A DNA stretch of 64,000 nt from an uncultured Gemmataceae bacterium (GTDB lineage Bacteria > Planctomycetota > Planctomycetia > Gemmatales > Gemmataceae), in NCBI GenBank assembly GCA_963750165.1, contig CAVVPN010000011.1:1984001-2048000 (forward strand), in the 5' to 3' direction. Positions within the stretch are counted from its first letter, which is position 1. Each line of letters opens with the position of its first letter. Made by a program: the position numbers and the translations under genes. The notes below the pieces were generated by a model. That model saw only the letters and a list, made by a program, of their open reading frames with translations, ran no database searches and had not been told where the DNA came from. This document shows, in pieces, positions 1-64,000 of the stretch.

Positions 1-994
1 GCTTCAACCCGGTCAGCGTCACCGACCACAGCGCCCAGCTGAAGCGCAGCGGCCATTCGCGCGGCCGGCCGGTCAGGCGGTCGAAGCCCCACACGTCCCG
101 CGGCAGCACGCCGTCCGGCAGGTTGCCGCCCCAGTCCTTCGGCGGCCCCTGAATCCCACACGGCCGCCACACCGCCTTGCGCCACGCCGGATCGTCGTCC
201 GCGAGGTTGCCGTGCTTGCCCGCGTCCGGCCGCAGCCAGTATTCCACACGCTTCAGCCCTGACCAACCGACCATCGCCGTGCCGCTCACCGTCACCGCCT
301 GGCCCGCCTTGAACACCGCCGGCCCCGCGTCCAGATACGCCGCCGTCTTCAGGTACGAGTCCGGGTCGTTGTTGGCGTTGGCGTAGGTGTCGTTGGCCTG
401 GAAGTTGTTGGTCATGACGATGCGCTGCAGCCACTTGATCGACTTGAAGCCGTGCGCCCACGGCACGATCATCCGCACCGGGCCGCCGCGCTGCAACGGG
501 ATCGGCCTGCCGTTCAGCCGATAGGCCACGAACGGCCCCAGGTCCCACGGCGGCGTCTCCATCACCTGGTTGTAGCCCAGCGACGACTGAAAGATTTGCT
601 TGGGATCGTTGTTGTGGAAGCCCCAGTAATAGACGCGGCGAATGTTGTTGACACGGCCAACCAACTTCAGCACCTCGCGCAGCGGCACGCCCTCCCACAG
701 GCCCTGGCCCAGCGGCTGGGCGATGTTCAGGCACTGCATCGCCTTGAGGAATTTGCGGCCGTGCTGCTTGCCCAGCGTCTCCAGCGCCGCCAGGTCCAGG
801 GCGGTGTTCTTGTCGAGGCTGCGCGGCCGCTCGATTTGCGTGGTGCCTTCGCTGACGATCTCCAGGCGCCAGGTCTTCGGCGTCAGGCGCGCCTTGTCGA
901 GCTGGTCGCCCTTGAGCGTGTACGGCTGCGGATTGCCGCGGCTCACGTTACGGAAGTCCGGCGGGTTGGTCAAAAAGCCGCGCTGGCCGCCCAT
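1..994 (-). CDS. Molybdopterin-dependent oxidoreductase (sulfite oxidase/MsrP-like), 3' end runs off the window
   Basis: Not in the ORF track. Manual translation from ATG at 994: MGGQRGFLTNPPDFRNVSRGNPQPY...KAMQCLNIAQPLGQGLWEGVPLREVL...AYRLNGRPIPLQRGGPVRMIVPWAHGFKSIKWL. This contains the Mo-liganding Cys and the W-GV-L and GGPVR...GFKSIKW motifs. Confidence 0.85.
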   Translation of the reverse strand, partial: MGGQRGFLTNPPDFRNVSRGNPQPYTLKGDQLDKARLTPKTWRLEIVSEGTTQIERPRSLDKNTALDLAALETLGKQHGRKFLKAMQCLNIAQPLGQGLWEGVPLREVLKLVGRVNNIRRVYYWGFHNNDPKQIFQSSLGYNQVMETPPWDLGPFVAYRLNGRPIPLQRGGPVRMIVPWAHGFKSIKWLQRIVMTNNFQANDTYANANNDPDSYLKTAAYLDAGPAVFKAGQAVTVSGTAMVGWSGLKRVEYWLRPDAGKHGNLADDDPAWRKAVWRPCGIQGPPKDWGGNLPDGVLPRDVWGFDRLTGRPREWPLRFSWALWSVTLTGLK

Positions 995-1030
995 GGTATC
1001 CTCGCAAAAAGTGCGTCTGTTTCCTGGCCC

Positions 1031-2230
1031 TCATTTTTCGGACACGGTGACGAGCTTGCCCTGGGTGACGCCCGTGCTGGAGCGGACGCGCACCGCGAAC
1101 TCGCCGGGCCGCAGCACCCGCGCCCGCCACATCACCAGGCTCAGCGGTGGGCCGTCCGCCGGCGGCGACGGCACGGCCTGCACCTCCGGGCCGTCCACCA
1201 GCGCCATGCCTGCGGGCAGTTCCAGCGTCAGCGACTGGCCGGGCGCCGGGTCGTTGACGTAGGCAGTAATGGTGAAGCGTTTGCCCGGGACGAACGAGCC
1301 ACTCAGGGCCAGTTCGACGCGGCCCTCGCTCTCGGGGCTGGGCACCAGACCCTGGCCATAGCCGTAGGCGAACTCGCGCTTGCCGCCCGGCCTGATCTCC
1401 TTCGGCTCCCAGTAAACCGCCAGTGCCGAGTCGCCGCCGGCCTGAATGGCCGGCACGTTCCAGCCGTCGCCGCCCGCCCGCAGGCTGGTCAACACCACGC
1501 GGTCGGGCTTCTCCAGCTTCGGCCCCAGGTCGAAGGACATGTGGGCCACGAAGCCCGGCGCTTTGAGATTGGGCCGCTGCAACAACTGCACATAGGGCGG
1601 GAACGTCTTGCCCTTGAGTTCAACCCCGTCCAGCACCTTGTTCGGAATGGTCGGCGCCGCGAACAGGCAGCCATCGTTGTCAATGATGAAGGTGTCCATG
1701 TGGACGCGCAGGCCGACCTTGCGCACCAAATTGCCCTTATTTTCGATGACGTAGTGCGTCAGCACGGCATCGCGGCGGCGCTTGGTGGCCTGGTTCGCGG
1801 CCTTGGTCGCCACCACGGTCGTGGTGGCCGTGATCGTCAGGCCGTTGCCGTAGTTGAATTGCGACTCAAAGCCCTCCCGCGTCTTACCGTCCTTGTCCTT
1901 GCCCAGCGGCCGGTTGAAGTACACGGCGTTGCCGTTTTGGTTGATCTTGCCGTCGATTTTGGGGTAGGCGTAGTGGCCCAGGTGCAGGGTCATGTTGGTG
2001 TCGGTCGTCACGCTGGCCGTCAGCCCGGTGGGCTGGTAGTTGATGCGCCGCGCCGGGTCCACGGGCAGCAGCAGCCCCGGATCGACCACGACGGGCTGCT
2101 CGTCCTTCATGGTCACCCGCACCGGCGCAAAGTCGCCCTTGTCCTGCGCCAGGCCGGCGCCGCTCAGCACCGTCGCCGTCAGCACCGTGACCACGGCGCC
2201 CCACCCGACCCGGGAAACTGCATCGTTCAT
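1031..2230 (-). CDS. Secreted hypothetical protein
   Basis: 399-aa ORF with N-terminal signal peptide and typical high-GC codon usage; no family recognised. Confidence 0.75.
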   Translation of the reverse strand: MNDAVSRVGWGAVVTVLTATVLSGAGLAQDKGDFAPVRVTMKDEQPVVVDPGLLLPVDPARRINYQPTGLTASVTTDTNMTLHLGHYAYPKIDGKINQNGNAVYFNRPLGKDKDGKTREGFESQFNYGNGLTITATTTVVATKAANQATKRRRDAVLTHYVIENKGNLVRKVGLRVHMDTFIIDNDGCLFAAPTIPNKVLDGVELKGKTFPPYVQLLQRPNLKAPGFVAHMSFDLGPKLEKPDRVVLTSLRAGGDGWNVPAIQAGGDSALAVYWEPKEIRPGGKREFAYGYGQGLVPSPESEGRVELALSGSFVPGKRFTITAYVNDPAPGQSLTLELPAGMALVDGPEVQAVPSPPADGPPLSLVMWRARVLRPGEFAVRVRSSTGVTQGKLVTVSEK

Positions 2231-2392
2231 GGCCCGCGTCCTCGAATGAGGGATGGTTTGATCTCCCGGCGATTATAACCGGGTGGTTCCGCCTTCCGCA
2301 AGGAAGGGATTTCCGGCGCCGGCCGCTGGCGTCGCGGCTCGCGCTGGGGTAATGTAAGACGCCGGACGCTGGTTTTTCTCACGGGGACCATC

Positions 2393-2752
2393 ATGAGCAC
2401 CTCACCGCTGATCGCCATCGACACGGCCGCGCTGCCCTGGGAGGAGCGCTTCAACGAGAAACTGGGCCGCGCCCTGTTCCGCAAGAACCTGATCACCGAC
2501 CCCGACACGGGCATGGAGGTGCGCCTGGTGCGCTACCCGGCGGGCGTCATCAACGTGCGGCACACGCACCCCTGCGCCCACGGCATGTATGTGCTGGAGG
2601 GGACGCTGGTCACGCACGCCGGCCGCTACGGGCCCGGACACTTCGTCTGGTTCCCCGAGGGCACGGCGATGGAGCACGGCGCCGCGGCCGACGGCGACAC
2701 GACGGTGCTGTTCATCACGAACAAGCCGTTTGCGATTCATTACCAGGACTGA
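2393..2752 (+). CDS. Cupin domain protein (ChrR-like)
   Basis: Cupin motifs RHTHPCAHGMYVLEGTL and GHFVWFPEGTAMEHG. Confidence 0.85.
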   Translation: MSTSPLIAIDTAALPWEERFNEKLGRALFRKNLITDPDTGMEVRLVRYPAGVINVRHTHPCAHGMYVLEGTLVTHAGRYGPGHFVWFPEGTAMEHGAAADGDTTVLFITNKPFAIHYQD

Positions 2753-2808
2753 TCTCGACGTGTGAAAAAGTTGGCGTTCTTGGCGTCCTTGGCGTTCTTG
2801 CTGTGGCA
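2753..2808 (+). repeat. One-armed repeat family copy 1: TCTCGACGTGTGAAAAAG + 3x 9-bp TTGGCGTYC + TTGCTGTGGCA
   Basis: Near-identical copies at 49214, 49315 and, reversed, at 61858-61905. Confidence 0.9.
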
Positions 2809-2848
2809 ACCCACGCCACCGAACGCCCCGCCGTGCCAACCCGCGGGT

Positions 2849-3211
2849 TCAACCGGGCGCTGCCGCGTCCACCGCCGCCAGCACCTCCTCGATCTGCTCC
2901 ACGCAGAAACGCAGCGATGCCGCCGCCATCTCGAAGTTGGTGTGGTCCGACACCCGCCGATACTCGCGCGCGAAGAACTCCGCCTGTTTCCGCAGTTTCG
3001 GCAACTTGCCGCGCGCCCGGTGCAGGTACTCCGCGGCGTCCCTGCGCTGGTAGCTCGGCTCGACGGCGCGGAGATAGTCGAAGATCATGCGGTGGACTTC
3101 CAGCATGTCCTCGTCGTCCTGCGCCTCGTCGGCGTGCTTGAGGAACTGACGCACCATCCAGGCGTGCGCCAGGAGGCGGTTGATCCGCTCCATCGCGGCG
3201 TCGGGGGTCAT
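2849..3211 (-). CDS. Conserved hypothetical helical protein
   Basis: 120-aa ORF (LAHAWMVRQFLKHADE...HTNFEMAA) with GGAGG RBS; resembles a Planctomycete-conserved family. Confidence 0.75.
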   Translation of the reverse strand: MTPDAAMERINRLLAHAWMVRQFLKHADEAQDDEDMLEVHRMIFDYLRAVEPSYQRRDAAEYLHRARGKLPKLRKQAEFFAREYRRVSDHTNFEMAAASLRFCVEQIEEVLAAVDAAAPG

Positions 3212-3230
3212 GGCGGGGGTCCTCCGCGGC

Positions 3231-3827
3231 TCACTGGGGGGCAGGCGTTTTCGGCTCGCCGACCGCCGCGGTGTGGGTGACCGGCGCCGCCTTGGGCTTG
3301 TTGTGCTCCACCTCTTCCTTCGAGTACAGCACCAGCGCAGCGCCCAGGCCGGTCAGCACAATACCGGCGTAAAACTTCCAGCCCGGCGACGCTTCCAGGC
3401 CGAAGTGAAACGCCCCCTTGCTCGGGTGCCACAGCAGGCTGACGATGGTGTTCAGCAGCGGCGCCAGCGCGAAGATGACCGGGCCGATATACATGCGGTA
3501 GTCGGTGGTCACGTCCTGCACCTGGGCGGCGTAATGGGCGGCAGACCGGTTGGCGAAGATGACCATCAGCGCGCCGAGCGCCCCGGCGACGCCGGCCAAT
3601 GTGGCGAAGGAGATGCCACTGACGTTCCAGCTCGGCTGCCGTTCGCCCGCCACGAACATGCCGATCGGAAACAGCACCGCGATCAGGAAGTAGGCGACGC
3701 CGACGCACAGGAACGAGCCGTAGGCGTTGCGCCCCAGATCGCGGATGCCCTGCTGCACGAACGGCACATACGTGCCCCAGCACAACCCCGCCAGAACCGC
3801 GAAAATCAGCCATTCGTATTTGCTCAT
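3231..3827 (-). CDS. Membrane protein, EamA/DMT-like
   Basis: From MSKYEWLIFAVLAGLCWGTY; about 5 hydrophobic helices. Confidence 0.75.
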   Translation of the reverse strand: MSKYEWLIFAVLAGLCWGTYVPFVQQGIRDLGRNAYGSFLCVGVAYFLIAVLFPIGMFVAGERQPSWNVSGISFATLAGVAGALGALMVIFANRSAAHYAAQVQDVTTDYRMYIGPVIFALAPLLNTIVSLLWHPSKGAFHFGLEASPGWKFYAGIVLTGLGAALVLYSKEEVEHNKPKAAPVTHTAAVGEPKTPAPQ

Positions 3828-3849
3828 GTGAGGAAATCCCCTTTCTTTC

Positions 3850-3906
3850 GTGGGGCAGGCTTTCCAGCCTGCAATTGAGGTTGGCAGGCTGGAAAGCCTG
3901 CCCCAC
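3850..3906. repeat. REP doublet (REPIN-like) GTGGGGCAGGCTTTCCAGCCTGC...GCAGGCTGGAAAGCCTGCCCCAC
   Basis: Perfect 23-bp inverted repeat; each arm is GTGG followed by an internal hairpin. Confidence 0.85.
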
Positions 3907-3942
3907 GTCCAGAGCGCTAAGCCGCAAGCGGCAGACAAAAGG

Positions 3943-6900
3943 TCACTCATGCCGCAGCGCCGGCACCAGCGGCGCCCGCAGGGTAGCCCGCACCGCCAGC
4001 GCCCCGGCGCCGAGACCGACCAGCACCACCACCAGCAGCAGCGCCGCCAACCGCAGCCACAGCTCCGCGCCACCACCGCTGTGGTGTGGCGCCACCGACG
4101 CCAGCGCCGCCACCAGACCCACACCCAGCCCCAGCGCCAGCAGATAGCAGTTCTCCGCCAGCACCAGCCAGCCCAGCGCCGCGCGGCGGAAGCCCAGCGC
4201 CCGCAGCAGCGCCAGCTCGCCGCGTCGCTCCCAGACGCTGCGCAACAGCACCACCGCCAGCCCCAGCGCCCCGAGCACCAGCCCCAGCCCGCCCAGCGCC
4301 TGGAACGTCGCCAGGTAGGTGTTGACCACCTCCAGATACGCCTCCACGCGCTTGCGCGTCGGCTCGACGGTCATACCGTGGTTGGCCAGGCCGCGCTCCA
4401 GCAATCGCCGCACCTCCTCCGCCTTGCCGGCCGGGGGCTCGATCAGGAAGAATTTATAGCCGCCCTCGCGCGGGTACAACCGGCGAAAATTCGCGTCCGA
4501 CAGCAGCACCTCGCTCTGGAACAGGCTGCCTTGCAGAAGCGCCACGAAGCGCAGCCGCACCGGGCGGCCCGTCTCGTCCGGCACCTCAATGTCCTGGCCG
4601 AGCCCACTCTTGAGCATCCACTCGACGGGCTCCGCCTCGCCGATGACCGGGATGACGCCGGGGCCGTAATCCTTCTCCAGCAGCAGCCACGGGTTCTCTT
4701 TTTCCGCGGCGCTGGCCTTGTCGTCCACGGCCGCGAACGCGAAGCCGTCGCGCTCAACGAACGTGTGCGGCACGCCGAGCAGCCGCGGCCGCCGCGGCTG
4801 CGCCAGGTTCAGGCAGCTGGCGTCGTCGCCGGCGCGCAGGCGGAACGAGACGTACTTCACGTCGCGCAGGATCGTCCGTTTGGCGGCGGGCACCTTCGCT
4901 AGATCCAGGGCGTAGTTGAGGTCTTCCTGCGCCCGGTTGCTGCCGAGATCGAGGAACAACGGCACGTCGCTCTCGCCATACAGCGCGAAGCCCCCACTGC
5001 CGCCGGTGCGTTCGAGAAAGTGGCCGCCGGGGTCACGGTGGAACGACTCCACCGCCACGATCAGGAACGTCGCCGACGCCAGCAGGCCGACCGTCAACAG
5101 GCTGCGCGTCGGGTGCCGGGCGGCGTTGCTCATACCGAGCGCAGCCAGGCTGCGGCGCGGCTCGTCAATGTCGCGGCGCAGCAGCCACCAGACGCCGATC
5201 AGGCCCGCGACCAGCAGCAGAAAGCCGCTGGTGAAAAACAGGCCCGCCTGCGTCTCGTGGTCGCGCACCGATGGTGCCACGACAATGCAGACCACCGCCC
5301 CGATCACGGCTACCGCTGCGCTGACGAGGCGCCAGACCGGTGGTTTGCGGAGGGCGTCCGGCGGCGTATCGCTGCTCTCTCCGGCGAGCAGGCCGCGCGG
5401 CGACACCTGCGCCAGCGCCCGCGTCGCCCAGACGATGGTCAACACGCTCACCGCCAGCGCCGCCGCGTAGCCGATGGTGTAACTCTGCCAGGTGCCGTGG
5501 AACTGCAGGAAGGAGCGGTCGAGTTCTCCCGGCCACCAGTAGCGCAGGTGTTCGAGCATCAGCCAGGCGTAGCCAACCGCCGCGACGGTGCCGAGCACGC
5601 CACCGACCAGCGCCAGCAGCGTGCCCTCCGCGAGCAGCAGCGTGCGCACGCTGCCGCGCCGCCAGCCGACCGCGAGCAGCAGACCGATTTCCTCGGCGCG
5701 GCGGTCGAGGTTAAGGCGGAACAGCAGGCCAACCAGCAGCAGTGCCGCCGCGATGATGAAGGTGCTGAAACCCAGGAACAGCCGACCGAAGTCCAGCCCC
5801 TGCGAACCGGACTCCAGCGCCCGCTGCCGCACTGCGTCGAAGACGAAGCCGCCCTGCTCCGGCTGCAGTTCGCGCAGCAGCCGCCGCTCGAAATCGGCCG
5901 TCGCCCTGTCGAGATCAGCGTTTTCCTTGCCCGGAGCCAGGCGGATGGACGTGACCTTGCCGAACCGGCTGCCCCACAATTTCTGGCCGGTTTTCAGGTT
6001 AATGTAGGCTTTCGGCGTTGTGCGGTACTTGTGCCAGTAGACCTCGTCCGGCGACAGCCCGCCCTTTTTAAGCGACTTCGCCAGGCGTTTGGTGTCGTAG
6101 TGCAGCGCCTCCGGCGGGTTCCAGTCCGCGAGGTTTTGCTTGTCCGTGATGCCGGGGAACTCCGGCGTCAGGTCGGGATCATCGGCGGCGCCCTGCAGTT
6201 CGATCCAGCCGGCGACGCGGAGCGCTTCCGAGCGCTTCCTGTCCGGCACCTCCGGGTCGTAGTAGCCGAGCTGAATGTGCTTCAGGCCGAGCGCCGGTGT
6301 CCAGCCGGACGCCGGCAGGTCCACCAGCACGATTTCGTCATCCGCGAGTTGCTTCACCCCTGGCGGCAGGAACGGCCCCAGCGGCGGCGGCAACGACGGG
6401 TCGAGCGCGGCCACGACGGCGTAGACCAGTTCCTCCTTCGGCCCGCCGCGCAGGTGATCCGCGAGGTACACCAGCGTCGGCGCCGCGGTCAGCGCTTCCA
6501 GTTTCGCGGTGTGCTGGGCCGCGGTCACCACGGCGTCCTCGATGAAGAGTTGCCGGCTCTCCAGGCTCATGTAATCGTGGTGCTTGCGCTTGTATGCGGT
6601 CAGGGCATCGAGATCGACCTTGCCGTTCGGGCCGGCGATTTGCTTGAAAAACGCCTGGTCCGCCAGGCGCGGCCACTCCTGCGCGGTGAGGAAGCCTTTC
6701 TTGCGCCTGTCGAGGCCGCGCAGGAATTGCTCGGCCCGCTTCCGGGGCGTCCGCAGCACGACGCCCCAGTCGTCCAGGGTAAGCCGTGCCGCCAGCCGCT
6801 GCTTCAAATCGTCCCTGGCCTCGGCGGTCAGGATGGCGTTGATCGGCTGCCGCACGCCGAGCGGCAGCTGGTCGCGCCGCGGTTCGGCCAGGAAGTGTTG

Positions 6901-7564
6901 CAGCAGCGGCAGCGGCACGAACGCGTTGCGCGGCACCGTCGGCGCCGGGTTGAGGTTGAAGCGACCGCCGGGCGCTTCCGGCGACAGCACCGCGGCGACG
7001 GTGACAGGCAGGTCCTGCACGACATCCAGGGCGTCCTGGCGACCGAGCAGACTTTCGCGCGGCACCGTACTCGGCCTCTGCAAGCTCAGCACCACCTCGT
7101 CGCCCACCTTGACGCCCAACTCCCGGGCCAGCGCGTCGTTGAGGACGATCTTCTTTTCCTCCTGAGATCGCCAGAAATCACGGCTCACCGGCGGCGTACC
7201 GTCCGTCCACAGGTCCCAGAAGCGGTCGTCCACGGCAAAAATACTGACGCGACCGGCCCGCCGTCCCTGGTCGCCTCCGGTCGTGACCGCACCGTTCAGC
7301 ACCAGTAGCGGCACCACCTGCCGGACCGCCCACTCCTGCCGCAGTTGTTCCGCCACCTCCTGCCGGAACAGCCGGTTGGCGATCAACACCTCATCGACCT
7401 GCCCCAGCTGCCGCTCCGCCACCGCGCAAGCTGCCGCGCAGCGAATCGCCGACGAGCAGCGCCCCGGTCAGCACCGCCGTGCCGACCGCCACGCCCAGCA
7501 GCACCGCGAGGTTGCCGCGCCAGTGGAACCGCAGATTTCGCAGCAGCAGACGGCCGAACGTCAT
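3943..7564 (-). CDS. ABC transporter permease (FtsX/MacB-like), frameshift near 7425
   Basis: N-terminus [46 protein letters not shown] (ATG 7564) joins the 1159-aa ORF after a shift; two FtsX motifs ([28 protein letters not shown]). Confidence 0.85.
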
Positions 7565-8307
7565 GACGCCTCCCCACCTGGCGGCCGCTGAATGCCCTGC
7601 TCAATCGCCATCAAGCCGGTGACGGCGGCCGACCCGCCCGGCGGTTGCAGCGTGCCCTCGTTCATCTCCAGTTGCTTCGGGAACAGCCGCGCCAGCTCGG
7701 CGCTGTGCGTCACCACCACCAGGATGGTCCGCTCCTGCCGCTGCAACTCCAGCAGCAGCTCGCCGACCGCCTGGGCCGTGCGGCGGTCGAGGTTGCCGGT
7801 CGGCTCGTCGGCCAGCAGCAGCACCGGATGATGGATCAGCGCCCGCGCCACCGCCACGCGCTGCCGTTCGCCGCCGGACAGCTCCGCGGGCCGGTGGTCC
7901 AGCCGCCCCGTCAGGCCGACGCGCTCCAGCAGCAGCCGGGCCCACTTCTCCGCGGCGGTGCGGTCCTCCTTCGCGGCCAGTGTCGGCAGCAGCACGTTCT
8001 CCAGCACGGAGCACTGCGGCAGCAGGTGGTGGTCCTGGAAGATGAAACCGACGTGACGGTTGCGGAAGTCGGCCAGGCGGCGCTCGTCGAGCGCGAACGG
8101 GTCCTGGCCGGCCAGGCGGACGCTGCCGTGCGTGGGCCGGTCGAGCGTGCCGAGGATGTGCAGCAGCGTGCTCTTGCCGGAGCCGGACGGCCCCATGACG
8201 GCCAGGGCGTCGCCGGGCTCCAGTTGGAGGTTCACGTCGCGCAGGACGGTGAGCGGGCCGCTGCGCGTGGGGTAGTCCTTGCCCAGATGCTCGACTTGGA
8301 GGGTCAT
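7561..8307 (-). CDS. ABC transporter ATP-binding protein (LolD-like)
   Basis: Walker A GPSGSGKS, signature LSGGERQR, Walker [13 protein letters not shown]. Confidence 0.95.
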
Positions 8308-8383
8308 GGCGGCGGGTCAGGGGTTCCGGAGGCGATGGTCCCTGTTACAGTATGGACCCGCCCCGCCGACACAAGCCCAGCGC

Positions 8384-8425
8384 CCAGAACGGCCAGGCCG
8401 CCGGCCGGCGGCCTGGCCGTTCTGG
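8384..8425. repeat. 42-bp palindrome downstream of Mn catalase (terminator or REP)
   Basis: CCAGAACGGCCAGGCCGCCGG/CCGGCGGCCTGGCCGTTCTGG. Confidence 0.65.
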
Positions 8426-8428
8426 AGG

Positions 8429-9157
8429 TCACTTCGCCCCGACCAGTTTCTTGATTTCCTGGAACGCCGGGGCATCGACGTACCTCCAGCCGTTGCCCTG
8501 GTTCCAGGGGCCGCGCTCGTCGCTGCCGGCGTCGCCCGAACCGGTCGAGTCGTTGAAATACTCGTCCACCACGCCCGGCGTCGGCGCCAACTTGCCGATC
8601 GACAGCGGGTCCTTGCCCAGGCTCTCCAGCCCCAGCATGAACGCCTTCATGTGCGTGATCTCGCGCGTCATGAGGAACTGCAGCGCCTCTTTCGTGCCGC
8701 TGTCGGTGGTGAAGTGGATGAGCCGTTCGTAGACGATCTTGGCACGCGCCTCGGCGGCGATGTTGCTGCGCAGGTCCACGTCCAGCTCGCCGGTGACCTT
8801 CAAATAGTCGGCCGTCCAGGGGTTGCCCTGCGAGTTGAACAGGCCGACGCCGCCACCGCCCGCGATGGCGACCAGCGGATCCGCCTCGGCCGCGTCGCGC
8901 CCCGTCCTGGTCGGCTTGAGGTGCAGCCGGGCCAGGGTGCCGATCACCTCCAGGTGGCTCAGTTCCTCGGTGCCGATGTCCATGAGCAGATCCTTGAGCT
9001 TGGGGTCCTCGCAGTTGATGCCCTGGACCGAATACTGCATGGCCGCGGCCAACTCGCCGTTGGCGCCGCCGAACTGTTCCAGCAGCATGTTGCCGAACTT
9101 CGGGTCGGGCGTCCCGACTCGCACCGTGTACATCAGCTTCTTGACGTGGTGATACAT
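8429..9157 (-). CDS. Manganese catalase family protein
   Basis: LLEQFGGANGELAAAMQY, DIGTEELSHLE, NIAAEARAKIVYERL, REITH; GGAGG RBS. Confidence 0.93.
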   Translation of the reverse strand: MYHHVKKLMYTVRVGTPDPKFGNMLLEQFGGANGELAAAMQYSVQGINCEDPKLKDLLMDIGTEELSHLEVIGTLARLHLKPTRTGRDAAEADPLVAIAGGGGVGLFNSQGNPWTADYLKVTGELDVDLRSNIAAEARAKIVYERLIHFTTDSGTKEALQFLMTREITHMKAFMLGLESLGKDPLSIGKLAPTPGVVDEYFNDSTGSGDAGSDERGPWNQGNGWRYVDAPAFQEIKKLVGAK

Positions 9158-9200
9158 GCGCATCCTCCGGGGGTGAAGACAGGCGATCCCGGGTTGAGAC

Positions 9201-9216
9201 CGCAAACCGGGTGCCT
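9201..9216 (-). promoter_or_regulatory. Putative sigma-54 -24/-12 promoter of Mn catalase
   Basis: Minus strand AGGCACCCGGTTTGCG = GG-N10-GC, 44 bp upstream of the ATG. Confidence 0.55.
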
Positions 9217-9318
9217 GAAACGGAGAAAGTGGGTCGGCCGGGCGCGGCCACGGCGAGTGGGTATCATTCAGGCAGCCGGGCGACGCGGCCGAAACCCGTG
9301 GTACGGAGGACCGCGGCA

Positions 9319-9741
9319 GTGAATCGACAGGAATTCCAGCAGCAGGCCAGGACCAAGCTCCTGGACGCCCGGGCGCTGCTGCGGGCGAAGCGGTGGTCGG
9401 GGGCATACTACCTGGCTGGCTACGCGGTCGAGTGTGGGTTGAAAGCCTGCATCCTGCGTCGCCTGGAAGCGGACGTGGGACTGATCTTCAAAGAACGGCG
9501 GTGGGCGGAGAGTTGCTGGACGCACAACCTGGAACTGCTTGTTCAACTGGCCGACCTCCGACCGGACCTCGAAGCCGATCTGAGCGCGAATCAGAAACTG
9601 AAGGATCGGTGGCAGATAGTCAAGGACTGGAACGAATCAAGCCGTTACCTACGCAAAGACAAGGACAGCGCCGAGGCGTTGTTCGAGGCAATCGGGAACA
9701 AGAAATACGGGGTAATGCCGTGGATCGTGCTGCGTTGGTAG
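9319..9741 (+). CDS. HEPN domain protein
   Basis: DARALL...AYYLAGYAVECGLKA...THNL...WNESSRY; GTG start after GGAGG. Confidence 0.85.
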   Translation: MNRQEFQQQARTKLLDARALLRAKRWSGAYYLAGYAVECGLKACILRRLEADVGLIFKERRWAESCWTHNLELLVQLADLRPDLEADLSANQKLKDRWQIVKDWNESSRYLRKDKDSAEALFEAIGNKKYGVMPWIVLRW

Positions 9742-10160
9742 AAATTCAGATTGAAGGAGGCAAGCAGGTTCTGCAACGACTCGCCGAGGAGGGCATTCCC
9801 GTGACGGCCGCTTGCTGGCTCAAGGAGGAAGCGGACGAACCGTGGTATCTCTACATCGTCACGCCCCTGGTCCGGAAGGGCGGCAGCACGCGGGCCGCGT
9901 ACCGGCAGTTGGACCGTGCCCTTGGCGAACTGCCCGACGCCTTTGGCATCGGCCCGCTGGCCATCAAGGTGGTCGGCCCGACGGAACCGCTTGCCAGGGA
10001 TCTGCTCCAACTGTATCAACGCACGCCGGCCCTGCGGGCCTACCCCAGCCACTGGGGTAAACACATCCTCGGTCCCGTCAGCTTCGTGGACACCTTCCTT
10101 TACCCACCCCCCGCCGCCGCCGTGAACGGCGAGAGCAAGGCGACCACGCCCAGCCCGTAG
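9720..10160 (+). CDS. Hypothetical protein, partner of the HEPN gene
   Basis: GTG at 9720 overlaps the HEPN 3' end; MDRAALVEIQIEGGKQVLQRLAEEGIPVTAACWLKEEADEPWYLYIVTP. Confidence 0.7.
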   Translation: MDRAALVEIQIEGGKQVLQRLAEEGIPVTAACWLKEEADEPWYLYIVTPLVRKGGSTRAAYRQLDRALGELPDAFGIGPLAIKVVGPTEPLARDLLQLYQRTPALRAYPSHWGKHILGPVSFVDTFLYPPPAAAVNGESKATTPSP

Positions 10161-11053
10161 AACGTGTACTCCACGTCGCTGCGCTCGTCCCACAGGCCGC
10201 CGCGAAAGCCGCCGGCTGCGTCCTCCAGCGCCTGCGCGAACGCCAGCGCCGCCGCCCCATCGACGCGGTCCAGCGCCCCGAGTTGCTCCAGCGTCCAGCA
10301 GCCGGTGAACGTCGAGAGCAGGTCCGCCAGCGGCGCCCGGCCGTTGGCCCGCAGCCCGCCCTCCAGCGACGGCATCTCCCCCAGGAAGTCCGCGACACCG
10401 GCCAATGTGCCGTCCTGCAGCAGCGCCGTCCGCATCATCTGCAAGACGCCGACCGCCGCCGCCGTTGGGTTGGTGCCGCCGCGCCGCATCGGCGCGATCT
10501 CCACGAAGCCGCCATCCTCGCGCCGCCGCGACAGCACGAACCGCACCACCTCGTCCGGCCGAGGCAGTTCTCGGCCCAGCAGTTGATAACACAGGCCGAC
10601 CAGGAACGTGTGATAGGTGCTGCTCGTGGCGGCGTCGGTGGCCTTGGCATAGCCGCCGTCGGGCTTGCGGAAGGTCTCCAGCGTGGCGGCGACGCGCTCC
10701 GGCCAGTCGGCGGCGGCGTCGGCCAGCACAACCGGGCCGCCGGCCACCTCCAGCAGCAGGCAGGCGTAGAGCAGCGAGAAAAAGTCGATGACGCTGGCGG
10801 GCTGCGTCAGGCTCTGGCGCAGGAACGCGGCGGCCCGGTCGCAGACGGGCGGTGTCAGAGCGTCGAGCACGGCCAGGCCGCGGAGCGCGAAGCCAGTGTA
10901 GTACAGGTCGGAGCCGCCCTCGCGGCCGGAGAAGCCGCCGTCGGCGTTTTGGGCGCGGGTCAGGTAGGCAGCGTGGCGGGCGCGGAAGTCCGCGGGTTGG
11001 CGAGCCAGGGCGTCGCCCAGGCGGGCGGTCAATTGCTGCAGGTAGGTGGTCAT
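10100..11053 (-). CDS. Prenyltransferase/squalene oxidase repeat protein (GGTase beta-like)
   Basis: Repeated QNADGGF / DGGY / DGGF / EGGL / AGGF motifs; SDLYYT and SDVEYTFY. Confidence 0.85.
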   Translation of the reverse strand: MTTYLQQLTARLGDALARQPADFRARHAAYLTRAQNADGGFSGREGGSDLYYTGFALRGLAVLDALTPPVCDRAAAFLRQSLTQPASVIDFFSLLYACLLLEVAGGPVVLADAAADWPERVAATLETFRKPDGGYAKATDAATSSTYHTFLVGLCYQLLGRELPRPDEVVRFVLSRRREDGGFVEIAPMRRGGTNPTAAAVGVLQMMRTALLQDGTLAGVADFLGEMPSLEGGLRANGRAPLADLLSTFTGCWTLEQLGALDRVDGAAALAFAQALEDAAGGFRGGLWDERSDVEYTFYGLGVVALLSPFTAAAGGG

Positions 11054-11069
11054 GGGATCTGTCTTTCTG

Positions 11070-11109
11070 CCGCTTGTGGCGTAGCGCGTTTCCGCTACGC
11101 CGCAAGCGG
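11070..11109. repeat. REP-like palindrome CCGCTTGTGGCGTAGCG...CGCTACGCCGCAAGCGG
   Basis: Imperfect inverted repeat; a related half copy CGCTAAGCCGCAAGCGGC lies at about 3915-3932. Confidence 0.7.
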
Positions 11110-11124
11110 CAGCAAAGCAGGCGC

Positions 11125-12585
11125 TCACTCCCGCGGGATTTCCTTGTCGCCGACGCCGCCGCGCAGCGGCGTCGTCCGCCGCGGTCGCGGCTTCTCTTCC
11201 TCCTCGCCCTCGGCCTCGTCCTCGGCCCCCTCCACCTGGTTCTCCTTCTCCAGTAGCGCCGCCTTGAGCGACAGTGACATCTTGCGCTGCGCCGCGTCGA
11301 TGCGCAGGATCATCACCTCCACTTCCTGGCCCTCCTTCACCACGTCCGACACGGCGCGGACGCGCTGCGGCGACAATTCGGAAATGTGGACCAGCCCCTC
11401 GACGCCCGCCTCCAGTTCCACGAAGGCGCCGAAGTCCATCAGCTTCGTCACCTTGCCCTTGTAGACGTAGCTGTGGTGGTACTTGCTGTCGATGTCATCC
11501 CAAGGGCTGCGCGTCAGCTGCTTCAGACCGAGGCTGATTTTCCGGTTCTCGCGGTCCACCTTGAGCACGGCCACGCGCACCGACTGGCCTGGCTGCAAAA
11601 TGTCCTCCGGGTTCTTGACGCGCGTCCAGCTCATCTCGCTGACGTGCAGCAGGCCATCGGCGCCGCCGATGTCCACGAAGGCCCCGAACGGTCGCACCGA
11701 ACGCACCACGCCGTCCTTGATCTGGCCTTCTTCCAGAGTCTGCCACAGTTTCTCCCGCGCCTCTTCACGTTCACGCTCCAGCAAATCGCGGCGGCTGACG
11801 ACCAGGTTGCGGTCCTCCTTCGACACCTCGTTGACCACGCACAGCAGCCGCTGGCCAACGTAGCCCTCCGTGTTCTCGACGCGGAACAGCTCGATCTGGC
11901 TGATGGGCATGAAGCCGCGGATGCCGTTGACATCGACTTCCAGGCCGCCCTTGTTGGTGCCGGTGACGCGCGCCTCGACGGTCATGCCGGCGGCAATCGT
12001 GGACCAGTCCGCCTCGACGGCGGCGCCGCGGCGCGTCAGGATCAGCAGGCCGTTGGCGGAATCGTAGCCCTCAATGTGGATGTCCACCTCGGTGCCGATG
12101 GCGGGCGGCCCGTCGGGGAATTGCATCAGCGGCAGCACGCCCTGGCTGCGGCCGCCGGGCACGTCCACGAACACGTCCGGGCCGTGGATGGCGATCACCT
12201 TACCCTTCTTACCGCCCGCCGTGCCCTCACCGGGTTTGGCCCCCTTCTCGGCCTCGTCGCTGTACAGCTCCTTGCCGGACAGGCCGCCCAGCGCGGCCTG
12301 CAGTTCGTCCTCGATTTCCTTGTCGAGATCCCGCAGCCGTGGCGGGGTGCTCATCTGGCGAATCTCATCGACCACGGGCACCGGCTTCTCCCGGGCGGAC
12401 GGCCCCCGCGGCCCACTCCGGCGCGGCGGGCGGGGTCCGCCGCGGTCCACGAAGGGGCGAGGCCGGGGCTCCGTCGGCGGCGACTGCTGCGGCCCGGCAG
12501 CCGGGGCGGCGGGCGTTTCCGGCGGGGGCGGCGGCGCGGTGGCAGGCGTCTCGGCGGTCGGTTGGGGCTGGTCGGTGTCGCTCAT
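11125..12585 (-). CDS. S1 RNA-binding domain protein (RpsA-like, 4 S1 domains)
   Basis: GFMPISQI, FGAFVDIGGADGLLHVSEMSW, FGAFVELEAGVEGLVHISEL. Confidence 0.9.
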   Translation of the reverse strand: MSDTDQPQPTAETPATAPPPPPETPAAPAAGPQQSPPTEPRPRPFVDRGGPRPPRRSGPRGPSAREKPVPVVDEIRQMSTPPRLRDLDKEIEDELQAALGGLSGKELYSDEAEKGAKPGEGTAGGKKGKVIAIHGPDVFVDVPGGRSQGVLPLMQFPDGPPAIGTEVDIHIEGYDSANGLLILTRRGAAVEADWSTIAAGMTVEARVTGTNKGGLEVDVNGIRGFMPISQIELFRVENTEGYVGQRLLCVVNEVSKEDRNLVVSRRDLLEREREEAREKLWQTLEEGQIKDGVVRSVRPFGAFVDIGGADGLLHVSEMSWTRVKNPEDILQPGQSVRVAVLKVDRENRKISLGLKQLTRSPWDDIDSKYHHSYVYKGKVTKLMDFGAFVELEAGVEGLVHISELSPQRVRAVSDVVKEGQEVEVMILRIDAAQRKMSLSLKAALLEKENQVEGAEDEAEGEEEEKPRPRRTTPLRGGVGDKEIPRE

Positions 12586-12601
12586 GGTGTAATTCTCCGC
12601 T

Positions 12602-12670
12602 CTTTCCGTGGTGCGGGCGGGCCGCCTGCACACGCAGCGTGTGCAGGCGGCCCGCCCGCACTACGGAAAG
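12602..12670. repeat. REP doublet GTGGTGCGGGCGGGCCGCCTGCAC...GTGCAGGCGGCCCGCCCGCACTAC
   Basis: Long inverted repeat; same family as 28062-28122. Confidence 0.8.
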
Positions 12671-12681
12671 TCATTGTATCA

Positions 12682-13110
12682 CTACTTCGCGGGCCGGTTC
12701 ATGAAGTCGTAGACGAGCACCTTGCCGACTTGCTTCGTGTACTTCTCAACGAACTCGAGGTGCAGCGGGTGATCGAGGTAGGTCTGCAAGCCGGCGGCGT
12801 CGTCGAAGAGCACGAGCAGGCCGACCTCATAGTCAGTGACCGCGACCTTGGGAGTGGACTTCTCCGCGGGCTTGCCGACCCACAGGCCGCGCACGGTCGG
12901 AATCTTGCGCAGCAGCTTGTTGGTGCCGTCGATGATGCGCTGGACCTCGCCCACGGGGGCGTCCTTCTTGAGGTAGAAGATAACCGAATGCACATACGGA
13001 GCGGTGCTGGGGTTGATGGCGGGCTTCTGCTTCTGGGCCGCGGCGGGCTGCTGGGTCAGGAGCAGGCCGCACAGCGTCAGCAGCGCGGCCGCGATCGTGG
13101 TGCGGATCAT
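12682..13110 (-). CDS. Dabb (stress-responsive A/B barrel) family protein, secreted
   Basis: Signal peptide; YVHSVIFYLK...YEVGLLVLFDD...YLDHPLH. Confidence 0.85.
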   Translation of the reverse strand: MIRTTIAAALLTLCGLLLTQQPAAAQKQKPAINPSTAPYVHSVIFYLKKDAPVGEVQRIIDGTNKLLRKIPTVRGLWVGKPAEKSTPKVAVTDYEVGLLVLFDDAAGLQTYLDHPLHLEFVEKYTKQVGKVLVYDFMNRPAK

Positions 13111-13209
13111 GGTGCGTTCCTCCGGCGAATTTCCTCGGGGACCTCCTGCGGACAGCGTATGAGGCCGTCGCGCCGCGGGCAACGGACGCCGTGGCACTGC
13201 GGATTCCGC

Positions 13210-15552
13210 TCACTTCCCCTTCGCCGACAGCAACTCCACGCTCGCCTCGGCAATCACCGGTCGCCCGTCCCGCATCAATGTTGCCCGCACCACCGCGGCC
13301 CGGTTGAACGGCCCACGCAGCTCCTTCGCGAAGCGCACCGTCAGCACGCCGCGCTCCTGGTTTGCTGCGATCACCAGCGGAGCCGCCGTCACGCCGCGGA
13401 TGTGGTCCGCGACCAGCAGTTCCACCTTGACGCTGCCCTTGAGCTTGTCGCCGCGCAGCACACGCACCGGCAGCGCCACCGTCGCGCCCGGTTCCGCCCG
13501 CAGCGAGGTGCGGCCCACCGCGACACCCAGCGGCCCCGGCTCCACCACCGCCACGATCTGCTCGTTCTGCGCCACTGAACTGAAACTGACCACGTGCTCA
13601 CTGCCGTCCTGGGTCTTGACCGTGGTGATGCCCAGCACGCAGACGCGGCAGGTGCGGCCCGTCTCCATCCACGGCGGCAACTGCACCGCGTACTCGAACT
13701 CCGTCGCGCCCGCCGGCACCACCACCGTCGGCCCCGTCACGCCTTGCAGGTGCCGCGCCTGCCGATCCGCCAGCCGCACCTCAATCGGGCCGTCGTAACC
13801 GATGCGCTCGACAGTGTACTTGCGGGAATGCACGGTGCCGCGCGCCGCCGTGCGCATGTCGTATTCGCCCTTGATCCGGAACGGCGTCGGCAGCGTCACC
13901 GCCAGCAGCACGCGGTCGAGGTTCGCCGGCACGCCGCCCGGCAGCGGCAGTGTCGCAGTGTGCCGCACGACCACGTTGCCCACCTTCGCCGAGCCCTTGA
14001 CGACCACGTGGCCCGCGCGAATGATGGCGCCCGCCTCGGCCTTCAGCGTCACATCCACTGCCAACTGCTTCGCGGCGATCACCGTGCTTGTCGCGGTCAC
14101 GCCGGCCGGCAGCCCCTCGAACTCCAGCTGGATCGGCTGGTCGAACTTGCCCAACCGCTGCGCCAGGATTTTCAGCTTGACCTGGCCGCCGCGCGGCACG
14201 CTGACTGCGTCACTCGCCAGCTGCAAACGGAAGTCCGGCGCTGGCAGCGGCGCGACGCGCAGCCGATAGGCGAACGCCTCGCCGCCGCGCGTGCGGAAGC
14301 GGTCCTGTACGCGCACCGTGATCGCGCCATCTGCCGCGGCGGTGAAGCGCAGCACCGGGTCCTCGACGTTTGCGGCGTTCGCGGCGTTCGCAGAGCGGGC
14401 CAGTTCCTTGCCGGCCGCGTCCAGCACCGCCAGTTCGCCGAGCAGCGGCGAGCCGAGCCGGGCCGCCCGCAGTTCGATGTCGAGAACGTCGCCCTTCTTG
14501 ACGGCGAACCGCCAGTCGTCCATCGCGCCCGGCTTGCCGATGCGGCCGTTACACACCGCCGGGACCGACACCAATTTGCCGGCGTCGCGCTCCGTGATGT
14601 ATTCCGGCATGTCGTCAAGGTCGATGGCGAAGGTGTTGGTCTGCCGGCCCTGGTGGACGAAGCGGACGAAGTGCGTCGGCCCGGTCTTCGGCAGGAAGAC
14701 GGTGATGTGCTGCGGCAACGCCTGGCCGTGCAGCCCGAACGTGACCATGCCACCGCGGCGGCCGCCCAGCGGGTAAACACGGTCCACGTGTGGGCCGGCG
14801 GTGACCGTCAGCCGGTAGACGTGGGCGGGACCACCGCGGAAGTTCGTGTCGTGAATCTTGACCTGATACTTGCCGGCAGCCTTCGCGGTGAAGCGCACGA
14901 ACGGGTCGGCGCCGAAGTGGTCGTCGTTCTCGGCGACGCGGCGGCCGTCGGGGCCGAGCACTTCCAGGCGGGCGTCCAGCGGCGAGCCGAGCCGGGCCGC
15001 GTGGACCTCGCAGCACACCGTCTCGCCCGCCTTCAGGTCGAAGGCCCACAGGTCCACGTCCTCGCGCGGGAAGATGCGTCCGTTGATCGTCACCGGCAGC
15101 CGCACGCCCACCGGCACCGCGGCGCCGTCGATTTCCTCTTCCACGACTTCGGGCAGATCGCCGACCATGAACTTCATTGCCGGGGTGGCGCCCTGGGCGT
15201 TCCACAGCCGCCACGGCCGCGTGCCCAGCGGCGCGTCGGCGGCGATGGCCACCTGGGCGGCGAAGTCCCTGGGGTAATCCTCCGCCTGCTGCGAGTCCGG
15301 CAATGGCAGCAGCGGCCCCTCGAACCACAACGTTTTCATGGCCGTCAGCGTCTTGCTCGCCTGGACGCCGGGGCCGAGCAGCTCCCAGGCACAGGTTTTG
15401 TGCAGATTGAGAGCGCCGACGCGGACGGCGACGGTGGTGCCGCGCTGACCGCCAGCAGGGAAGAGGAACGACGCCACGGGCGCGTCGGCCCGGACGACGG
15501 CGGCGGTGGCGGTGACGAACAGGACGGCGGCAGCGAAGCGTAGTGAGGTCAT
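13210..15552 (-). CDS. Secreted PPC (pre-peptidase C-terminal) domain protein
   Basis: Start MTSLRFAAAV; FPAGGQRGT, NGRIFPREDVD, ARLGSPLD and ENDDHFGADP repeats. Confidence 0.85.
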   Translation of the reverse strand: MTSLRFAAAVLFVTATAAVVRADAPVASFLFPAGGQRGTTVAVRVGALNLHKTCAWELLGPGVQASKTLTAMKTLWFEGPLLPLPDSQQAEDYPRDFAAQVAIAADAPLGTRPWRLWNAQGATPAMKFMVGDLPEVVEEEIDGAAVPVGVRLPVTINGRIFPREDVDLWAFDLKAGETVCCEVHAARLGSPLDARLEVLGPDGRRVAENDDHFGADPFVRFTAKAAGKYQVKIHDTNFRGGPAHVYRLTVTAGPHVDRVYPLGGRRGGMVTFGLHGQALPQHITVFLPKTGPTHFVRFVHQGRQTNTFAIDLDDMPEYITERDAGKLVSVPAVCNGRIGKPGAMDDWRFAVKKGDVLDIELRAARLGSPLLGELAVLDAAGKELARSANAANAANVEDPVLRFTAAADGAITVRVQDRFRTRGGEAFAYRLRVAPLPAPDFRLQLASDAVSVPRGGQVKLKILAQRLGKFDQPIQLEFEGLPAGVTATSTVIAAKQLAVDVTLKAEAGAIIRAGHVVVKGSAKVGNVVVRHTATLPLPGGVPANLDRVLLAVTLPTPFRIKGEYDMRTAARGTVHSRKYTVERIGYDGPIEVRLADRQARHLQGVTGPTVVVPAGATEFEYAVQLPPWMETGRTCRVCVLGITTVKTQDGSEHVVSFSSVAQNEQIVAVVEPGPLGVAVGRTSLRAEPGATVALPVRVLRGDKLKGSVKVELLVADHIRGVTAAPLVIAANQERGVLTVRFAKELRGPFNRAAVVRATLMRDGRPVIAEASVELLSAKGK

Positions 15553-15741
15553 GGCGTGGACTCCGGTGGGTCGGCGGGCGTTTCTCGATGGTAACCGATG
15601 CACTGCGGTGTTGTCGCATTTTTTCAGAGCGCCGACGGTTGGGGGTGGCAAGACCAGACGCCTTGTCCGTCGAGACGCCGCGGACGGCCGGAAACGCCGG
15701 CTCACCGGCAGCGTGCCAACGCGGCTCCATAGAATCCTATC

Positions 15742-16503
15742 ATGACCTCGCAAGCGCAGCACTGGAGCAAGGCCGCCGCGTCCTACGAGACCGACTTCGT
15801 CGATCCGTACCGCGATGACGTGCGCAGCCCCCTCCTGGCCACCCTGCGCAAGCTCGCCAACCCGAAACGCGGCGTCGTCGGCGACCTCGGCTGCGGCATC
15901 GGGCCGCTGCTGCCCTTCCTGGCCGAGCACTTCCACACCGTCCACGCGGTCGATTTCGCCGACGGCATGCTCACGCGCGCTCGCGAACGCTGCGCAGGCG
16001 TGGCCAACGTCGCCTTCCACCTCCAGGCCCTCACCGACCTGACGCCGCTGCACGGCGCTCTGGATGTCGCGGTGTCGGTCAACAGCCTCGTCATGCCAGA
16101 CATCCTCGACCTGGAAGCGTGTTTGCGCGAGATCCACGCTTGCCTGCGGCCCGGCGGCGTCTTTGTCGGCATCCTGCCGGCGATGGACGCCGTCCACTAC
16201 TACACCATGTTGCTCGTCGATCGCGCCCTGGCGGCCGGCAAGCCCAGCGCGGCAGCGCGCAAGAACGCCGCGGCGCTCGGCGAACACCAGTTGTACGACT
16301 TCGCCTTCGGCCAGTTCCGCTACCAGAGCCTCGAGCAGCACTTCTGGCAGCCGTTTGAAATCCGCCACCGCTTCAAGCGCGCCGGCTTCCGCGGCCTCAA
16401 ACTGACGCCGGTGCTGCTGTCGTGGATGCAGTTCGCCTGCGGCGAGGAACTGAAAAGCCTGCCGCCGCCGTGGGACTGGTTCGTGCAGGCCCGCGTAATA
16501 TGA
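15742..16503 (+). CDS. Class I SAM-dependent methyltransferase
   Basis: VGDLGCGIG, VDFADGML, LRPGGVF. Confidence 0.9.
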   Translation: MTSQAQHWSKAAASYETDFVDPYRDDVRSPLLATLRKLANPKRGVVGDLGCGIGPLLPFLAEHFHTVHAVDFADGMLTRARERCAGVANVAFHLQALTDLTPLHGALDVAVSVNSLVMPDILDLEACLREIHACLRPGGVFVGILPAMDAVHYYTMLLVDRALAAGKPSAAARKNAAALGEHQLYDFAFGQFRYQSLEQHFWQPFEIRHRFKRAGFRGLKLTPVLLSWMQFACGEELKSLPPPWDWFVQARVI

Positions 16504-16507
16504 CCGC

Positions 16508-18997
16508 ATGAGCGAACCGGCCACCATTCACCTGCGCGGCGTCCGCGTCCACAACCTCAAAAATGTGGACCTCGATCTGCCGCTGCGCCGCCTCACTGTC
16601 GTTACCGGCGTCAGCGGCGCCGGCAAGAGCAGCCTCGCCTTCGACACCCTCTATGCGGAGTCGCAAAGGCGCGATTTGCAGAGCTTCTCGGCCTACACGC
16701 GGCAGTTCCTGGAGCGCCTCGACAAGCCCGACGCGGACTTCATCGACCAGCTGCCGCCGGCCATTGCGGTCGCGCAGCGTGGCACGGCCCGCGGCCAGCG
16801 CGCCACCGTCGGCACGCTCACCGAGGTCGTCGATTACCTGCGGCTGCTGCTCGCCCGCGCCGGCGAACTGGTGTGCCTCAACTGCGGTCAGCCCGTCCTC
16901 GCCGCCAGCGCCGCCGATGTGGTTGCCGCTGTCGAGGCGCTGCCGGCGGGCACGCGCTTCAGCGTTGCCTTCCCGAGCCGGCCGCCACCGGACACCGACG
17001 CCGCCGCCTGGGCACTCGGACTGCGCGAGGAGGGCTTCGTCCGCCTGCAAGTCGGCGATCACGTGGTCCGCCTCGACGACGGGCCGCCGCCGGAGCTGGC
17101 CGGAGCGGACAGCGTCTTCGTGCTGGTGGACCGCCTGGAAGCGGGCCGCGTGCCGCTACAACGGTTGACCGATTCGGTGGAAACGGCGTTCGCGAAGGGA
17201 CAGGGCCGCCTGGCGCTGCTGACCGAGCCAGGCCGGCTGCCGTTCGACCAGCGGCTGCTGTGCCCACGCTGTGACATCCTCTATCCGCCGCCGGACCCGC
17301 GCCTGCTCAGCTTCAACGACCCGCTCGGCGCCTGTCCCGTCTGCGCCGGCACCGGCGTGCTGCCGAAGCGCGGCCGCGCCGCCGACGAGGTGTGTACCAC
17401 CTGCCACGGCACCCGTCTCAACGACAACGCCCGCACCCTCCGCCTCGCCGGCAAGACCATTGTCGATTTGAGCGCGCTGAGCCTCGCTGCGTTGGCCGAC
17501 TTCTGTGCGACGTTAGCGCTGCCGGAGCGGCGGCAGGCAGCGGCGCGTGTGCCGTTGAATCAGATTCAGGCACGGCTCGGTTATCTGATGGAACTCGAAC
17601 TCGGCTATCTGACGCTCGACCGCCGGGCCGACACACTCTCCGCCGGCGAGGGCCAGCGCGTCCGCCTCACCGCGTCGCTCAGCGCCCAGCTGGTCAACGC
17701 CCTGTACGTGCTCGACGAGCCGACCGTCGGCCTGCACCCGCGCGACACCGACAAACTGCTCGCGGTGCTGCGGCGGCTGCGCGACGCGGGCAACACCGTC
17801 GTCGTTGTCGAGCACGACGCTGACGTGATCCGCGCCGCCGATCATGTTGTGGACCTGGGGCCGGGCGCTGGCGAGGAGGGCGGCAGCGTCGTCTTCCAGG
17901 GCACGCCGGGCAACCTGCGCTTCTGCGAGGAATCGGTCACCGCGGCGTACCTGACGGGGCGGCGCACCATCGCGGTGCCGTCGCGGCGGCGGCCGCTTAA
18001 CCACGGTCAGCTGCGATTGGTCGGCGCGAAGGCCCACAACTTGCAGGACTTGACGGTCGAGTTCCCGCTCGGGGTGCTGTGCGTCGTCACCGGCGTCAGC
18101 GGCGCCGGCAAGAGCAGTTTGGTGGCGGACGAGCTGTATCCGGCCCTGTTGCGGCGCAAGCAGGCCAGGCCGGAGGCCGTGGCGGGCCGCGCGGACGTTC
18201 TCGGCGTCGGCCAGGTTAACGACGTGGTGCTCATGGATCAGACGCCGCTGGCCCGCACTGCTCGCAGCAACGCGGCCACCTACGTCAAGGTCTTCGACGA
18301 GGTGCGCCAGCTGTTCGCCGAGACCAGCGAGGCGCGCGTCCGCAATTTTTCCGCAGCGGACTTCAGCTTCAATCAGCCCGGCGGCCGCTGCGACACCTGC
18401 GAAGGCCAGGGCACTCTCACCGTGGACATGCAGTTCCTCGCCGATGTGACCGTCACCTGCCCGGAGTGCCACGGCCGCCGCTACCAGCGCGACATCCTCA
18501 ACGTCAAGGTGCGCAACCTCGACATCGCCGAGGTGCTCGACCTCACCGTGCGCGAGGCGTTCCGCTTCTTCCGCGCGCAGCACGCCATCGAACGACGGTT
18601 GAAATTGCTGCTGGATGTCGGGCTGGATTATTTGCGACTGGGCCAGTCCGCGGACACGCTCTCGGGCGGCGAATGTCAGCGGCTCAAGCTGGCCGGCAAC
18701 CTCGCCGCCAGCCGGAAGCCGCGCTGCCTCTTTCTGCTCGACGAGCCGACCGCCGGCCTGCACCCCGCAGATGTCAGCCGGCTGCTCGACTGCTTCGACC
18801 GTCTGCTGCAAACGGGCCATTCGCTCGTTGTTGTCGAGCACGACCTGGACGTGATTCAGTGTGCCGATTATGTGATCGACCTCGGCCCGGGTGCGGGCGC
18901 GGCCGGCGGTCGCGTCGTGGCGGCGGGCACGCCGGAGGAGGTGGCGGGCGTAGCGGAGTCGGCCACGGGGCAGGCGCTGCGGCGGGTGCTGGGGTAA
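16508..18997 (+). CDS. uvrA: UvrA-family ABC ATPase (short paralogue)
   Basis: Two GVSGAGKSS Walker A motifs, HNLKNV/HNLQDL, zinc fingers, LSAGEGQR and LSGGECQR, two DEPT motifs. Confidence 0.88.
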   Translation: MSEPATIHLRGVRVHNLKNVDLDLPLRRLTVVTGVSGAGKSSLAFDTLYAESQRRDLQSFSAYTRQFLERLDKPDADFIDQLPPAIAVAQRGTARGQRATVGTLTEVVDYLRLLLARAGELVCLNCGQPVLAASAADVVAAVEALPAGTRFSVAFPSRPPPDTDAAAWALGLREEGFVRLQVGDHVVRLDDGPPPELAGADSVFVLVDRLEAGRVPLQRLTDSVETAFAKGQGRLALLTEPGRLPFDQRLLCPRCDILYPPPDPRLLSFNDPLGACPVCAGTGVLPKRGRAADEVCTTCHGTRLNDNARTLRLAGKTIVDLSALSLAALADFCATLALPERRQAAARVPLNQIQARLGYLMELELGYLTLDRRADTLSAGEGQRVRLTASLSAQLVNALYVLDEPTVGLHPRDTDKLLAVLRRLRDAGNTVVVVEHDADVIRAADHVVDLGPGAGEEGGSVVFQGTPGNLRFCEESVTAAYLTGRRTIAVPSRRRPLNHGQLRLVGAKAHNLQDLTVEFPLGVLCVVTGVSGAGKSSLVADELYPALLRRKQARPEAVAGRADVLGVGQVNDVVLMDQTPLARTARSNAATYVKVFDEVRQLFAETSEARVRNFSAADFSFNQPGGRCDTCEGQGTLTVDMQFLADVTVTCPECHGRRYQRDILNVKVRNLDIAEVLDLTVREAFRFFRAQHAIERRLKLLLDVGLDYLRLGQSADTLSGGECQRLKLAGNLAASRKPRCLFLLDEPTAGLHPADVSRLLDCFDRLLQTGHSLVVVEHDLDVIQCADYVIDLGPGAGAAGGRVVAAGTPEEVAGVAESATGQALRRVLG

Positions 18998-19047
18998 TCC
19001 GAGCCCGAGCGCCAGCGCGGGGCCCCGCGCTGGCGCTCGGGCTCGGA
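18998..19047. repeat. REP palindrome, TCCGAGCCCGAGCGCCAGCG family
   Basis: Perfect 50-bp palindrome between convergent genes; copies at 38343 and 63920. Confidence 0.9.
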
Positions 19048-19054
19048 CGGGCCC

Positions 19055-22000
19055 TCACTTCCGCTGCGCCGCCAGCAGCGCTGCGCAGCGCTCCGCAATC
19101 GGCCGGTCGAGGAAGTCGTAGCGCTGCCCGGCCATGCGCAGGCTGTCCGCGAACAGCCCCTCCGCCTCGGCGGTCGCGCCCTGCTCCAGCGCCAGCAGGC
19201 CACGCCACAACCGCAGTTCCGCCACCAGCCGCACCACTCCTTGCTGCTGCGACCAGCGCAGGCGCGGCTGGAGCACCAACGCCAGGTCGAAGCGCGGTCG
19301 CGGCAGCGCCAGCCCTGGTGAGCCCAGCGGCGCCCCAACCAGCGCCGCCGCCCGCTCCACCGCGTACTCCTGCGCAATGCGCTCCTGCAACTGCGTCGCC
19401 GACGGCAGGTTCGCCGGCAGCTTCAACTCGGCCTCGAACTCCGCCAGCGCCTCCCGAGCCTTCTGATAATTGCCCAGTGCCGCCGCAGTGAGCGCCCGAT
19501 ACTGATGGTAGTCCGCTTTGAGGATGCTCTTGACGCCATCCAGGGCCAGCGACTCCTGCGCTTCCTGGGTCTGGCCGGTCGCCAGCAACAGCCAGAGCAG
19601 CCAGTAGACGTATTGCTGAGCGTTGTCGCGGTTCAACTCGCCTGGTCGGTTGATGGCCCGCAGCTGCTTCAACCCCAGCACCGCCAGACCGCGCGGCCGC
19701 GGCGGTTGCTTTCGGGCGGCGTCCTGGACCGGATCCAGAAACGCCAGCCGGAATTTCTCCAGCGGCGACTTCAGCTGCGCTTTCAACTCGTAGTCATCGG
19801 TGAGCTGCTTCACCAGGTTCGACAGGTTGCGGTGGACGGCGTCGAGTTCCTTGCGCAACTTCTCCGGCGACTCCCGTGTCGGCACCGCGGTCGCGGTACC
19901 CGCCAGCAGGTGCTTTTGCGCCGCCTCCAGCTGCTCCAGGGCCACATCGAAGTAGCCGACCTGCAGGTACACGTCCGATAGCCGTTTGCGCAGGTCGATG
20001 TTGCCCGGCTGCAGTCGGACGGCGTTGTGCAGGGCGGTGACGTATTGCAAAAAGCGCAGGTTGGCTCGCTGAAACACGCGGCCGCCCACCGGCCCCTGCA
20101 CCGGCCACGGATACACGTTCGGATACCGGCCCGGCACCAGCCATTTCGCCGTCTTGTCGCCGCGCGGCCCGTGGATCTGCCAGGACCGGAACACCCAGTA
20201 CTCTTCCTGCTGCTTCCACAGCAGCGCCGTGGACTCGGCCACCGCCACGTGGGCGCCCGCGTCCGTCGGGGCATCGACGGCGGCCCGCCGGGCAGCGCGC
20301 ACCGCCAGCAGCGGCAGCGCCGGCGGCCCGAAATCCTGGCCCTGCACGAACGGCCGCGTCTGCCAGCCGCCGAAGTTGTCCTTGCCGATCATTTCCAGCA
20401 AATACAGCCGATCCGAGCGCGCCAGCACCCACAGCGGCACGCCGCTCAGGTAGGCCGGCGTCACCGACGTGGTGCTGGCCGCAGCCGTCAGCGCTGCCAG
20501 CCCCCACGATCCGGGGTACGCCAGGCCCCAGCGGTTCAGGTTCACCTGGAAGATCAAATGATACACCGGCACCGCCGGCAGCGTCGTCGGCGGCGCCGGC
20601 GCGCCTTGCAGGTAGTGCTGCCACCAATCGGGCCGCTGCGGCGGCTCCGCCAGCCCCTCCGGCGGCGCCTGCTGTTCCTGCGGCACCGGCCCGAAGGCCA
20701 GGCGATTGAAGTCCCAGTGCTGCCCCGCGAAGGTGTCTCCGGCTGGCCGTTTTGCCGGATCGTTCCAGCCGAAAATGGTGGTGTGGCCGTCGGTGTACAG
20801 CAGCGGCCACTGACCTCGGGCGTCGTTCAGGAACAGGTGCAGCGCCCGGTTCGCTTCGAGGTCGTTGCCCAGGATGATGAAGTTGATGTCGTACTTGCGG
20901 AAGATCTCGTGGACCTTGCGCACATACGACCGCTCCGGCGGCGGCGGCTTTCTGGCACTGTAGGCCTCGAACTCTTCCAGCAGCGCGCGTCGCACCGCGG
21001 CGTAGTCGGTGGCGTGGCCGGCAAACAGGCCGAAGCGCTGGTCGATGAAACTTTTGGCCGTGGGGCCGCAGTGCCAGGCCCAGCGGTTGGCCACGTTGTA
21101 ATTGAAGTTGAAACCGTTGCGGAGCTGACCGGACTGCCGCAACTCCTCCAGGCGGCGGGCCGCTTCCGGCCAGAGGGGATCGTCCACGGCGTGGAAGGCG
21201 ACGCGGTGGCTGGCCGGGCCGTCGGGCTGAGCGTTCAGCCAGCCGGGCCAGGCCGCGAACAGCAGCAGCAGCGCCCCCAGCATCGCCAGGGCGCGGAGGC
21301 CGAGCAGCCGGCCCGGCCACGGCGGCACGACCCGCACCGTCGTGCCGAAGCGGTGGGCCAGCACGTCCTGCAGGTTGAGCACCGTCACCGGCGCCGCCAC
21401 CACGGCGAAGAACGCGATCATGCGAATCTGCAGCGCCGCCAGCACCGCGAAGGGCAGCCAGAGCAGCAGCAAGGGCAGCGACACGCCGCGGCCGAACGCC
21501 CCCTGGCCTTTGAGGTACAGCCCGGTCAGCACAAACGAACCGAGGCTCAGTGCGAACAGCACGTAAAAGGCCACACCGGCGGCATTGCGGCCGATCCCCT
21601 GCGCGTACGTCTCGCTGAACGGCGTCGAGAAGGTGCTGAACACCACGCGCTGCTGTTCGAGGACCGTACGCACCGCCTGGCCGTCGGCAGTCAGTCCGCC
21701 CGGCAGCACCGGGGCGAGCAGGTAGCCCAGCTCGGTCGGCAGCTCGAAGACACCGAACAGGTATGGGTTGACCAGACACGCCGCCAGGCCGATGCCCAGT
21801 ACCAGGCCGAGCTTCCGCAGACGCGGCTTCGCCTCCGCGGCCAGGCGGCTCTGCACTGCTTCGCCGATCAGCAGCAGCAGCACCAGGAACGGGCCGAGGA
21901 TGAACCAGGCGTCGAGGTTGGCCCAGAGGGCGAACAGTGGCGGCAGCAGCCAGAGGCGGCGGGCGGCGGGCGGCGCTGGCCCGAGCAGCAGGTAGAGCGT

Positions 22001-22611
22001 GACGGCCAGCAGCACGAAGGAAACAGACAATGGAGCCACCTCGAAGCGCGGGCTGACGGCCAGGACGGCGCCGGTGGCGCTGACCGTTGGCAGCAGCAGG
22101 CCCGGGCCGCGGCGGCGGATGGCGATCAGGAAGCCGGCCAGCGCCGCCAGGCCGAGCGCCTTGACGACCACGACCGAGACATCCGCACCGATCTGGTAAA
22201 GGCCGTGGAGCAGCAGGTCGAACAGCCAGGCGTGGTTGACCCAGGAGGTGCCGGCGGGGACGTTGGCGAAGATGGCGTCGCCGGGATGGTAGTCGCCCTC
22301 GGTGAAGGCGCGGCCGACGGCCAGGTGCATCCAGAAGTCGCTGTTGGTGATGGCGAAGGCGCCGACCAGGAAGGCCAGGACGAGGACCAGACCGATGAGG
22401 ACGCCATCCAGGCGGCCGAGGGCGGCGCCGAGGGTTTCGGCCGTCCACGGCTGGCGCGGGCGTTTTTTCTTCTTGTCGGCGGGCGTGCCGCTCTGGATGG
22501 CCGTGTTCGGCGCGGCCGGCGCGGCGGGGGGGCCGGGCTGGATCGCCGTGGACGGCGCGGCGCGGGCTGTTCGGGGGGGGCTGCTTCCGAGGGGTCGCGC
22601 GCTGCGGTCAT
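19055..22611 (-). CDS. Large polytopic membrane protein with C-terminal TPR-like region (possible GT-C-type glycosyltransferase); frameshift near 22560
   Basis: DFWMHLAVG, WVNHAWLF, WANLDAWF, VNPY and FIDQR motifs. The frame is open upstream of 22330 to about 22560, and the likely ATG at 22611 is in another frame. Confidence 0.7.
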
Positions 22612-22843
22612 CGTCGCCTCAAGGGGTTAGGGACGCGAAAGGGCGTTTTCGTTCACGGTAGAAACTGCTTCCGTCCGGGTCAACCTGAAACCTTTGGGGG
22701 GCTGCGGCGTCTAACTTGTCAGAAGTCAGGGGGAAGGGAGTCCTTATCCCTGTTCCCCAAACCTGGGCGTTGCGTAAAATGAGTGCATCCCGGCTCGGTC
22801 CGTTGGCAGGCGTGTCGGGGCGGTCTGATCCAAGGAGATACTC

Positions 22844-24472
22844 ATGTTCACACCTTCCGCAGGAGCGACCAGTTGGCGGCGCGTCCCGCCAGCCTACTGG
22901 TCGTTGCTGCTGTGCGCCGTGGTCTTCGGCGGCCTGCTGTACTGTCTGTTCCAGCCCGGCGTGGCGCCCGCGGCCCAGGACAAAAAAGTTCCCGCCCCGG
23001 AGCTGGACGGCGGCACCGCCTGGCTCAACACCGCGTCGCCACTCAAGCTCAAGGATCTGCGCGGCCGCATCGTCTTGCTCGACTTCTGGACGCTGTGCTG
23101 CATCAACTGCATCCATACGCTGCCCGATCTCGCCAGGTTGGAAGCCAAGTATCCCGGCGTCCTGGTGGTCATCGGCGTCCACACGCCGAAGTTCCCCAAC
23201 GAGAAGAAGACCGAGAGCATCCGCAAGGCCATCCTGCGCTACCAGGTCTCGCACCCGGTCGTCAACGACGCTGACCTCATCCTCTGGCGCCGCTACGGCG
23301 TCAACTCGTGGCCGACCCTGGTGCTGATCGACCCGGAGGGCAACTACTACGGCCGCATCGCCGGGGAAGGAGGGTACGAGATCCTCGACGAACACATAGG
23401 AAAACTGGTCAAGGAGTACCGAGCGAAGAAGATGCTGAACGAGCGACCGCTCAAGTTCGAGCTGGCGCGGTTCAGCGAGGCGGGCACGAGTCCGCTGTTC
23501 TTCCCCGGCAAGGTGCTCGCCGACGCCAAGTCCAACCGCCTGTTCATTGCCGACAGCACGCACCACCGCGTCGTCATCACCGACCTGGAAGGCCGGCACA
23601 TCGCCACGGCCGGCTGCGGCGTGGAGGGGTTGCGCGACGGCGCCTTCGCCGCGGCGAAGTTCAGCGACCCGCAGGGCATGGCCTTGGTGGGCGAGACGCT
23701 GTACGTGGCCGACCGCAAGAACCACGCCATCCGGGCGTTAAACCTGAAGGCGAAAACGGTGACGCTGGTGGCCGGCACCGGCCATCAGGACCGCGGCGGC
23801 CGCGGCAAGGCCGGACCGGGGCTGAAGATCGGCCTGAACAGTCCGTGGGACCTGCTGGCGCGCGGCAACAAATTGTTCATCGCCATGGCCGGCCACCATC
23901 AGATCTGGACGTTCGACCTGAAAACCCACCGGGTCGCTCCGTATGCCGGCGACGGCGACGAGAACCTGCACGACGGCAGCCTGGCTGAGTCGAAGTTCGC
24001 GCAGCCGAGTGGCCTGGCGACGGACGGCTTTTTGCTGTATGTGGCGGACAGCGAGATCAGCGCCATCCGGTCGCTGCCGATGGGCGGCAACGGCACGGTG
24101 AAAACGGTGGTGGGCGAAGGACTGTTCGAATTCGGCGACGTGAACGGCGTCGGCTCGAAGGTCCGGTTACAGCACGCGCTGGGCGTGGCAGCCCACCAGG
24201 GCAAGCTGTATGTCGCGGACACCTACAACAGCAAGATCAAGGTGATCGACCCGCTGCGGCGGAGTTGTGCGACCTTCGTGGGCGAGCCGGGCGGCTGGCT
24301 CTCGAGTGCGACGTTCAACGAACCGGGCGGCCTGAGCTTCGCCGGGGACAAACTGTATGTGGCCGACACCAACGGCCACCGCATCCGCGTCGTGGACATG
24401 AACACGCGTGCGGTCACCACGCTGCAACTGCAGGGCGTCACGGCGCCGCAGACGCCGAAGATGGAGAAGTAA
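22844..24472 (+). CDS. Thioredoxin-like + NHL repeat protein (NHLRC2/SOQ1-like)
   Basis: DFWTLCCINC, VNSWPTLVLID, several NHL repeats (LYVAD...), LQHALGV. Confidence 0.9.
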   Translation: MFTPSAGATSWRRVPPAYWSLLLCAVVFGGLLYCLFQPGVAPAAQDKKVPAPELDGGTAWLNTASPLKLKDLRGRIVLLDFWTLCCINCIHTLPDLARLEAKYPGVLVVIGVHTPKFPNEKKTESIRKAILRYQVSHPVVNDADLILWRRYGVNSWPTLVLIDPEGNYYGRIAGEGGYEILDEHIGKLVKEYRAKKMLNERPLKFELARFSEAGTSPLFFPGKVLADAKSNRLFIADSTHHRVVITDLEGRHIATAGCGVEGLRDGAFAAAKFSDPQGMALVGETLYVADRKNHAIRALNLKAKTVTLVAGTGHQDRGGRGKAGPGLKIGLNSPWDLLARGNKLFIAMAGHHQIWTFDLKTHRVAPYAGDGDENLHDGSLAESKFAQPSGLATDGFLLYVADSEISAIRSLPMGGNGTVKTVVGEGLFEFGDVNGVGSKVRLQHALGVAAHQGKLYVADTYNSKIKVIDPLRRSCATFVGEPGGWLSSATFNEPGGLSFAGDKLYVADTNGHRIRVVDMNTRAVTTLQLQGVTAPQTPKMEK

Positions 24473-24544
24473 GGTCGTCGGGCGCGCCGTGCGAAGCCCG
24501 CCCGGCGCGCCCGGCGGATTCTGACTCAGGGTAAGGTTACCGCA

Positions 24545-26719
24545 ATGAAACAGCGCGTTCCTGGTTGGCGTGTCCTCGTCGCGTTGTCGTTCCTGGTGCT
24601 GGGGGCCAACTTCGGTCCCCCAAGGGCTTCGGCGCAAGAAAAACTCAGTGCGGCCAGCAAAGAGCTGACAAATCGCATCGTCTTCCAGGTCCGGGCCGAG
24701 CCGACCGACCCGTTTGACCCGCGCCTGCGCGGGCGCCGAGCCCCAGAAAGTGTTTCAGGTCCAGCCTGGTCAGACGTTCCGGCTGGTCATTACCGGAACC
24801 CCCCAGCGGGATTTTTACACCTACGCCATGTTCCCCGGGCCCGGCATGAAAGAAGGCAAGCGGCCCAACTTGCGCTACCAGGTGCCGGCCGACGCGCCGC
24901 TGCAACCCTTGAAGCCCGTCGCCGAGAGCTCGGCCAAGGCCAAGAAAACGCCCGAGGAAACCGTCTACGTTCACACCAGGCCGTTCACCTGGTCGCACGA
25001 GGTGTTGGTGCTGTCCAACGCCAAGCCCGGCGAATACAGCCTGGCGATTCCCATCCGCCTGATGGCGTGCAACGAGGACAATTGTGTCGGCCCGGATTGG
25101 TATCCGCCGCTCAAGTTAAGCGTGCAAGTGGTCGATCCACGTCAGGAGATCGCGGCGGGCGTCACCGGGTTGGTAGCGGCGCCGTGGCCGGGGCCGCTGC
25201 TGGCGGCCGTCACCCCCTTCCCCGTCGAGAAGGTGGGCAAGGCGAAACTGTCCCCTGAACTGGCCCGCCGCCTGCGCGACTCGAACCCCTGGATGTCGTC
25301 CGTGGCCCCGGACCTGGACATCCAACCGCCGGTGACGGGCGAAGGGGACCTGGGCAGTCTGCTCCTTGGCGCGTTCGTCGGCGCCTTTCTGATGCTGCTG
25401 ACGCCCTGCGTTTTCCCCATGATTCCGATCACGGTCAATTTCTTCCTCAAACAATCCGAACGCGAACATCATAACGCCCTGTTGATGGCCTGCGTGTATT
25501 CCGGCACGATCATCGTCTTGTTGACGGCGGTGATGCTGTCGCTGGGCAGTGTGGTGATCGCCCTGGCCAACAACGCCTGGTTCAACCTGGTCATGGGGGG
25601 CGTGCTGGTCTTCTTCGCGCTGAGCCTGTTCGGCATGTATGAACTCCAGTTGCCATCCGGGTTGGCGCGGTTCACGTCGTCGCGCGAGGGCCGAGGGGGG
25701 TATCTTGCGCACTGTTCATGGCGCTAACGTTCACGATCACCAGTTTCACCTGTACCGGCCCGTTCCTGGGCGCCATGCTGGGCGGCCTGGCGGCGAGTTC
25801 CGTCGGCGTGAAACTGCCGCTCGGTCACTTGATCCTGGGTTCGCTGGTCTACTCGGCGACCTTCGCCGCGCCGTTTTTCTTCCTGGCGCTGTTCCCAAGC
25901 CTGCTGCGGAAGATGCCCAAGAGTGGCGGTTGGATGAACGCCATCAAGGTGACGATGGCCTTCGTCGAACTGGCGGCGGCGTTGAAGTTCCTGTCCATCG
26001 CCGACGCCGTGCTCAACCCGGGCAACCCGCGGCTGTTCAACTACGACACGGTGTTGTGTGCCTGGATCGCCCTGGCAGTGGCCTGCGGCCTGTACCTGTT
26101 CGGCGCCTTTCGCTTGCCGCACGACCACGGTGAGGAGCACATTGGCGTGCTGCGCATGATCTTCGCGGTGCTGTTCCTCGGTCTGGCCATCTACATGACG
26201 CCGGCGCTGTTCGGGGCCAAGCCGCTGGGCGTGGTTGGGGAAAACATTGTAGCCTTCTTACCGCTCAAGTCTCCCGACCACATCCTCGAATATGAAACCG
26301 CCTGGGAAGAAGCGAAAAAGGAGAAGAAACTGATTTTCATCGACTTCACCGGGGTCAATTGTCAGAATTGCCGGGATAATGAAACGAATGTGTTCACGGA
26401 CCCGCGCGTCAAATCGCTGCTGAAGAAATACGTGGTCGTGCAGTTGTACACGGACAGCGTGCCGATCAAGGGATTGGACCCGGCCGAGGCGGAAAAACTG
26501 GCCGAGCGCAACGCACGCTTCCGGGACGCGATCGGCAACCCGACGAACCCGACGTACTTCATCTTTGAACCGGGCGACACGCCGTTCACCGCGGACGATA
26601 AGCTCAACGGCCGGCCGCTGGGCTCGCGCAACGGCAAAATCTTCGATGTGAATGATTTCGTGCGCTTTTTGCAGCGCCGCTCGGGGAACGGCGGTGCCGT
26701 CGTGGCCGAGGCGAAGTGA
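24545..26719 (+). CDS. DsbD-like thiol:disulfide interchange protein; frameshifts near 24730 and 25705
   Basis: Signal peptide, ACNEDNC (alpha domain), LTPCVFPMIP and SFTCTGP (beta), DFTGVNCQNC (gamma), spread over three ORFs. Confidence 0.82.
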
Positions 26720-26726
26720 AATCAAC

Positions 26727-26805
26727 GAGGATCCACAGATGACACAGATAACACAGATGAAGACATAATCAATCATGTCTTCATCTGTGTTATCTGTGGA
26801 TCCTC
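26727..26805. mobile_element. Gene-less 9-bp-unit hairpin element (CACAGATRA units)
   Basis: Left arm 26727-26766 GAGGATCCACAGATGACACAGATAACACAGATGAAGACAT; right arm 26775-26805 is its reverse complement minus one 9-bp unit. Confidence 0.75.
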
Positions 26806-26810
26806 TTCCG

Positions 26811-28043
26811 TTACTTCGCCGCGATGTCCAGGCAGTAGATGCGCTCCAGGTTGCGCAGGTACAGCCGGCGGTTCGAGAGCGTCGGCACCGTGCGGTTCTC
26901 ACCAAGCAGCTTGAACCGCCCCTTTTCCTGGTAGCCCTTGGGGCTGGCGGCGACGAGCACCACGTCGCCGGTCTTGGTGGTCATGAACAGGTGGCCCTGC
27001 GCCAGCGTCAGTGTCCCCAGGCCGAAATTCTCCTTCTTCCACACCAGCTTGCCGTCCTTGAAGTTCACGCAGTTCAAGCTGATGCGCGCGTTGTACTCGC
27101 CCGACAGCCCATACAGGTAGCCGTCGTGGTAGACCGCGTTCGCCCAGTACGTCATCAGCACGCTTTTGGTGCCCTTGCTCTCCCACACCAGCTTCGGCGG
27201 CCCCGCGGTCAGTTCGTACACCGCACAGCCGGCCTCCTCACCGGTGCCCACGAACATCTTGTTGCCGACGATCAGCGGCGTGCAGATGTTGACCTCGTAC
27301 TCGATCTTCCACGGGATGCGCCACAGTTCCTTACCGTCCTTCGCCGTGACGCCCAGCAGCCCCTCCGCCGTGAAGAAGATCACCTGCCGCTGGCCGTCCA
27401 CTGTCACCGCCACCGGCGACGCATAGGACCCATTATCCTTCGCGGTGTGCCAGGCGACCGTGCCGTCCTTCTTGTTCAGCGCCGCCACGCCGCCTGCCTG
27501 GCCGGGCAGCACAAAGACCAGATCGCCATCGACCAGCGGCGACGCGCACAGGCCCCATTCGAGGTTCTTCGTCTTGAACTCCTTGAGGATGTCCCGACTC
27601 CAGACGACCGTGCCCTTCTCGGCATCGAGGCACACAACCGGGCCGTTGACGGACTGCGCGTAAACGAACTTGCCCTCGATGGTCGGCGTGCTGCGCGGGC
27701 CGTTGCCGAACTTGTTCTTGTAGTCGGCGGAGATGGGCGTTTTCCACAGTTGCTTGCCGCTGGTGGCGTCCAGGGCGAGCACCCATTCCTTCTTGTCGGC
27801 CTGCACCAGCGTGATGGCACGCTTGCCGGCGACCGCGATGGAGGAGTAGCCGTCGCCGCCGGGCACCTTCCAGAGAACTTTCGGGCCTTCGGTCGGCCAA
27901 TCGACCAGCAGGCCGGTCTCGGGCGACGAACCGTTGAAGTTGGGGCCGAGCCAGTGCGGCCAGTCGGCGGCCGGTGCGGGCGGGGCCGTCAAGCAGGCCG
28001 CCAGCAGCAGCAGGGCCAGGGAGCGTCGTGCGCGCGGGGTCAT
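26811..28043 (-). CDS. PQQ-binding-like beta-propeller protein
   Basis: ADWPHWLGPN, GYSSIAV, GPRSTPT, ASPLVDG, SYASP. Confidence 0.9.
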   Translation of the reverse strand: MTPRARRSLALLLLAACLTAPPAPAADWPHWLGPNFNGSSPETGLLVDWPTEGPKVLWKVPGGDGYSSIAVAGKRAITLVQADKKEWVLALDATSGKQLWKTPISADYKNKFGNGPRSTPTIEGKFVYAQSVNGPVVCLDAEKGTVVWSRDILKEFKTKNLEWGLCASPLVDGDLVFVLPGQAGGVAALNKKDGTVAWHTAKDNGSYASPVAVTVDGQRQVIFFTAEGLLGVTAKDGKELWRIPWKIEYEVNICTPLIVGNKMFVGTGEEAGCAVYELTAGPPKLVWESKGTKSVLMTYWANAVYHDGYLYGLSGEYNARISLNCVNFKDGKLVWKKENFGLGTLTLAQGHLFMTTKTGDVVLVAASPKGYQEKGRFKLLGENRTVPTLSNRRLYLRNLERIYCLDIAAK

Positions 28044-28061
28044 CGTCGGTTCTCCTTGCTT

Positions 28062-28122
28062 CCGTGGTGCAGGCGGCCCGCCTGCACAAGAAGGTGGCGC
28101 AGGTGGGCCGCCTGCACCGCGG
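28062..28122. repeat. REP doublet, same family as 12602
   Basis: CCGTGGTGCAGGCGGCCCGCCTGC...GCAGGTGGGCCGCCTGCACCGCGG. Confidence 0.75.
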
Positions 28123-28215
28123 GGGTCGTCCGACCGGATTGTAGTCGGCGGCCGTGGGGTTCGTATACCAAAAACCGGGACGATTTCGCCGCCGCATTCC
28201 AACCCCCGGGCCACC

Positions 28216-29310
28216 ATGACGACGAAAACCACCTTTGACATTGCCGTACTGCCCGGCGACGGTATCGGCGTCGATGTCACCGCCGAGGCGGTGCGCGTGC
28301 TGCAGGCGCTGCAGCGCGATGCCGGCTTCCGGCTACAGCTGACGCCGCACGAGTGCGGCGCCGACTGCTACCAGCGCACCGGCGAAGACCTGCCAGCCAC
28401 GACGCTGGCCGCCGCCCGCGCCGCGGACGCCGTGCTGCTCGGGGCGATGGGCCACCCCGACATCCGCAAACCCGACGGCACCGAACTGGTGCCGCAGGTG
28501 ACGCTGCGCGTGCTGCTCGACCTGTATGCGGGGGTACGGCCCTGCCGGTTCTACCCGGGGGCGCGAACGCCGCTGAAAAACGTCGGCCCCGGCGGCATCG
28601 ACTTCGTGATCGTCCGCGAGCAGACCGAGGGGCTGTTCGCCTCCCAGAACGCGGGCATTGTACTGCACGATGAGGTGGCGACCGACACACTGGTGATGAC
28701 GCGGCGCGGCGTGCGGCGGGTGTGTGACTTCGCGTTCCGCCTGGCCCGACAGCGGCAGCGCCCCGAGCCGAAGGTGACCTGCGTGGACAAGGCGAACATC
28801 TTCCGCAGCTTCGCGTTCTTCCGCAAGGTCTTCGACGAGGTGGGCGCGAACTACCCGGACGTGCGCCGCGAGCACACCTACATCGACGCGCAGGCGCTGT
28901 TCCTGGTGCAGCGGCCGGAGCGCTGCGATGTGCTCGTCAGCGAAAATATGTTCGGCGACATCCTCTCGGACCTGGGCGCCGGGCTGGTCGGCGGCATGGG
29001 CATGGCACCGTCGGCGGACATTGGCGATCGACACGCCGTCTTTCAGCCGGCGCACGGCACGGCGCCGGACATCGCGGGCAAGGGCATCGCCAACCCAATC
29101 GCTGCAATCCTGTCGATGGCGCTGCTGCTGGACTGGCTGGGGCAGCGGCACGGCAACGCGGAGTTGACGGCGGCAGCGCGGCGCGTGGAGGCGGCGGTCG
29201 GCCGCGTGCTGGGCGAGGGCAAGCTGCTGCCAGTGGACCAGGGCGGCTCGGCGACGACGGCGGAGGTCGGCACCGCGGTGGCGCTGGCCTGCGCCACGGC
29301 CTCCGCTTAG
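28216..29310 (+). CDS. Isocitrate/isopropylmalate/tartrate dehydrogenase family protein (LeuB-like)
   Basis: LPGDGIG, VDKANI, ENMFGDILSDLGA, HGTAPDIAGKGIANP. Confidence 0.92.
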   Translation: MTTKTTFDIAVLPGDGIGVDVTAEAVRVLQALQRDAGFRLQLTPHECGADCYQRTGEDLPATTLAAARAADAVLLGAMGHPDIRKPDGTELVPQVTLRVLLDLYAGVRPCRFYPGARTPLKNVGPGGIDFVIVREQTEGLFASQNAGIVLHDEVATDTLVMTRRGVRRVCDFAFRLARQRQRPEPKVTCVDKANIFRSFAFFRKVFDEVGANYPDVRREHTYIDAQALFLVQRPERCDVLVSENMFGDILSDLGAGLVGGMGMAPSADIGDRHAVFQPAHGTAPDIAGKGIANPIAAILSMALLLDWLGQRHGNAELTAAARRVEAAVGRVLGEGKLLPVDQGGSATTAEVGTAVALACATASA

Positions 29311-29397
29311 GTTTTCCGCCAAACTGGCCTTTTCGCAAATCGGTCCAGGGATTATGAGGGGCGCCGGATCTCGCCCGGCTCAGCGCAAGGAAGCGTC

Positions 29398-30171
29398 ATG
29401 GCGGAGCAGGAGCGGCCGCAGCGCCTGCGGTTTTCCCATCATCGGCGGACCATTCTCGACCTGTTGCACTTCAGCCGTCAAGTGCCCCTGCAACCGCTGA
29501 CCCGCGTGTGTCAGCTCGGGGCCGTGGCGGCGCTGCGGGCGCGCACCTCGCCGCGGATTTCCTGGACTGCCCTGCTCATGAAGGCCCACGGCCTGGTGGC
29601 GCGGCAGGTGCCGCAATTGCGGCAAGCCTTCCTCCACTGGCCCTGGCCCACGCTGTACCAGCACCCCGTCAGCGTCTGCACACTGACCGTCAACCGGGAA
29701 GTGGACGGCGTGGCCTGCCTGTTCTTTCCGCAGTTCTTCGCGCCGGAGACGATGCCCCTGGAACGGTTGCAGCGGCACATTGACGAGTTCGCCAACCTGC
29801 CGCTACGTGAGGTGGGTTACTACCGCCGTCAGCTGCGCTTCAGCCGGCTGCCGACGCCGCTGCGCCGTCTGGCCTGGTGGCTGACGTTGAACCTGTCCGG
29901 GTACAAGCGTGCCAAGCGTTTCGGCACCTTCGGCCTGACCTCGATAGCGGGGCAGGGCGCGATCACTCCAACCGCCTATTCCCCGCTGACCACCACGCTG
30001 ACCAACGGACCACTGGACGAGGCCGGTCGCTGTCCCCTCACGCTGGTGTATGACCACCGCGTCCTGGACGGGCTGCTGGTCAGCCGCTGCCTGGCCGGCA
30101 TTGAGGACGCCCTGCGCGGTGTCCTGGCCGAGGAGCTGACGGCGCTGGCCGACCGGAGCGCAGCCGCATAA
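29398..30171 (+). CDS. Stand-alone 2-oxoacid dehydrogenase acyltransferase-like (CAT-fold) protein
   Basis: C-terminal catalytic motif LTLVYDHRVLDG; no lipoyl domain. Confidence 0.75.
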   Translation: MAEQERPQRLRFSHHRRTILDLLHFSRQVPLQPLTRVCQLGAVAALRARTSPRISWTALLMKAHGLVARQVPQLRQAFLHWPWPTLYQHPVSVCTLTVNREVDGVACLFFPQFFAPETMPLERLQRHIDEFANLPLREVGYYRRQLRFSRLPTPLRRLAWWLTLNLSGYKRAKRFGTFGLTSIAGQGAITPTAYSPLTTTLTNGPLDEAGRCPLTLVYDHRVLDGLLVSRCLAGIEDALRGVLAEELTALADRSAAA

Positions 30172-30173
30172 CC

Positions 30174-31793
30174 TCACGCCGCCTCCCGCGCCGTGAAGCC
30201 GGGCGCCGCCCCCAGCAACTGGCGCGTCAGCCGTTCCGCGTAGGTCTGCTGGCGAAGGCGGGCGGCCATGTCGGGGCCGACTGGCGGCAGTCCCAGCGCT
30301 CTGCCGATCAGCCCGGGCAGGCCCATTCCCTGCGCGTAATATTCCTTGCGCCGCCACACAACCTCCGGTGGCAGCAGCGGGCCGCCGCCCACGCCTCGCA
30401 GTTGCTCGACCGCCCGGCGCAGGACGAATTTCTGCACGTCGGGCCGACCATCGGCCGGTGTTGGGTTGCCCATCTTCAGGACCGGGTCGATGCCAATGGC
30501 GTAGTCCACCAGCGGGGCGTACTGGAACGGCACCCGCGCCTCGACGCCGTGGGCCATGCAGCTCTTGTCCAGCCGGGCGTTGTTGTAGCGGTGCAGGCTG
30601 TCCAGCTGTTCGGCCTGCGCCTCCGCCAGCCGGCCCTCGCGCTGCTTGCGCTGGAAGTAGGAGTGGTAGCCCAGAAACAGTTCGTCGGCCCCCTCACCGC
30701 ACAGCAGCACCCGGTAGCCATCGCGCGCCACCGCCTGCGCCAGCAGGTACGTCACTACGGCCATGTCCGCCTGGATGGGATAGGACGACTCCAGGTGCCA
30801 CAGCGCCGCGTCCAGATGACGCCGGATCGCCGCCTCGTCCACATGCACCTCGCGGAAGCCGACGATGCGGTGCCCCTGGCGATGCAGATACTCGGCGACC
30901 GCACGGGCGTTCTGCGTCTCGGTCACGTCGGCGGCGCCGATCGAGTAGCACATCAGATCGACGTGCCGCGAGGCCAGCGCGGCGATGACGGATGAATCGA
31001 CGCCCCCCGACAGCGCCACAGCCACCGGCCGCTCGGAAACGATCTGGCGGGCAACGGCCTCCTCCAGCAGTGCGCCGACGCGCACCGTCGCGGCTTCCAG
31101 GCCGTCGCCGTGCGGGCGGGAATCCCGGTTGTGGAAGCGCTGATGCCGGGCCGTGGCCGAGCCGCTGGTCCAGGTGACTTCGATGAACTCGCCCGGCAGC
31201 ACGGCACTGACGCCCTCGACTTCCGTGCGGGCGGGGTCGTCGTACAGCGCCGCCGGGGTGTCCAGGTCCACGGGCCGGTGCCGGTCGCGGCCGTCGGGGC
31301 AGACGATCAGCAGGGCCTTGATCTCGGACGAGGCGGCGAACCACGACCCCGCGGCCGTGTAGTAGAGCGGCTTGATGCCCAGGTGGTCCCGGGCGATGAC
31401 GGCACGCTGGCGCGGGCGATCCACGATGGCCAGGCCGAAGTCGGCGTGCAGCCGGGCGAACAGACCGGTGCCCCATTCCTTGTAGCCGTGCAGGATGACT
31501 TCGGTGTCGCAGTCCGTGGCGAAGCGGTGGCCGCGCGCCTCCAGGGCAGCCCGGAGTTCACGGTCGTTCCACACCTCGCCGTTAAAGGAGATAGCCACGC
31601 CTGCGGCGGCATCGAGCATCGGTTGATGGCCGTGGTTCACGTCGCGGATGGCGAGCCGGACGTGGCCCAACCCAAAGGCGTCGGCGGTGAATGCGCCGCA
31701 GCCATCCGGGCCGCGGTGGCCGAGGATGGCGTTCATTTGATGGAGGAGGTCCGGGCGGCCGCGGCCGGACATGAGCAGATTGATCCCGCACAT
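30174..31793 (-). CDS. asnB: Asparagine synthetase (glutamine-hydrolysing)
   Basis: MCGI, HRGPD, GHVRLAI, FNGEV, DTEV, LSGGVDSS, GEGADELFLGY, EARVPF. Confidence 0.9.
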   Translation of the reverse strand: MCGINLLMSGRGRPDLLHQMNAILGHRGPDGCGAFTADAFGLGHVRLAIRDVNHGHQPMLDAAAGVAISFNGEVWNDRELRAALEARGHRFATDCDTEVILHGYKEWGTGLFARLHADFGLAIVDRPRQRAVIARDHLGIKPLYYTAAGSWFAASSEIKALLIVCPDGRDRHRPVDLDTPAALYDDPARTEVEGVSAVLPGEFIEVTWTSGSATARHQRFHNRDSRPHGDGLEAATVRVGALLEEAVARQIVSERPVAVALSGGVDSSVIAALASRHVDLMCYSIGAADVTETQNARAVAEYLHRQGHRIVGFREVHVDEAAIRRHLDAALWHLESSYPIQADMAVVTYLLAQAVARDGYRVLLCGEGADELFLGYHSYFQRKQREGRLAEAQAEQLDSLHRYNNARLDKSCMAHGVEARVPFQYAPLVDYAIGIDPVLKMGNPTPADGRPDVQKFVLRRAVEQLRGVGGGPLLPPEVVWRRKEYYAQGMGLPGLIGRALGLPPVGPDMAARLRQQTYAERLTRQLLGAAPGFTAREAA

Positions 31794-32025
31794 GAAGCAA
31801 CCTCGGGCTATTCGCTACGCGGTGAGGACAAAGCCGTGTGCCGGCCCTCTTCAATTCATGAGGGCTACCCTGAATAGATACACAAACTTGATCGGCAAAG
31901 GAAACCCGAGAATTGACGAAAAGCTTCAAACTGGCGCATGAAGAAAAGCAAGGAGAGTGTGGGTGGCGACGGTGAATTCGAGAATTCCGCTGCCCACTGC
32001 GGCGCGCACGATGGGTTGAGCGAAT

Positions 32026-32041
32026 TGCAAACGCCATGCCC
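32026..32041 (-). promoter_or_regulatory. Putative sigma-54 promoter upstream of asnB
   Basis: Minus strand GGGCATGGCGTTTGCA = GG-N10-GC, about 230 bp upstream of the ATG. Confidence 0.45.
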
Positions 32042-32142
32042 GAGTGGCGGCCCTGAATTCGCCTCCCCATCTTCTTGCCCGCGGGGGACGTTTCGGGGTA
32101 AGATAAAAAACCTGGATGACGTACCCGCCTGGAAGAGCAATC

Positions 32143-33590
<1,448 letters not shown>

Positions 33591-33649
33591 GAGGAATTCA
33601 CCACAGAGAGCGCAGAGAGCGCAGAGAAAAGACAAAGAATTGTTTTTTC

Positions 33650-35156
33650 GACACTTTAGCATCAACAGTGGCCCGAATCAGGATCGGAGCGAGCGTGGTG
33701 CAGGGTTTTCAGAGTCCGAGCGCGTTGGCCAGCGCAGTTCGCGGTTCATGTCCAAGGCCAGGCGCTGGTCCAAGTGCTGCTTGGTCCGCACTCCGTAGAT
33801 GCTCTTCTGCGCCTTGCGGAAACGCCGATTGGCCCGCTCTACCGCGTTGCTTGTCGATCCCAACAAACGGTCATCCAAAAACAGCAGCGCCTTGGCCAAA
33901 CCGGGACTATTCAACTCCCGCAAGGCACGCGCCAGGCGCTTGAACCGCCGCACCCGTTGCCGCAATTTCAGCAGACGCCACAGCGCTGTCACTCGCCGGC
34001 AACGGCGGTCGAACAAGCGGTATACTTCGTCCATGATGTCACGCAAGACACGTAGGTGCGGCTGGCCGCGCAGTCAGGCGCTTCAGCAGTTGCTTCTGGG
34101 CCGCGCTGAGGTGATGTCGCACGAACAAGTGACGGTGCTCGAACAGGTCCGCGACGCGCTGCTGCAACCGCTGGCTCCGCCGCGCCTGGGCTTGGTCCTG
34201 TTGGCGGGGTCGGCCGCGCCGCTGCTTGGGGATCGTGGCCTTGATCTGCTTGCGCAACTTGGCCAGCGCCCGCAGTACCGCCTTGGTGATCTCCTTGAGG
34301 ATGTGGAAGCGGCAACGCTGGTGCGGGACAGCAGGCCACAACTCCTTGAGCACCTTGGGATAAAGCGGCGACCCGTCCGTGGTGATGCCGCGCACGGCCA
34401 GGCCGCGTTGCTGCAACTGCGCCTGGAAGTCCGTGAGGAAAACGCGGACGTCGTCCTGCGTCGGGTCGTGTTCGAGGACGCGGACGGCCAGCCGGTGGTA
34501 GCGGCGGTTATCCACCACGCTGAGGATGCAGTGCGGGCCATCGTAGACTTCGTCGATGGCCAGGTAACCGGAGAAGTCAGCCAGGGCCTCGTCGAGATAG
34601 GTGCTGGACAGGCCGGCCACCTTTTTTTTCCCCAGCCGCCTCGACCCAGTTCTGGATGGTGGCGTAGGGGACGAAGACGCGGTGGTCGCGCCAGAGATGC
34701 CAGGAGGCGGCCTGGTAGGGCAGCCCATCCTCGGCCACCAGGCGGACGGCCAACTCCTGGACGCGGCGGGTGTAGTGGCACTTGGGCCAGGCCAGGTCGG
34801 AGAGCTCGACGGCGAAGTAGCAGTCACAGTGGGGGCAGTGATGTTTGGAGTAGGTGACGCTGAGGTCGATGGGGCGGCCGACGCGCGGGTCGCCCAGGTC
34901 GTGCAAGGTGCGGACGTCAATGCTGTAGCGGCCGGCGCGGGCACCACAATGGGGGCAGCGGCGTGCGCGGTAGTTACGGCTGCGGCGTTCGCGGCGCGGC
35001 TTGGGGAGGTCTTCGGGCGAGGAAATGCCCTCGGTGACGTCCGGGACGTACTCGCCTGGTCCGAACATGGCTGTGCCCTCCACACCCAAATGCCCCCCCT
35101 ATATTCATTTTACGCCTGGTCGGGCCGGATTCGGTCACCGGCTATGCTAAAGTCTC
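33650..35156 (-). mobile_element. Insertion sequence, 1507 bp, IS256/ISL3-like DDE type
   Basis: Imperfect TIRs GACACTTTAGCAT.../GAGACTTTAGCAT...; 8-bp direct repeat GTTTTTTC at 33642-33649 and 35157-35164. Confidence 0.9.
33678..35068 (-). CDS. Transposase split over three frames (A8 run 34622-34629; shift near 34074)
   Basis: N-terminal CPHC...CPHC zinc finger, then IDEVYDG, TTDGSPLY, QRCRFH (CxxH) and TSNAVERANRRFRK. Confidence 0.85.
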
Positions 35157-35219
35157 GTTTTTTCCCACTTTTTGTCTTTTCTCTGCGCTCTCTGCGTTCT
35201 CTGTGGTGAATTCTCTTTT

Positions 35220-36104
35220 TTAATACGGCAAGTCCTTCAGCGCCTCGCCGAACTCCGCCGCCGACTGGAAGCGCAGTTTCGGCTCGCGCTCGACTGCCTT
35301 CATCAGAAACTGCGCAATGCGCAGGTCGAGGTCTTTCTTGAAGTCGCGCGGGTCGCGCTGCTGCGTGTTCATGTGGCTGAGCAGCGTCTGCATCGACTCG
35401 GCCTTCTCCCACGGCAACGTCCCGGTGTACATCTCGTAGGCGGTTACGCCCAGTGCGAACAGATCGACGCGGTGGTCCGTCGTCGTCCGCTTGATGAGTT
35501 CCGGGGCGAGGTAGTTCGGCGTACCAGTGCGGTTGCCCGGCTTGCAGAACTCCGGCGTGTATGGGATCGTCAGGCCGAAGTCGATGATCTTGACCACGTC
35601 TTCCTTGGTCACCATGATGTTGCGCGGGCACAGGTCGCGGTGCAGGTACTTCTGCTTGTGGACGTACTCGACGCCGGCCGCAATCTGCGCCAGCAGGTCG
35701 AGGCGCTTCTTTTCCAGCTGCGGGCTCCTGGTTTCGATCAGGAAATTCAGGCCCATGCCGTCGATCAGCTCCATGACCAGGTACTGCTCGCCCTTGGTGG
35801 TCAGGCCGTACTCGAAGGTCTGCACGATATTGCGGTGCCGCAGCGACGTGCAGATGGCGCCCTCCATCGGCCGCTTCATGCCCGGGAAGCGAGCCTCGAA
35901 CTTGGCGGTCTTTTCCTTGTCGAGCAGTTTCAGGCAAACGGTGCGGCCCAGCTGCTTGTCGCGGGCGCGCCAGACCTTGGACATGCTGCCCTGACCGGTG
36001 CGGCCGAGCAGGTCGAAGCGCTTCTCGACGTTGATGCGCGGCAGTTTCGTCTTGCCGCCACCGCCGCTCGCGAAGAGGCCCTTGAGACTGTCGAGGAATC
36101 CCAC
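35220..36104 (-). CDS. Serine/threonine protein kinase
   Basis: GQGSMSKV, CLK, HRDLCPRN, DFG, GTPNYLAPE, DLFALG. Confidence 0.95.
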   Translation of the reverse strand: MGFLDSLKGLFASGGGGKTKLPRINVEKRFDLLGRTGQGSMSKVWRARDKQLGRTVCLKLLDKEKTAKFEARFPGMKRPMEGAICTSLRHRNIVQTFEYGLTTKGEQYLVMELIDGMGLNFLIETRSPQLEKKRLDLLAQIAAGVEYVHKQKYLHRDLCPRNIMVTKEDVVKIIDFGLTIPYTPEFCKPGNRTGTPNYLAPELIKRTTTDHRVDLFALGVTAYEMYTGTLPWEKAESMQTLLSHMNTQQRDPRDFKKDLDLRIAQFLMKAVEREPKLRFQSAAEFGEALKDLPY

Positions 36105-36152
36105 GGTTGCTTCCCTCAGGGAATGTCAGGCCCGACGCCTTCGGCGGCGCGG

Positions 36153-36971
36153 TTAATGCTCACAGTAGTCGATGATCCGGGCCAGTTCCGTCCGCAGGTC
36201 CTTGCGCGGCACGATGCGATCCACGAATCCGTGTTTCAGCAAAAATTCGCTGGTCTGGAAGCCATCGGGCAGTTCGAGCCGCACAGTGTTCCAGATGGTG
36301 CGCTTGCCGGCGAAGCCAATCAGCGCCCCCGGCTCGGCGAGGGTCAGGTCGCCCTGCAGCGCGAAGCTGGCGGCGACACCGCCCATGGTCGGGTTGGTCA
36401 GCACCGAGACGTACAGCCCGCCGGCCTGGTCGTAGCGCGCCAGCGCCGCCGACACCTTGGCCATCTGCATCAGCGACAGGATGCCTTCCTGCATACGGGC
36501 GCCGCCACCGGAGCCGCTGACGATGATGAGCGGCAACTGGCGCTGCGTCGCCTCCTCGGCGGCGCGGGTCAGCTTCTCGCCGACCACCGAGCCCATGCTG
36601 CCGGCCATGAAGGCGAAGTCGGTGACCCCGAAGACCACCGGCCGGCCGCGGATGTGGCCCTTGCCAACCACGGCCGCGTCGAGCATGCCCGTCTTGGCCT
36701 GTTCGAGCTTGAGGCGCTCGGCGTAACTGATGCGATCCTTGAATTCCAGCGGGTCGCGCGGCCGCAGGTCGGTGAACCATTCCTCGAAACTCTCCTCGTC
36801 GAGCAGTTGCTTGATGCGCTCGCGGGCTGGGAGGTAGAAGTGATGGTCGCACTCGGGGCAGACGCTGAGCCGCCTTTCCATTTCCTTGCGGAAGATGGTC
36901 GCCTTGCACTGGGGGCAGCGAATCCACAGCCCTTCCGGCACGCCCCGATTTGGCCTTCCTGCCGTTGCCAT
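36153..36971 (-). CDS. accD: Acetyl-CoA carboxylase carboxyltransferase beta subunit
   Basis: GLWIRCPQC...[34 protein letters not shown]. Confidence 0.96.
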
Positions 36972-37065
36972 GGCCTTCCGGCTCTCGTTTGGTATCGTTC
37001 CCATTGGAATATGGTGTATATCTCAACCGAGCCGGGCGGCCCCGTCAAGGGGAAATGCCCGTAGA

Positions 37066-37125
37066 GTGGGCGGGGTCGCGTCAGCGCCCCGTGCGCGTCC
37101 ACGGGGCGCTGACGCGACCCCGCTC
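37066..37125. repeat. REP doublet GTGGGCGGGGTCGCGTCAGCGCCCCG...CGGGGCGCTGACGCGACCCCGC
   Basis: Long inverted repeat between pgk and accD. Confidence 0.8.
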
Positions 37126-37134
37126 GAACAAGCC

Positions 37135-38325
37135 TCATTTCTCATCAATCTGCGCCAGCGCCGCGAACGGCGTGCCCTCGACGTACTCCAGGAACGCACC
37201 GCCGCCGGTGGAGACGTGCGTCATCTTGCCGTCGAGCCCGAATTCCTCGACCGCCTCAGCCGTCTCGCCGCCGCCGACGATGGTCGTCGCCTGCGACTGG
37301 GCCAGCGCCTCGGCCAGGGCGCGCGTGCCCTTGCTGTAAGGCGCGTCCTCGTATTTGCCCAGCGGCCCGTTCCAGACGACCGTGCCCGCCTGCGCCACCG
37401 CGGCGGTGTACAGCGCGATCGTCTTCGGGCCGATGTCCACGCCGATCCGGCCCTCGGGGATGTCGCCCTCGACCACCTGCGCGGTCTGCGGCGCGTCGAT
37501 CTTCTCGACAACCAGGTGATCGACCGGCAGCACGATCTTGCCCTGGCCGAGCTGGAGCAGTTCGCGGGCCACATCGAGCTTGTCGGCCTCGACCCTGGAG
37601 CCGCCGACGCCCTGGCCCTGCGCCTTCATGAAGGTGTACGTCATGGCGCCGCCGATCAGCGTTTGATCGACGATGCTGAGCAGTTTCTTGAGGAAGCCGA
37701 TCTTATCGGACACCTTGGCGCCGCCCATGATGCCGACCAGCGGCCGCCGTGGGGCCGACAGCAGCCGGTCGAGAATGTCCAGTTCCTTCGCCACGAGGAG
37801 GCCGACAGCGCGCGGCTTGCCGTGCATGGCGGCCGGCACCGCGACCATCGAGGCGTCGCTGCGGTGGCAGGTGCCGAAGGCGTCGTTGACGTACACGTCC
37901 GCCAGCTTCGCCAGCTGGGCCGCGAACCCGGCGTCGCCGGCCTGTTCGCCGGGGTGGAAACGGAGGTTTTCCAGCACCAGCACCTCGCCGGGCCTGAGCG
38001 CCGCGGCTGCCTGTTCGACCTGCGGCCCGACGACCGCATCGACCTTGTGGACCGGCTTGCCGAGCAGTTCGCCGAGGCGTTGCGCCGCGTGATCCATCCT
38101 GAACGGAGCGTCTTTTTTGGGGTCGCCCTTGGGCCGGCCGAGGTGGCTCATGACGATGACCGCAGCACCAGCGTCGAGCAGCTGTTTCAGCGTCGGCAGC
38201 GCGGCGCGAATGCGGCGGTCGTTGGTGATGTTGCCGGCGGCGTCGAGCGGCACGTTGAAATCGACACGCACCAGCACGCGCTGGCCCCGCAGGTCGGGCA
38301 AATCAGCGAGGGTCTTCTTGGCCAT
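37135..38325 (-). CDS. pgk: Phosphoglycerate kinase
   Basis: RVDFNVP, SHLGRP, LENLRF, NDAFGTCHR, GGAKVSDK, HVSTGGGAFLE. Confidence 0.98.
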   Translation of the reverse strand: MAKKTLADLPDLRGQRVLVRVDFNVPLDAAGNITNDRRIRAALPTLKQLLDAGAAVIVMSHLGRPKGDPKKDAPFRMDHAAQRLGELLGKPVHKVDAVVGPQVEQAAAALRPGEVLVLENLRFHPGEQAGDAGFAAQLAKLADVYVNDAFGTCHRSDASMVAVPAAMHGKPRAVGLLVAKELDILDRLLSAPRRPLVGIMGGAKVSDKIGFLKKLLSIVDQTLIGGAMTYTFMKAQGQGVGGSRVEADKLDVARELLQLGQGKIVLPVDHLVVEKIDAPQTAQVVEGDIPEGRIGVDIGPKTIALYTAAVAQAGTVVWNGPLGKYEDAPYSKGTRALAEALAQSQATTIVGGGETAEAVEEFGLDGKMTHVSTGGGAFLEYVEGTPFAALAQIDEK

Positions 38326-38342
38326 GATGCTTCTCCCTTCTG

Positions 38343-38422
38343 GTCCGAGCCGGAGCGCCAGTCCGAGCCCGAGCGCCAGCGCGGGTTAGGCGCCTAACCC
38401 GCGCTGGCGCTCGGGCTCCGAC
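38343..38422. repeat. REP palindrome, TCCGAGCCCGAGCGCCAGCG family, with a partial tandem duplication
   Basis: Matches 18998 and 63920. Confidence 0.85.
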
Positions 38423-38619
38423 CGACCACAATAATGCAAGGTGTTGCCAGATTCGCGCTCTTCCTGCGATTCCAGGCATGAATAGGCGCCCAGGGCGCTC
38501 GTGTCAAGCAGGGCGCCGCGGCAGGCCCACCTATTGAAACCTTGTGGGACGGTTCGCTGAACCGATACAATGCCGCGAACAGGAGACCACCGAGATCGCA
38601 ACCGCAAAGGAGCACGTCG

Positions 38620-39240
38620 ATGGGCACACGTCTACTGATTCTGCTGTTGGGGTTGGTCGCGCTGCCGGGCCTGGGCTGGGCCGGGGGCGAAAAGACCCTG
38701 GTGGTGGAGAAGTTCGACGGCACCGGCCCCCGGTTGGGCAGCAGCTGGGAGACCTATCACGATGACAACAACCTCGGCACCAGGGTAAACCCCTTCGTCG
38801 TGGTGAAAGACGGCAATCCCAGGGGGGCGAAGGGGCACGGTCGCTTTTCCGGCCATGTGGGCAAGAGCAAGGAGCCGTGGCCCTGGGCGTCACTGGACCT
38901 GGCGTTCAACGACGACGGGCCGAAGGATCTGTCCGGCTACACGCACCTGCGCTTCTGGGCGAAGGGCGACGGCAAGAAGTATCGTGTCCGCCTCGGGCGC
39001 GTGGCGGTCGAGGATTATTGCGACCCCGAATTCGTGTTCGTGGCGCCGAAGGAGTGGACGCGGATCGTTGCGCCGCTGGCCAAATTCGCCCAGCCCAAGT
39101 GGGGCAAGCAGGTCAAGCCCGGCTTCAAGGACGTGACGCGAATGGGCTTCCTGGCGCTGGCCCCGGGCGATGACGAGGACTTCGATTTGCGCTTCACCGA
39201 GGTGGAATTCATCGCGGCAGCGCCGGCGAAGAAGCAGTAA
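38620..39240 (+). CDS. Secreted CIA30/carbohydrate-binding domain protein
   Basis: Signal peptide; DLSGYTHLRFWAKGDGKKYRV...WTRIVAPLAKF. Confidence 0.8.
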   Translation: MGTRLLILLLGLVALPGLGWAGGEKTLVVEKFDGTGPRLGSSWETYHDDNNLGTRVNPFVVVKDGNPRGAKGHGRFSGHVGKSKEPWPWASLDLAFNDDGPKDLSGYTHLRFWAKGDGKKYRVRLGRVAVEDYCDPEFVFVAPKEWTRIVAPLAKFAQPKWGKQVKPGFKDVTRMGFLALAPGDDEDFDLRFTEVEFIAAAPAKKQ

Positions 39241-39487
39241 CGGGAGACACAGCACCCGGGGGGCCGGGAGGCCAGTGACACAGGGGTGTCACCGGTGCCC
39301 CGCCCCTTTCGGTGAATTTCTCGTTGACGGCGCGCACGGCGGCGGCCATGATAGCACCGGTTTTTACTTCCTCTGACAGCCCAACGTATGGGACGCTCAC
39401 CAACCGCCAGGGAGCCACCTCCCCCTCCCGCGGCCATGCTTCCCGGTGATGTCCTGCGGGCGTCCTTTCAGGAAGAAGTGGTGGCCC

Positions 39488-40561
39488 ATGTCCAGAACCG
39501 GTTCGTTCCTCCGGCAGTCGCGCGCCTTCACGCTCATTGAACTGCTGGTGGTGATCGCCATCATCGCCATTTTGATTGGCCTGCTCCTGCCCGCCGTCCA
39601 GAAGGTCCGCGAGGCCGCGGCCCGCGCCACCTGCCAGAACCAGTTGAAGCAACTGGCCCTGGCCGTCAACACCTACGAGAGTAATTACAAGGCGTACCCG
39701 CGCGGCGACGCCCTGAGTTCGTCCAGCTTTTCCACGGGCGACAACGGGGCCAGCTGGCTGTTCCTGGTGCTGCCGTACATGGAGCAGGACACCCTGTACA
39801 ACCAGGTCCGGGCGTCCGGCAGCCTGGCGAACGCGATCAACCAGGGCATCCTGCCGCACCTGCTGCCGTTCGCGCGCTGCCCCAGCGACGGCTGGAATCC
39901 GGACAACGCTTACCTGTGTAACTACGTCGGCTCGTCCGGGCCGCAGTGCAACAACACACCCTCGGGCAACTGCGACACGCCGATCTTTCAGAAATACTGC
40001 AACGGCGCCAACCAGAACTCGACCGGTCCGTCGGTGCCGCCGACGCTGAGCCCGCGGACCTACCCCGGCTACGACGCCAGCGCCAGCTGGGGCGACACCA
40101 GCGACGCCCATTTGCTGCGGGGCATGTTCTGCCGCGGCGGCGCCCTCATCCGCGTCAACGACGTGCGTGACGGCACGTCCAACACCATCCTGCTGGGCGA
40201 AATCCTGCCCGAGCTGTCCGAGTTCCAGCGCTACACTACTTACGGATGGGCGGGCAGCAACAATGTCTCGCAGGGCCAGACCATCCAGCCGATCAACTGG
40301 CCCATCGACCCCATTCCGCTGCCCGGCCCGGCCAACTACTCGGCCGATTGCCAGCAGACCGGGTCCGGAGCGTGCCCGAGCGGGCCGACGCACTGCATGT
40401 GGAACTGGCACGTCACCTGGGGCTTCCACTCCCGCCACCAGGGCGGCGCCAACTTCGCCTTCGCGGACGGCTCCGTCCACTTCCTCTCCGACAGCATCGA
40501 CCACCAGACGTACCAGTACCTTGGCTGCCGCAACGATGGCCAACCGGTCACCCTGCCGTAA
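39488..40561 (+). CDS. DUF1559 prepilin-type N-terminal protein
   Basis: AFTLIELLVVIAIIAILIGLLLPAVQKVREAA, CPSD, DGTSNT, HQGGANFAFADGSV. Confidence 0.95.
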   Translation: MSRTGSFLRQSRAFTLIELLVVIAIIAILIGLLLPAVQKVREAAARATCQNQLKQLALAVNTYESNYKAYPRGDALSSSSFSTGDNGASWLFLVLPYMEQDTLYNQVRASGSLANAINQGILPHLLPFARCPSDGWNPDNAYLCNYVGSSGPQCNNTPSGNCDTPIFQKYCNGANQNSTGPSVPPTLSPRTYPGYDASASWGDTSDAHLLRGMFCRGGALIRVNDVRDGTSNTILLGEILPELSEFQRYTTYGWAGSNNVSQGQTIQPINWPIDPIPLPGPANYSADCQQTGSGACPSGPTHCMWNWHVTWGFHSRHQGGANFAFADGSVHFLSDSIDHQTYQYLGCRNDGQPVTLP

Positions 40562-40581
40562 CAGCCCTCTCGGAGCATACG

Positions 40582-41049
40582 ATGTTGCACGTCCGCGTCT
40601 GGCTGCTGCTGCTGACCACCGCCGGGACCGTTCTGCTGACGACTGGCTGTGGGCAGCAGCAGCCCGTCTCCGTCCCTGTCAAGGGTATCCTCACCGTTGA
40701 TGGTAAACCACTCGCCAACGCCAACGTGCAGTTCCACGCCCAGGATCCCGGAGGCCAGGACGCCTACGGCACCACGAACGCCGAGGGTCGCTTTGAGCTG
40801 GCCAGCGGGCGCAGGCACGCCGCGGGGGCGCTGCCCGGCCGCTATAAAATCACCGTCACCTACTCCGCGCCCGTCGAGGCGGCCGCAGACCTGAAGACCG
40901 CGGCGGACGTGCAGAAGGCCGGAGTGTCCAGGAAACCGGGCCTGGTTCTGCCTGAGATTTACACGCAGCCCAACCAGACGGTGCTGAAGCACACGGTGCC
41001 GGACGACGGGGACGTGAAGCTGGAGTTGAAGAGCAAGTCAGGCAGTTGA
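40582..41049 (+). CDS. Lipoprotein with carboxypeptidase-regulatory-like domain (DUF1559 partner)
   Basis: Lipobox TTGC; VKGILTVDGKPL...GTTNAEGRF...GRYKITV. Confidence 0.85.
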   Translation: MLHVRVWLLLLTTAGTVLLTTGCGQQQPVSVPVKGILTVDGKPLANANVQFHAQDPGGQDAYGTTNAEGRFELASGRRHAAGALPGRYKITVTYSAPVEAAADLKTAADVQKAGVSRKPGLVLPEIYTQPNQTVLKHTVPDDGDVKLELKSKSGS

Positions 41050-41077
41050 GCCCAGCACCTGGCGGAAAGTCGATTGG

Positions 41078-41401
41078 ATGGTAGAACTCCCAAACGCCTC
41101 GAATTTCCACTGTGCGCTGCGCACGAACCTGTCCCGGCAACAGGTCGCGGAGCTATTTCGGCCGCTGGCGACAACGATCCGCAAGTGCGCGTGGGATGAA
41201 TACGAGGTGCATTGTCCCTGGGCCGAATTGATCGTCGAGGCCGAGTCGCCCGTCCTCCTGCACGGCGCCGTGGCAGACGTGCTCGCAAACGCCGCCCGCC
41301 TCCTGGCTCCGCTGCAAGAGGCCGGGGTCGTCTACACGGCGGAATGCTACGACGAGGACGGTGAGCTGCTACGGGAGTTTTGCTCCCAGGAAGGAGTGTG
41401 A
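41078..41401 (+). CDS. Hypothetical protein
   Basis: 107-aa ORF whose stop overlaps the GTG of the LRR gene. Confidence 0.6.
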   Translation: MVELPNASNFHCALRTNLSRQQVAELFRPLATTIRKCAWDEYEVHCPWAELIVEAESPVLLHGAVADVLANAARLLAPLQEAGVVYTAECYDEDGELLREFCSQEGV

Positions 41402-43089
41402 CGCCGATGAAGAAGCTCGGCCACGTCACCGTGGACGGCCACCGGGCCGCGGTCGTCTTCCACGACCTGGCGGACGACCCGCTGTACTTCCGCGTCACGA
41501 TCACCTTCCACAAGCCGCGGTCGGCGCCCCGCATCCAGACCGCTCGCCTGCGGGTGACGCTGATGGAGCGCGACGGCGACCCTGACTACCCGCCCCTGAT
41601 GGGACTGTCGCCGCCGGGGCTGACCCTGCCCGAAAGCGCGGACGGCGACACGGTGACGGTGCGGGCCGACTACGGCTTCGACTCCGGTGACGGCTACGAG
41701 CGCGACATTACGGCGGTCGTCGTGTCCGTGGACGGGCTGCCGAAGGCGTTTTCCACGGAGGACACCGGCGGCCTGCCCGCACGGGTCGTGGCCGCCTGGC
41801 GGAACCTCGGCGCCTACTTCCACCCCAGGGGATACCCCCTCGACAAGGACGAGCCGACGGTGCCCGGCTTCAGCGTCACGCTGTCCCTGCTGGGGTTCAC
41901 ACGGCAGCTGCCGGTGCCGGCGAAGCCGTTCGGGCTGTACTGCTACGACCTGCCTGACGGGTTCCTGGCCAGGCTGCCGGGGCACGACCGGGCCACGGTC
42001 CTGTGGCTGTACACCAACAAGCTGTCGGCCGCCGACCTGAAGCAACTGTCCCGGTTGAAGCAGCTGCGCGTGCTGGCGATCGGCGGCCGACTCGGCGAAA
42101 CGGAGCTGAAGGTGATCGGCGGGCTGACGGGGTTGCGGCGGCTGCAACTGCACGGCGCCCGCGGCACCGTCGATACCCGGCACCTGGGGCTTTTGGCCGC
42201 CCTGAACCGGCTGGAGGCGCTGCACCTGGCGGGCGTCAAGGTCACCAACCGGCAGCTGGCGGCACTGGCGGTGTTCGACCGGCTGCAAACGTTGAGCATA
42301 TCGGAAACGAAGGTCTCCGACGCGGGCCTGGAACACCTGGCCGGGCTGACGCGGTTACGCACGTTGAAACTCTCCTATAACAGCATCCGCGGCCCGGGTC
42401 TGCAGCACCTGGCCGGGCTGACGCAACTGGAGGAACTGTACCTGTCCTGCAGCGGGTTGCGCGGCGGCCTGGAGGGCCTGGCCGGCCTGACGAAGTTACG
42501 TGCGCTGAATCTGAGCGGCTGTCTCCTCCCGGACGAGGAGCTGGCAGGATTGTCCGTATTGACGGGGCTGGAGACCCTGGACCTGACGGGGTCGTCAGCC
42601 ACCGGTGTTGGCCTGAAGGCGCTGGCCGGCCAGTCGCGGCTGCACACGCTGAAGCTGGGCGAGGGCAAAATCAGCGACGCGGGCTGTCAGGAACTGGCCG
42701 GCCTGACGGGGCTGCGGGTGTTGAATCTCGAATACTCCGGCGTCGGTGACGAGGGGCTGAAGGGAGTGGCCGGGTTAACGGAATTGCGCGCCCTGTTCCT
42801 GGACCGCACGCAGGTGACGGGCGCCGGCCTGAAGCACCTGGTCGGACTCAAGGAACTCCGCGAGCTGCACCTGTCCGAGACGCAGGTGGACGACGCCGGC
42901 ATGAAGTACCTGGCGAAGCTCGTGAACCTGCGCCGACTGAGCCTTTACCACACCTCGGTCACGGACGCAGGCCTGCGGCGCCTGACCGCGCTCCGGCAAC
43001 TGGAATTCCTGAGCATGGAAACCAACCACGTCACCAGGGCCAGCATCAAACGGCTGCGCCGGGCATTGCCGTGGACCTACCTCCGGTGA
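41398..43089 (+). CDS. Leucine-rich repeat protein
   Basis: About 14 repeats of 24 aa, of the LxxLxxLxLSxTxVxDAGL type. Confidence 0.9.
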   Translation: MTPMKKLGHVTVDGHRAAVVFHDLADDPLYFRVTITFHKPRSAPRIQTARLRVTLMERDGDPDYPPLMGLSPPGLTLPESADGDTVTVRADYGFDSGDGYERDITAVVVSVDGLPKAFSTEDTGGLPARVVAAWRNLGAYFHPRGYPLDKDEPTVPGFSVTLSLLGFTRQLPVPAKPFGLYCYDLPDGFLARLPGHDRATVLWLYTNKLSAADLKQLSRLKQLRVLAIGGRLGETELKVIGGLTGLRRLQLHGARGTVDTRHLGLLAALNRLEALHLAGVKVTNRQLAALAVFDRLQTLSISETKVSDAGLEHLAGLTRLRTLKLSYNSIRGPGLQHLAGLTQLEELYLSCSGLRGGLEGLAGLTKLRALNLSGCLLPDEELAGLSVLTGLETLDLTGSSATGVGLKALAGQSRLHTLKLGEGKISDAGCQELAGLTGLRVLNLEYSGVGDEGLKGVAGLTELRALFLDRTQVTGAGLKHLVGLKELRELHLSETQVDDAGMKYLAKLVNLRRLSLYHTSVTDAGLRRLTALRQLEFLSMETNHVTRASIKRLRRALPWTYLR

Positions 43090-43106
43090 GGACCGGCCGC
43101 ACCGCG

Positions 43107-44004
43107 TCAGAAGCGCCCCTGCCGCTTCAACAGGTACTCCATCAGCGCCCGGTCGAAGTTGACGCTGGTGTCCATCGGCACATAGTCGATGCGTGCCTTG
43201 GCGCACTCCTGGCGGTAGAACTCCCGGAACGTCCCCAGCGCCTCCAGGTAATCCGGCCGCATGGCCCTGGCGTCCAGCGTCATCTTCTGGTCCGCCTCCA
43301 CGTCCTTGAACTCGACGATGCCCTCGAACGGGAAGTGGACCTCCGCCTCGTCGAGGATGTGGAAGAGGATGATGTCGTTGCCGCGGTGGCGCAGGTGGTG
43401 CAGGCTCTGGATCAGCGGCGCCGGTTCGGTGAGCAGGTCGCTGAAGACCATGATGAGGCTCTTGCTGCGGATCATCGACGCCAGCTGGTGCAGACCGCCG
43501 GCCACGTCGGTCGGCGCCGGCTGGCTTCAGGTTCGCCAGCACCGCCAGCATGGTGCCCAGCTGCGTCCGCTTGCTGCGCGGCGGCAGGCAGGTGCGGATG
43601 CGCGTGTCGAACGTCACCAGGCCGACCGGATCCTGCTGGTGGATCATCAGGTAGCCCAGCGCCGCCGCCAGGCAAATGGCGTACTCGAACTTCGTCAGCT
43701 TCTGGCGATACGTGTAGGCCATCGAGGCGCTCAGGTCCATCGCCAGGTAGCCGGTGACGTTCGTTTCCGCCTGGAACTTTTTGAGATAATACTTGTCGGT
43801 CTTGGCGTAGATGTTCCAGTCGAGGTCCTTGAGGTCGTCGCCGTGGACGTACTTGCGGTGCTCGCTGAACTCGACGGAGAAGCCCTGGAATGGGCTGGCG
43901 TGCAGGCCGGCCAGGAAGCCCTCGACGATGAACTTGGCGCGCAGGTCAAGACGGGCGACCTGGCGGATGACCTCGGGCTTGAGATATTGTTCAGGGTTGC
44001 TCAT
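43107..44004 (-). CDS. DUF58 domain protein, frameshift near 43520
   Basis: GLHASPFQGFSVEFSEHRKY, DLSASM, then VFSDLL in the second frame. Confidence 0.9.
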
Positions 44005-44450
44005 GTCGCCTCCGCCACCAGCAGTTTGCCGTCCGCCGCGTGAAAGCCGCTGATGTCCGCCTGGTAAATGCCGTCCGTCTGCCGCGCCAGCCAGCGGCAC
44101 AGGTCCAGACAGACGCCGGCCAGCGTCAGCGCCGGCGGCGCGTGCAGGCAGAACAGCTGCGCACTCTGAATCACGCGCTGCATCAGCGCGGCGCTGTGCG
44201 GGTTGGTGTCCTGCACTTCCAGCCACGCCGCCCAGGTGTTCAGCTGCGCCCGGATGCCGGTTTCCGTCGCCCAGTACTGGTCCAGCTCCGCGGGCTGCTC
44301 GGCGCCGGGCGCGAACAATTCGACGCGGAACCAGCCCTGCTCGTCGCCGTGGAAGGCGCAGCGCAACTGCGGAGCGAGGTGCTGCACCTGCTCCTGCAGT
44401 GCCGCCGCAGCCAGCGGCTCGGGGCTCAGACTGAAGACGCGACACCACAT
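44001..44450 (-). CDS. Hypothetical protein in the moxR-DUF58 operon
   Basis: MWCRVFSLS...QTDGIYQADISGFHAADG; the stop overlaps the DUF58 ATG. Confidence 0.75.
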   Translation of the reverse strand: MWCRVFSLSPEPLAAAALQEQVQHLAPQLRCAFHGDEQGWFRVELFAPGAEQPAELDQYWATETGIRAQLNTWAAWLEVQDTNPHSAALMQRVIQSAQLFCLHAPPALTLAGVCLDLCRWLARQTDGIYQADISGFHAADGKLLVAEAT

Positions 44451-44456
44451 TCGATT

Positions 44457-44968
44457 CACCACAAAGACACAAAGAGCACAAAGGAAAAGGCAGAGGAAGA
44501 GAAAGAAGTTAGCCGTGGACGAGCCGCCGGATACCGTTCCGCAACACTGGGACGTTGAAATTTAATAACAACCCCAACCAGTGGCCCGAGAGCCGCAGAT
44601 AGGTGAGCAACTGGGCATCGTGGATGCGCTCCAACTTGTCCACCGACTTCAATTCAAGCACCACGAGTTCGCCCACCACAATGTCCATGCGGTAGGCACA
44701 ATCGAGATCCAACCCTTTGTAGAACACCGGCAGACGCACCTCCGGTTCAAAGGCAATCCCGCGCAATTTCAATTCGTGTTCCAGACATTTCTGGTAAGCC
44801 GACTCAAACAACCCCGGCCCCAGGTGCCGATGAACTTCGATGGCCGCGCCGATCACCAGTTCAGACAGTTCATCCGCTCTGGCTTTATCCTCGGGGCGAT
44901 GACTCATTGCTATCTCCCTCCTTTCTTCCTCTGCCTTTTCCTTTGTGCATCTTTGTGTCTTTGTGGTG
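44457..44968. mobile_element. 512-bp GxxExxY cassette bounded by 44/45-bp inverted repeats
   Basis: Arms 44457-44500 and 44924-44968 (CACCACAAAGACACAAAGA(T)GCACAAAGGAAAAGGCAGAGGAAGA) match except for a 1-nt indel; interior is lower in GC. Confidence 0.8.
44509..44907 (-). CDS. GxxExxY protein (PD-(D/E)XK nuclease-fold family)
   Basis: IGAAIEVHRHLGPGLFESAY, RMDIVV...LELK, HDAQLLTYL, GLLLNF. Confidence 0.95.
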   Translation of the reverse strand: MSHRPEDKARADELSELVIGAAIEVHRHLGPGLFESAYQKCLEHELKLRGIAFEPEVRLPVFYKGLDLDCAYRMDIVVGELVVLELKSVDKLERIHDAQLLTYLRLSGHWLGLLLNFNVPVLRNGIRRLVHG

Positions 44969-45988
<1,020 letters not shown>

Positions 45989-46157
45989 CGTGGCAATTCC
46001 TTGTAAGGAGAGGGCGACCTGTCCTCGGCTCATTGTAGCAGGCCACGCGGCTTTCTCCCTCCCTCTGAAACTGAACAGGCGGGTTGCGTTTCCGCGCGGT
46101 GGCTCCTATAGTGGCTGGCGTGTTGACCAGCAAGCTGCGCTAATGACAGGCGAACGT

Positions 46158-46469
46158 ATGAAAAGCCGCAAACAACGCTTTGAAGAAATGCTGACCGATG
46201 CCCCCGACGACGCCGAGCTGCGCTACGGCCTGGCGATGGAGTACGTCGGCGAGGGCGACGACGCCGGAGCGGTGCGCTGCTTCGAGGAGATCATGCGCCG
46301 CAACCCAAACTATCCGCCGGCGTATCACATGGCCGGCCGGGCGCTGCTGCGCCTGAGCCGCCTCGAGGACGCGCGCCGGGTGCTGGAGCGCGGCATTCAG
46401 GTGGCACAGCAGCAGCGCGACTCGCACGCCGCGGGCGAGATGCAGGAACTACTGGACAATCTGGAGTAA
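46158..46469 (+). CDS. Small TPR protein
   Basis: PDDAELRYGLAMEY...YPPAYHMAGRAL...HAAGEMQELL. Confidence 0.85.
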   Translation: MKSRKQRFEEMLTDAPDDAELRYGLAMEYVGEGDDAGAVRCFEEIMRRNPNYPPAYHMAGRALLRLSRLEDARRVLERGIQVAQQQRDSHAAGEMQELLDNLE

Positions 46470-46473
46470 CGCC

Positions 46474-48813
46474 GTGCGCCAAGCGCTCCCCTGGTTCGCC
46501 GCCGTCCTGACGCTGGCCGCGCTGTGCGCGGCAGACGACGCCAGCGCCGCCGAGAAACCGCTGCCGGCCGCCGCGCCGGAGACGTTCGGCATCGCGCGCG
46601 AGCAGCTGGCGAAGATCGACGCCGTGGTCAACGCCACCATCGCGCGCGGCGCGTTGCCCGGGGCGGTGGTTGTCGTCGTCCACCGCGGCCGGGTCATCTT
46701 CCGCAAGGCGTACGGCGCGCGCAGCCTACAACCGCAGAAGACGGCCATGACCCCGGAGATCGTCTTCGACCTGGCCTCGCTGACGAAGCCAATCGCGACG
46801 GCCACGTCAATTCTGTTGCTGGTGGAGCAGGGCAAACTCAAGCTGACCTATCCGGTCAGCCGATATGTGCCGGCGTTCAAGCGCAAGGAGACGGAAGGCA
46901 TCACCGTCGCGCACCTGCTGCTGCACACCAGCGGCCTGATCGCCGACAACGCCCTGGCGGACTACCGCGCTGGCCGCGACCAGGCATGGGAGCGTATCGG
47001 TCAGCTGCAGCCAACCGCGGCGCCCGGCACGCGCTTCACCTACAGCGACATGGGCTACATCCTGCTGGGCAAAATCGTCGAGCAGGTGAGCGGCCTGTCA
47101 CTGGACGAGTTCGCCCGCAAGCATGTGTTCGCGCCGCTGGGCATGAACGAGACAACGTTCCGGCCGCAGGGCGAACTGAAGCGCCGGGCGGCGCCGACGG
47201 AGCAGCGCGAAGGCCGCTGGATGCAGGGCGAGGTCCACGACCCGCGCAGTTACCTCCTCGGCGGCGTCACCGGCCACGCGGGCCTGTTCTCGACGGCGGA
47301 CGACCTGGCGGTGTATGCGCAGATGCTGCTGAACAGCGGCGCGTACGCCGGCAAGCGCGTGCTGAAGGCCGAGACGATCCGGTTAATGACTGCGCCGCAG
47401 AAGGTGCCGCAGGCGAAGAAAGGGAGCGGCCTGCGCACCTACGGCTGGGACATGGTGACGGCTTATTCGAGCAACCGCGGCGAGTTGTTCCCGAAGGGCG
47501 AGAGCTTCGGCCACACCGGCTTCACCGGCACCTCGATCTGGATCGACCCGCGCAGCCAGAGTGCGGTGATTTTCCTGAGCAACCGCGTCCACCCGGCCGG
47601 CAAGGGCAATGTGACGAAGCTGCGCAGCCAGGTGGCGACGCTGGCGGCGCGGGCGATTTTGCAGGTGAATGCTGACGAACCAGCGCCGGTGCTGACCGGC
47701 CTGGACGTGCTGGTACGCGACCAGTTCGCGGCGCTGAAGGGCCGCAAGGTCGGGCTGGTGACGAACCACACCGGCATCGACCGCCAGGGCCGGGCCGCCA
47801 TCGACCTGCTGCACCAGGCGCCGGGCGTGCAACTGCTGACGCTGTTCAGTCCGGAGCACGGCATCCGCGGCGCCCTCGACGCCCAGGTGCCCGACGGCAA
47901 GGACGACAAAACCGGCCTGCCGATCTACAGCCTCTACGGCAAGCGCCGGAAGCCGGACGCCGCGTCGCTGAAGGGCCTGGACACGCTGGTCTTTGACATT
48001 CAGGACGCCGGTTGTCGCTTTTACACGTACATCAGCACGCTGGGCCTGGTGCTGGAGGCGTCGGCAGAGCACAAGCTCAAGGTGGTGGTGCTGGACCGGC
48101 CGAACCCGCTGGGCGGCGTCGCGGTCGAGGGGCCGGTGCTCGACGCCGGCCGCGAGTCGTTCGTGGCCCACCATCGGTTGCCGATCCGTCACGGCATGAC
48201 CGTCGGCGAGCTGGCGCTGCTGTTCAACAAGGAACGCAAGCTGAACGCAGACGTGCAGGTCATCAAGATGGAAGGCTGGCGGCGCAGCGACTTCTACGAC
48301 CGCACGAACCTGACGTGGGTGAATCCGTCGCCGAACCTGCGCGGGCTGAGCGCGGCACTGCTATACCCGGGCGTCGGCATCCTGGAGACGACGAACGTGA
48401 GCGTCGGCCGCGGCACGGAGAAGCCGTTCGAGTGGTTCGGGGCGCCATGGCTGGACGGCCCGCGCGTCACCGCGGCGCTGCAGCGCGAGCAGCTGCTGGG
48501 CATCCGTTTCGTGCCGATGCAGCTGACGCCGAAGTCGAGCGTCCACGCGGGTAAACTGTGCGGCGGCGTCAATCTGATCGTCGATGATTGGAGGGCGTTC
48601 CAACCAGTGCGGACGGGTCTGGCGCTGGCGGCGACGCTGCGGAAGCTGTACCCGCAGGCGTGGAAGGCGGAGCGCTACGACGTGCTGCTGGGCCACAAGG
48701 CGACGTTTTTGGGCTTGCTGCGCGGCGACGACTGGCGTGCGCTGGAACAGGCGTGGCAGCCGGGGCTGGAGGCGTTTCTGCAGGTGCGGCGGGGGTATTT
48801 GCTGTACGAGTGA
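46474..48813 (+). CDS. Serine hydrolase (beta-lactamase fold) fused to NamZ/DUF1343 exo-beta-N-acetylmuramidase domain
   Basis: ASLTK, YSD and GHTGFTG; then VGLVTNHTG, FSPEHG, DIQDAGCRFYTY, DRPNP and PSPN. Confidence 0.9.
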   Translation: MRQALPWFAAVLTLAALCAADDASAAEKPLPAAAPETFGIAREQLAKIDAVVNATIARGALPGAVVVVVHRGRVIFRKAYGARSLQPQKTAMTPEIVFDLASLTKPIATATSILLLVEQGKLKLTYPVSRYVPAFKRKETEGITVAHLLLHTSGLIADNALADYRAGRDQAWERIGQLQPTAAPGTRFTYSDMGYILLGKIVEQVSGLSLDEFARKHVFAPLGMNETTFRPQGELKRRAAPTEQREGRWMQGEVHDPRSYLLGGVTGHAGLFSTADDLAVYAQMLLNSGAYAGKRVLKAETIRLMTAPQKVPQAKKGSGLRTYGWDMVTAYSSNRGELFPKGESFGHTGFTGTSIWIDPRSQSAVIFLSNRVHPAGKGNVTKLRSQVATLAARAILQVNADEPAPVLTGLDVLVRDQFAALKGRKVGLVTNHTGIDRQGRAAIDLLHQAPGVQLLTLFSPEHGIRGALDAQVPDGKDDKTGLPIYSLYGKRRKPDAASLKGLDTLVFDIQDAGCRFYTYISTLGLVLEASAEHKLKVVVLDRPNPLGGVAVEGPVLDAGRESFVAHHRLPIRHGMTVGELALLFNKERKLNADVQVIKMEGWRRSDFYDRTNLTWVNPSPNLRGLSAALLYPGVGILETTNVSVGRGTEKPFEWFGAPWLDGPRVTAALQREQLLGIRFVPMQLTPKSSVHAGKLCGGVNLIVDDWRAFQPVRTGLALAATLRKLYPQAWKAERYDVLLGHKATFLGLLRGDDWRALEQAWQPGLEAFLQVRRGYLLYE

Positions 48814-48822
48814 CGCCTCATG

Positions 48823-49160
48823 TCAGGAGGGCTGCTGGTCTCCATTTTGAGGCTCCTCGGTTTCTGGCCTCTGATTGCCAACATTCCCTGGGAGGCCAGA
48901 GCTGGCTTCATCTGGGCCAGCCGAGGTTGTCTGGTTCGCCAGAGCGATAAGCGATACCAGAAGGGATTTCACTTGATCTGAGCGAAGCGCTTCTCTCAGA
49001 ATCTTAATTAACTCATCGTCAGAGGCGGCTTCGTTTTTCGGTTTTTTGGGAGAATCAAGCACGATCGTGTATTGTTCGATGTACTTCTCCCCAGCCGACT
49101 TTTCAAACACTTTGGCATCAACAATCGCAGGGTAAACAAGATCACTGCGATGCCTGGCGC
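48823..49160 (-). pseudogene. Low-GC C-terminal fragment of a hypothetical gene
   Basis: Open frame ...VYPAIVDAK...ASDDELIKILREALRSDQVKSLLVSLIA with AT-rich codons and no credible start. Confidence 0.5.
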
Positions 49161-49213
49161 GGTTCGCAGTTGCGTGGACCACGAACGGCAGGCCGGCGCT
49201 GCCAGGCGCCGAT

Positions 49214-49370
49214 TCTCGACGTGTGAAAAAGTTGGCGTTCTTGGCGTCCTTGCTGTGGCAACCGCCGCCGTTGGTTGTTGAGTCGTGCCACCTGCACGGG
49301 GCCAGGGCGCCAAATCTCGACGTATGAAAAAGTTGGCCCCCTTGGCCTCCTTGGCCCCCTTGCTGTGGCA
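49214..49370 (+). repeat. One-armed repeat family copies 2 and 3 (101 bp apart)
   Basis: 49214-49260 (2 units) and 49315-49370 (3 units), each TCTCGACGTRTGAAAAAG(TTGGCnnnn)nTTGCTGTGGCA. Confidence 0.9.
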
Positions 49371-49494
49371 GAGCAGGCCGCTGGTGGTCAGCCCGTGCCC
49401 GCCCACTCGTGTGCAAACCGTGCGTGAACCGCTCCAGGCAACGTTCCAAAAAAGAAACGAGATCATCCTTCCTCTTTCGATCGGCCATTCTACC

Positions 49495-50610
49495 TCACCC
49501 CAGCACGCTCTGCGCGAACACCTGCGCCACGGCCATGCTCTCGCGGAACACCGGGTCGCGTTCACGATCGGACAGCTGGCGTCCAACCAACTCCGCCAAA
49601 TGCTGCGGCGGTGCCGTCACCGTCCGCGGCGCCCCGGCCACGCCCTCCAGGTGCGCCGATAGCCGTTTCTCATCCTCGACGACGACGTTGACTGCCGCCG
49701 GCTTGCCGTCCAGCGTACACGCCACGCGCACGTGCCGCACGTCGGACGGGCCCTCCGGCAGCCGGTGGATGCGCACCCGCAACGGCCCGTGCGGCGCCGT
49801 CACCTGCCAGAAGAATTCCACGCCCGGCTGCGTGTGGCCGCGCTGCACGTGCCAGTCCAGCCGCGACGCCAGCCAGCTCACCAGCTCCCACGCTTGCACC
49901 ACCGCGTGCGGCCCGTGCTCGACCAGTACCTCGGTGATCGATTGCAGCGCTCCCGGGGCGGTGTTCGGGTCCAGGGCCTGACCCAGCAACCGCCGCCAGT
50001 ATTTCAGCCGTCGCCAGTTCAAATCCGACACCACGCGCCAACCGTGGCCGGCGCCGCGCTCGAACCTGTCCAACCACGCCGCCGTCGCCGCCACGCCGCG
50101 CGCCGGCTCGCGCCAGCCGTTGCTGTCGAAGATCACCTGCTGCGCCGGCTGGGCCAGGTCGTAGGCCAGCTGCCCGGCCAGCGGCGGCGGCAGCGGCGCC
50201 AGCCACCACAGGTTCGTCGGCAGGTCGCCGATCAACAGTTCGCGCACCGCGAACGCCAATCGGCCGCCCAGGTAGCCGCGCGAGCGCAGCGTCACCAGTT
50301 CCGAACCAACGCCGCGGCCCCCGAGCTGCTGGCACAGCACCTTCGCCGTGGCCGACACCGGCTCCAGCTCGCCGCGCTCCGCCAGCAACAGCAGCACCCG
50401 CGCCGGGTGAGCGGCGATGACCTCGGGCAGCGCCGCCTCCAACTGCGTCACCTGCGCAGCGTCGTTGCAGTAGACGATCAGGTTCGCCATGTGCGCCTTG
50501 ATCAGCGGCGCCGCGCCGGCGGCGCGGCCGGCGTTCATCTGCCGATTCAGCTCGGCCTCGACGCGGTTCAGCGGGATACTGTCCGGCGGTGGCACATATT
50601 CCTCGTCCAT
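49495..50610 (-). CDS. opcA: Glucose-6-phosphate dehydrogenase assembly protein OpcA
   Basis: AHPARVLLL, LLIGDLPTNLWW, IFDS, SDLNWRRLKYWR; TGATG-coupled to zwf. Confidence 0.88.
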   Translation of the reverse strand: MDEEYVPPPDSIPLNRVEAELNRQMNAGRAAGAAPLIKAHMANLIVYCNDAAQVTQLEAALPEVIAAHPARVLLLLAERGELEPVSATAKVLCQQLGGRGVGSELVTLRSRGYLGGRLAFAVRELLIGDLPTNLWWLAPLPPPLAGQLAYDLAQPAQQVIFDSNGWREPARGVAATAAWLDRFERGAGHGWRVVSDLNWRRLKYWRRLLGQALDPNTAPGALQSITEVLVEHGPHAVVQAWELVSWLASRLDWHVQRGHTQPGVEFFWQVTAPHGPLRVRIHRLPEGPSDVRHVRVACTLDGKPAAVNVVVEDEKRLSAHLEGVAGAPRTVTAPPQHLAELVGRQLSDRERDPVFRESMAVAQVFAQSVLG

Positions 50611-52188
50611 CACAGCGTCCTCCACGCCCGGCCGTCCGTTTCGATGAGGCGGTCGGCTTCCAGCGGCCCCCAGGTGCCGGCCCGGTACTCCGGCAGAAAG
50701 CGCACGTGCGACCGTTCCCACTCTTGTAGAATCGGCGTCACCCACTGCCAGGCCACCTCCACGGCGTCGCGGCGCATGAACAGCGTGGCATCGCCGGCCA
50801 TCACGTCCAGCAGCAGCCGCTCGTACGCCTCCGGCGAACTGCCGCCGAAGCTGGAGCTATAATTGAACTCCATTTTCACCGGATAAATGCGCACCTTCGG
50901 CCCCGGCAGCTTGGAAGCGATGCGCAGCGACAGGCCCTCCTCCGGCTGCACGCGCAGCGACAGCACGGTCGGCTCCAGCGGCACATCGGGGTGGTCGTTG
51001 AACAAAATCTGCGGCACCTCCTTGAACTGGATGGCGACCTCGCTGGCGCACCTGGGCAGGCGCTTGCCGGTGCGCAGGTAGAACGGCACGCCCGCCCAGC
51101 GCCAGTTGTCCACGAACAGCCGCAGGGCGATGAACGTTTCGGTGGTGGAGTCGGGCGGGATCGGCTTGTTGCGGGCGGCGAAGAAGTCGCTGACCTCGCG
51201 GCGGTAGCCGGGCACCTCCTTGCCGTTGATCTCGCCGGCGATGTACTGGGCGCGCACCACGAACCTGTCCACGTCCGCCGGCGTCATGGGCCGCAGGCAG
51301 TTGAGCACGCCGATTTTGCCGTCGCGCACCACGTCGGCGTTGAGCGACCACGGCGGCTCCATCGCCACCAGGCACAGCACCTGCAGCAAATGGTTCTGCA
51401 CCATGTCGCGCAAGACGCCAATGCCCTCGAAGTAGCCGATGCGGTTGCCGACGCCCTCCTCCTCCGCGACGGTGATCTGTACATGGTCGATATACTTGGC
51501 GTTCCACAGTGGCTCGAAAATGCTGTTGGCGAAGCGGACCACCATCAGGTTTTGCACCGTCTCCTTGCCAAGGTAGTGGTCGATGCGGTAAATCTGCTGC
51601 TCGGCGAACGCCTGGGACAGCGAGGCGTTCACCTGTTTGGCGCTCTCCAGGTCGCGGCCGATGGGCTTTTCGACGATGACACGCGTGAAGGCGGGGTCGT
51701 CGGGCGACCGCACCAGACCGTTCCGTTTCAGGTGCAGCACCGACACGTCCACCAGGCTCGGCGGGATCGACAGGTAAAAGACACGGTTGCCGGGGATGCC
51801 GAACTGGTGATCGACCATCTCGAGCTTGGTTTGCAGTTCGGCGTAAGCGCGGGACTCGTTGAAGCTGCCCTCGACGTAGAACAGGGCGCGGGCGAAGTCG
51901 GCCCAGTGGCTCTCGTTGAGCGGTTGCCGTGAGAAGTGCTCGATGCCGTCTTTGGCCCGCGCGGATCCACTCATCGGGCTCGCCCTGCGAGCCGATACCG
52001 AAGCCGACGACCGCGAAGTTGGCGGGCAGCACGCCATCGAGGTTGAGGTTGTACAGCGCCGGCAGCAGCTTGCGCCAGGACAGGTCGCCGGCGGCGCCAA
52101 AGATGACAAGCACGCACGGCTGCGGCAGCAGCGCCTGGGCGGTGCCGGCGGTTAACGGATTCTCGTGTTGCAGGGTGGCCGTCGCCAT
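50610..52188 (-). CDS. zwf: Glucose-6-phosphate 1-dehydrogenase, frameshift near 51960
   Basis: [18 protein letters not shown] in one frame; [25 protein letters not shown] and [13 protein letters not shown] in the next. Confidence 0.93.
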
Positions 52189-52213
52189 CAAATGATCTCC
52201 AGGTGTTCTATTT

Positions 52214-52342
52214 TTAGCCACAGAGGACACAGAGGACACAGAGAGAAAAACAGAGGAAAAACTAATTGAATCAACCGTCTTGCTGACTTTTTCAATTCCT
52301 TCTCTTTTTTCTCTCTGTGTCCTCTGTGTCCTCTGTGGCTAA
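52214..52342. mobile_element. Gene-less 9-bp-unit hairpin element (CACAGAGGA units)
   Basis: Perfect 37-bp arms 52214-52250 and 52306-52342 (TTAGCCACAGAGGACACAGAGGACACAGAGAGAAAAA) around an AT-rich loop. Confidence 0.8.
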
Positions 52343-52351
52343 TTCTTGTTA

Positions 52352-53335
52352 TTAACCGCCCGTGGCTTTCTCGACGTGGCCGCCGAACTTGTAACGCATC
52401 GCCGACAGCACCTTCTCCGCGAAGGTGTGCTCCTGCCGCGACCGGAAGCGCGTGAACAGCGCCGTCGTCAGCACCTCCGCCGGCACCGCCTGCTCAACAG
52501 CCGCCTGCACCGTCCAGCGGCCTTCGCCGGAGTCCTGCACGAAGCCGGAGAAGTTTGACAGCGACGCATTTTCCGCCAGGGCCATCGCCGTCAGGTCCAG
52601 CAGCCACGACCCCACCACGCTACCGCGCCGCCACAGTTCCGCGATGTCCGCCAGGTTCAGGTCGTAGCGGTGCTCCTCCGGCAGTTCCTTCGACTTCGCC
52701 CCGTGGAACAGGTCGAAACCCTCCGCGTACGCCTGCATCAACCCGTATTCGATGCCGTTGTGGATCATCTTGACGAAATGGCCCGCGCCGGAGGGGCCGC
52801 AATACAGGTAGCCCTGTTCGGCGGTGCTGGTCAATTGCTCGCGGCCGGGCGTCTTCGGGATGTCGCCGGGGCCGGGGGCCAGGTCCTTGAAGATGGGGTC
52901 GAGGTGCGTCACCGCGTCTCTGTCGCCCCCGATCATCATGCAGTAGCCGCGCTCCAGGCCCCAGACGCCGCCGCTGGTGCCCACGTCCAGGTAACGAATG
53001 CCCTTCGACTTCAGCAGCGCCGCCCGCCGCACGTCGTCCTTGAAATAGGAGTTGCCGCCGTCGATAAGGATGTCGCCGGACTCCATCAGGGCCGCCAACT
53101 CGTGGACGGTCGCCTCGGTCGGGGCGCCGGCCGGCACCATCAGCCAGGCGGCGCGCGGCTTCGTCAACTGCCGGACGAACTCCGCCAGGTTGGCGGCGCC
53201 GGTGGCGCCCTTGGCGGCGTAGTTCTTGACGGCGTCGGTGCTGCGGTCGTAGACCACGCAGCGATGGCCGCGACGCATCAGCCGCTCGACCATGTTGCCG
53301 CCCATCCGGCCCAGCCCCACCATGCCCAGTTGCAT
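52352..53335 (-). CDS. gnd: Short-type 6-phosphogluconate dehydrogenase (YqeC-like)
   Basis: [50 protein letters not shown]; 327 aa. Confidence 0.92.
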
Positions 53336-53417
53336 ATCGCTGCTCCTTGAGAATCCGTGGACGGGTTCGCCGCGCGGGGGCGACCTCGTTTTTTTAGGGA
53401 GCCGCGCCGGGACCACC

Positions 53418-53702
53418 AAGACGAATCACGAAAACACGACAGGACGAAAACACGAAAAAGAGAAGACGGAAACAGGAGTGCCAAGGGTAGCAGTCCAGGA
53501 CTCCCACCCAGATCACTCCTTTGGCTCTTCCGTTTTTAGGTGCGAAACACTGGATTTTCGGTGAACGGACGATCACGTGCCCCACGATTTTTCCAGGGAA
53601 AATTGAGAATCGGGCCGATAACCCGCACCTAAAAACGGAAGAGCCACTCCTTTTTCTGTCTTTTTCGTGTTTTCGTCCTGTCGCGTTTTCGTGATTCGTC
53701 TT
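53418..53702. mobile_element. 8-bp-unit hairpin element (CACGAAAA units) carrying a MITE
   Basis: Arms 53418-53461 and 53659-53702 are 43/44 complementary. Confidence 0.75.
53523..53645. mobile_element. 123-bp MITE with ISL3-like ends
   Basis: Perfect 22-bp TIR GGCTCTTCCGTTTTTAGGTGCG; 8-bp direct repeat ACTCCTTT at 53515-53522 and 53646-53653. Confidence 0.85.
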
Positions 53703-53769
53703 TGGCTCGGCTGACCAGGCGGCGGCGGCTTTCTACAATACCGGCACCTTTACACCAGGAGACGCTTGC

Positions 53770-55263
53770 ATGGCTACCCCCACCGCTGACATCGGCCTGA
53801 TCGGTCTGGCCGTCATGGGCGAAAACCTCGTGCTGAACATGGAGAGCCACGGCTATACAGTGGCCGTGTTCAACCGCACCACCGCCCGCGTCGATGCCTT
53901 CCTGGCCGGCCGCGCCAAAGGCAAAAAAATCATCGGCTGCCACACCGTCAAGGAGCTGGTAGCCGCGCTGAAGAAGCCGCGCAAGGTGATGATTATGGTC
54001 AAGGCCGGCCCGGCGGTCGATCAGGTCATCGAGGAGGTGGCGCCGCTGCTGGAACCCGGCGACATCCTCATCGACGGCGGCAACACCCACTACCCGGACA
54101 CCACGCGGCGCACGCAGGCGCTGAAGCAGCGCGGCCTGCTGTTCATCGGCACCGGCGTCTCCGGCGGCGAGGAGGGGGCGCTGAAAGGGCCGTCGATCAT
54201 GCCGGGCGGCGACCCCGCGGCGTGGCCTCACGTCAAGCCGATCTTCCAGGCCATCGCGGCGCAGGCGCCGGACGGTTCGCCCTGCTGCGACTGGGTCGGC
54301 GCCGAGGGGGCCGGCCATTACGTCAAGATGGTTCACAACGGCATCGAGTACGGCGACATGCAGCTCATCTGCGAGGCGTACCACCTGCTGAGCGGCCTGG
54401 GCGGGGTGACCGCGGACGCGCTGCATCAGGTCTTCGACCGCTGGAACAAGGGGCCGCTGGATAGTTATCTGATCGAGATCACGCGCGACATCTTCGGCTA
54501 CAAGGATCCCGAGACCGGCAAGCCGCTGGTGGACATGATCCTGGATGCCGCGGGTCAGAAGGGCACCGGCAAGTGGATGGTCGGCTCCGCCACGGACCTG
54601 GGCGTGCCGCTGACGCTCATCACCGAGGCGGTGTTCGCGCGCTGCCTGTCGGCGCAGAAGGATGAGCGCATCGCCGCGGCGAAGGTGCTGCACGGGCCGG
54701 CCGCTTCTCCCCTCGCTCCCCATGGGGGGAGAGGGGTCGGGGGCGAGGGGGGTACGGAGGCGTTTATCAAGGACGTGGAGATGGCCCTGTACGCCAGCAA
54801 GATCGGCTCGTACGCCCAGGGTTTCGCGCTGCTGAACGCGATGGCGAAGGAGACGGGCTGGACGATCAACAACGGCGCGGTGGCGCTGATGTGGCGCGGC
54901 GGCTGCATCATCCGCAGCGCCTTCCTCGGCAAGATCAAGGAGGCGTTCGACCGCAATCCGCAGCTGACGAACCTGCTGGTCGATCCGTACTTCGCCGGCG
55001 AGGTGGAGCGCGCCCAGGCGGGTTGGCGGCGGGCGGTCGGCGCCGGCGTGTCCCACGGCGTGCCGCTGCCGGCGATGAGCGCGGCCCTGGCGTACTTCGA
55101 CGGCTACCGCAGCGCCCGGCTGCCGGCCAACCTGTTGCAGGCCCAGCGCGACTACTTCGGCGCCCACACCTATGAGCGCGTCGATAAGCCGCGCGGTCAG
55201 TTCTTCCACACGAACTGGACTGGTCGCGGCGGCACCACCGCCTCGACGACGTATAACGTGTGA
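53770..55263 (+). CDS. gndA: NADP-dependent 6-phosphogluconate dehydrogenase (long type)
   Basis: GLAVMG, FNRT, VSGGEEGA, GHYVKMVHNGIEYGDMQ, QKGTGKW, QAQRDYFGAHTY. Confidence 0.96.
   Translation: MATPTADIGLIGLAVMGENLVLNMESHGYTVAVFNRTTARVDAFLAGRAKGKKIIGCHTVKELVAALKKPRKVMIMVKAGPAVDQVIEEVAPLLEPGDILIDGGNTHYPDTTRRTQALKQRGLLFIGTGVSGGEEGALKGPSIMPGGDPAAWPHVKPIFQAIAAQAPDGSPCCDWVGAEGAGHYVKMVHNGIEYGDMQLICEAYHLLSGLGGVTADALHQVFDRWNKGPLDSYLIEITRDIFGYKDPETGKPLVDMILDAAGQKGTGKWMVGSATDLGVPLTLITEAVFARCLSAQKDERIAAAKVLHGPAASPLAPHGGRGVGGEGGTEAFIKDVEMALYASKIGSYAQGFALLNAMAKETGWTINNGAVALMWRGGCIIRSAFLGKIKEAFDRNPQLTNLLVDPYFAGEVERAQAGWRRAVGAGVSHGVPLPAMSAALAYFDGYRSARLPANLLQAQRDYFGAHTYERVDKPRGQFFHTNWTGRGGTTASTTYNV
54706..54752. 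repeat. Palindromic REP-like element in frame within gndA
   Basis: TCTCCCCTCGCTCCCCATGGGGGGAGAGGGGTCGGGGGCGAGGGG encodes SPLAPHGGRGVGGEG. Confidence 0.65.
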
Positions 55264-55272
55264 GCCGAAACA

Positions 55273-55330
55273 GGAGCTCGCAGTGCAAGCAAGGGCCAAC
55301 GTTTCAACCCTTGCTTGTGCCGCGGACTCC
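55273..55330. repeat. Degenerate REP doublet (GCAAGCAAGGG...CCCTTGCTTG)
   Basis: Inverted repeat between convergent genes. Confidence 0.55.
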
Positions 55331-55343
55331 CTGGTGAGCAGTG

Positions 55344-55802
55344 TCAATAACCCAGCGTGAACGTCTGGGCGTTGCCCTCATAAAAGAATGTACAGAGGTT
55401 GAGCACGACGCGGCCGATCAGGGCTTGATATCCCAGGTGAGCAACCAGCGTCTTATCAACGACGGGCAAGGTGGATCGAATCAAATGGTCGCGGCGGTTC
55501 CCCGAAGGGTGCAGGATGGTCAGACTCACGTCGTACTGGAGGGCAAAAGAAATTGCACCGCTGCTTGGGTCAGCGACGATGGCAGCCGTCGGAACCTGCC
55601 CGGCCAGGAACGGCAAGTGCCGCGTATCGATAAAGGTCACGTCCGCTCCGCTGTCGATCAGATTGCGCAGGAGGATCGGTTGGAGGACAGCGCCTCCTTG
55701 CCCTGCCTGGCGCAACGTCGCCGCTCGGGTGCCGCTCACCGCGACCGACAGTTGAACCACGGGACCGACACTGGGATCAAAAGGCGAAGTGAAGAACGGC
55801 AT
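55344..55802 (-). CDS. Retropepsin-like (clan AA) aspartyl protease domain protein
   Basis: LIDSGADVTFID and ALIGRVVL motifs; lower GC. Confidence 0.7.
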   Translation of the reverse strand: MPFFTSPFDPSVGPVVQLSVAVSGTRAATLRQAGQGGAVLQPILLRNLIDSGADVTFIDTRHLPFLAGQVPTAAIVADPSSGAISFALQYDVSLTILHPSGNRRDHLIRSTLPVVDKTLVAHLGYQALIGRVVLNLCTFFYEGNAQTFTLGY

Positions 55803-55804
55803 GG

Positions 55805-56176
55805 TTAGCCCAGTGGATCCGGCGCAATTTTCTTCACCAGGAACGGCGTAAAACGAACTTTATCCTTGACGGGAACCCTAAAGGAAGGCCCGCTATAGGA
55901 CCCCTTGCCGAAACCGGCCACGGCAGACGCACAGCTTTCGGCGGCTCGCATCGCCTCCTCCAACTCGGCGCACGGTTTCGCCTGAGCTGCGGACTGCTCT
56001 ACCACCTCGATCACTCGCTCAAACACCTCCAGAAGTTGCGGGTGAGGTTGATCCCAAAACCGGCGCAACAACGGCTGGACCCGACGTCCACACCTGGCGG
56101 CAAATGCCACCCGCGCCCAACGAGGTAACTGTCGCAGGTCTGCTTCCGTTAGCGGTTGCGTCTGCACCACGGGCAT
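55805..56176 (-). CDS. Hypothetical protein, possibly chimeric
   Basis: MPVVQTQPLTEADLRQLPRWARVAFAARC..., RBS GGAGG; ends ...RFTPFLVKKIAPDPLG. Confidence 0.55.
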   Translation of the reverse strand: MPVVQTQPLTEADLRQLPRWARVAFAARCGRRVQPLLRRFWDQPHPQLLEVFERVIEVVEQSAAQAKPCAELEEAMRAAESCASAVAGFGKGSYSGPSFRVPVKDKVRFTPFLVKKIAPDPLG

Positions 56177-56325
56177 GTTCTTCCTCCGTCGCAATGCAAT
56201 GTTCGGCCGTCAGCCCTTCCTCTGATACCTCCCACTTAACGATTATCGCCCGGTGTGTAAATGCAACGGGCCGCTTACTGCATCCGGCCCCAGGCCGCTG
56301 GCTTTTGCGGCCCAGTCCCCACGCT

Positions 56326-56341
56326 GGGCACGGGCTTTGCA
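56326..56341 (+). promoter_or_regulatory. Putative sigma-54 promoter
   Basis: GGGCACGGGCTTTGCA, close to consensus TGGCACG-N4-TTGCW, about 80 bp upstream of the ORF at 56420. Confidence 0.65.
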
Positions 56342-56419
56342 ACGGATTGTCCTGGAAGACTGCTGGGACAGGTCGGCACAGGGCTGGCCACGACCGGGAG
56401 ACAGACGAGGAGGTGCGTG

Positions 56420-56620
56420 ATGGCGACTCACCAGAGCAAGGTGCCGCCGGACGAGGTGGTGCGGCGCGATTTCGAGACGGGCACCGTCCAGCCGGGGCCA
56501 GGCATGGCGCCCGAGAAGCCGCCCGCCGAGGACGAACTGGAGTACGCGGCGAAGCACGGCCAGACGGGCACGAACCCGGCCGGCAAGCAGGACCAGGGCA
56601 AGCCAGCGTCCGGCGGCTGA
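56420..56620 (+). CDS. Small hydrophilic protein (66 aa)
   Basis: Strong AGGAGG RBS and host-like codons; MATHQSKVPPDEVVRRDFETG. Confidence 0.7.
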   Translation: MATHQSKVPPDEVVRRDFETGTVQPGPGMAPEKPPAEDELEYAAKHGQTGTNPAGKQDQGKPASGG

Positions 56621-56630
56621 TCGGCGTGCC

Positions 56631-56669
56631 AAAAACGACCGCCGCCGCGCGGGGGCTGCGCGGCGGCGG
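56631..56669 (-). terminator. Intrinsic terminator between convergent genes
   Basis: Stem CCGCCGCCGCGC/GCGCGGCGGCGG followed by a T-tract on the minus strand. Confidence 0.55.
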
Positions 56670-56685
56670 GCGTCTCGTCAGAATG

Positions 56686-57153
56686 TCACTTGATCTTCAA
56701 CGCCGTTTGCAGGTCCTGGTAGGCGTTGGTGACGTGGGTTTGGGCGGTGACGTGATGCTTGGCGGTGGCACCGGACATCTGCGTATGCACGGTCTGCAGG
56801 ATTTGCATGGCCTGTTGCAGGTGCTTGTCGGACACAGACTGCGGCTGGTTGTTGCTCCCCGAGACGGGCGGCAACTTCGGGTGCTTGTGCTTGGGCTCCA
56901 GGGCGTGGATCGCCTGGCGGATCTGATGAGCGGCCTTGGCGCGGTAGCCGTTGTAATCGTGATCGGCGTTATGCACCAGCGTCCGCGCACGCACCAGCTC
57001 CTGCACCAGCTGGGCGTTCACAAGGTTGTTGTTCTTCTTCTTTTTCTGGCCGCCCTTCTGCATTGCGCCGGCGTCACCAGCCAGGACGGCGCTTACGGCC
57101 AGCGTCAGCGCCGTAACCGCCACCACGATCAACCGCCGAGAAATGGATCGCAT
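56686..57153 (-). CDS. Secreted hypothetical protein
   Basis: Signal peptide; ADHDYNGYRAKA and QSVSDKHL; AGGAG RBS. Confidence 0.75.
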   Translation of the reverse strand: MRSISRRLIVVAVTALTLAVSAVLAGDAGAMQKGGQKKKKNNNLVNAQLVQELVRARTLVHNADHDYNGYRAKAAHQIRQAIHALEPKHKHPKLPPVSGSNNQPQSVSDKHLQQAMQILQTVHTQMSGATAKHHVTAQTHVTNAYQDLQTALKIK

Positions 57154-57407
57154 GTCGTGTCTCCTTGAAACAGACCTCTCGATGGAATTGTGCCTCTTCG
57201 TCCCGGTTGCACCATAACCGGCCGTTGCGCGGAGGGGATGACGGGTAAGACCTCCACCGAGCGGCCCGCTTCCAGACGATGACCATTAAACGCGGATTCC
57301 CTGGGAAAAGTTCCGCCAAACCGAGGAATTTCTGGCCGACTTCGCCGCCAGGCAATTTTGATACAATGCCTCGGTAACCCCGCATTCCTCCAACCCGCGA
57401 GACCGCC

Positions 57408-58142
57408 ATGCGCACCAGAGCTGCCTGTATCGCCGTCCTGCTGACCCTCGCCGCCGGCGCGGCCGGCGCCGGCGAACCGAAGTGGAAGCACCTGCTGGGC
57501 GACAACCTCAATGCGTTCAAGCAGCCCGTCGGCACCTGGATTCAGGCCGCAAGCGTCACCCTTGACAAGAATAATCCAAAAAAGCTCGTCGCCAAGCCGG
57601 GCAAGGGCATCTGGGTCAACGGCCCGGGCGGCAAGACGCGCGACCTCATCACCAAGGAGTTCTTCGGAGATGTGGAAGTCCACGTCGAGTTCCTGATCCC
57701 CAGGGGCTCCAACTCCGGCGTCAAGCTGGAAGGGCTGTATGAGATTCAGATCCTCGACACGCACGGCGCCAAAAAGTTGAGCGGCGATTCCTGCGGCGGC
57801 ATCTACCCGCGGGCCGAGCTGAGGCCGAAGTATCATCACATCGACAAGGGCATTCCGCCGAAGGTCAACGCCGCCAGGCCGGCAGGCGAATGGCAGACGC
57901 TGGACATCATTTTCGTGGCGCCGAAGTTTGACGCCAGCGGCAAGAAGGTCGCCAACGCCCGCTTCGTCAAGGTGGTGCTCAACGGCCAGGTGGTTCACGA
58001 CAACGTGGAGCTGCTGACGCCGACCGGCAACAACTACACGCGGCCGGAGATCGCCACGGGGCCGATCTTGTTGCAGGCGGACCACGGGCCAGTGGCGTTT
58101 CGCGATGTGCGTGTGCGGCCGTACCTGCCGGAGAAGAAGTGA
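57408..58142 (+). CDS. DUF1080 (3-keto-disaccharide hydrolase family) protein
   Basis: FGDVEVHVEF, SNSGV, YEIQILD, GEWQTLDI, GPILLQADHGPVAFRDV. Confidence 0.9.
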   Translation: MRTRAACIAVLLTLAAGAAGAGEPKWKHLLGDNLNAFKQPVGTWIQAASVTLDKNNPKKLVAKPGKGIWVNGPGGKTRDLITKEFFGDVEVHVEFLIPRGSNSGVKLEGLYEIQILDTHGAKKLSGDSCGGIYPRAELRPKYHHIDKGIPPKVNAARPAGEWQTLDIIFVAPKFDASGKKVANARFVKVVLNGQVVHDNVELLTPTGNNYTRPEIATGPILLQADHGPVAFRDVRVRPYLPEKK

Positions 58143-58180
58143 GCGTCCGCGGAACGCCCTCCGTGGCGTTGTGACGGCGT

Positions 58181-58584
58181 TCAAAGATCCTGTCTGTCGG
58201 GCAGGGGAGAAGGTTCCACCAGCCAGGTGGTAGTGTGTTCGATGAGCACGACATCCTGATTGGCGACCTGTTTTTGTTCGAGGATCCAGCGCAGTTGCCG
58301 GAAAAAGTCCTTTGCCTCCTCGGTCTGAGGTGTGTACAGGACCATCAGCGTGTGGCGGTCAATAATCGGCCGTTCCGCTCCCGGCGGGGCCCAGGAGCCG
58401 TACCAGGGGGATGCCCCTCAGCGGAGGCTTCGGTATAGCCCGCGAAGCAGGCATGAAACAATTCGGCCAGCAGTTCGCGGTGCGCGCCGGTGAACACCTC
58501 CCGGCCCTCCGAAAGTGAAGGCAGGTGCACGGCGGGCATCGACCGTCCCTCCCAAAGAATGGTTTGTAGAGGCTCAACTCCCAT
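58181..58584 (-). CDS. Hypothetical protein split by a frameshift in a C run near 58408
   Basis: ...HACFAGYTEASAEGHPP continues in another frame as WYGSWAPPGAERPIIDRHTLMVLYTPQTEEAKDFFRQLRWILEQKQVANQDVVLIEH. Confidence 0.5.
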
Positions 58585-58761
58585 GATCGTACAGAATACT
58601 GCCGCAGGCGCAACAGCGGAACGGCGCGTGCCTGCCGTTGCTCCTTCTCCGCGCGCCGATTTGACAAGCCCCCGCCGCTGGCCAATGCTTGCACATCGGA
58701 AGTGTTGCGCTCCCCCCGTGCCGAATCGCCTACACGGAGCTTCGCCGTACAAGGATCACGC

Positions 58762-60153
58762 ATGTCAGGCAGTTGTCTTGCCCTGGTCGCTGACGATCCG
58801 CAACTGGCCGAAGCTGTCCAGGCGCACCTGCGCCAGTACCTGGGTCAGCCGGCATTCCACTGCTCGTTCGACCGCATCCGTGACCACCTCAGCCACGACA
58901 CCGACGGCGTGCTGCTCCTGGCCGCCGGTTCGCCACGCGACTACCCGCCGCTGCTCCGGCTCATCCGCGACATCAACCTGCAAAAACTGCCGCCGCACCT
59001 GGTCGTGATCCTGGCCGCGGAGGGCGTCGGCGACGGCCTGGCGGCCCTGGAGCCGTACGTCACCCGCCAGCTGCGCTGGCCCGCGGACGCCGCAGTGCTC
59101 GTGCAGCTCGTCAAGGAGCGCGGCCGCCGCGGTCGGGAGTTTATCGGCACACACAACGAACCCCTTGAAGAAGTCCTGAGCCGACGCCTGCTGGCGCAAA
59201 CGCCGTCCCTGCTGCCGCTGGCCGAGCGCATCGCCCTGGCGGCCACCCATGATGTGACTGTGCTGCTCAACGGCGAGACCGGCACCGGCAAGACATTCCT
59301 GGCCCGGCTCGTTCACGAGCATTCGCCGCGCAAGCAGTACCGCTTCCTGACGGTGCCGTGCGGCGCCATCGCTGCCAACCTGATCGAGAGTGAATTTTTC
59401 GGCCACGCCAGGGGGGCGTTCACCGGCGCGGATCGGTCGAAGGTCGGCAAATTCTCGGCGGTCGGCGACGGCACGCTCTTGCTGGACGAGATCGACACAC
59501 TCGGCCTGGAACAGCAGGCGACGCTGCTGCGCGTCATCGAAACGGGCGAATTCGAGCCGGTCGGCAGCATCGATACGCAGCGCTGCACGGCCCGGCTGAT
59601 CGTCGCCAGCAACCTCAACCTGGAAGAGGCGGTGGAGCGCGGCAAGTTCCGCGCGGACCTGTATTTCCGGCTGAACGTGATGTCGTTCCACCTGCCGCCA
59701 CTGCGCGAGCGCGTGCAGGACATCGCGCCGCTGGCGCGCGGCATGGCGGCGCGCTTCAACCTGAAGTTCAACAAGGAACTGTTCGATCTGAGCCCGGAGG
59801 CGCTGGCGGCGCTGGAGTTGTTCCCCTGGCCGGGCAACATCCGCCAGCTGGAGAACGTGATTCAGCACGCGGTGCTGGTGAGCAGCGGCCCGGAACTGCT
59901 GGTGCAGCACCTGCCGCAGCCGTTGCAGGACCACGCGGTGTTGAACCAGGGCCAGGCGCCGCCGGCGCCCGCCGACTCGCTGCACCAGCAGCGCGACCTG
60001 ATCGAACGCAACGTCATCCAGCGGGCGTTGGCCAACCATGGCTACAGCCGCGCCCGCGCCGCCGATGCCCTCGGTATCAGCCGTGTCACGCTCTACAAGA
60101 AGATGAAAAAGTACGGGCTGATGACCACCCCCGTGCATCCGGCGCGGGCATAG
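58762..60153 (+). CDS. Sigma-54-dependent transcriptional activator (NtrC-like)
   Basis: GETGTGKT, ESEFFGH, GAFTGA, LLDEI, FRADLYFRL, WPGNIRQL, Fis-type HTH. Confidence 0.95.
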   Translation: MSGSCLALVADDPQLAEAVQAHLRQYLGQPAFHCSFDRIRDHLSHDTDGVLLLAAGSPRDYPPLLRLIRDINLQKLPPHLVVILAAEGVGDGLAALEPYVTRQLRWPADAAVLVQLVKERGRRGREFIGTHNEPLEEVLSRRLLAQTPSLLPLAERIALAATHDVTVLLNGETGTGKTFLARLVHEHSPRKQYRFLTVPCGAIAANLIESEFFGHARGAFTGADRSKVGKFSAVGDGTLLLDEIDTLGLEQQATLLRVIETGEFEPVGSIDTQRCTARLIVASNLNLEEAVERGKFRADLYFRLNVMSFHLPPLRERVQDIAPLARGMAARFNLKFNKELFDLSPEALAALELFPWPGNIRQLENVIQHAVLVSSGPELLVQHLPQPLQDHAVLNQGQAPPAPADSLHQQRDLIERNVIQRALANHGYSRARAADALGISRVTLYKKMKKYGLMTTPVHPARA

Positions 60154-60186
60154 TCAAAAGTCAGCAGTCAGGAGTCAGAGGTCAGC
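60153..60186 (+). repeat. Heptamer tandem repeat (GTCARNN x5)
   Basis: GTCAAAA GTCAGCA GTCAGGA GTCAGAG GTCAGC fills the gap between two convergent stop codons. Confidence 0.65.
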
Positions 60187-61264
60187 GCTGGATGCGCGCC
60201 GAGCCGCCGGCGGCGAAGGCACGCACCTGTTCCAGCGTCGCCATGGTCGTGTCTCCGGGGAACGTCGTCAGCAGTGCCCCGTGTGCCCAGCCCAGCTTGA
60301 GCGCCTCCTCCGCCGATTCGCCGTTCATCAGACCGTAGAAGAACCCCGCCGCGAAGCCGTCGCCGCCGCCCACGCGGTCGTATACGTCCAGGTCGCAGGT
60401 CAGCGACACGTGCGTCTTGCCGCCCACCCAGGCCACCGCGCCCCACTGATGCCGGTTGGTCGAGTGGACCTCGCGAAGCGTCGTCGCCACGACCTTCACC
60501 TGCGGATACAGCTTGACCACCTGGTCGATCATGCCGAAGAACGCGGTCGGGTCGAGCTTCGACTTCGACGCCACCTCCGGCCCGGCGACGCCGAGGCCCT
60601 TTTGCAGATCCTCCTCGTTGCCGACCAGCACGTCCACATGAGCCATGATGCGACGGATGACCTCGTGGGCGCGCTGCAGGCCGCCGCTGATCTTCCAGAG
60701 CTTTTCGCGGAAGTTCAGGTCAAAGGACACCACCGCCCCGGCCGCCTTCGCCGCCTGCATGCCCTCGACGATGACCTCCGGCGTCGTCGCCGACAGCGCC
60801 GCGAAAATGCCGCCGCTGTGGAACCAGCGCACCCCGGCACCGAAGACCGCCGGCCAGTCGAAATCGCCCGGCTTGAGCCGGGCCGCCGCCTCGTTGGCGC
60901 GGTTGTAGAAGACCACCGGAGCGCGAACGCCGTGGCCGCGGTCGCTGTAGACCGTGGCCATGTTCGGCCCGGTGACGCCATCGTGGATGAAGTGCTTGTA
61001 GAACGGCCGCACGCCCATGGCCCGGACGCGCTCGGCGATCAACTCGCCAATGGGGTAATCGACCAGCGCGCTGGCGACGCCGGTGTTGAGGCGGAAACAG
61101 TCGGCGAGATTGGCCGCGACGTTGAACTCGCCGCCGCTGACGTGAATCTGGCACTCGTGGGCCTTGCGGAACGGGATGAGGCCCGGGTCGAGGCGGTGGA
61201 CCAGGGCGCCGAGGGCCAGGAAATCGAGGGCGCCGCCCCGGGGGATGTTCAGGTGGGGGTGCAT
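60182..61264 (-). CDS. kdgK: PfkB sugar kinase (2-keto-3-deoxygluconate kinase-like)
   Basis: SGGEFNVA, FDLNFREKLW, GNEED, DRVGGGDGFAAG. Confidence 0.85.
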   Translation of the reverse strand: MHPHLNIPRGGALDFLALGALVHRLDPGLIPFRKAHECQIHVSGGEFNVAANLADCFRLNTGVASALVDYPIGELIAERVRAMGVRPFYKHFIHDGVTGPNMATVYSDRGHGVRAPVVFYNRANEAAARLKPGDFDWPAVFGAGVRWFHSGGIFAALSATTPEVIVEGMQAAKAAGAVVSFDLNFREKLWKISGGLQRAHEVIRRIMAHVDVLVGNEEDLQKGLGVAGPEVASKSKLDPTAFFGMIDQVVKLYPQVKVVATTLREVHSTNRHQWGAVAWVGGKTHVSLTCDLDVYDRVGGGDGFAAGFFYGLMNGESAEEALKLGWAHGALLTTFPGDTTMATLEQVRAFAAGGSARIQR

Positions 61265-61353
61265 GATGCTCTCCAGGTTGGCCGCGGAGTCGTACAGCGT
61301 CGGTGTACGAACCCGGGGCGGCGGCGAACATGGTGCAACCACGGCCCGTGCGG

Positions 61354-61800
61354 CTATTTGTTGCGGGCGGCCTCGTAGTGCGCGATGTACTGCTCTGGCG
61401 TCGTCCAGGCCACCAACCTGGCGATGGTCTCCAGCGGCAGGTCTTCCAGCTTGCGGAAGCGGACACAGGATTTGCCCATGTCGAGCTTCTTGCCGGCCTT
61501 CTTGAAAGCGTCCTGGAGGAGCGCCAGCTGTTTGGGGTCGCCGTGGACGCCCGTGAGGTAGATCGAGAAGTAATGCTTCTGGGCGGCCAGGGCGACGTAA
61601 CTGAGGGGCTGGCCGTTGTAGGTGTCCGGGTAGCGCTCCAGTGGGATTTCGTAGCAGATGGCGCCCCAGTTGATGGCCTCGCGATAGCCTTTGGGCAGAT
61701 GGCGCAGGATCAGGTCGCGGACGGCGGACACGATGGCCCGGCGATCTTCGGGGAGCGCGTCGAGGTACTCGGCAACGGTGGCGGCCTTGTTCTTGAACAT
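61354..61800 (-). CDS. DUF1801 (YdhG-like) protein
   Basis: TVAEYLDALPEDRR, ALAAQKHYFSIY, DMGKSCVRF. Confidence 0.88.
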   Translation of the reverse strand: MFKNKAATVAEYLDALPEDRRAIVSAVRDLILRHLPKGYREAINWGAICYEIPLERYPDTYNGQPLSYVALAAQKHYFSIYLTGVHGDPKQLALLQDAFKKAGKKLDMGKSCVRFRKLEDLPLETIARLVAWTTPEQYIAHYEAARNK

Positions 61801-61857
61801 GCGGAACCTCTCGGACGAGTGGCGCTGGGAATCGCCAGCTGGCGGCGGCTGTCTAAT

Positions 61858-61905
61858 CAAGGGAGCCAAGGGAGCCAAGGGAGCCAACTTTTTCACACGT
61901 CGAGA
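61858..61905 (-). repeat. One-armed repeat family copy 4
   Basis: Minus strand TCTCGACGTGTGAAAAAG + 3x TTGGCTCCC + TTG. Confidence 0.88.
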
Positions 61906-62080
61906 ATGTCATCCCCTGGCACTCGCAACTGCTGTGCAAGGCCGCCGCGGAAGTGTACCCGATCCTGAGCCGGAGGCCAACGAGCGGACGGCCACTTCGC
62001 AAATGTCCTTGTGGATTTTGGTAAACTTGCCGAGTTCTACCAGAGATTACACGATGAACGGAAGCAGCCAGGACTGCTCA

Positions 62081-62200
62081 TCACGAGTTTTCTTTGCCAA
62101 GAGCCGGCCCGGTGTCCCACTCACGGGGAGGTTCTCGTCCGTCACGCCGCGCAACAACTCGCCGAGCGTGGGCGGGTTCTCGGACGGGCGGCGAATGATG
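62081..62200 (-). pseudogene. MazE/AbrB-type antitoxin C-terminal remnant
   Basis: IIRRPSENPPTLGELLRGVTDENLP / EWDTGPALGKENS (1-nt shift) resembles MazE C-termini. Confidence 0.5.
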
Positions 62201-62903
62201 CGCAGGTCCGTACACGTCGCCTGGTAACTGGCCTCCAGGTCGAGCGGCACCGAGAAGTCGGCGGCGATCCACAGGGGCAACGTCGGCAGCGGCTGGCCCA
62301 GCGCCATCAGCGCCGGCCAGAGCAGGAGCTTGTTGCGTCGCTTCTTCGCGGCCGACGGCCCGGTAAGACACCGCGGAGAGGTTTGACGGCATTGCGGCGT
62401 CGCCGGTCGTCACGCCCAGGAGGGACAGGATGGCGGCGTTCAGGTCGGCCCGGCGTGTGGTCACGGTGTCCACGACGACAACGCTACTGCCCTGTTGGAG
62501 GTAGCCGACACATTTGACGGCGAACGCTTGCCGGGCCTGGGGGCGGTCCTTGTAACGTGGGCTGACCAGTTCCACCGCGGCCGTCAGGCTCGGGTTGCCG
62601 TCGTCGGCGAACACCTGAACCTCGACGACATCAACCGCGGCTAACTCGACGGCGACCGCCAGACCAGGGGCTGGTGGCGCCCAGGGCTGGGGGCCGGTTC
62701 CGGGGACGGGGGCCTCGTGTTCGCGCAACGCAGCTACGTTGATTTCGATGGGACCATCGCGGTCAACGAGGGGAACGGCGTAATAGCCGTCTGGCAAGAC
62801 CCCCTGGTTGAGCAACCGGGCCATCGCGGCGGCCCAGGCGCCGTGGAAACTGCGCCAGGGGTGTACGGTTCAATGGTGGGTTGAAGTGATCGAGTAGCGG
62901 CAT
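62200..62903 (-). CDS. DUF4058 family protein, frameshifts near 62862 and 62328
   Basis: MPLLDHF...WRSFHGAW, AAVELVSPRYKDR, GQPLPTLPLW, VPLDLEASY. Confidence 0.8.
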
Positions 62904-62928
62904 GCCAGGCTCCTCCGACGGATTCGCT

Positions 62929-63261
62929 TCATTTCTTTTTCGGTGGGGATGTGAGCCAATCCATGAGGTTCAAGAGTGGGAAAAGGACCAGAATACCAGC
63001 CGCTGCGCCTCCGGCGGCCACGAAGTAGGGCGGCCCCGGGGTCAATACGCCCATCAGCGAGATGAAAGTCGCCAGGCCGGCAAACACCCGCATCTCGCAA
63101 CTCGGTGCGGCGAGCAACCCGACGATTGCCACCGCTACACACGCCAGGATCGGACTGACGTACGCCGCCAGCAGAAACGTGAGTAAGCCCCCGAGCGCGG
63201 CGGCTAATGCAATTGCCACTAAAACCCCAACCCGCAACAGCCGATCTTTCCGGTCAGCCAC
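62929..63261 (-). CDS. Small membrane protein
   Basis: GTG after AGGAG; four hydrophobic segments. Confidence 0.6.
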   Translation of the reverse strand: MADRKDRLLRVGVLVAIALAAALGGLLTFLLAAYVSPILACVAVAIVGLLAAPSCEMRVFAGLATFISLMGVLTPGPPYFVAAGGAAAGILVLFPLLNLMDWLTSPPKKK

Positions 63262-63304
63262 GGGCGGCTCCTGATCAGCGAAAAAGAAATCGCATTCCTG
63301 ACGG

Positions 63305-63805
63305 TCACCGTCCCCCAGGCCGTACCTCCACCGTCGCCGACTGCCCGACGTTCTCCTCCACCTCCACGCGCAGCACCTCCGGCCGGTAGTCGTGCTGCCG
63401 CTGCAAATCCTCCAGCAGCCGCCGCGCGATGTACCCCGCCAGCAGTTCGGCCGTCGTGTTCTCAATCGGCAGCAGGATGCAGTCGTCGCGCGGAAACACC
63501 CACTCCCGATCCTTGTAGCGCACGCGCACCGACGCGCCCTCCTCCTGCACGCTGATGAGCGGGTTGCGTGTCGCCAATAGCATGTGGTGGTCGAGGTAGT
63601 CCGTGATGACCTTGGTGCGCTGCTTCAGCGCGATGAAGTCGAAGACGTAGCGGTTGGCGTCCAGCGGTCCTTCGATCTCGACGGTGGCGCGGTAATTGTG
63701 GCCGTGCAACCGCTCGCACCTGTCGCCCTCGTAGCTGATGAAGTGGCCCGAGCAGAAAACCAGATGGTCCTTGGTGACGCGGACCTTGAAGTGCTCTGTC
63801 GCCAT
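63305..63805 (-). CDS. queD: 6-carboxytetrahydropterin synthase / PTPS family protein
   Basis: CERLHGHNY, DFIALK, LDHHML, NTTAELLA, VEVEE. Confidence 0.88.
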   Translation of the reverse strand: MATEHFKVRVTKDHLVFCSGHFISYEGDRCERLHGHNYRATVEIEGPLDANRYVFDFIALKQRTKVITDYLDHHMLLATRNPLISVQEEGASVRVRYKDREWVFPRDDCILLPIENTTAELLAGYIARRLLEDLQRQHDYRPEVLRVEVEENVGQSATVEVRPGGR

Positions 63806-63919
63806 GACGCGCCCTGGGATTCGACCCACCCGGCGCAGCGGTCGCCCGCACGGGCAATCAAATGGGCCGGGAGGAAGGTTATTGTAGCAACCTCCCTCCC
63901 GGCCCACAATCAAGCGGAA

Positions 63920-63976
63920 GTCCGAGCCCGAGCGCCAGCGAGGAGGCTGGCCCCTCGCTGGCGCTCGGACTCGGAC
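63920..63976. repeat. REP palindrome, TCCGAGCCCGAGCGCCAGCG family
   Basis: Matches 18998 and 38343. Confidence 0.85.
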
Positions 63977-64000
63977 GTTTCAGCGCCGCGTCGGCCGCCA

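What the first reader, a model, noticed from the sequence alone, without database searches (positions are those of the whole stretch)
44457..44968. GxxExxY nuclease-fold gene packaged between triple-unit inverted repeats: candidate autonomous member of an uncharacterised mobile element family
Seen: a 132-aa GxxExxY ORF is the only cargo between 44- and 45-bp inverted arms. Each arm is CAC plus three CACAAAG(A/G) units plus a purine tract. The right arm begins at the base next to the moxR TAG. Deleting 44457-44968 leaves AAGGGG-TAG-AATCGA-ATG, a tightly coupled moxR-hypothetical-DUF58 operon with an SD-like motif. There is no target duplication and no DDE, HUH or tyrosine recombinase nearby. 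Known: GxxExxY proteins are predicted PD-(D/E)XK nucleases, and the D...ELK residues are intact here. Inference: the protein recognises and mobilises the periodic arms, analogous to RAYT/REPIN but with a different enzyme class. I know of no experimental characterisation of such a system.
Basis: partly seen in the sequence, partly recalled or inferred. Interest (0 to 1): 0.88.

Follow-up and report, generated by a model that had tools for sequence, protein, structure and literature searches.

The report
Nuclease gene with matching repeat hairpins
A small nuclease-fold gene of unknown function sits between two mirror-image arms built from a 7-base repeat, the same arms occur without the gene as dozens of hairpins across the genome, and two features of the protein track two bases of the repeat across species, so the protein likely recognises these arms and slowly spreads them, a partnership so far described only for an unrelated enzyme class.

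Summary
Observation confirmed. The 132-aa GxxExxY (PF13366) gene lies between 44/45-bp inverted arms. The arm also forms 49 gene-less hairpin dyads in this genome; a second GxxExxY gene carries a different arm family with its own dyads. 142 of 166 homologous loci have inverted arms (1 of 157 displaced controls), 37 of 44 in a held-out set. New here: arm base 5 tracks protein residue 15 and arm base 2 tracks the C-terminal tail, both replicated in 40 held-out proteins, which points to direct recognition. The gene is under strong purifying selection and mostly inherited vertically; relatives show empty moxR junctions, and this junction was hit by another cassette and another dyad family. Against 'autonomous jumper': no target duplication, and each recent burst I traced was carried by other mobile DNA (an ISL3-ended element, a MITE with 5-bp duplications). 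Best reading: a REPIN/RAYT-like system run by a Cas4-like hydrolytic nuclease; mobilisation is inferred, not shown. No description in the papers searched. This scan has noted the family before on other DNA (at least seven notes).

The parts
44457..44968 (.). Core cassette: two inward-facing periodic arms around one gene (53% GC against about 66% for the genome)
   Evidence: absent from 11 of 12 other moxR-hypothetical junctions
44457..44500 (+). Arm downstream of the gene: CAC + three CACAAAG units at 8-9 nt pitch + purine tract
44451..44456 (+). Likely outer extension of the downstream arm (44453-44458 fits the family consensus GATTCA); exact end not determinable
   Evidence: family consensus; inferred
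44509..44907 (-). GxxExxY / PDDEXK_3 gene, 132 aa; E35, D75, E85, K87, Q99, Y103 intact; Ser15 and a 4-residue tail after R128
44908..44923 (-). Purine tract with Shine-Dalgarno-like sequence for the gene; predicted to pair with the pyrimidine tract of the other arm in RNA
   Evidence: sequence; fold
44924..44968 (-). Arm upstream of the gene, starting at the base after the moxR stop codon
44969..44980 (-). moxR stop and last codons, purine-rich; may be partly the outer arm of the element (cannot be separated from the native Lys-rich C-terminus)
   Evidence: inferred
44969..46033 (-). Host gene upstream: MoxR AAA ATPase (context)
44004..44450 (-). Host gene downstream: conserved 149-aa hypothetical, adjacent to moxR in relatives (context)
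52218..52338 (.). Gene-less dyad of the CACAGAG arm family
26733..26799 (.). Gene-less dyad of the CACAGAT arm family
33601..35206 (.). CACAGAG/CGCAGAG dyad whose loop holds a frameshifted DDE transposase with its own short inverted ends and an 8-bp direct repeat

Best explanation
The cassette is the gene-bearing member of a family of hairpin elements with 7-base periodic arms, and its GxxExxY protein likely binds the arm units base-specifically, is predicted to cut near the outer arm ends, and would thereby drive slow copying of gene-less dyads, and rarely of the whole cassette, into gaps just after stop codons. Shown: gene-plus-arms architecture, cognate gene-less dyads, empty sites, purifying selection on gene and arms, base-specific protein/arm co-variation, restriction-endonuclease-like fold with conserved E-D-ExK-QxxxY residues, no target duplication. 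Inferred: several protomers load on the three units of each arm; cuts fall in the 5-12 nt outside the CCAC core; because this fold hydrolyses DNA and (from general knowledge) forms no covalent intermediate, joining would be done by host repair, with one arm serving as template for the other, which explains variable ends, no duplication and mutations shared by both arms. The gene itself behaves like a resident helper (RAYT-like), moving between hosts over long times.
For: 49 gene-less dyads of this arm and two further large families in the genome; both GxxExxY genes of the genome carry arms, each of a different family, and are the only host-type genes inside any of 4 long arm pairs. Inverted arms at 142 of 166 loci vs 1 of 157 displaced windows; held-out 37 of 44 vs 2 of 44. 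Both arms share a unit class in 99 of 124 (34.8 shuffled). In Geothrix fermentans three long arm pairs seen first as patterns all proved to enclose GxxExxY genes. Genomes with >=15 three-unit arms: 74 of 104 with the gene, 9 of 96 without. Unit base 5 = A goes with non-Thr at residue 15 in 32 of 33, G with Thr in 85 of 95; CGC units go with a tail of >=4 residues in 41 of 41, CAC with 3 residues in 68 of 82; independent pairs on the best tree 8.4:0 and 13.8:0, cross-controls 1.9:4.2 and 1.5:2.9; held-out 7 of 8 / 14 of 20 (p 0.011) and 11 of 11 / 10 of 17 (p 0.002). dN/dS 0.03-0.10 in 8 pairs with arms 92-100% kept. Variants shared by both arms 133 vs 48 expected; no excess of direct repeats.
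Against: No biochemical or in vivo data. On well-supported branches only 2-3 independent pairs exist (2:0, not significant), and the two protein features were picked after scanning about 120 columns. Within host families the gene-arm co-occurrence is 12:4 (p 0.08), no better than an unrelated Y1 transposase control at 15:4 (p 0.02). 9 of 96 gene-negative genomes have many arms, up to 234 hits; a profile search found only one weak, stop-containing fragment in 5 of them. This genome has 39 CACAGAT dyads but no gene of the matching clade (93% complete). Every recent, near-identical burst was carried by other mobile DNA. Arms also bracket a DUF4268 gene. No dyads in this genome are near-identical (nearest neighbour median 85%), so present-day activity is not shown.
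Confidence: 0.55

Rival explanations
1. The protein reads the arms but does not move them: it is a host-useful nuclease or DNA-binding protein (defence, repair or self-regulation) whose operator-like arms spread by other routes such as capture in MITEs and recombination.
For: Strong purifying selection and vertical inheritance; all traced bursts are passengers; co-occurrence not specific after control for kinship. Precedent: Rpn, another PD-(D/E)XK family once thought to mobilise DNA, proved to be an anti-phage toxin-antitoxin system (PMC10400941, abstract and introduction read).
Against: It does not explain dozens of individually distinct, symmetric, duplication-free dyads per family in one genome, or several arm families each paired with its own gene. 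Only weak Cas4 matches in PADLOC (E 0.006).
Confidence: 0.25
2. The cassette is an autonomous, insertion-sequence-like element that copies itself as a whole.
For: Patchy presence at this junction; the two hosts that share a cassette here are not sister taxa (AU p 0.011); the closest protein (68%) lies at another locus; two congeneric pairs share only the cassette, with similarity ending at arms; mixed phyla on the tree.
Against: Most pairs at >=85% protein identity sit at the same locus; paralogues within a genome are mostly 30-60% identical; no armed gene among 67 distinct arm sites in viral contigs; multi-copy cases have other elements' ends.
Confidence: 0.1
3. The element works at the RNA level, like a 23S rRNA intervening sequence placed in mRNA: the arms pair, the loop is excised or the hairpin controls the terminating ribosome, and the protein acts on RNA.
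For: Long predicted RNA stem; 107 of 131 elements have their core within 20 nt of a stop codon (18% expected) and 3 of 134 lie in divergent gaps; the gene is co-oriented behind an upstream stop in 49 of 77; the Coxiella IVS has a similar build with heptamer repeats (PMC4990558, passages).
Against: Several ordinary palindromic repeat families in this genome are also 45-60% stop-adjacent; best fold matches are mostly DNases; an RNA role alone gives no route to new DNA insertions.
Confidence: 0.1

Closest known systems
REPIN-RAYT (REPtron/TIRtron; TnpA-REP, PF01797)
   Same: Short extragenic hairpin dyads with variable spacer in tens to hundreds of copies; a low-copy, conserved, mostly vertically inherited enzyme gene flanked by the same repeats; several cognate gene/repeat pairs per genome; many copies just after stop codons (bioRxiv 10.1101/2021.07.10.451892, PMC3733652, PMC12306157: passages read).
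   Different: Enzyme is a 132-aa PD-(D/E)XK fold, not HUH/Y1; arms are non-palindromic tandem 7-mers at 8-9 nt pitch with no GTAG/CGTC tag; the four Y1 matches in this genome have no such arms; the gene tree mixes phyla.
MITEs of DDE insertion sequences (e.g. ISL3-derived)
   Same: Terminal inverted repeats, non-coding copies, occasional passenger genes.
   Different: No target duplication, no fixed ends, no DDE gene of its own. True MITEs do capture these cassettes and dyads.
23S rRNA intervening sequences with S23p four-helix-bundle ORF
   Same: About 450-nt unit, one small ORF, terminal inverted repeats forming a long stem, tandem heptamers before the ORF (PMC4990558, passages).
   Different: Sits after stop codons of protein genes, not in rRNA; encodes a nuclease fold; has many ORF-less copies; RNase III excision untested.
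Cas4 / lambda exonuclease / Hjc-type PD-(D/E)XK nucleases; Rpn (PDDEXK_2)
   Same: Fold and E-D-ExK motifs plus QxxxY (motif naming recalled); best matches Cas4 SSO0001 (Z 7.4), BpuSI nuclease domain (Z 7.5), Pcal_0546, lambda exonuclease, Hjc.
   Different: All matches are middling (Z under 8, Foldseek E 0.01 or worse); no Fe-S cysteines evident in the alignment, no cas genes beside it; no sequence relative in the PDB.

Membership tests
GxxExxY / PDDEXK_3 (TIGR04256, PF13366) | Profile score above curated cut-off, about 130 aa, GxxExxY motif | tested here: met
   142 bits vs 35; 143 vs 22
PD-(D/E)XK nuclease superfamily | Restriction-endonuclease-like fold with conserved acidic and lysine catalytic residues | tested here: met
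   model pLDDT 95.7; fold matches; E35, D75, E85, K87 in 157-158 of 158
PD-(D/E)XK nuclease superfamily | Nuclease activity | not testable with these tools
   needs purified protein
REPIN-RAYT | Extragenic inverted dyads forming hairpins, many copies, variable spacer | tested here: met
   49 dyads of 55-154 bp; 1 of 133 short dyads called inside a gene by my crude gene model
REPIN-RAYT | Low-copy, conserved, vertically inherited enzyme gene flanked by cognate repeats | tested here: met
   horizontal spread between phyla also seen
REPIN-RAYT | HUH/Y1 tyrosine transposase | tested here: not met
   only PF13366 matches the protein; Y1 genes of the genome lack the arms
REPIN-RAYT | Each repeat a short palindrome with a GTAG/CGTC-type tag | tested here: not met
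   arms are tandem non-palindromic 7-mers
MITE of a DDE transposon | Fixed termini with target-site duplication | tested here: not met
   direct repeats >=5 nt in 14 of 134 vs 11.2 expected; ends vary
MITE of a DDE transposon | Cognate DDE transposase with the same ends | tested here: inconclusive
   the one transposase between arms in this genome has its own ends inside the loop; no genome-wide search of IS ends was run
rRNA intervening sequence (S23p) | Location in 23S rRNA and four-helix-bundle ORF | tested here: not met
   lies between protein genes; PF13366 ORF
rRNA intervening sequence (S23p) | Excision from RNA by RNase III | not testable with these tools
   no RNA holder listed
Cas4 / solo Cas4 | Family-level sequence match and Fe-S cluster cysteines | tested here: inconclusive
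   PADLOC Cas4 E 0.006 over 48 residues; no invariant cysteine; fold Z 7.4 tied with other families

The most novel reading that the evidence does not exclude
A second, convergently evolved REPIN/RAYT-type replicator system, present in at least eight bacterial phyla, in which a 130-aa Cas4-like hydrolytic nuclease reads 7-base periodic arms through a simple code (N-terminal helix residue for base 5, C-terminal tail for base 2) and mobilises them without a transposase, a covalent intermediate or a target duplication, delivering hairpins and sometimes cargo genes to sites just after stop codons.
Probability: 0.5. Interest if true: 0.9.

Novelty: categorically new. Interest (0 to 1): 0.78.

Why it matters
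PDDEXK_3/GxxExxY is a large family listed as 'unknown' (PMC3424549, table row read), found in 105 of 201 genomes of this phylum. The arms give it a named substrate and the two co-varying features give swap experiments with a predicted outcome, so a long-unexplained family becomes directly testable. If it mobilises the arms it is a new chemistry of bacterial DNA movement and a second test case for the idea that repeat populations persist as domesticated replicators; a very small nuclease with tunable sequence reading could also be a tool. It would also explain a common class of intergenic repeats that confuses gene annotation (false N-terminal extensions).

Tried and rejected
Recent self-duplication: Singulisphaera sp. 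GP187 holds 5 full, 1 split and 1 deleted copy at 90-93%, but the unit ends 40-80 nt outside the arms in inverted repeats shared with an ISL3 transposase end (PF01610), with 8-bp duplications in at least 3 copies: rejected as evidence. Azovibrio restrictus has about 30 near-identical 163-bp dyads with 5-bp duplications, but the same end family occurs in Thiobacillus denitrificans around unrelated inserts; no transposase with those ends was seen in 8 single-end regions: rejected as evidence. A G120 pair (87%) lies in attC-like context (motif recalled, not tested) and G235 copies lie in larger repeats. Target-site duplication: none; one congeneric filled/empty comparison showed a 4-nt repeat that may equally be deletion microhomology. 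Two searches for empty sites of whole cassettes in that genus fell in accessory DNA and gave nothing. Stop-codon targeting as a unique trait: weakened by controls. Y1/RAYT as mobiliser: no arms near 4 Y1 matches. Stop codon supplied by the arm as cause of the tail rule: only 2 of 68. PDB sequence search: nothing. Atlas: only same-family clusters. Rfam: only hairpin-shape matches below gathering score at the 52.2-kb dyad. Sequencing runs: one DNA run with 5% of words, no cover over the cassette; no RNA holder listed. Literature: searches found no description of the gene-arm link; the library lacks most subscription journals; no supplements were read.

Full report
Observation. The minus-strand ORF 44509-44907 encodes 132 aa matching TIGR04256 and PF13366 far above cut-off. 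It is bracketed by arms at 44457-44500 and 44924-44968 that differ by one inserted base; the upstream arm starts at the base after the moxR stop. The cassette is 53% GC in a genome of about 66%.

Own genome. The 16-nt arm core has 107 hits against 1 in a shuffled genome; they form 50 inward pairs, 49 short gene-less dyads (55-154 bp) and this cassette, plus 7 singles. Related families exist: CACAGAG 42 pairs, CACAGAT 39, CACGAA 12, with slight overlap between families. The only other GxxExxY gene (44% identical) is bracketed by CACAGAG arms. A looser three-unit search gave 90 short pairs and 4 long ones: the two GxxExxY genes, one insertion sequence in a loop and one nest of other repeats. Dyads are all different (nearest neighbour median 85%, maximum 95%) but symmetric: variants shared by both arms number 133 against 48 expected, perfect inverted extension of 8 nt or more beyond the core occurs in 28 of 134 (4.2 expected), and direct repeats are not in excess.

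Position. With a crude codon-based gene model of my own (7,048 genes), 107 of 131 elements have the core within 20 nt of a stop codon (18% for random intergenic points) and 3 of 134 lie in divergent gaps; TAA is 46 of 106 such stops against 19% genome-wide. Some of these stops are supplied by the outer arm. Control: measured by one method, the periodic families score 0.54-0.76 and a heptamer family 0.83, but several palindromic families score 0.45-0.60 and others 0-0.27. The trait is strong but REP-like, not unique; E. coli REPs within 15 nt of stops are reported to stall ribosomes (PMC12306157, passages).

Empty sites. Of 30 loci fetched for the downstream gene (66 genomes matched of 81), 13 had moxR adjacent. 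Apart from the window, 7 have gaps of about 2-30 nt, two hold other repeats, one another gene, one a gene-less dyad of a different arm family starting at the stop codon, and one (G260) a GxxExxY cassette 63% identical with its own arm variant. G260 and this genome are not sister taxa on a MoxR+hypothetical tree (AU p 0.011, 17 rows), so either an old insertion was lost many times or the site was filled more than once.

Generality. I gathered the best-scoring homologues: 30 loci plus 60 regions chosen from the 150 listed of 384 matches in 201 genomes of the phylum, and the best 80 of 225 relatives in GTDB; this favours intact members. Of 172 genes, 166 had enough flank; 142 show an inverted alignment score of 30 or more, against 1 of 157 displaced windows and 29 of 166 mismatched pairs (the set includes the query, one duplicate and one partial, the last two dropped). 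Both arms share a unit class in 99 of 124 loci with two arms found (34.8 shuffled). A held-out set from two other taxa gave 37 of 44 against 2 of 44. In Geothrix fermentans the three 440-470 bp arm pairs seen in the listed pattern hits all enclosed GxxExxY genes, and 5 of its 9 genes had arms by my pattern, each a different unit; a 1-kb pair enclosed a DUF4268 gene instead. Of 80 metagenome arms, 49 were dyads, 2 enclosed the gene, 3 were longer pairs without it, 21 had no partner by pattern and 5 were cut off; of 67 distinct viral-contig arms, 34 were dyads and none had the gene. Across 200 genomes, 74 of 104 with the gene and 9 of 96 without have 15 or more three-unit hits; a Y1 transposase control is weaker overall (74 of 138 vs 9 of 62) and vanishes among gene-positive genomes, but within host families the gene scores 12:4 (p 0.08) and the control 15:4 (p 0.02). 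Co-occurrence alone is thus not proof.

Protein. The model is confident (pLDDT 95.7) and matches restriction-endonuclease-like folds, led by BpuSI nuclease domain, Cas4, lambda-type exonucleases and Hjc, all at middling scores. E35, D75, E85, K87, Q99 and Y103 are kept in 156-158 of 158 proteins after 6 with internal stops were dropped. dN/dS is 0.03-0.10 in 8 of 13 close pairs (4 differed in length, 1 saturated), with arm cores 92-100% kept while short spacers drift.

Recognition signal. The last base of the unit changes 4 times on the tree against 25 for shuffles, which linkage alone could give. Finer: among 186 proteins (134 with both arms), unit base 5 = A goes with a non-Thr residue 15 in 32 of 33 and G with Thr in 85 of 95; CGC units go with a tail of 4 or more residues after R128 in 41 of 41 and CAC with 3 residues in 68 of 82. 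These traits change 13 and 21 times on the best tree; independent pairs run 8.4:0 and 13.8:0, the crossed controls 1.9:4.2 and 1.5:2.9, and each feature is the top column for its trait. Linkage would make each protein end follow both bases; it does not. On starred branches only 2-3 pairs exist and are not significant. In 40 held-out proteins the rules held at 7 of 8 / 14 of 20 and 11 of 11 / 10 of 17, kinship not controlled. The window gene (AAAG, Ser15) and its paralogue (AGAG, Thr15) fit the first rule; the window gene's 4-residue tail is one of the CAC exceptions to the second.

Mobility. Most close pairs share their whole locus. Paralogues within 15 genomes are mostly 30-60% identical. Two congeneric pairs share only the cassette, with similarity ending at arms. 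The clear multi-copy cases proved to be passengers: an ISL3-ended unit with 8-bp duplications and a MITE with 5-bp duplications whose end family also carries unrelated inserts. Self-mobility of the gene is not shown.

Mechanism. I commit, at 0.55, to a RAYT-like helper: the protein likely binds the units, would cut near the outer ends, and host repair would insert and symmetrise the hairpin. Binding is supported indirectly; cutting and insertion are inferred from fold, architecture and analogy. Rivals are a non-mobilising host function (0.25; Rpn precedent, PMC10400941), full autonomy (0.1) and an RNA-level element (0.1).

Novelty. It works like REPIN-RAYT but fails its enzyme and repeat-structure criteria, and fails the MITE and IVS criteria. 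'GxxExxY' occurs in 3 held papers, 2 listed, of which I read one passage, unrelated; PF13366 is 'unknown' with multiple transfers; searches found no account of the arms. Earlier unchecked notes of this scan report the same family on other genomes; they are not counted as support.

Noticed in passing
window 43107-44003 (-): The DUF58 gene downstream is split by a frameshift near 43525; frameshifts also appear in the glucose-6-phosphate dehydrogenase-like ORFs near 50610-52239 and in the transposase at 34039-35089. May be assembly indels or decay.
   Followed up: partly
window 33601-35206: A frameshifted ISL3/Mutator-like DDE transposase (PF01610 weak) sits in the loop of a periodic-arm dyad with an 8-bp direct repeat; dyad loops serve as landing sites for other elements.
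   Followed up: yes
window about 49180-49500 (-); genome-wide: A separate repeat with a GCCAAG-periodic core, single-armed, 182 pattern hits in the genome, usually as two units 110 nt apart and sometimes nested in CACAGAT dyads; not stop-adjacent; no partner gene sought.
   Followed up: partly
own genome, 53 intergenic gaps: A 7-bp periodic family (ACTAATG type) is 83% stop-adjacent and avoids divergent gaps like the GxxExxY arms; no enclosed gene was found in this assembly.
   Followed up: partly
L478-L496 (Azovibrio restrictus), L521-L532 (Thiobacillus denitrificans): A MITE family with 13-19 nt ends and 5-bp AT-rich target duplications carries varied inserts, including periodic-arm dyads; its transposase was not identified.
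   Followed up: partly
L398-L405 (Singulisphaera sp. GP187): A GxxExxY cassette has been captured between ISL3 ends and multiplied; several copies are broken and one is split by another DDE element.
   Followed up: yes
L533:303-1356 (Geothrix fermentans); L539:285-2775 (G071): Arms bracket a DUF4268 gene in one case, and a GxxExxY gene plus a 566-aa gene with a weak DDE match just before a type I methylase-like gene in another: arms can bound cargo or later insertions.
   Followed up: partly
L440-L459, genus g70: At one chemotaxis-operon junction across 16 species the dyad is whole in one, reduced to a single arm in most, and absent in several: dyads are old and decay one arm at a time.
   Followed up: partly
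own genome: At least eight further palindromic intergenic repeat families with 40-200 occupied gaps each; only four weak Y1 transposase matches were found to pair with them.
   Followed up: no
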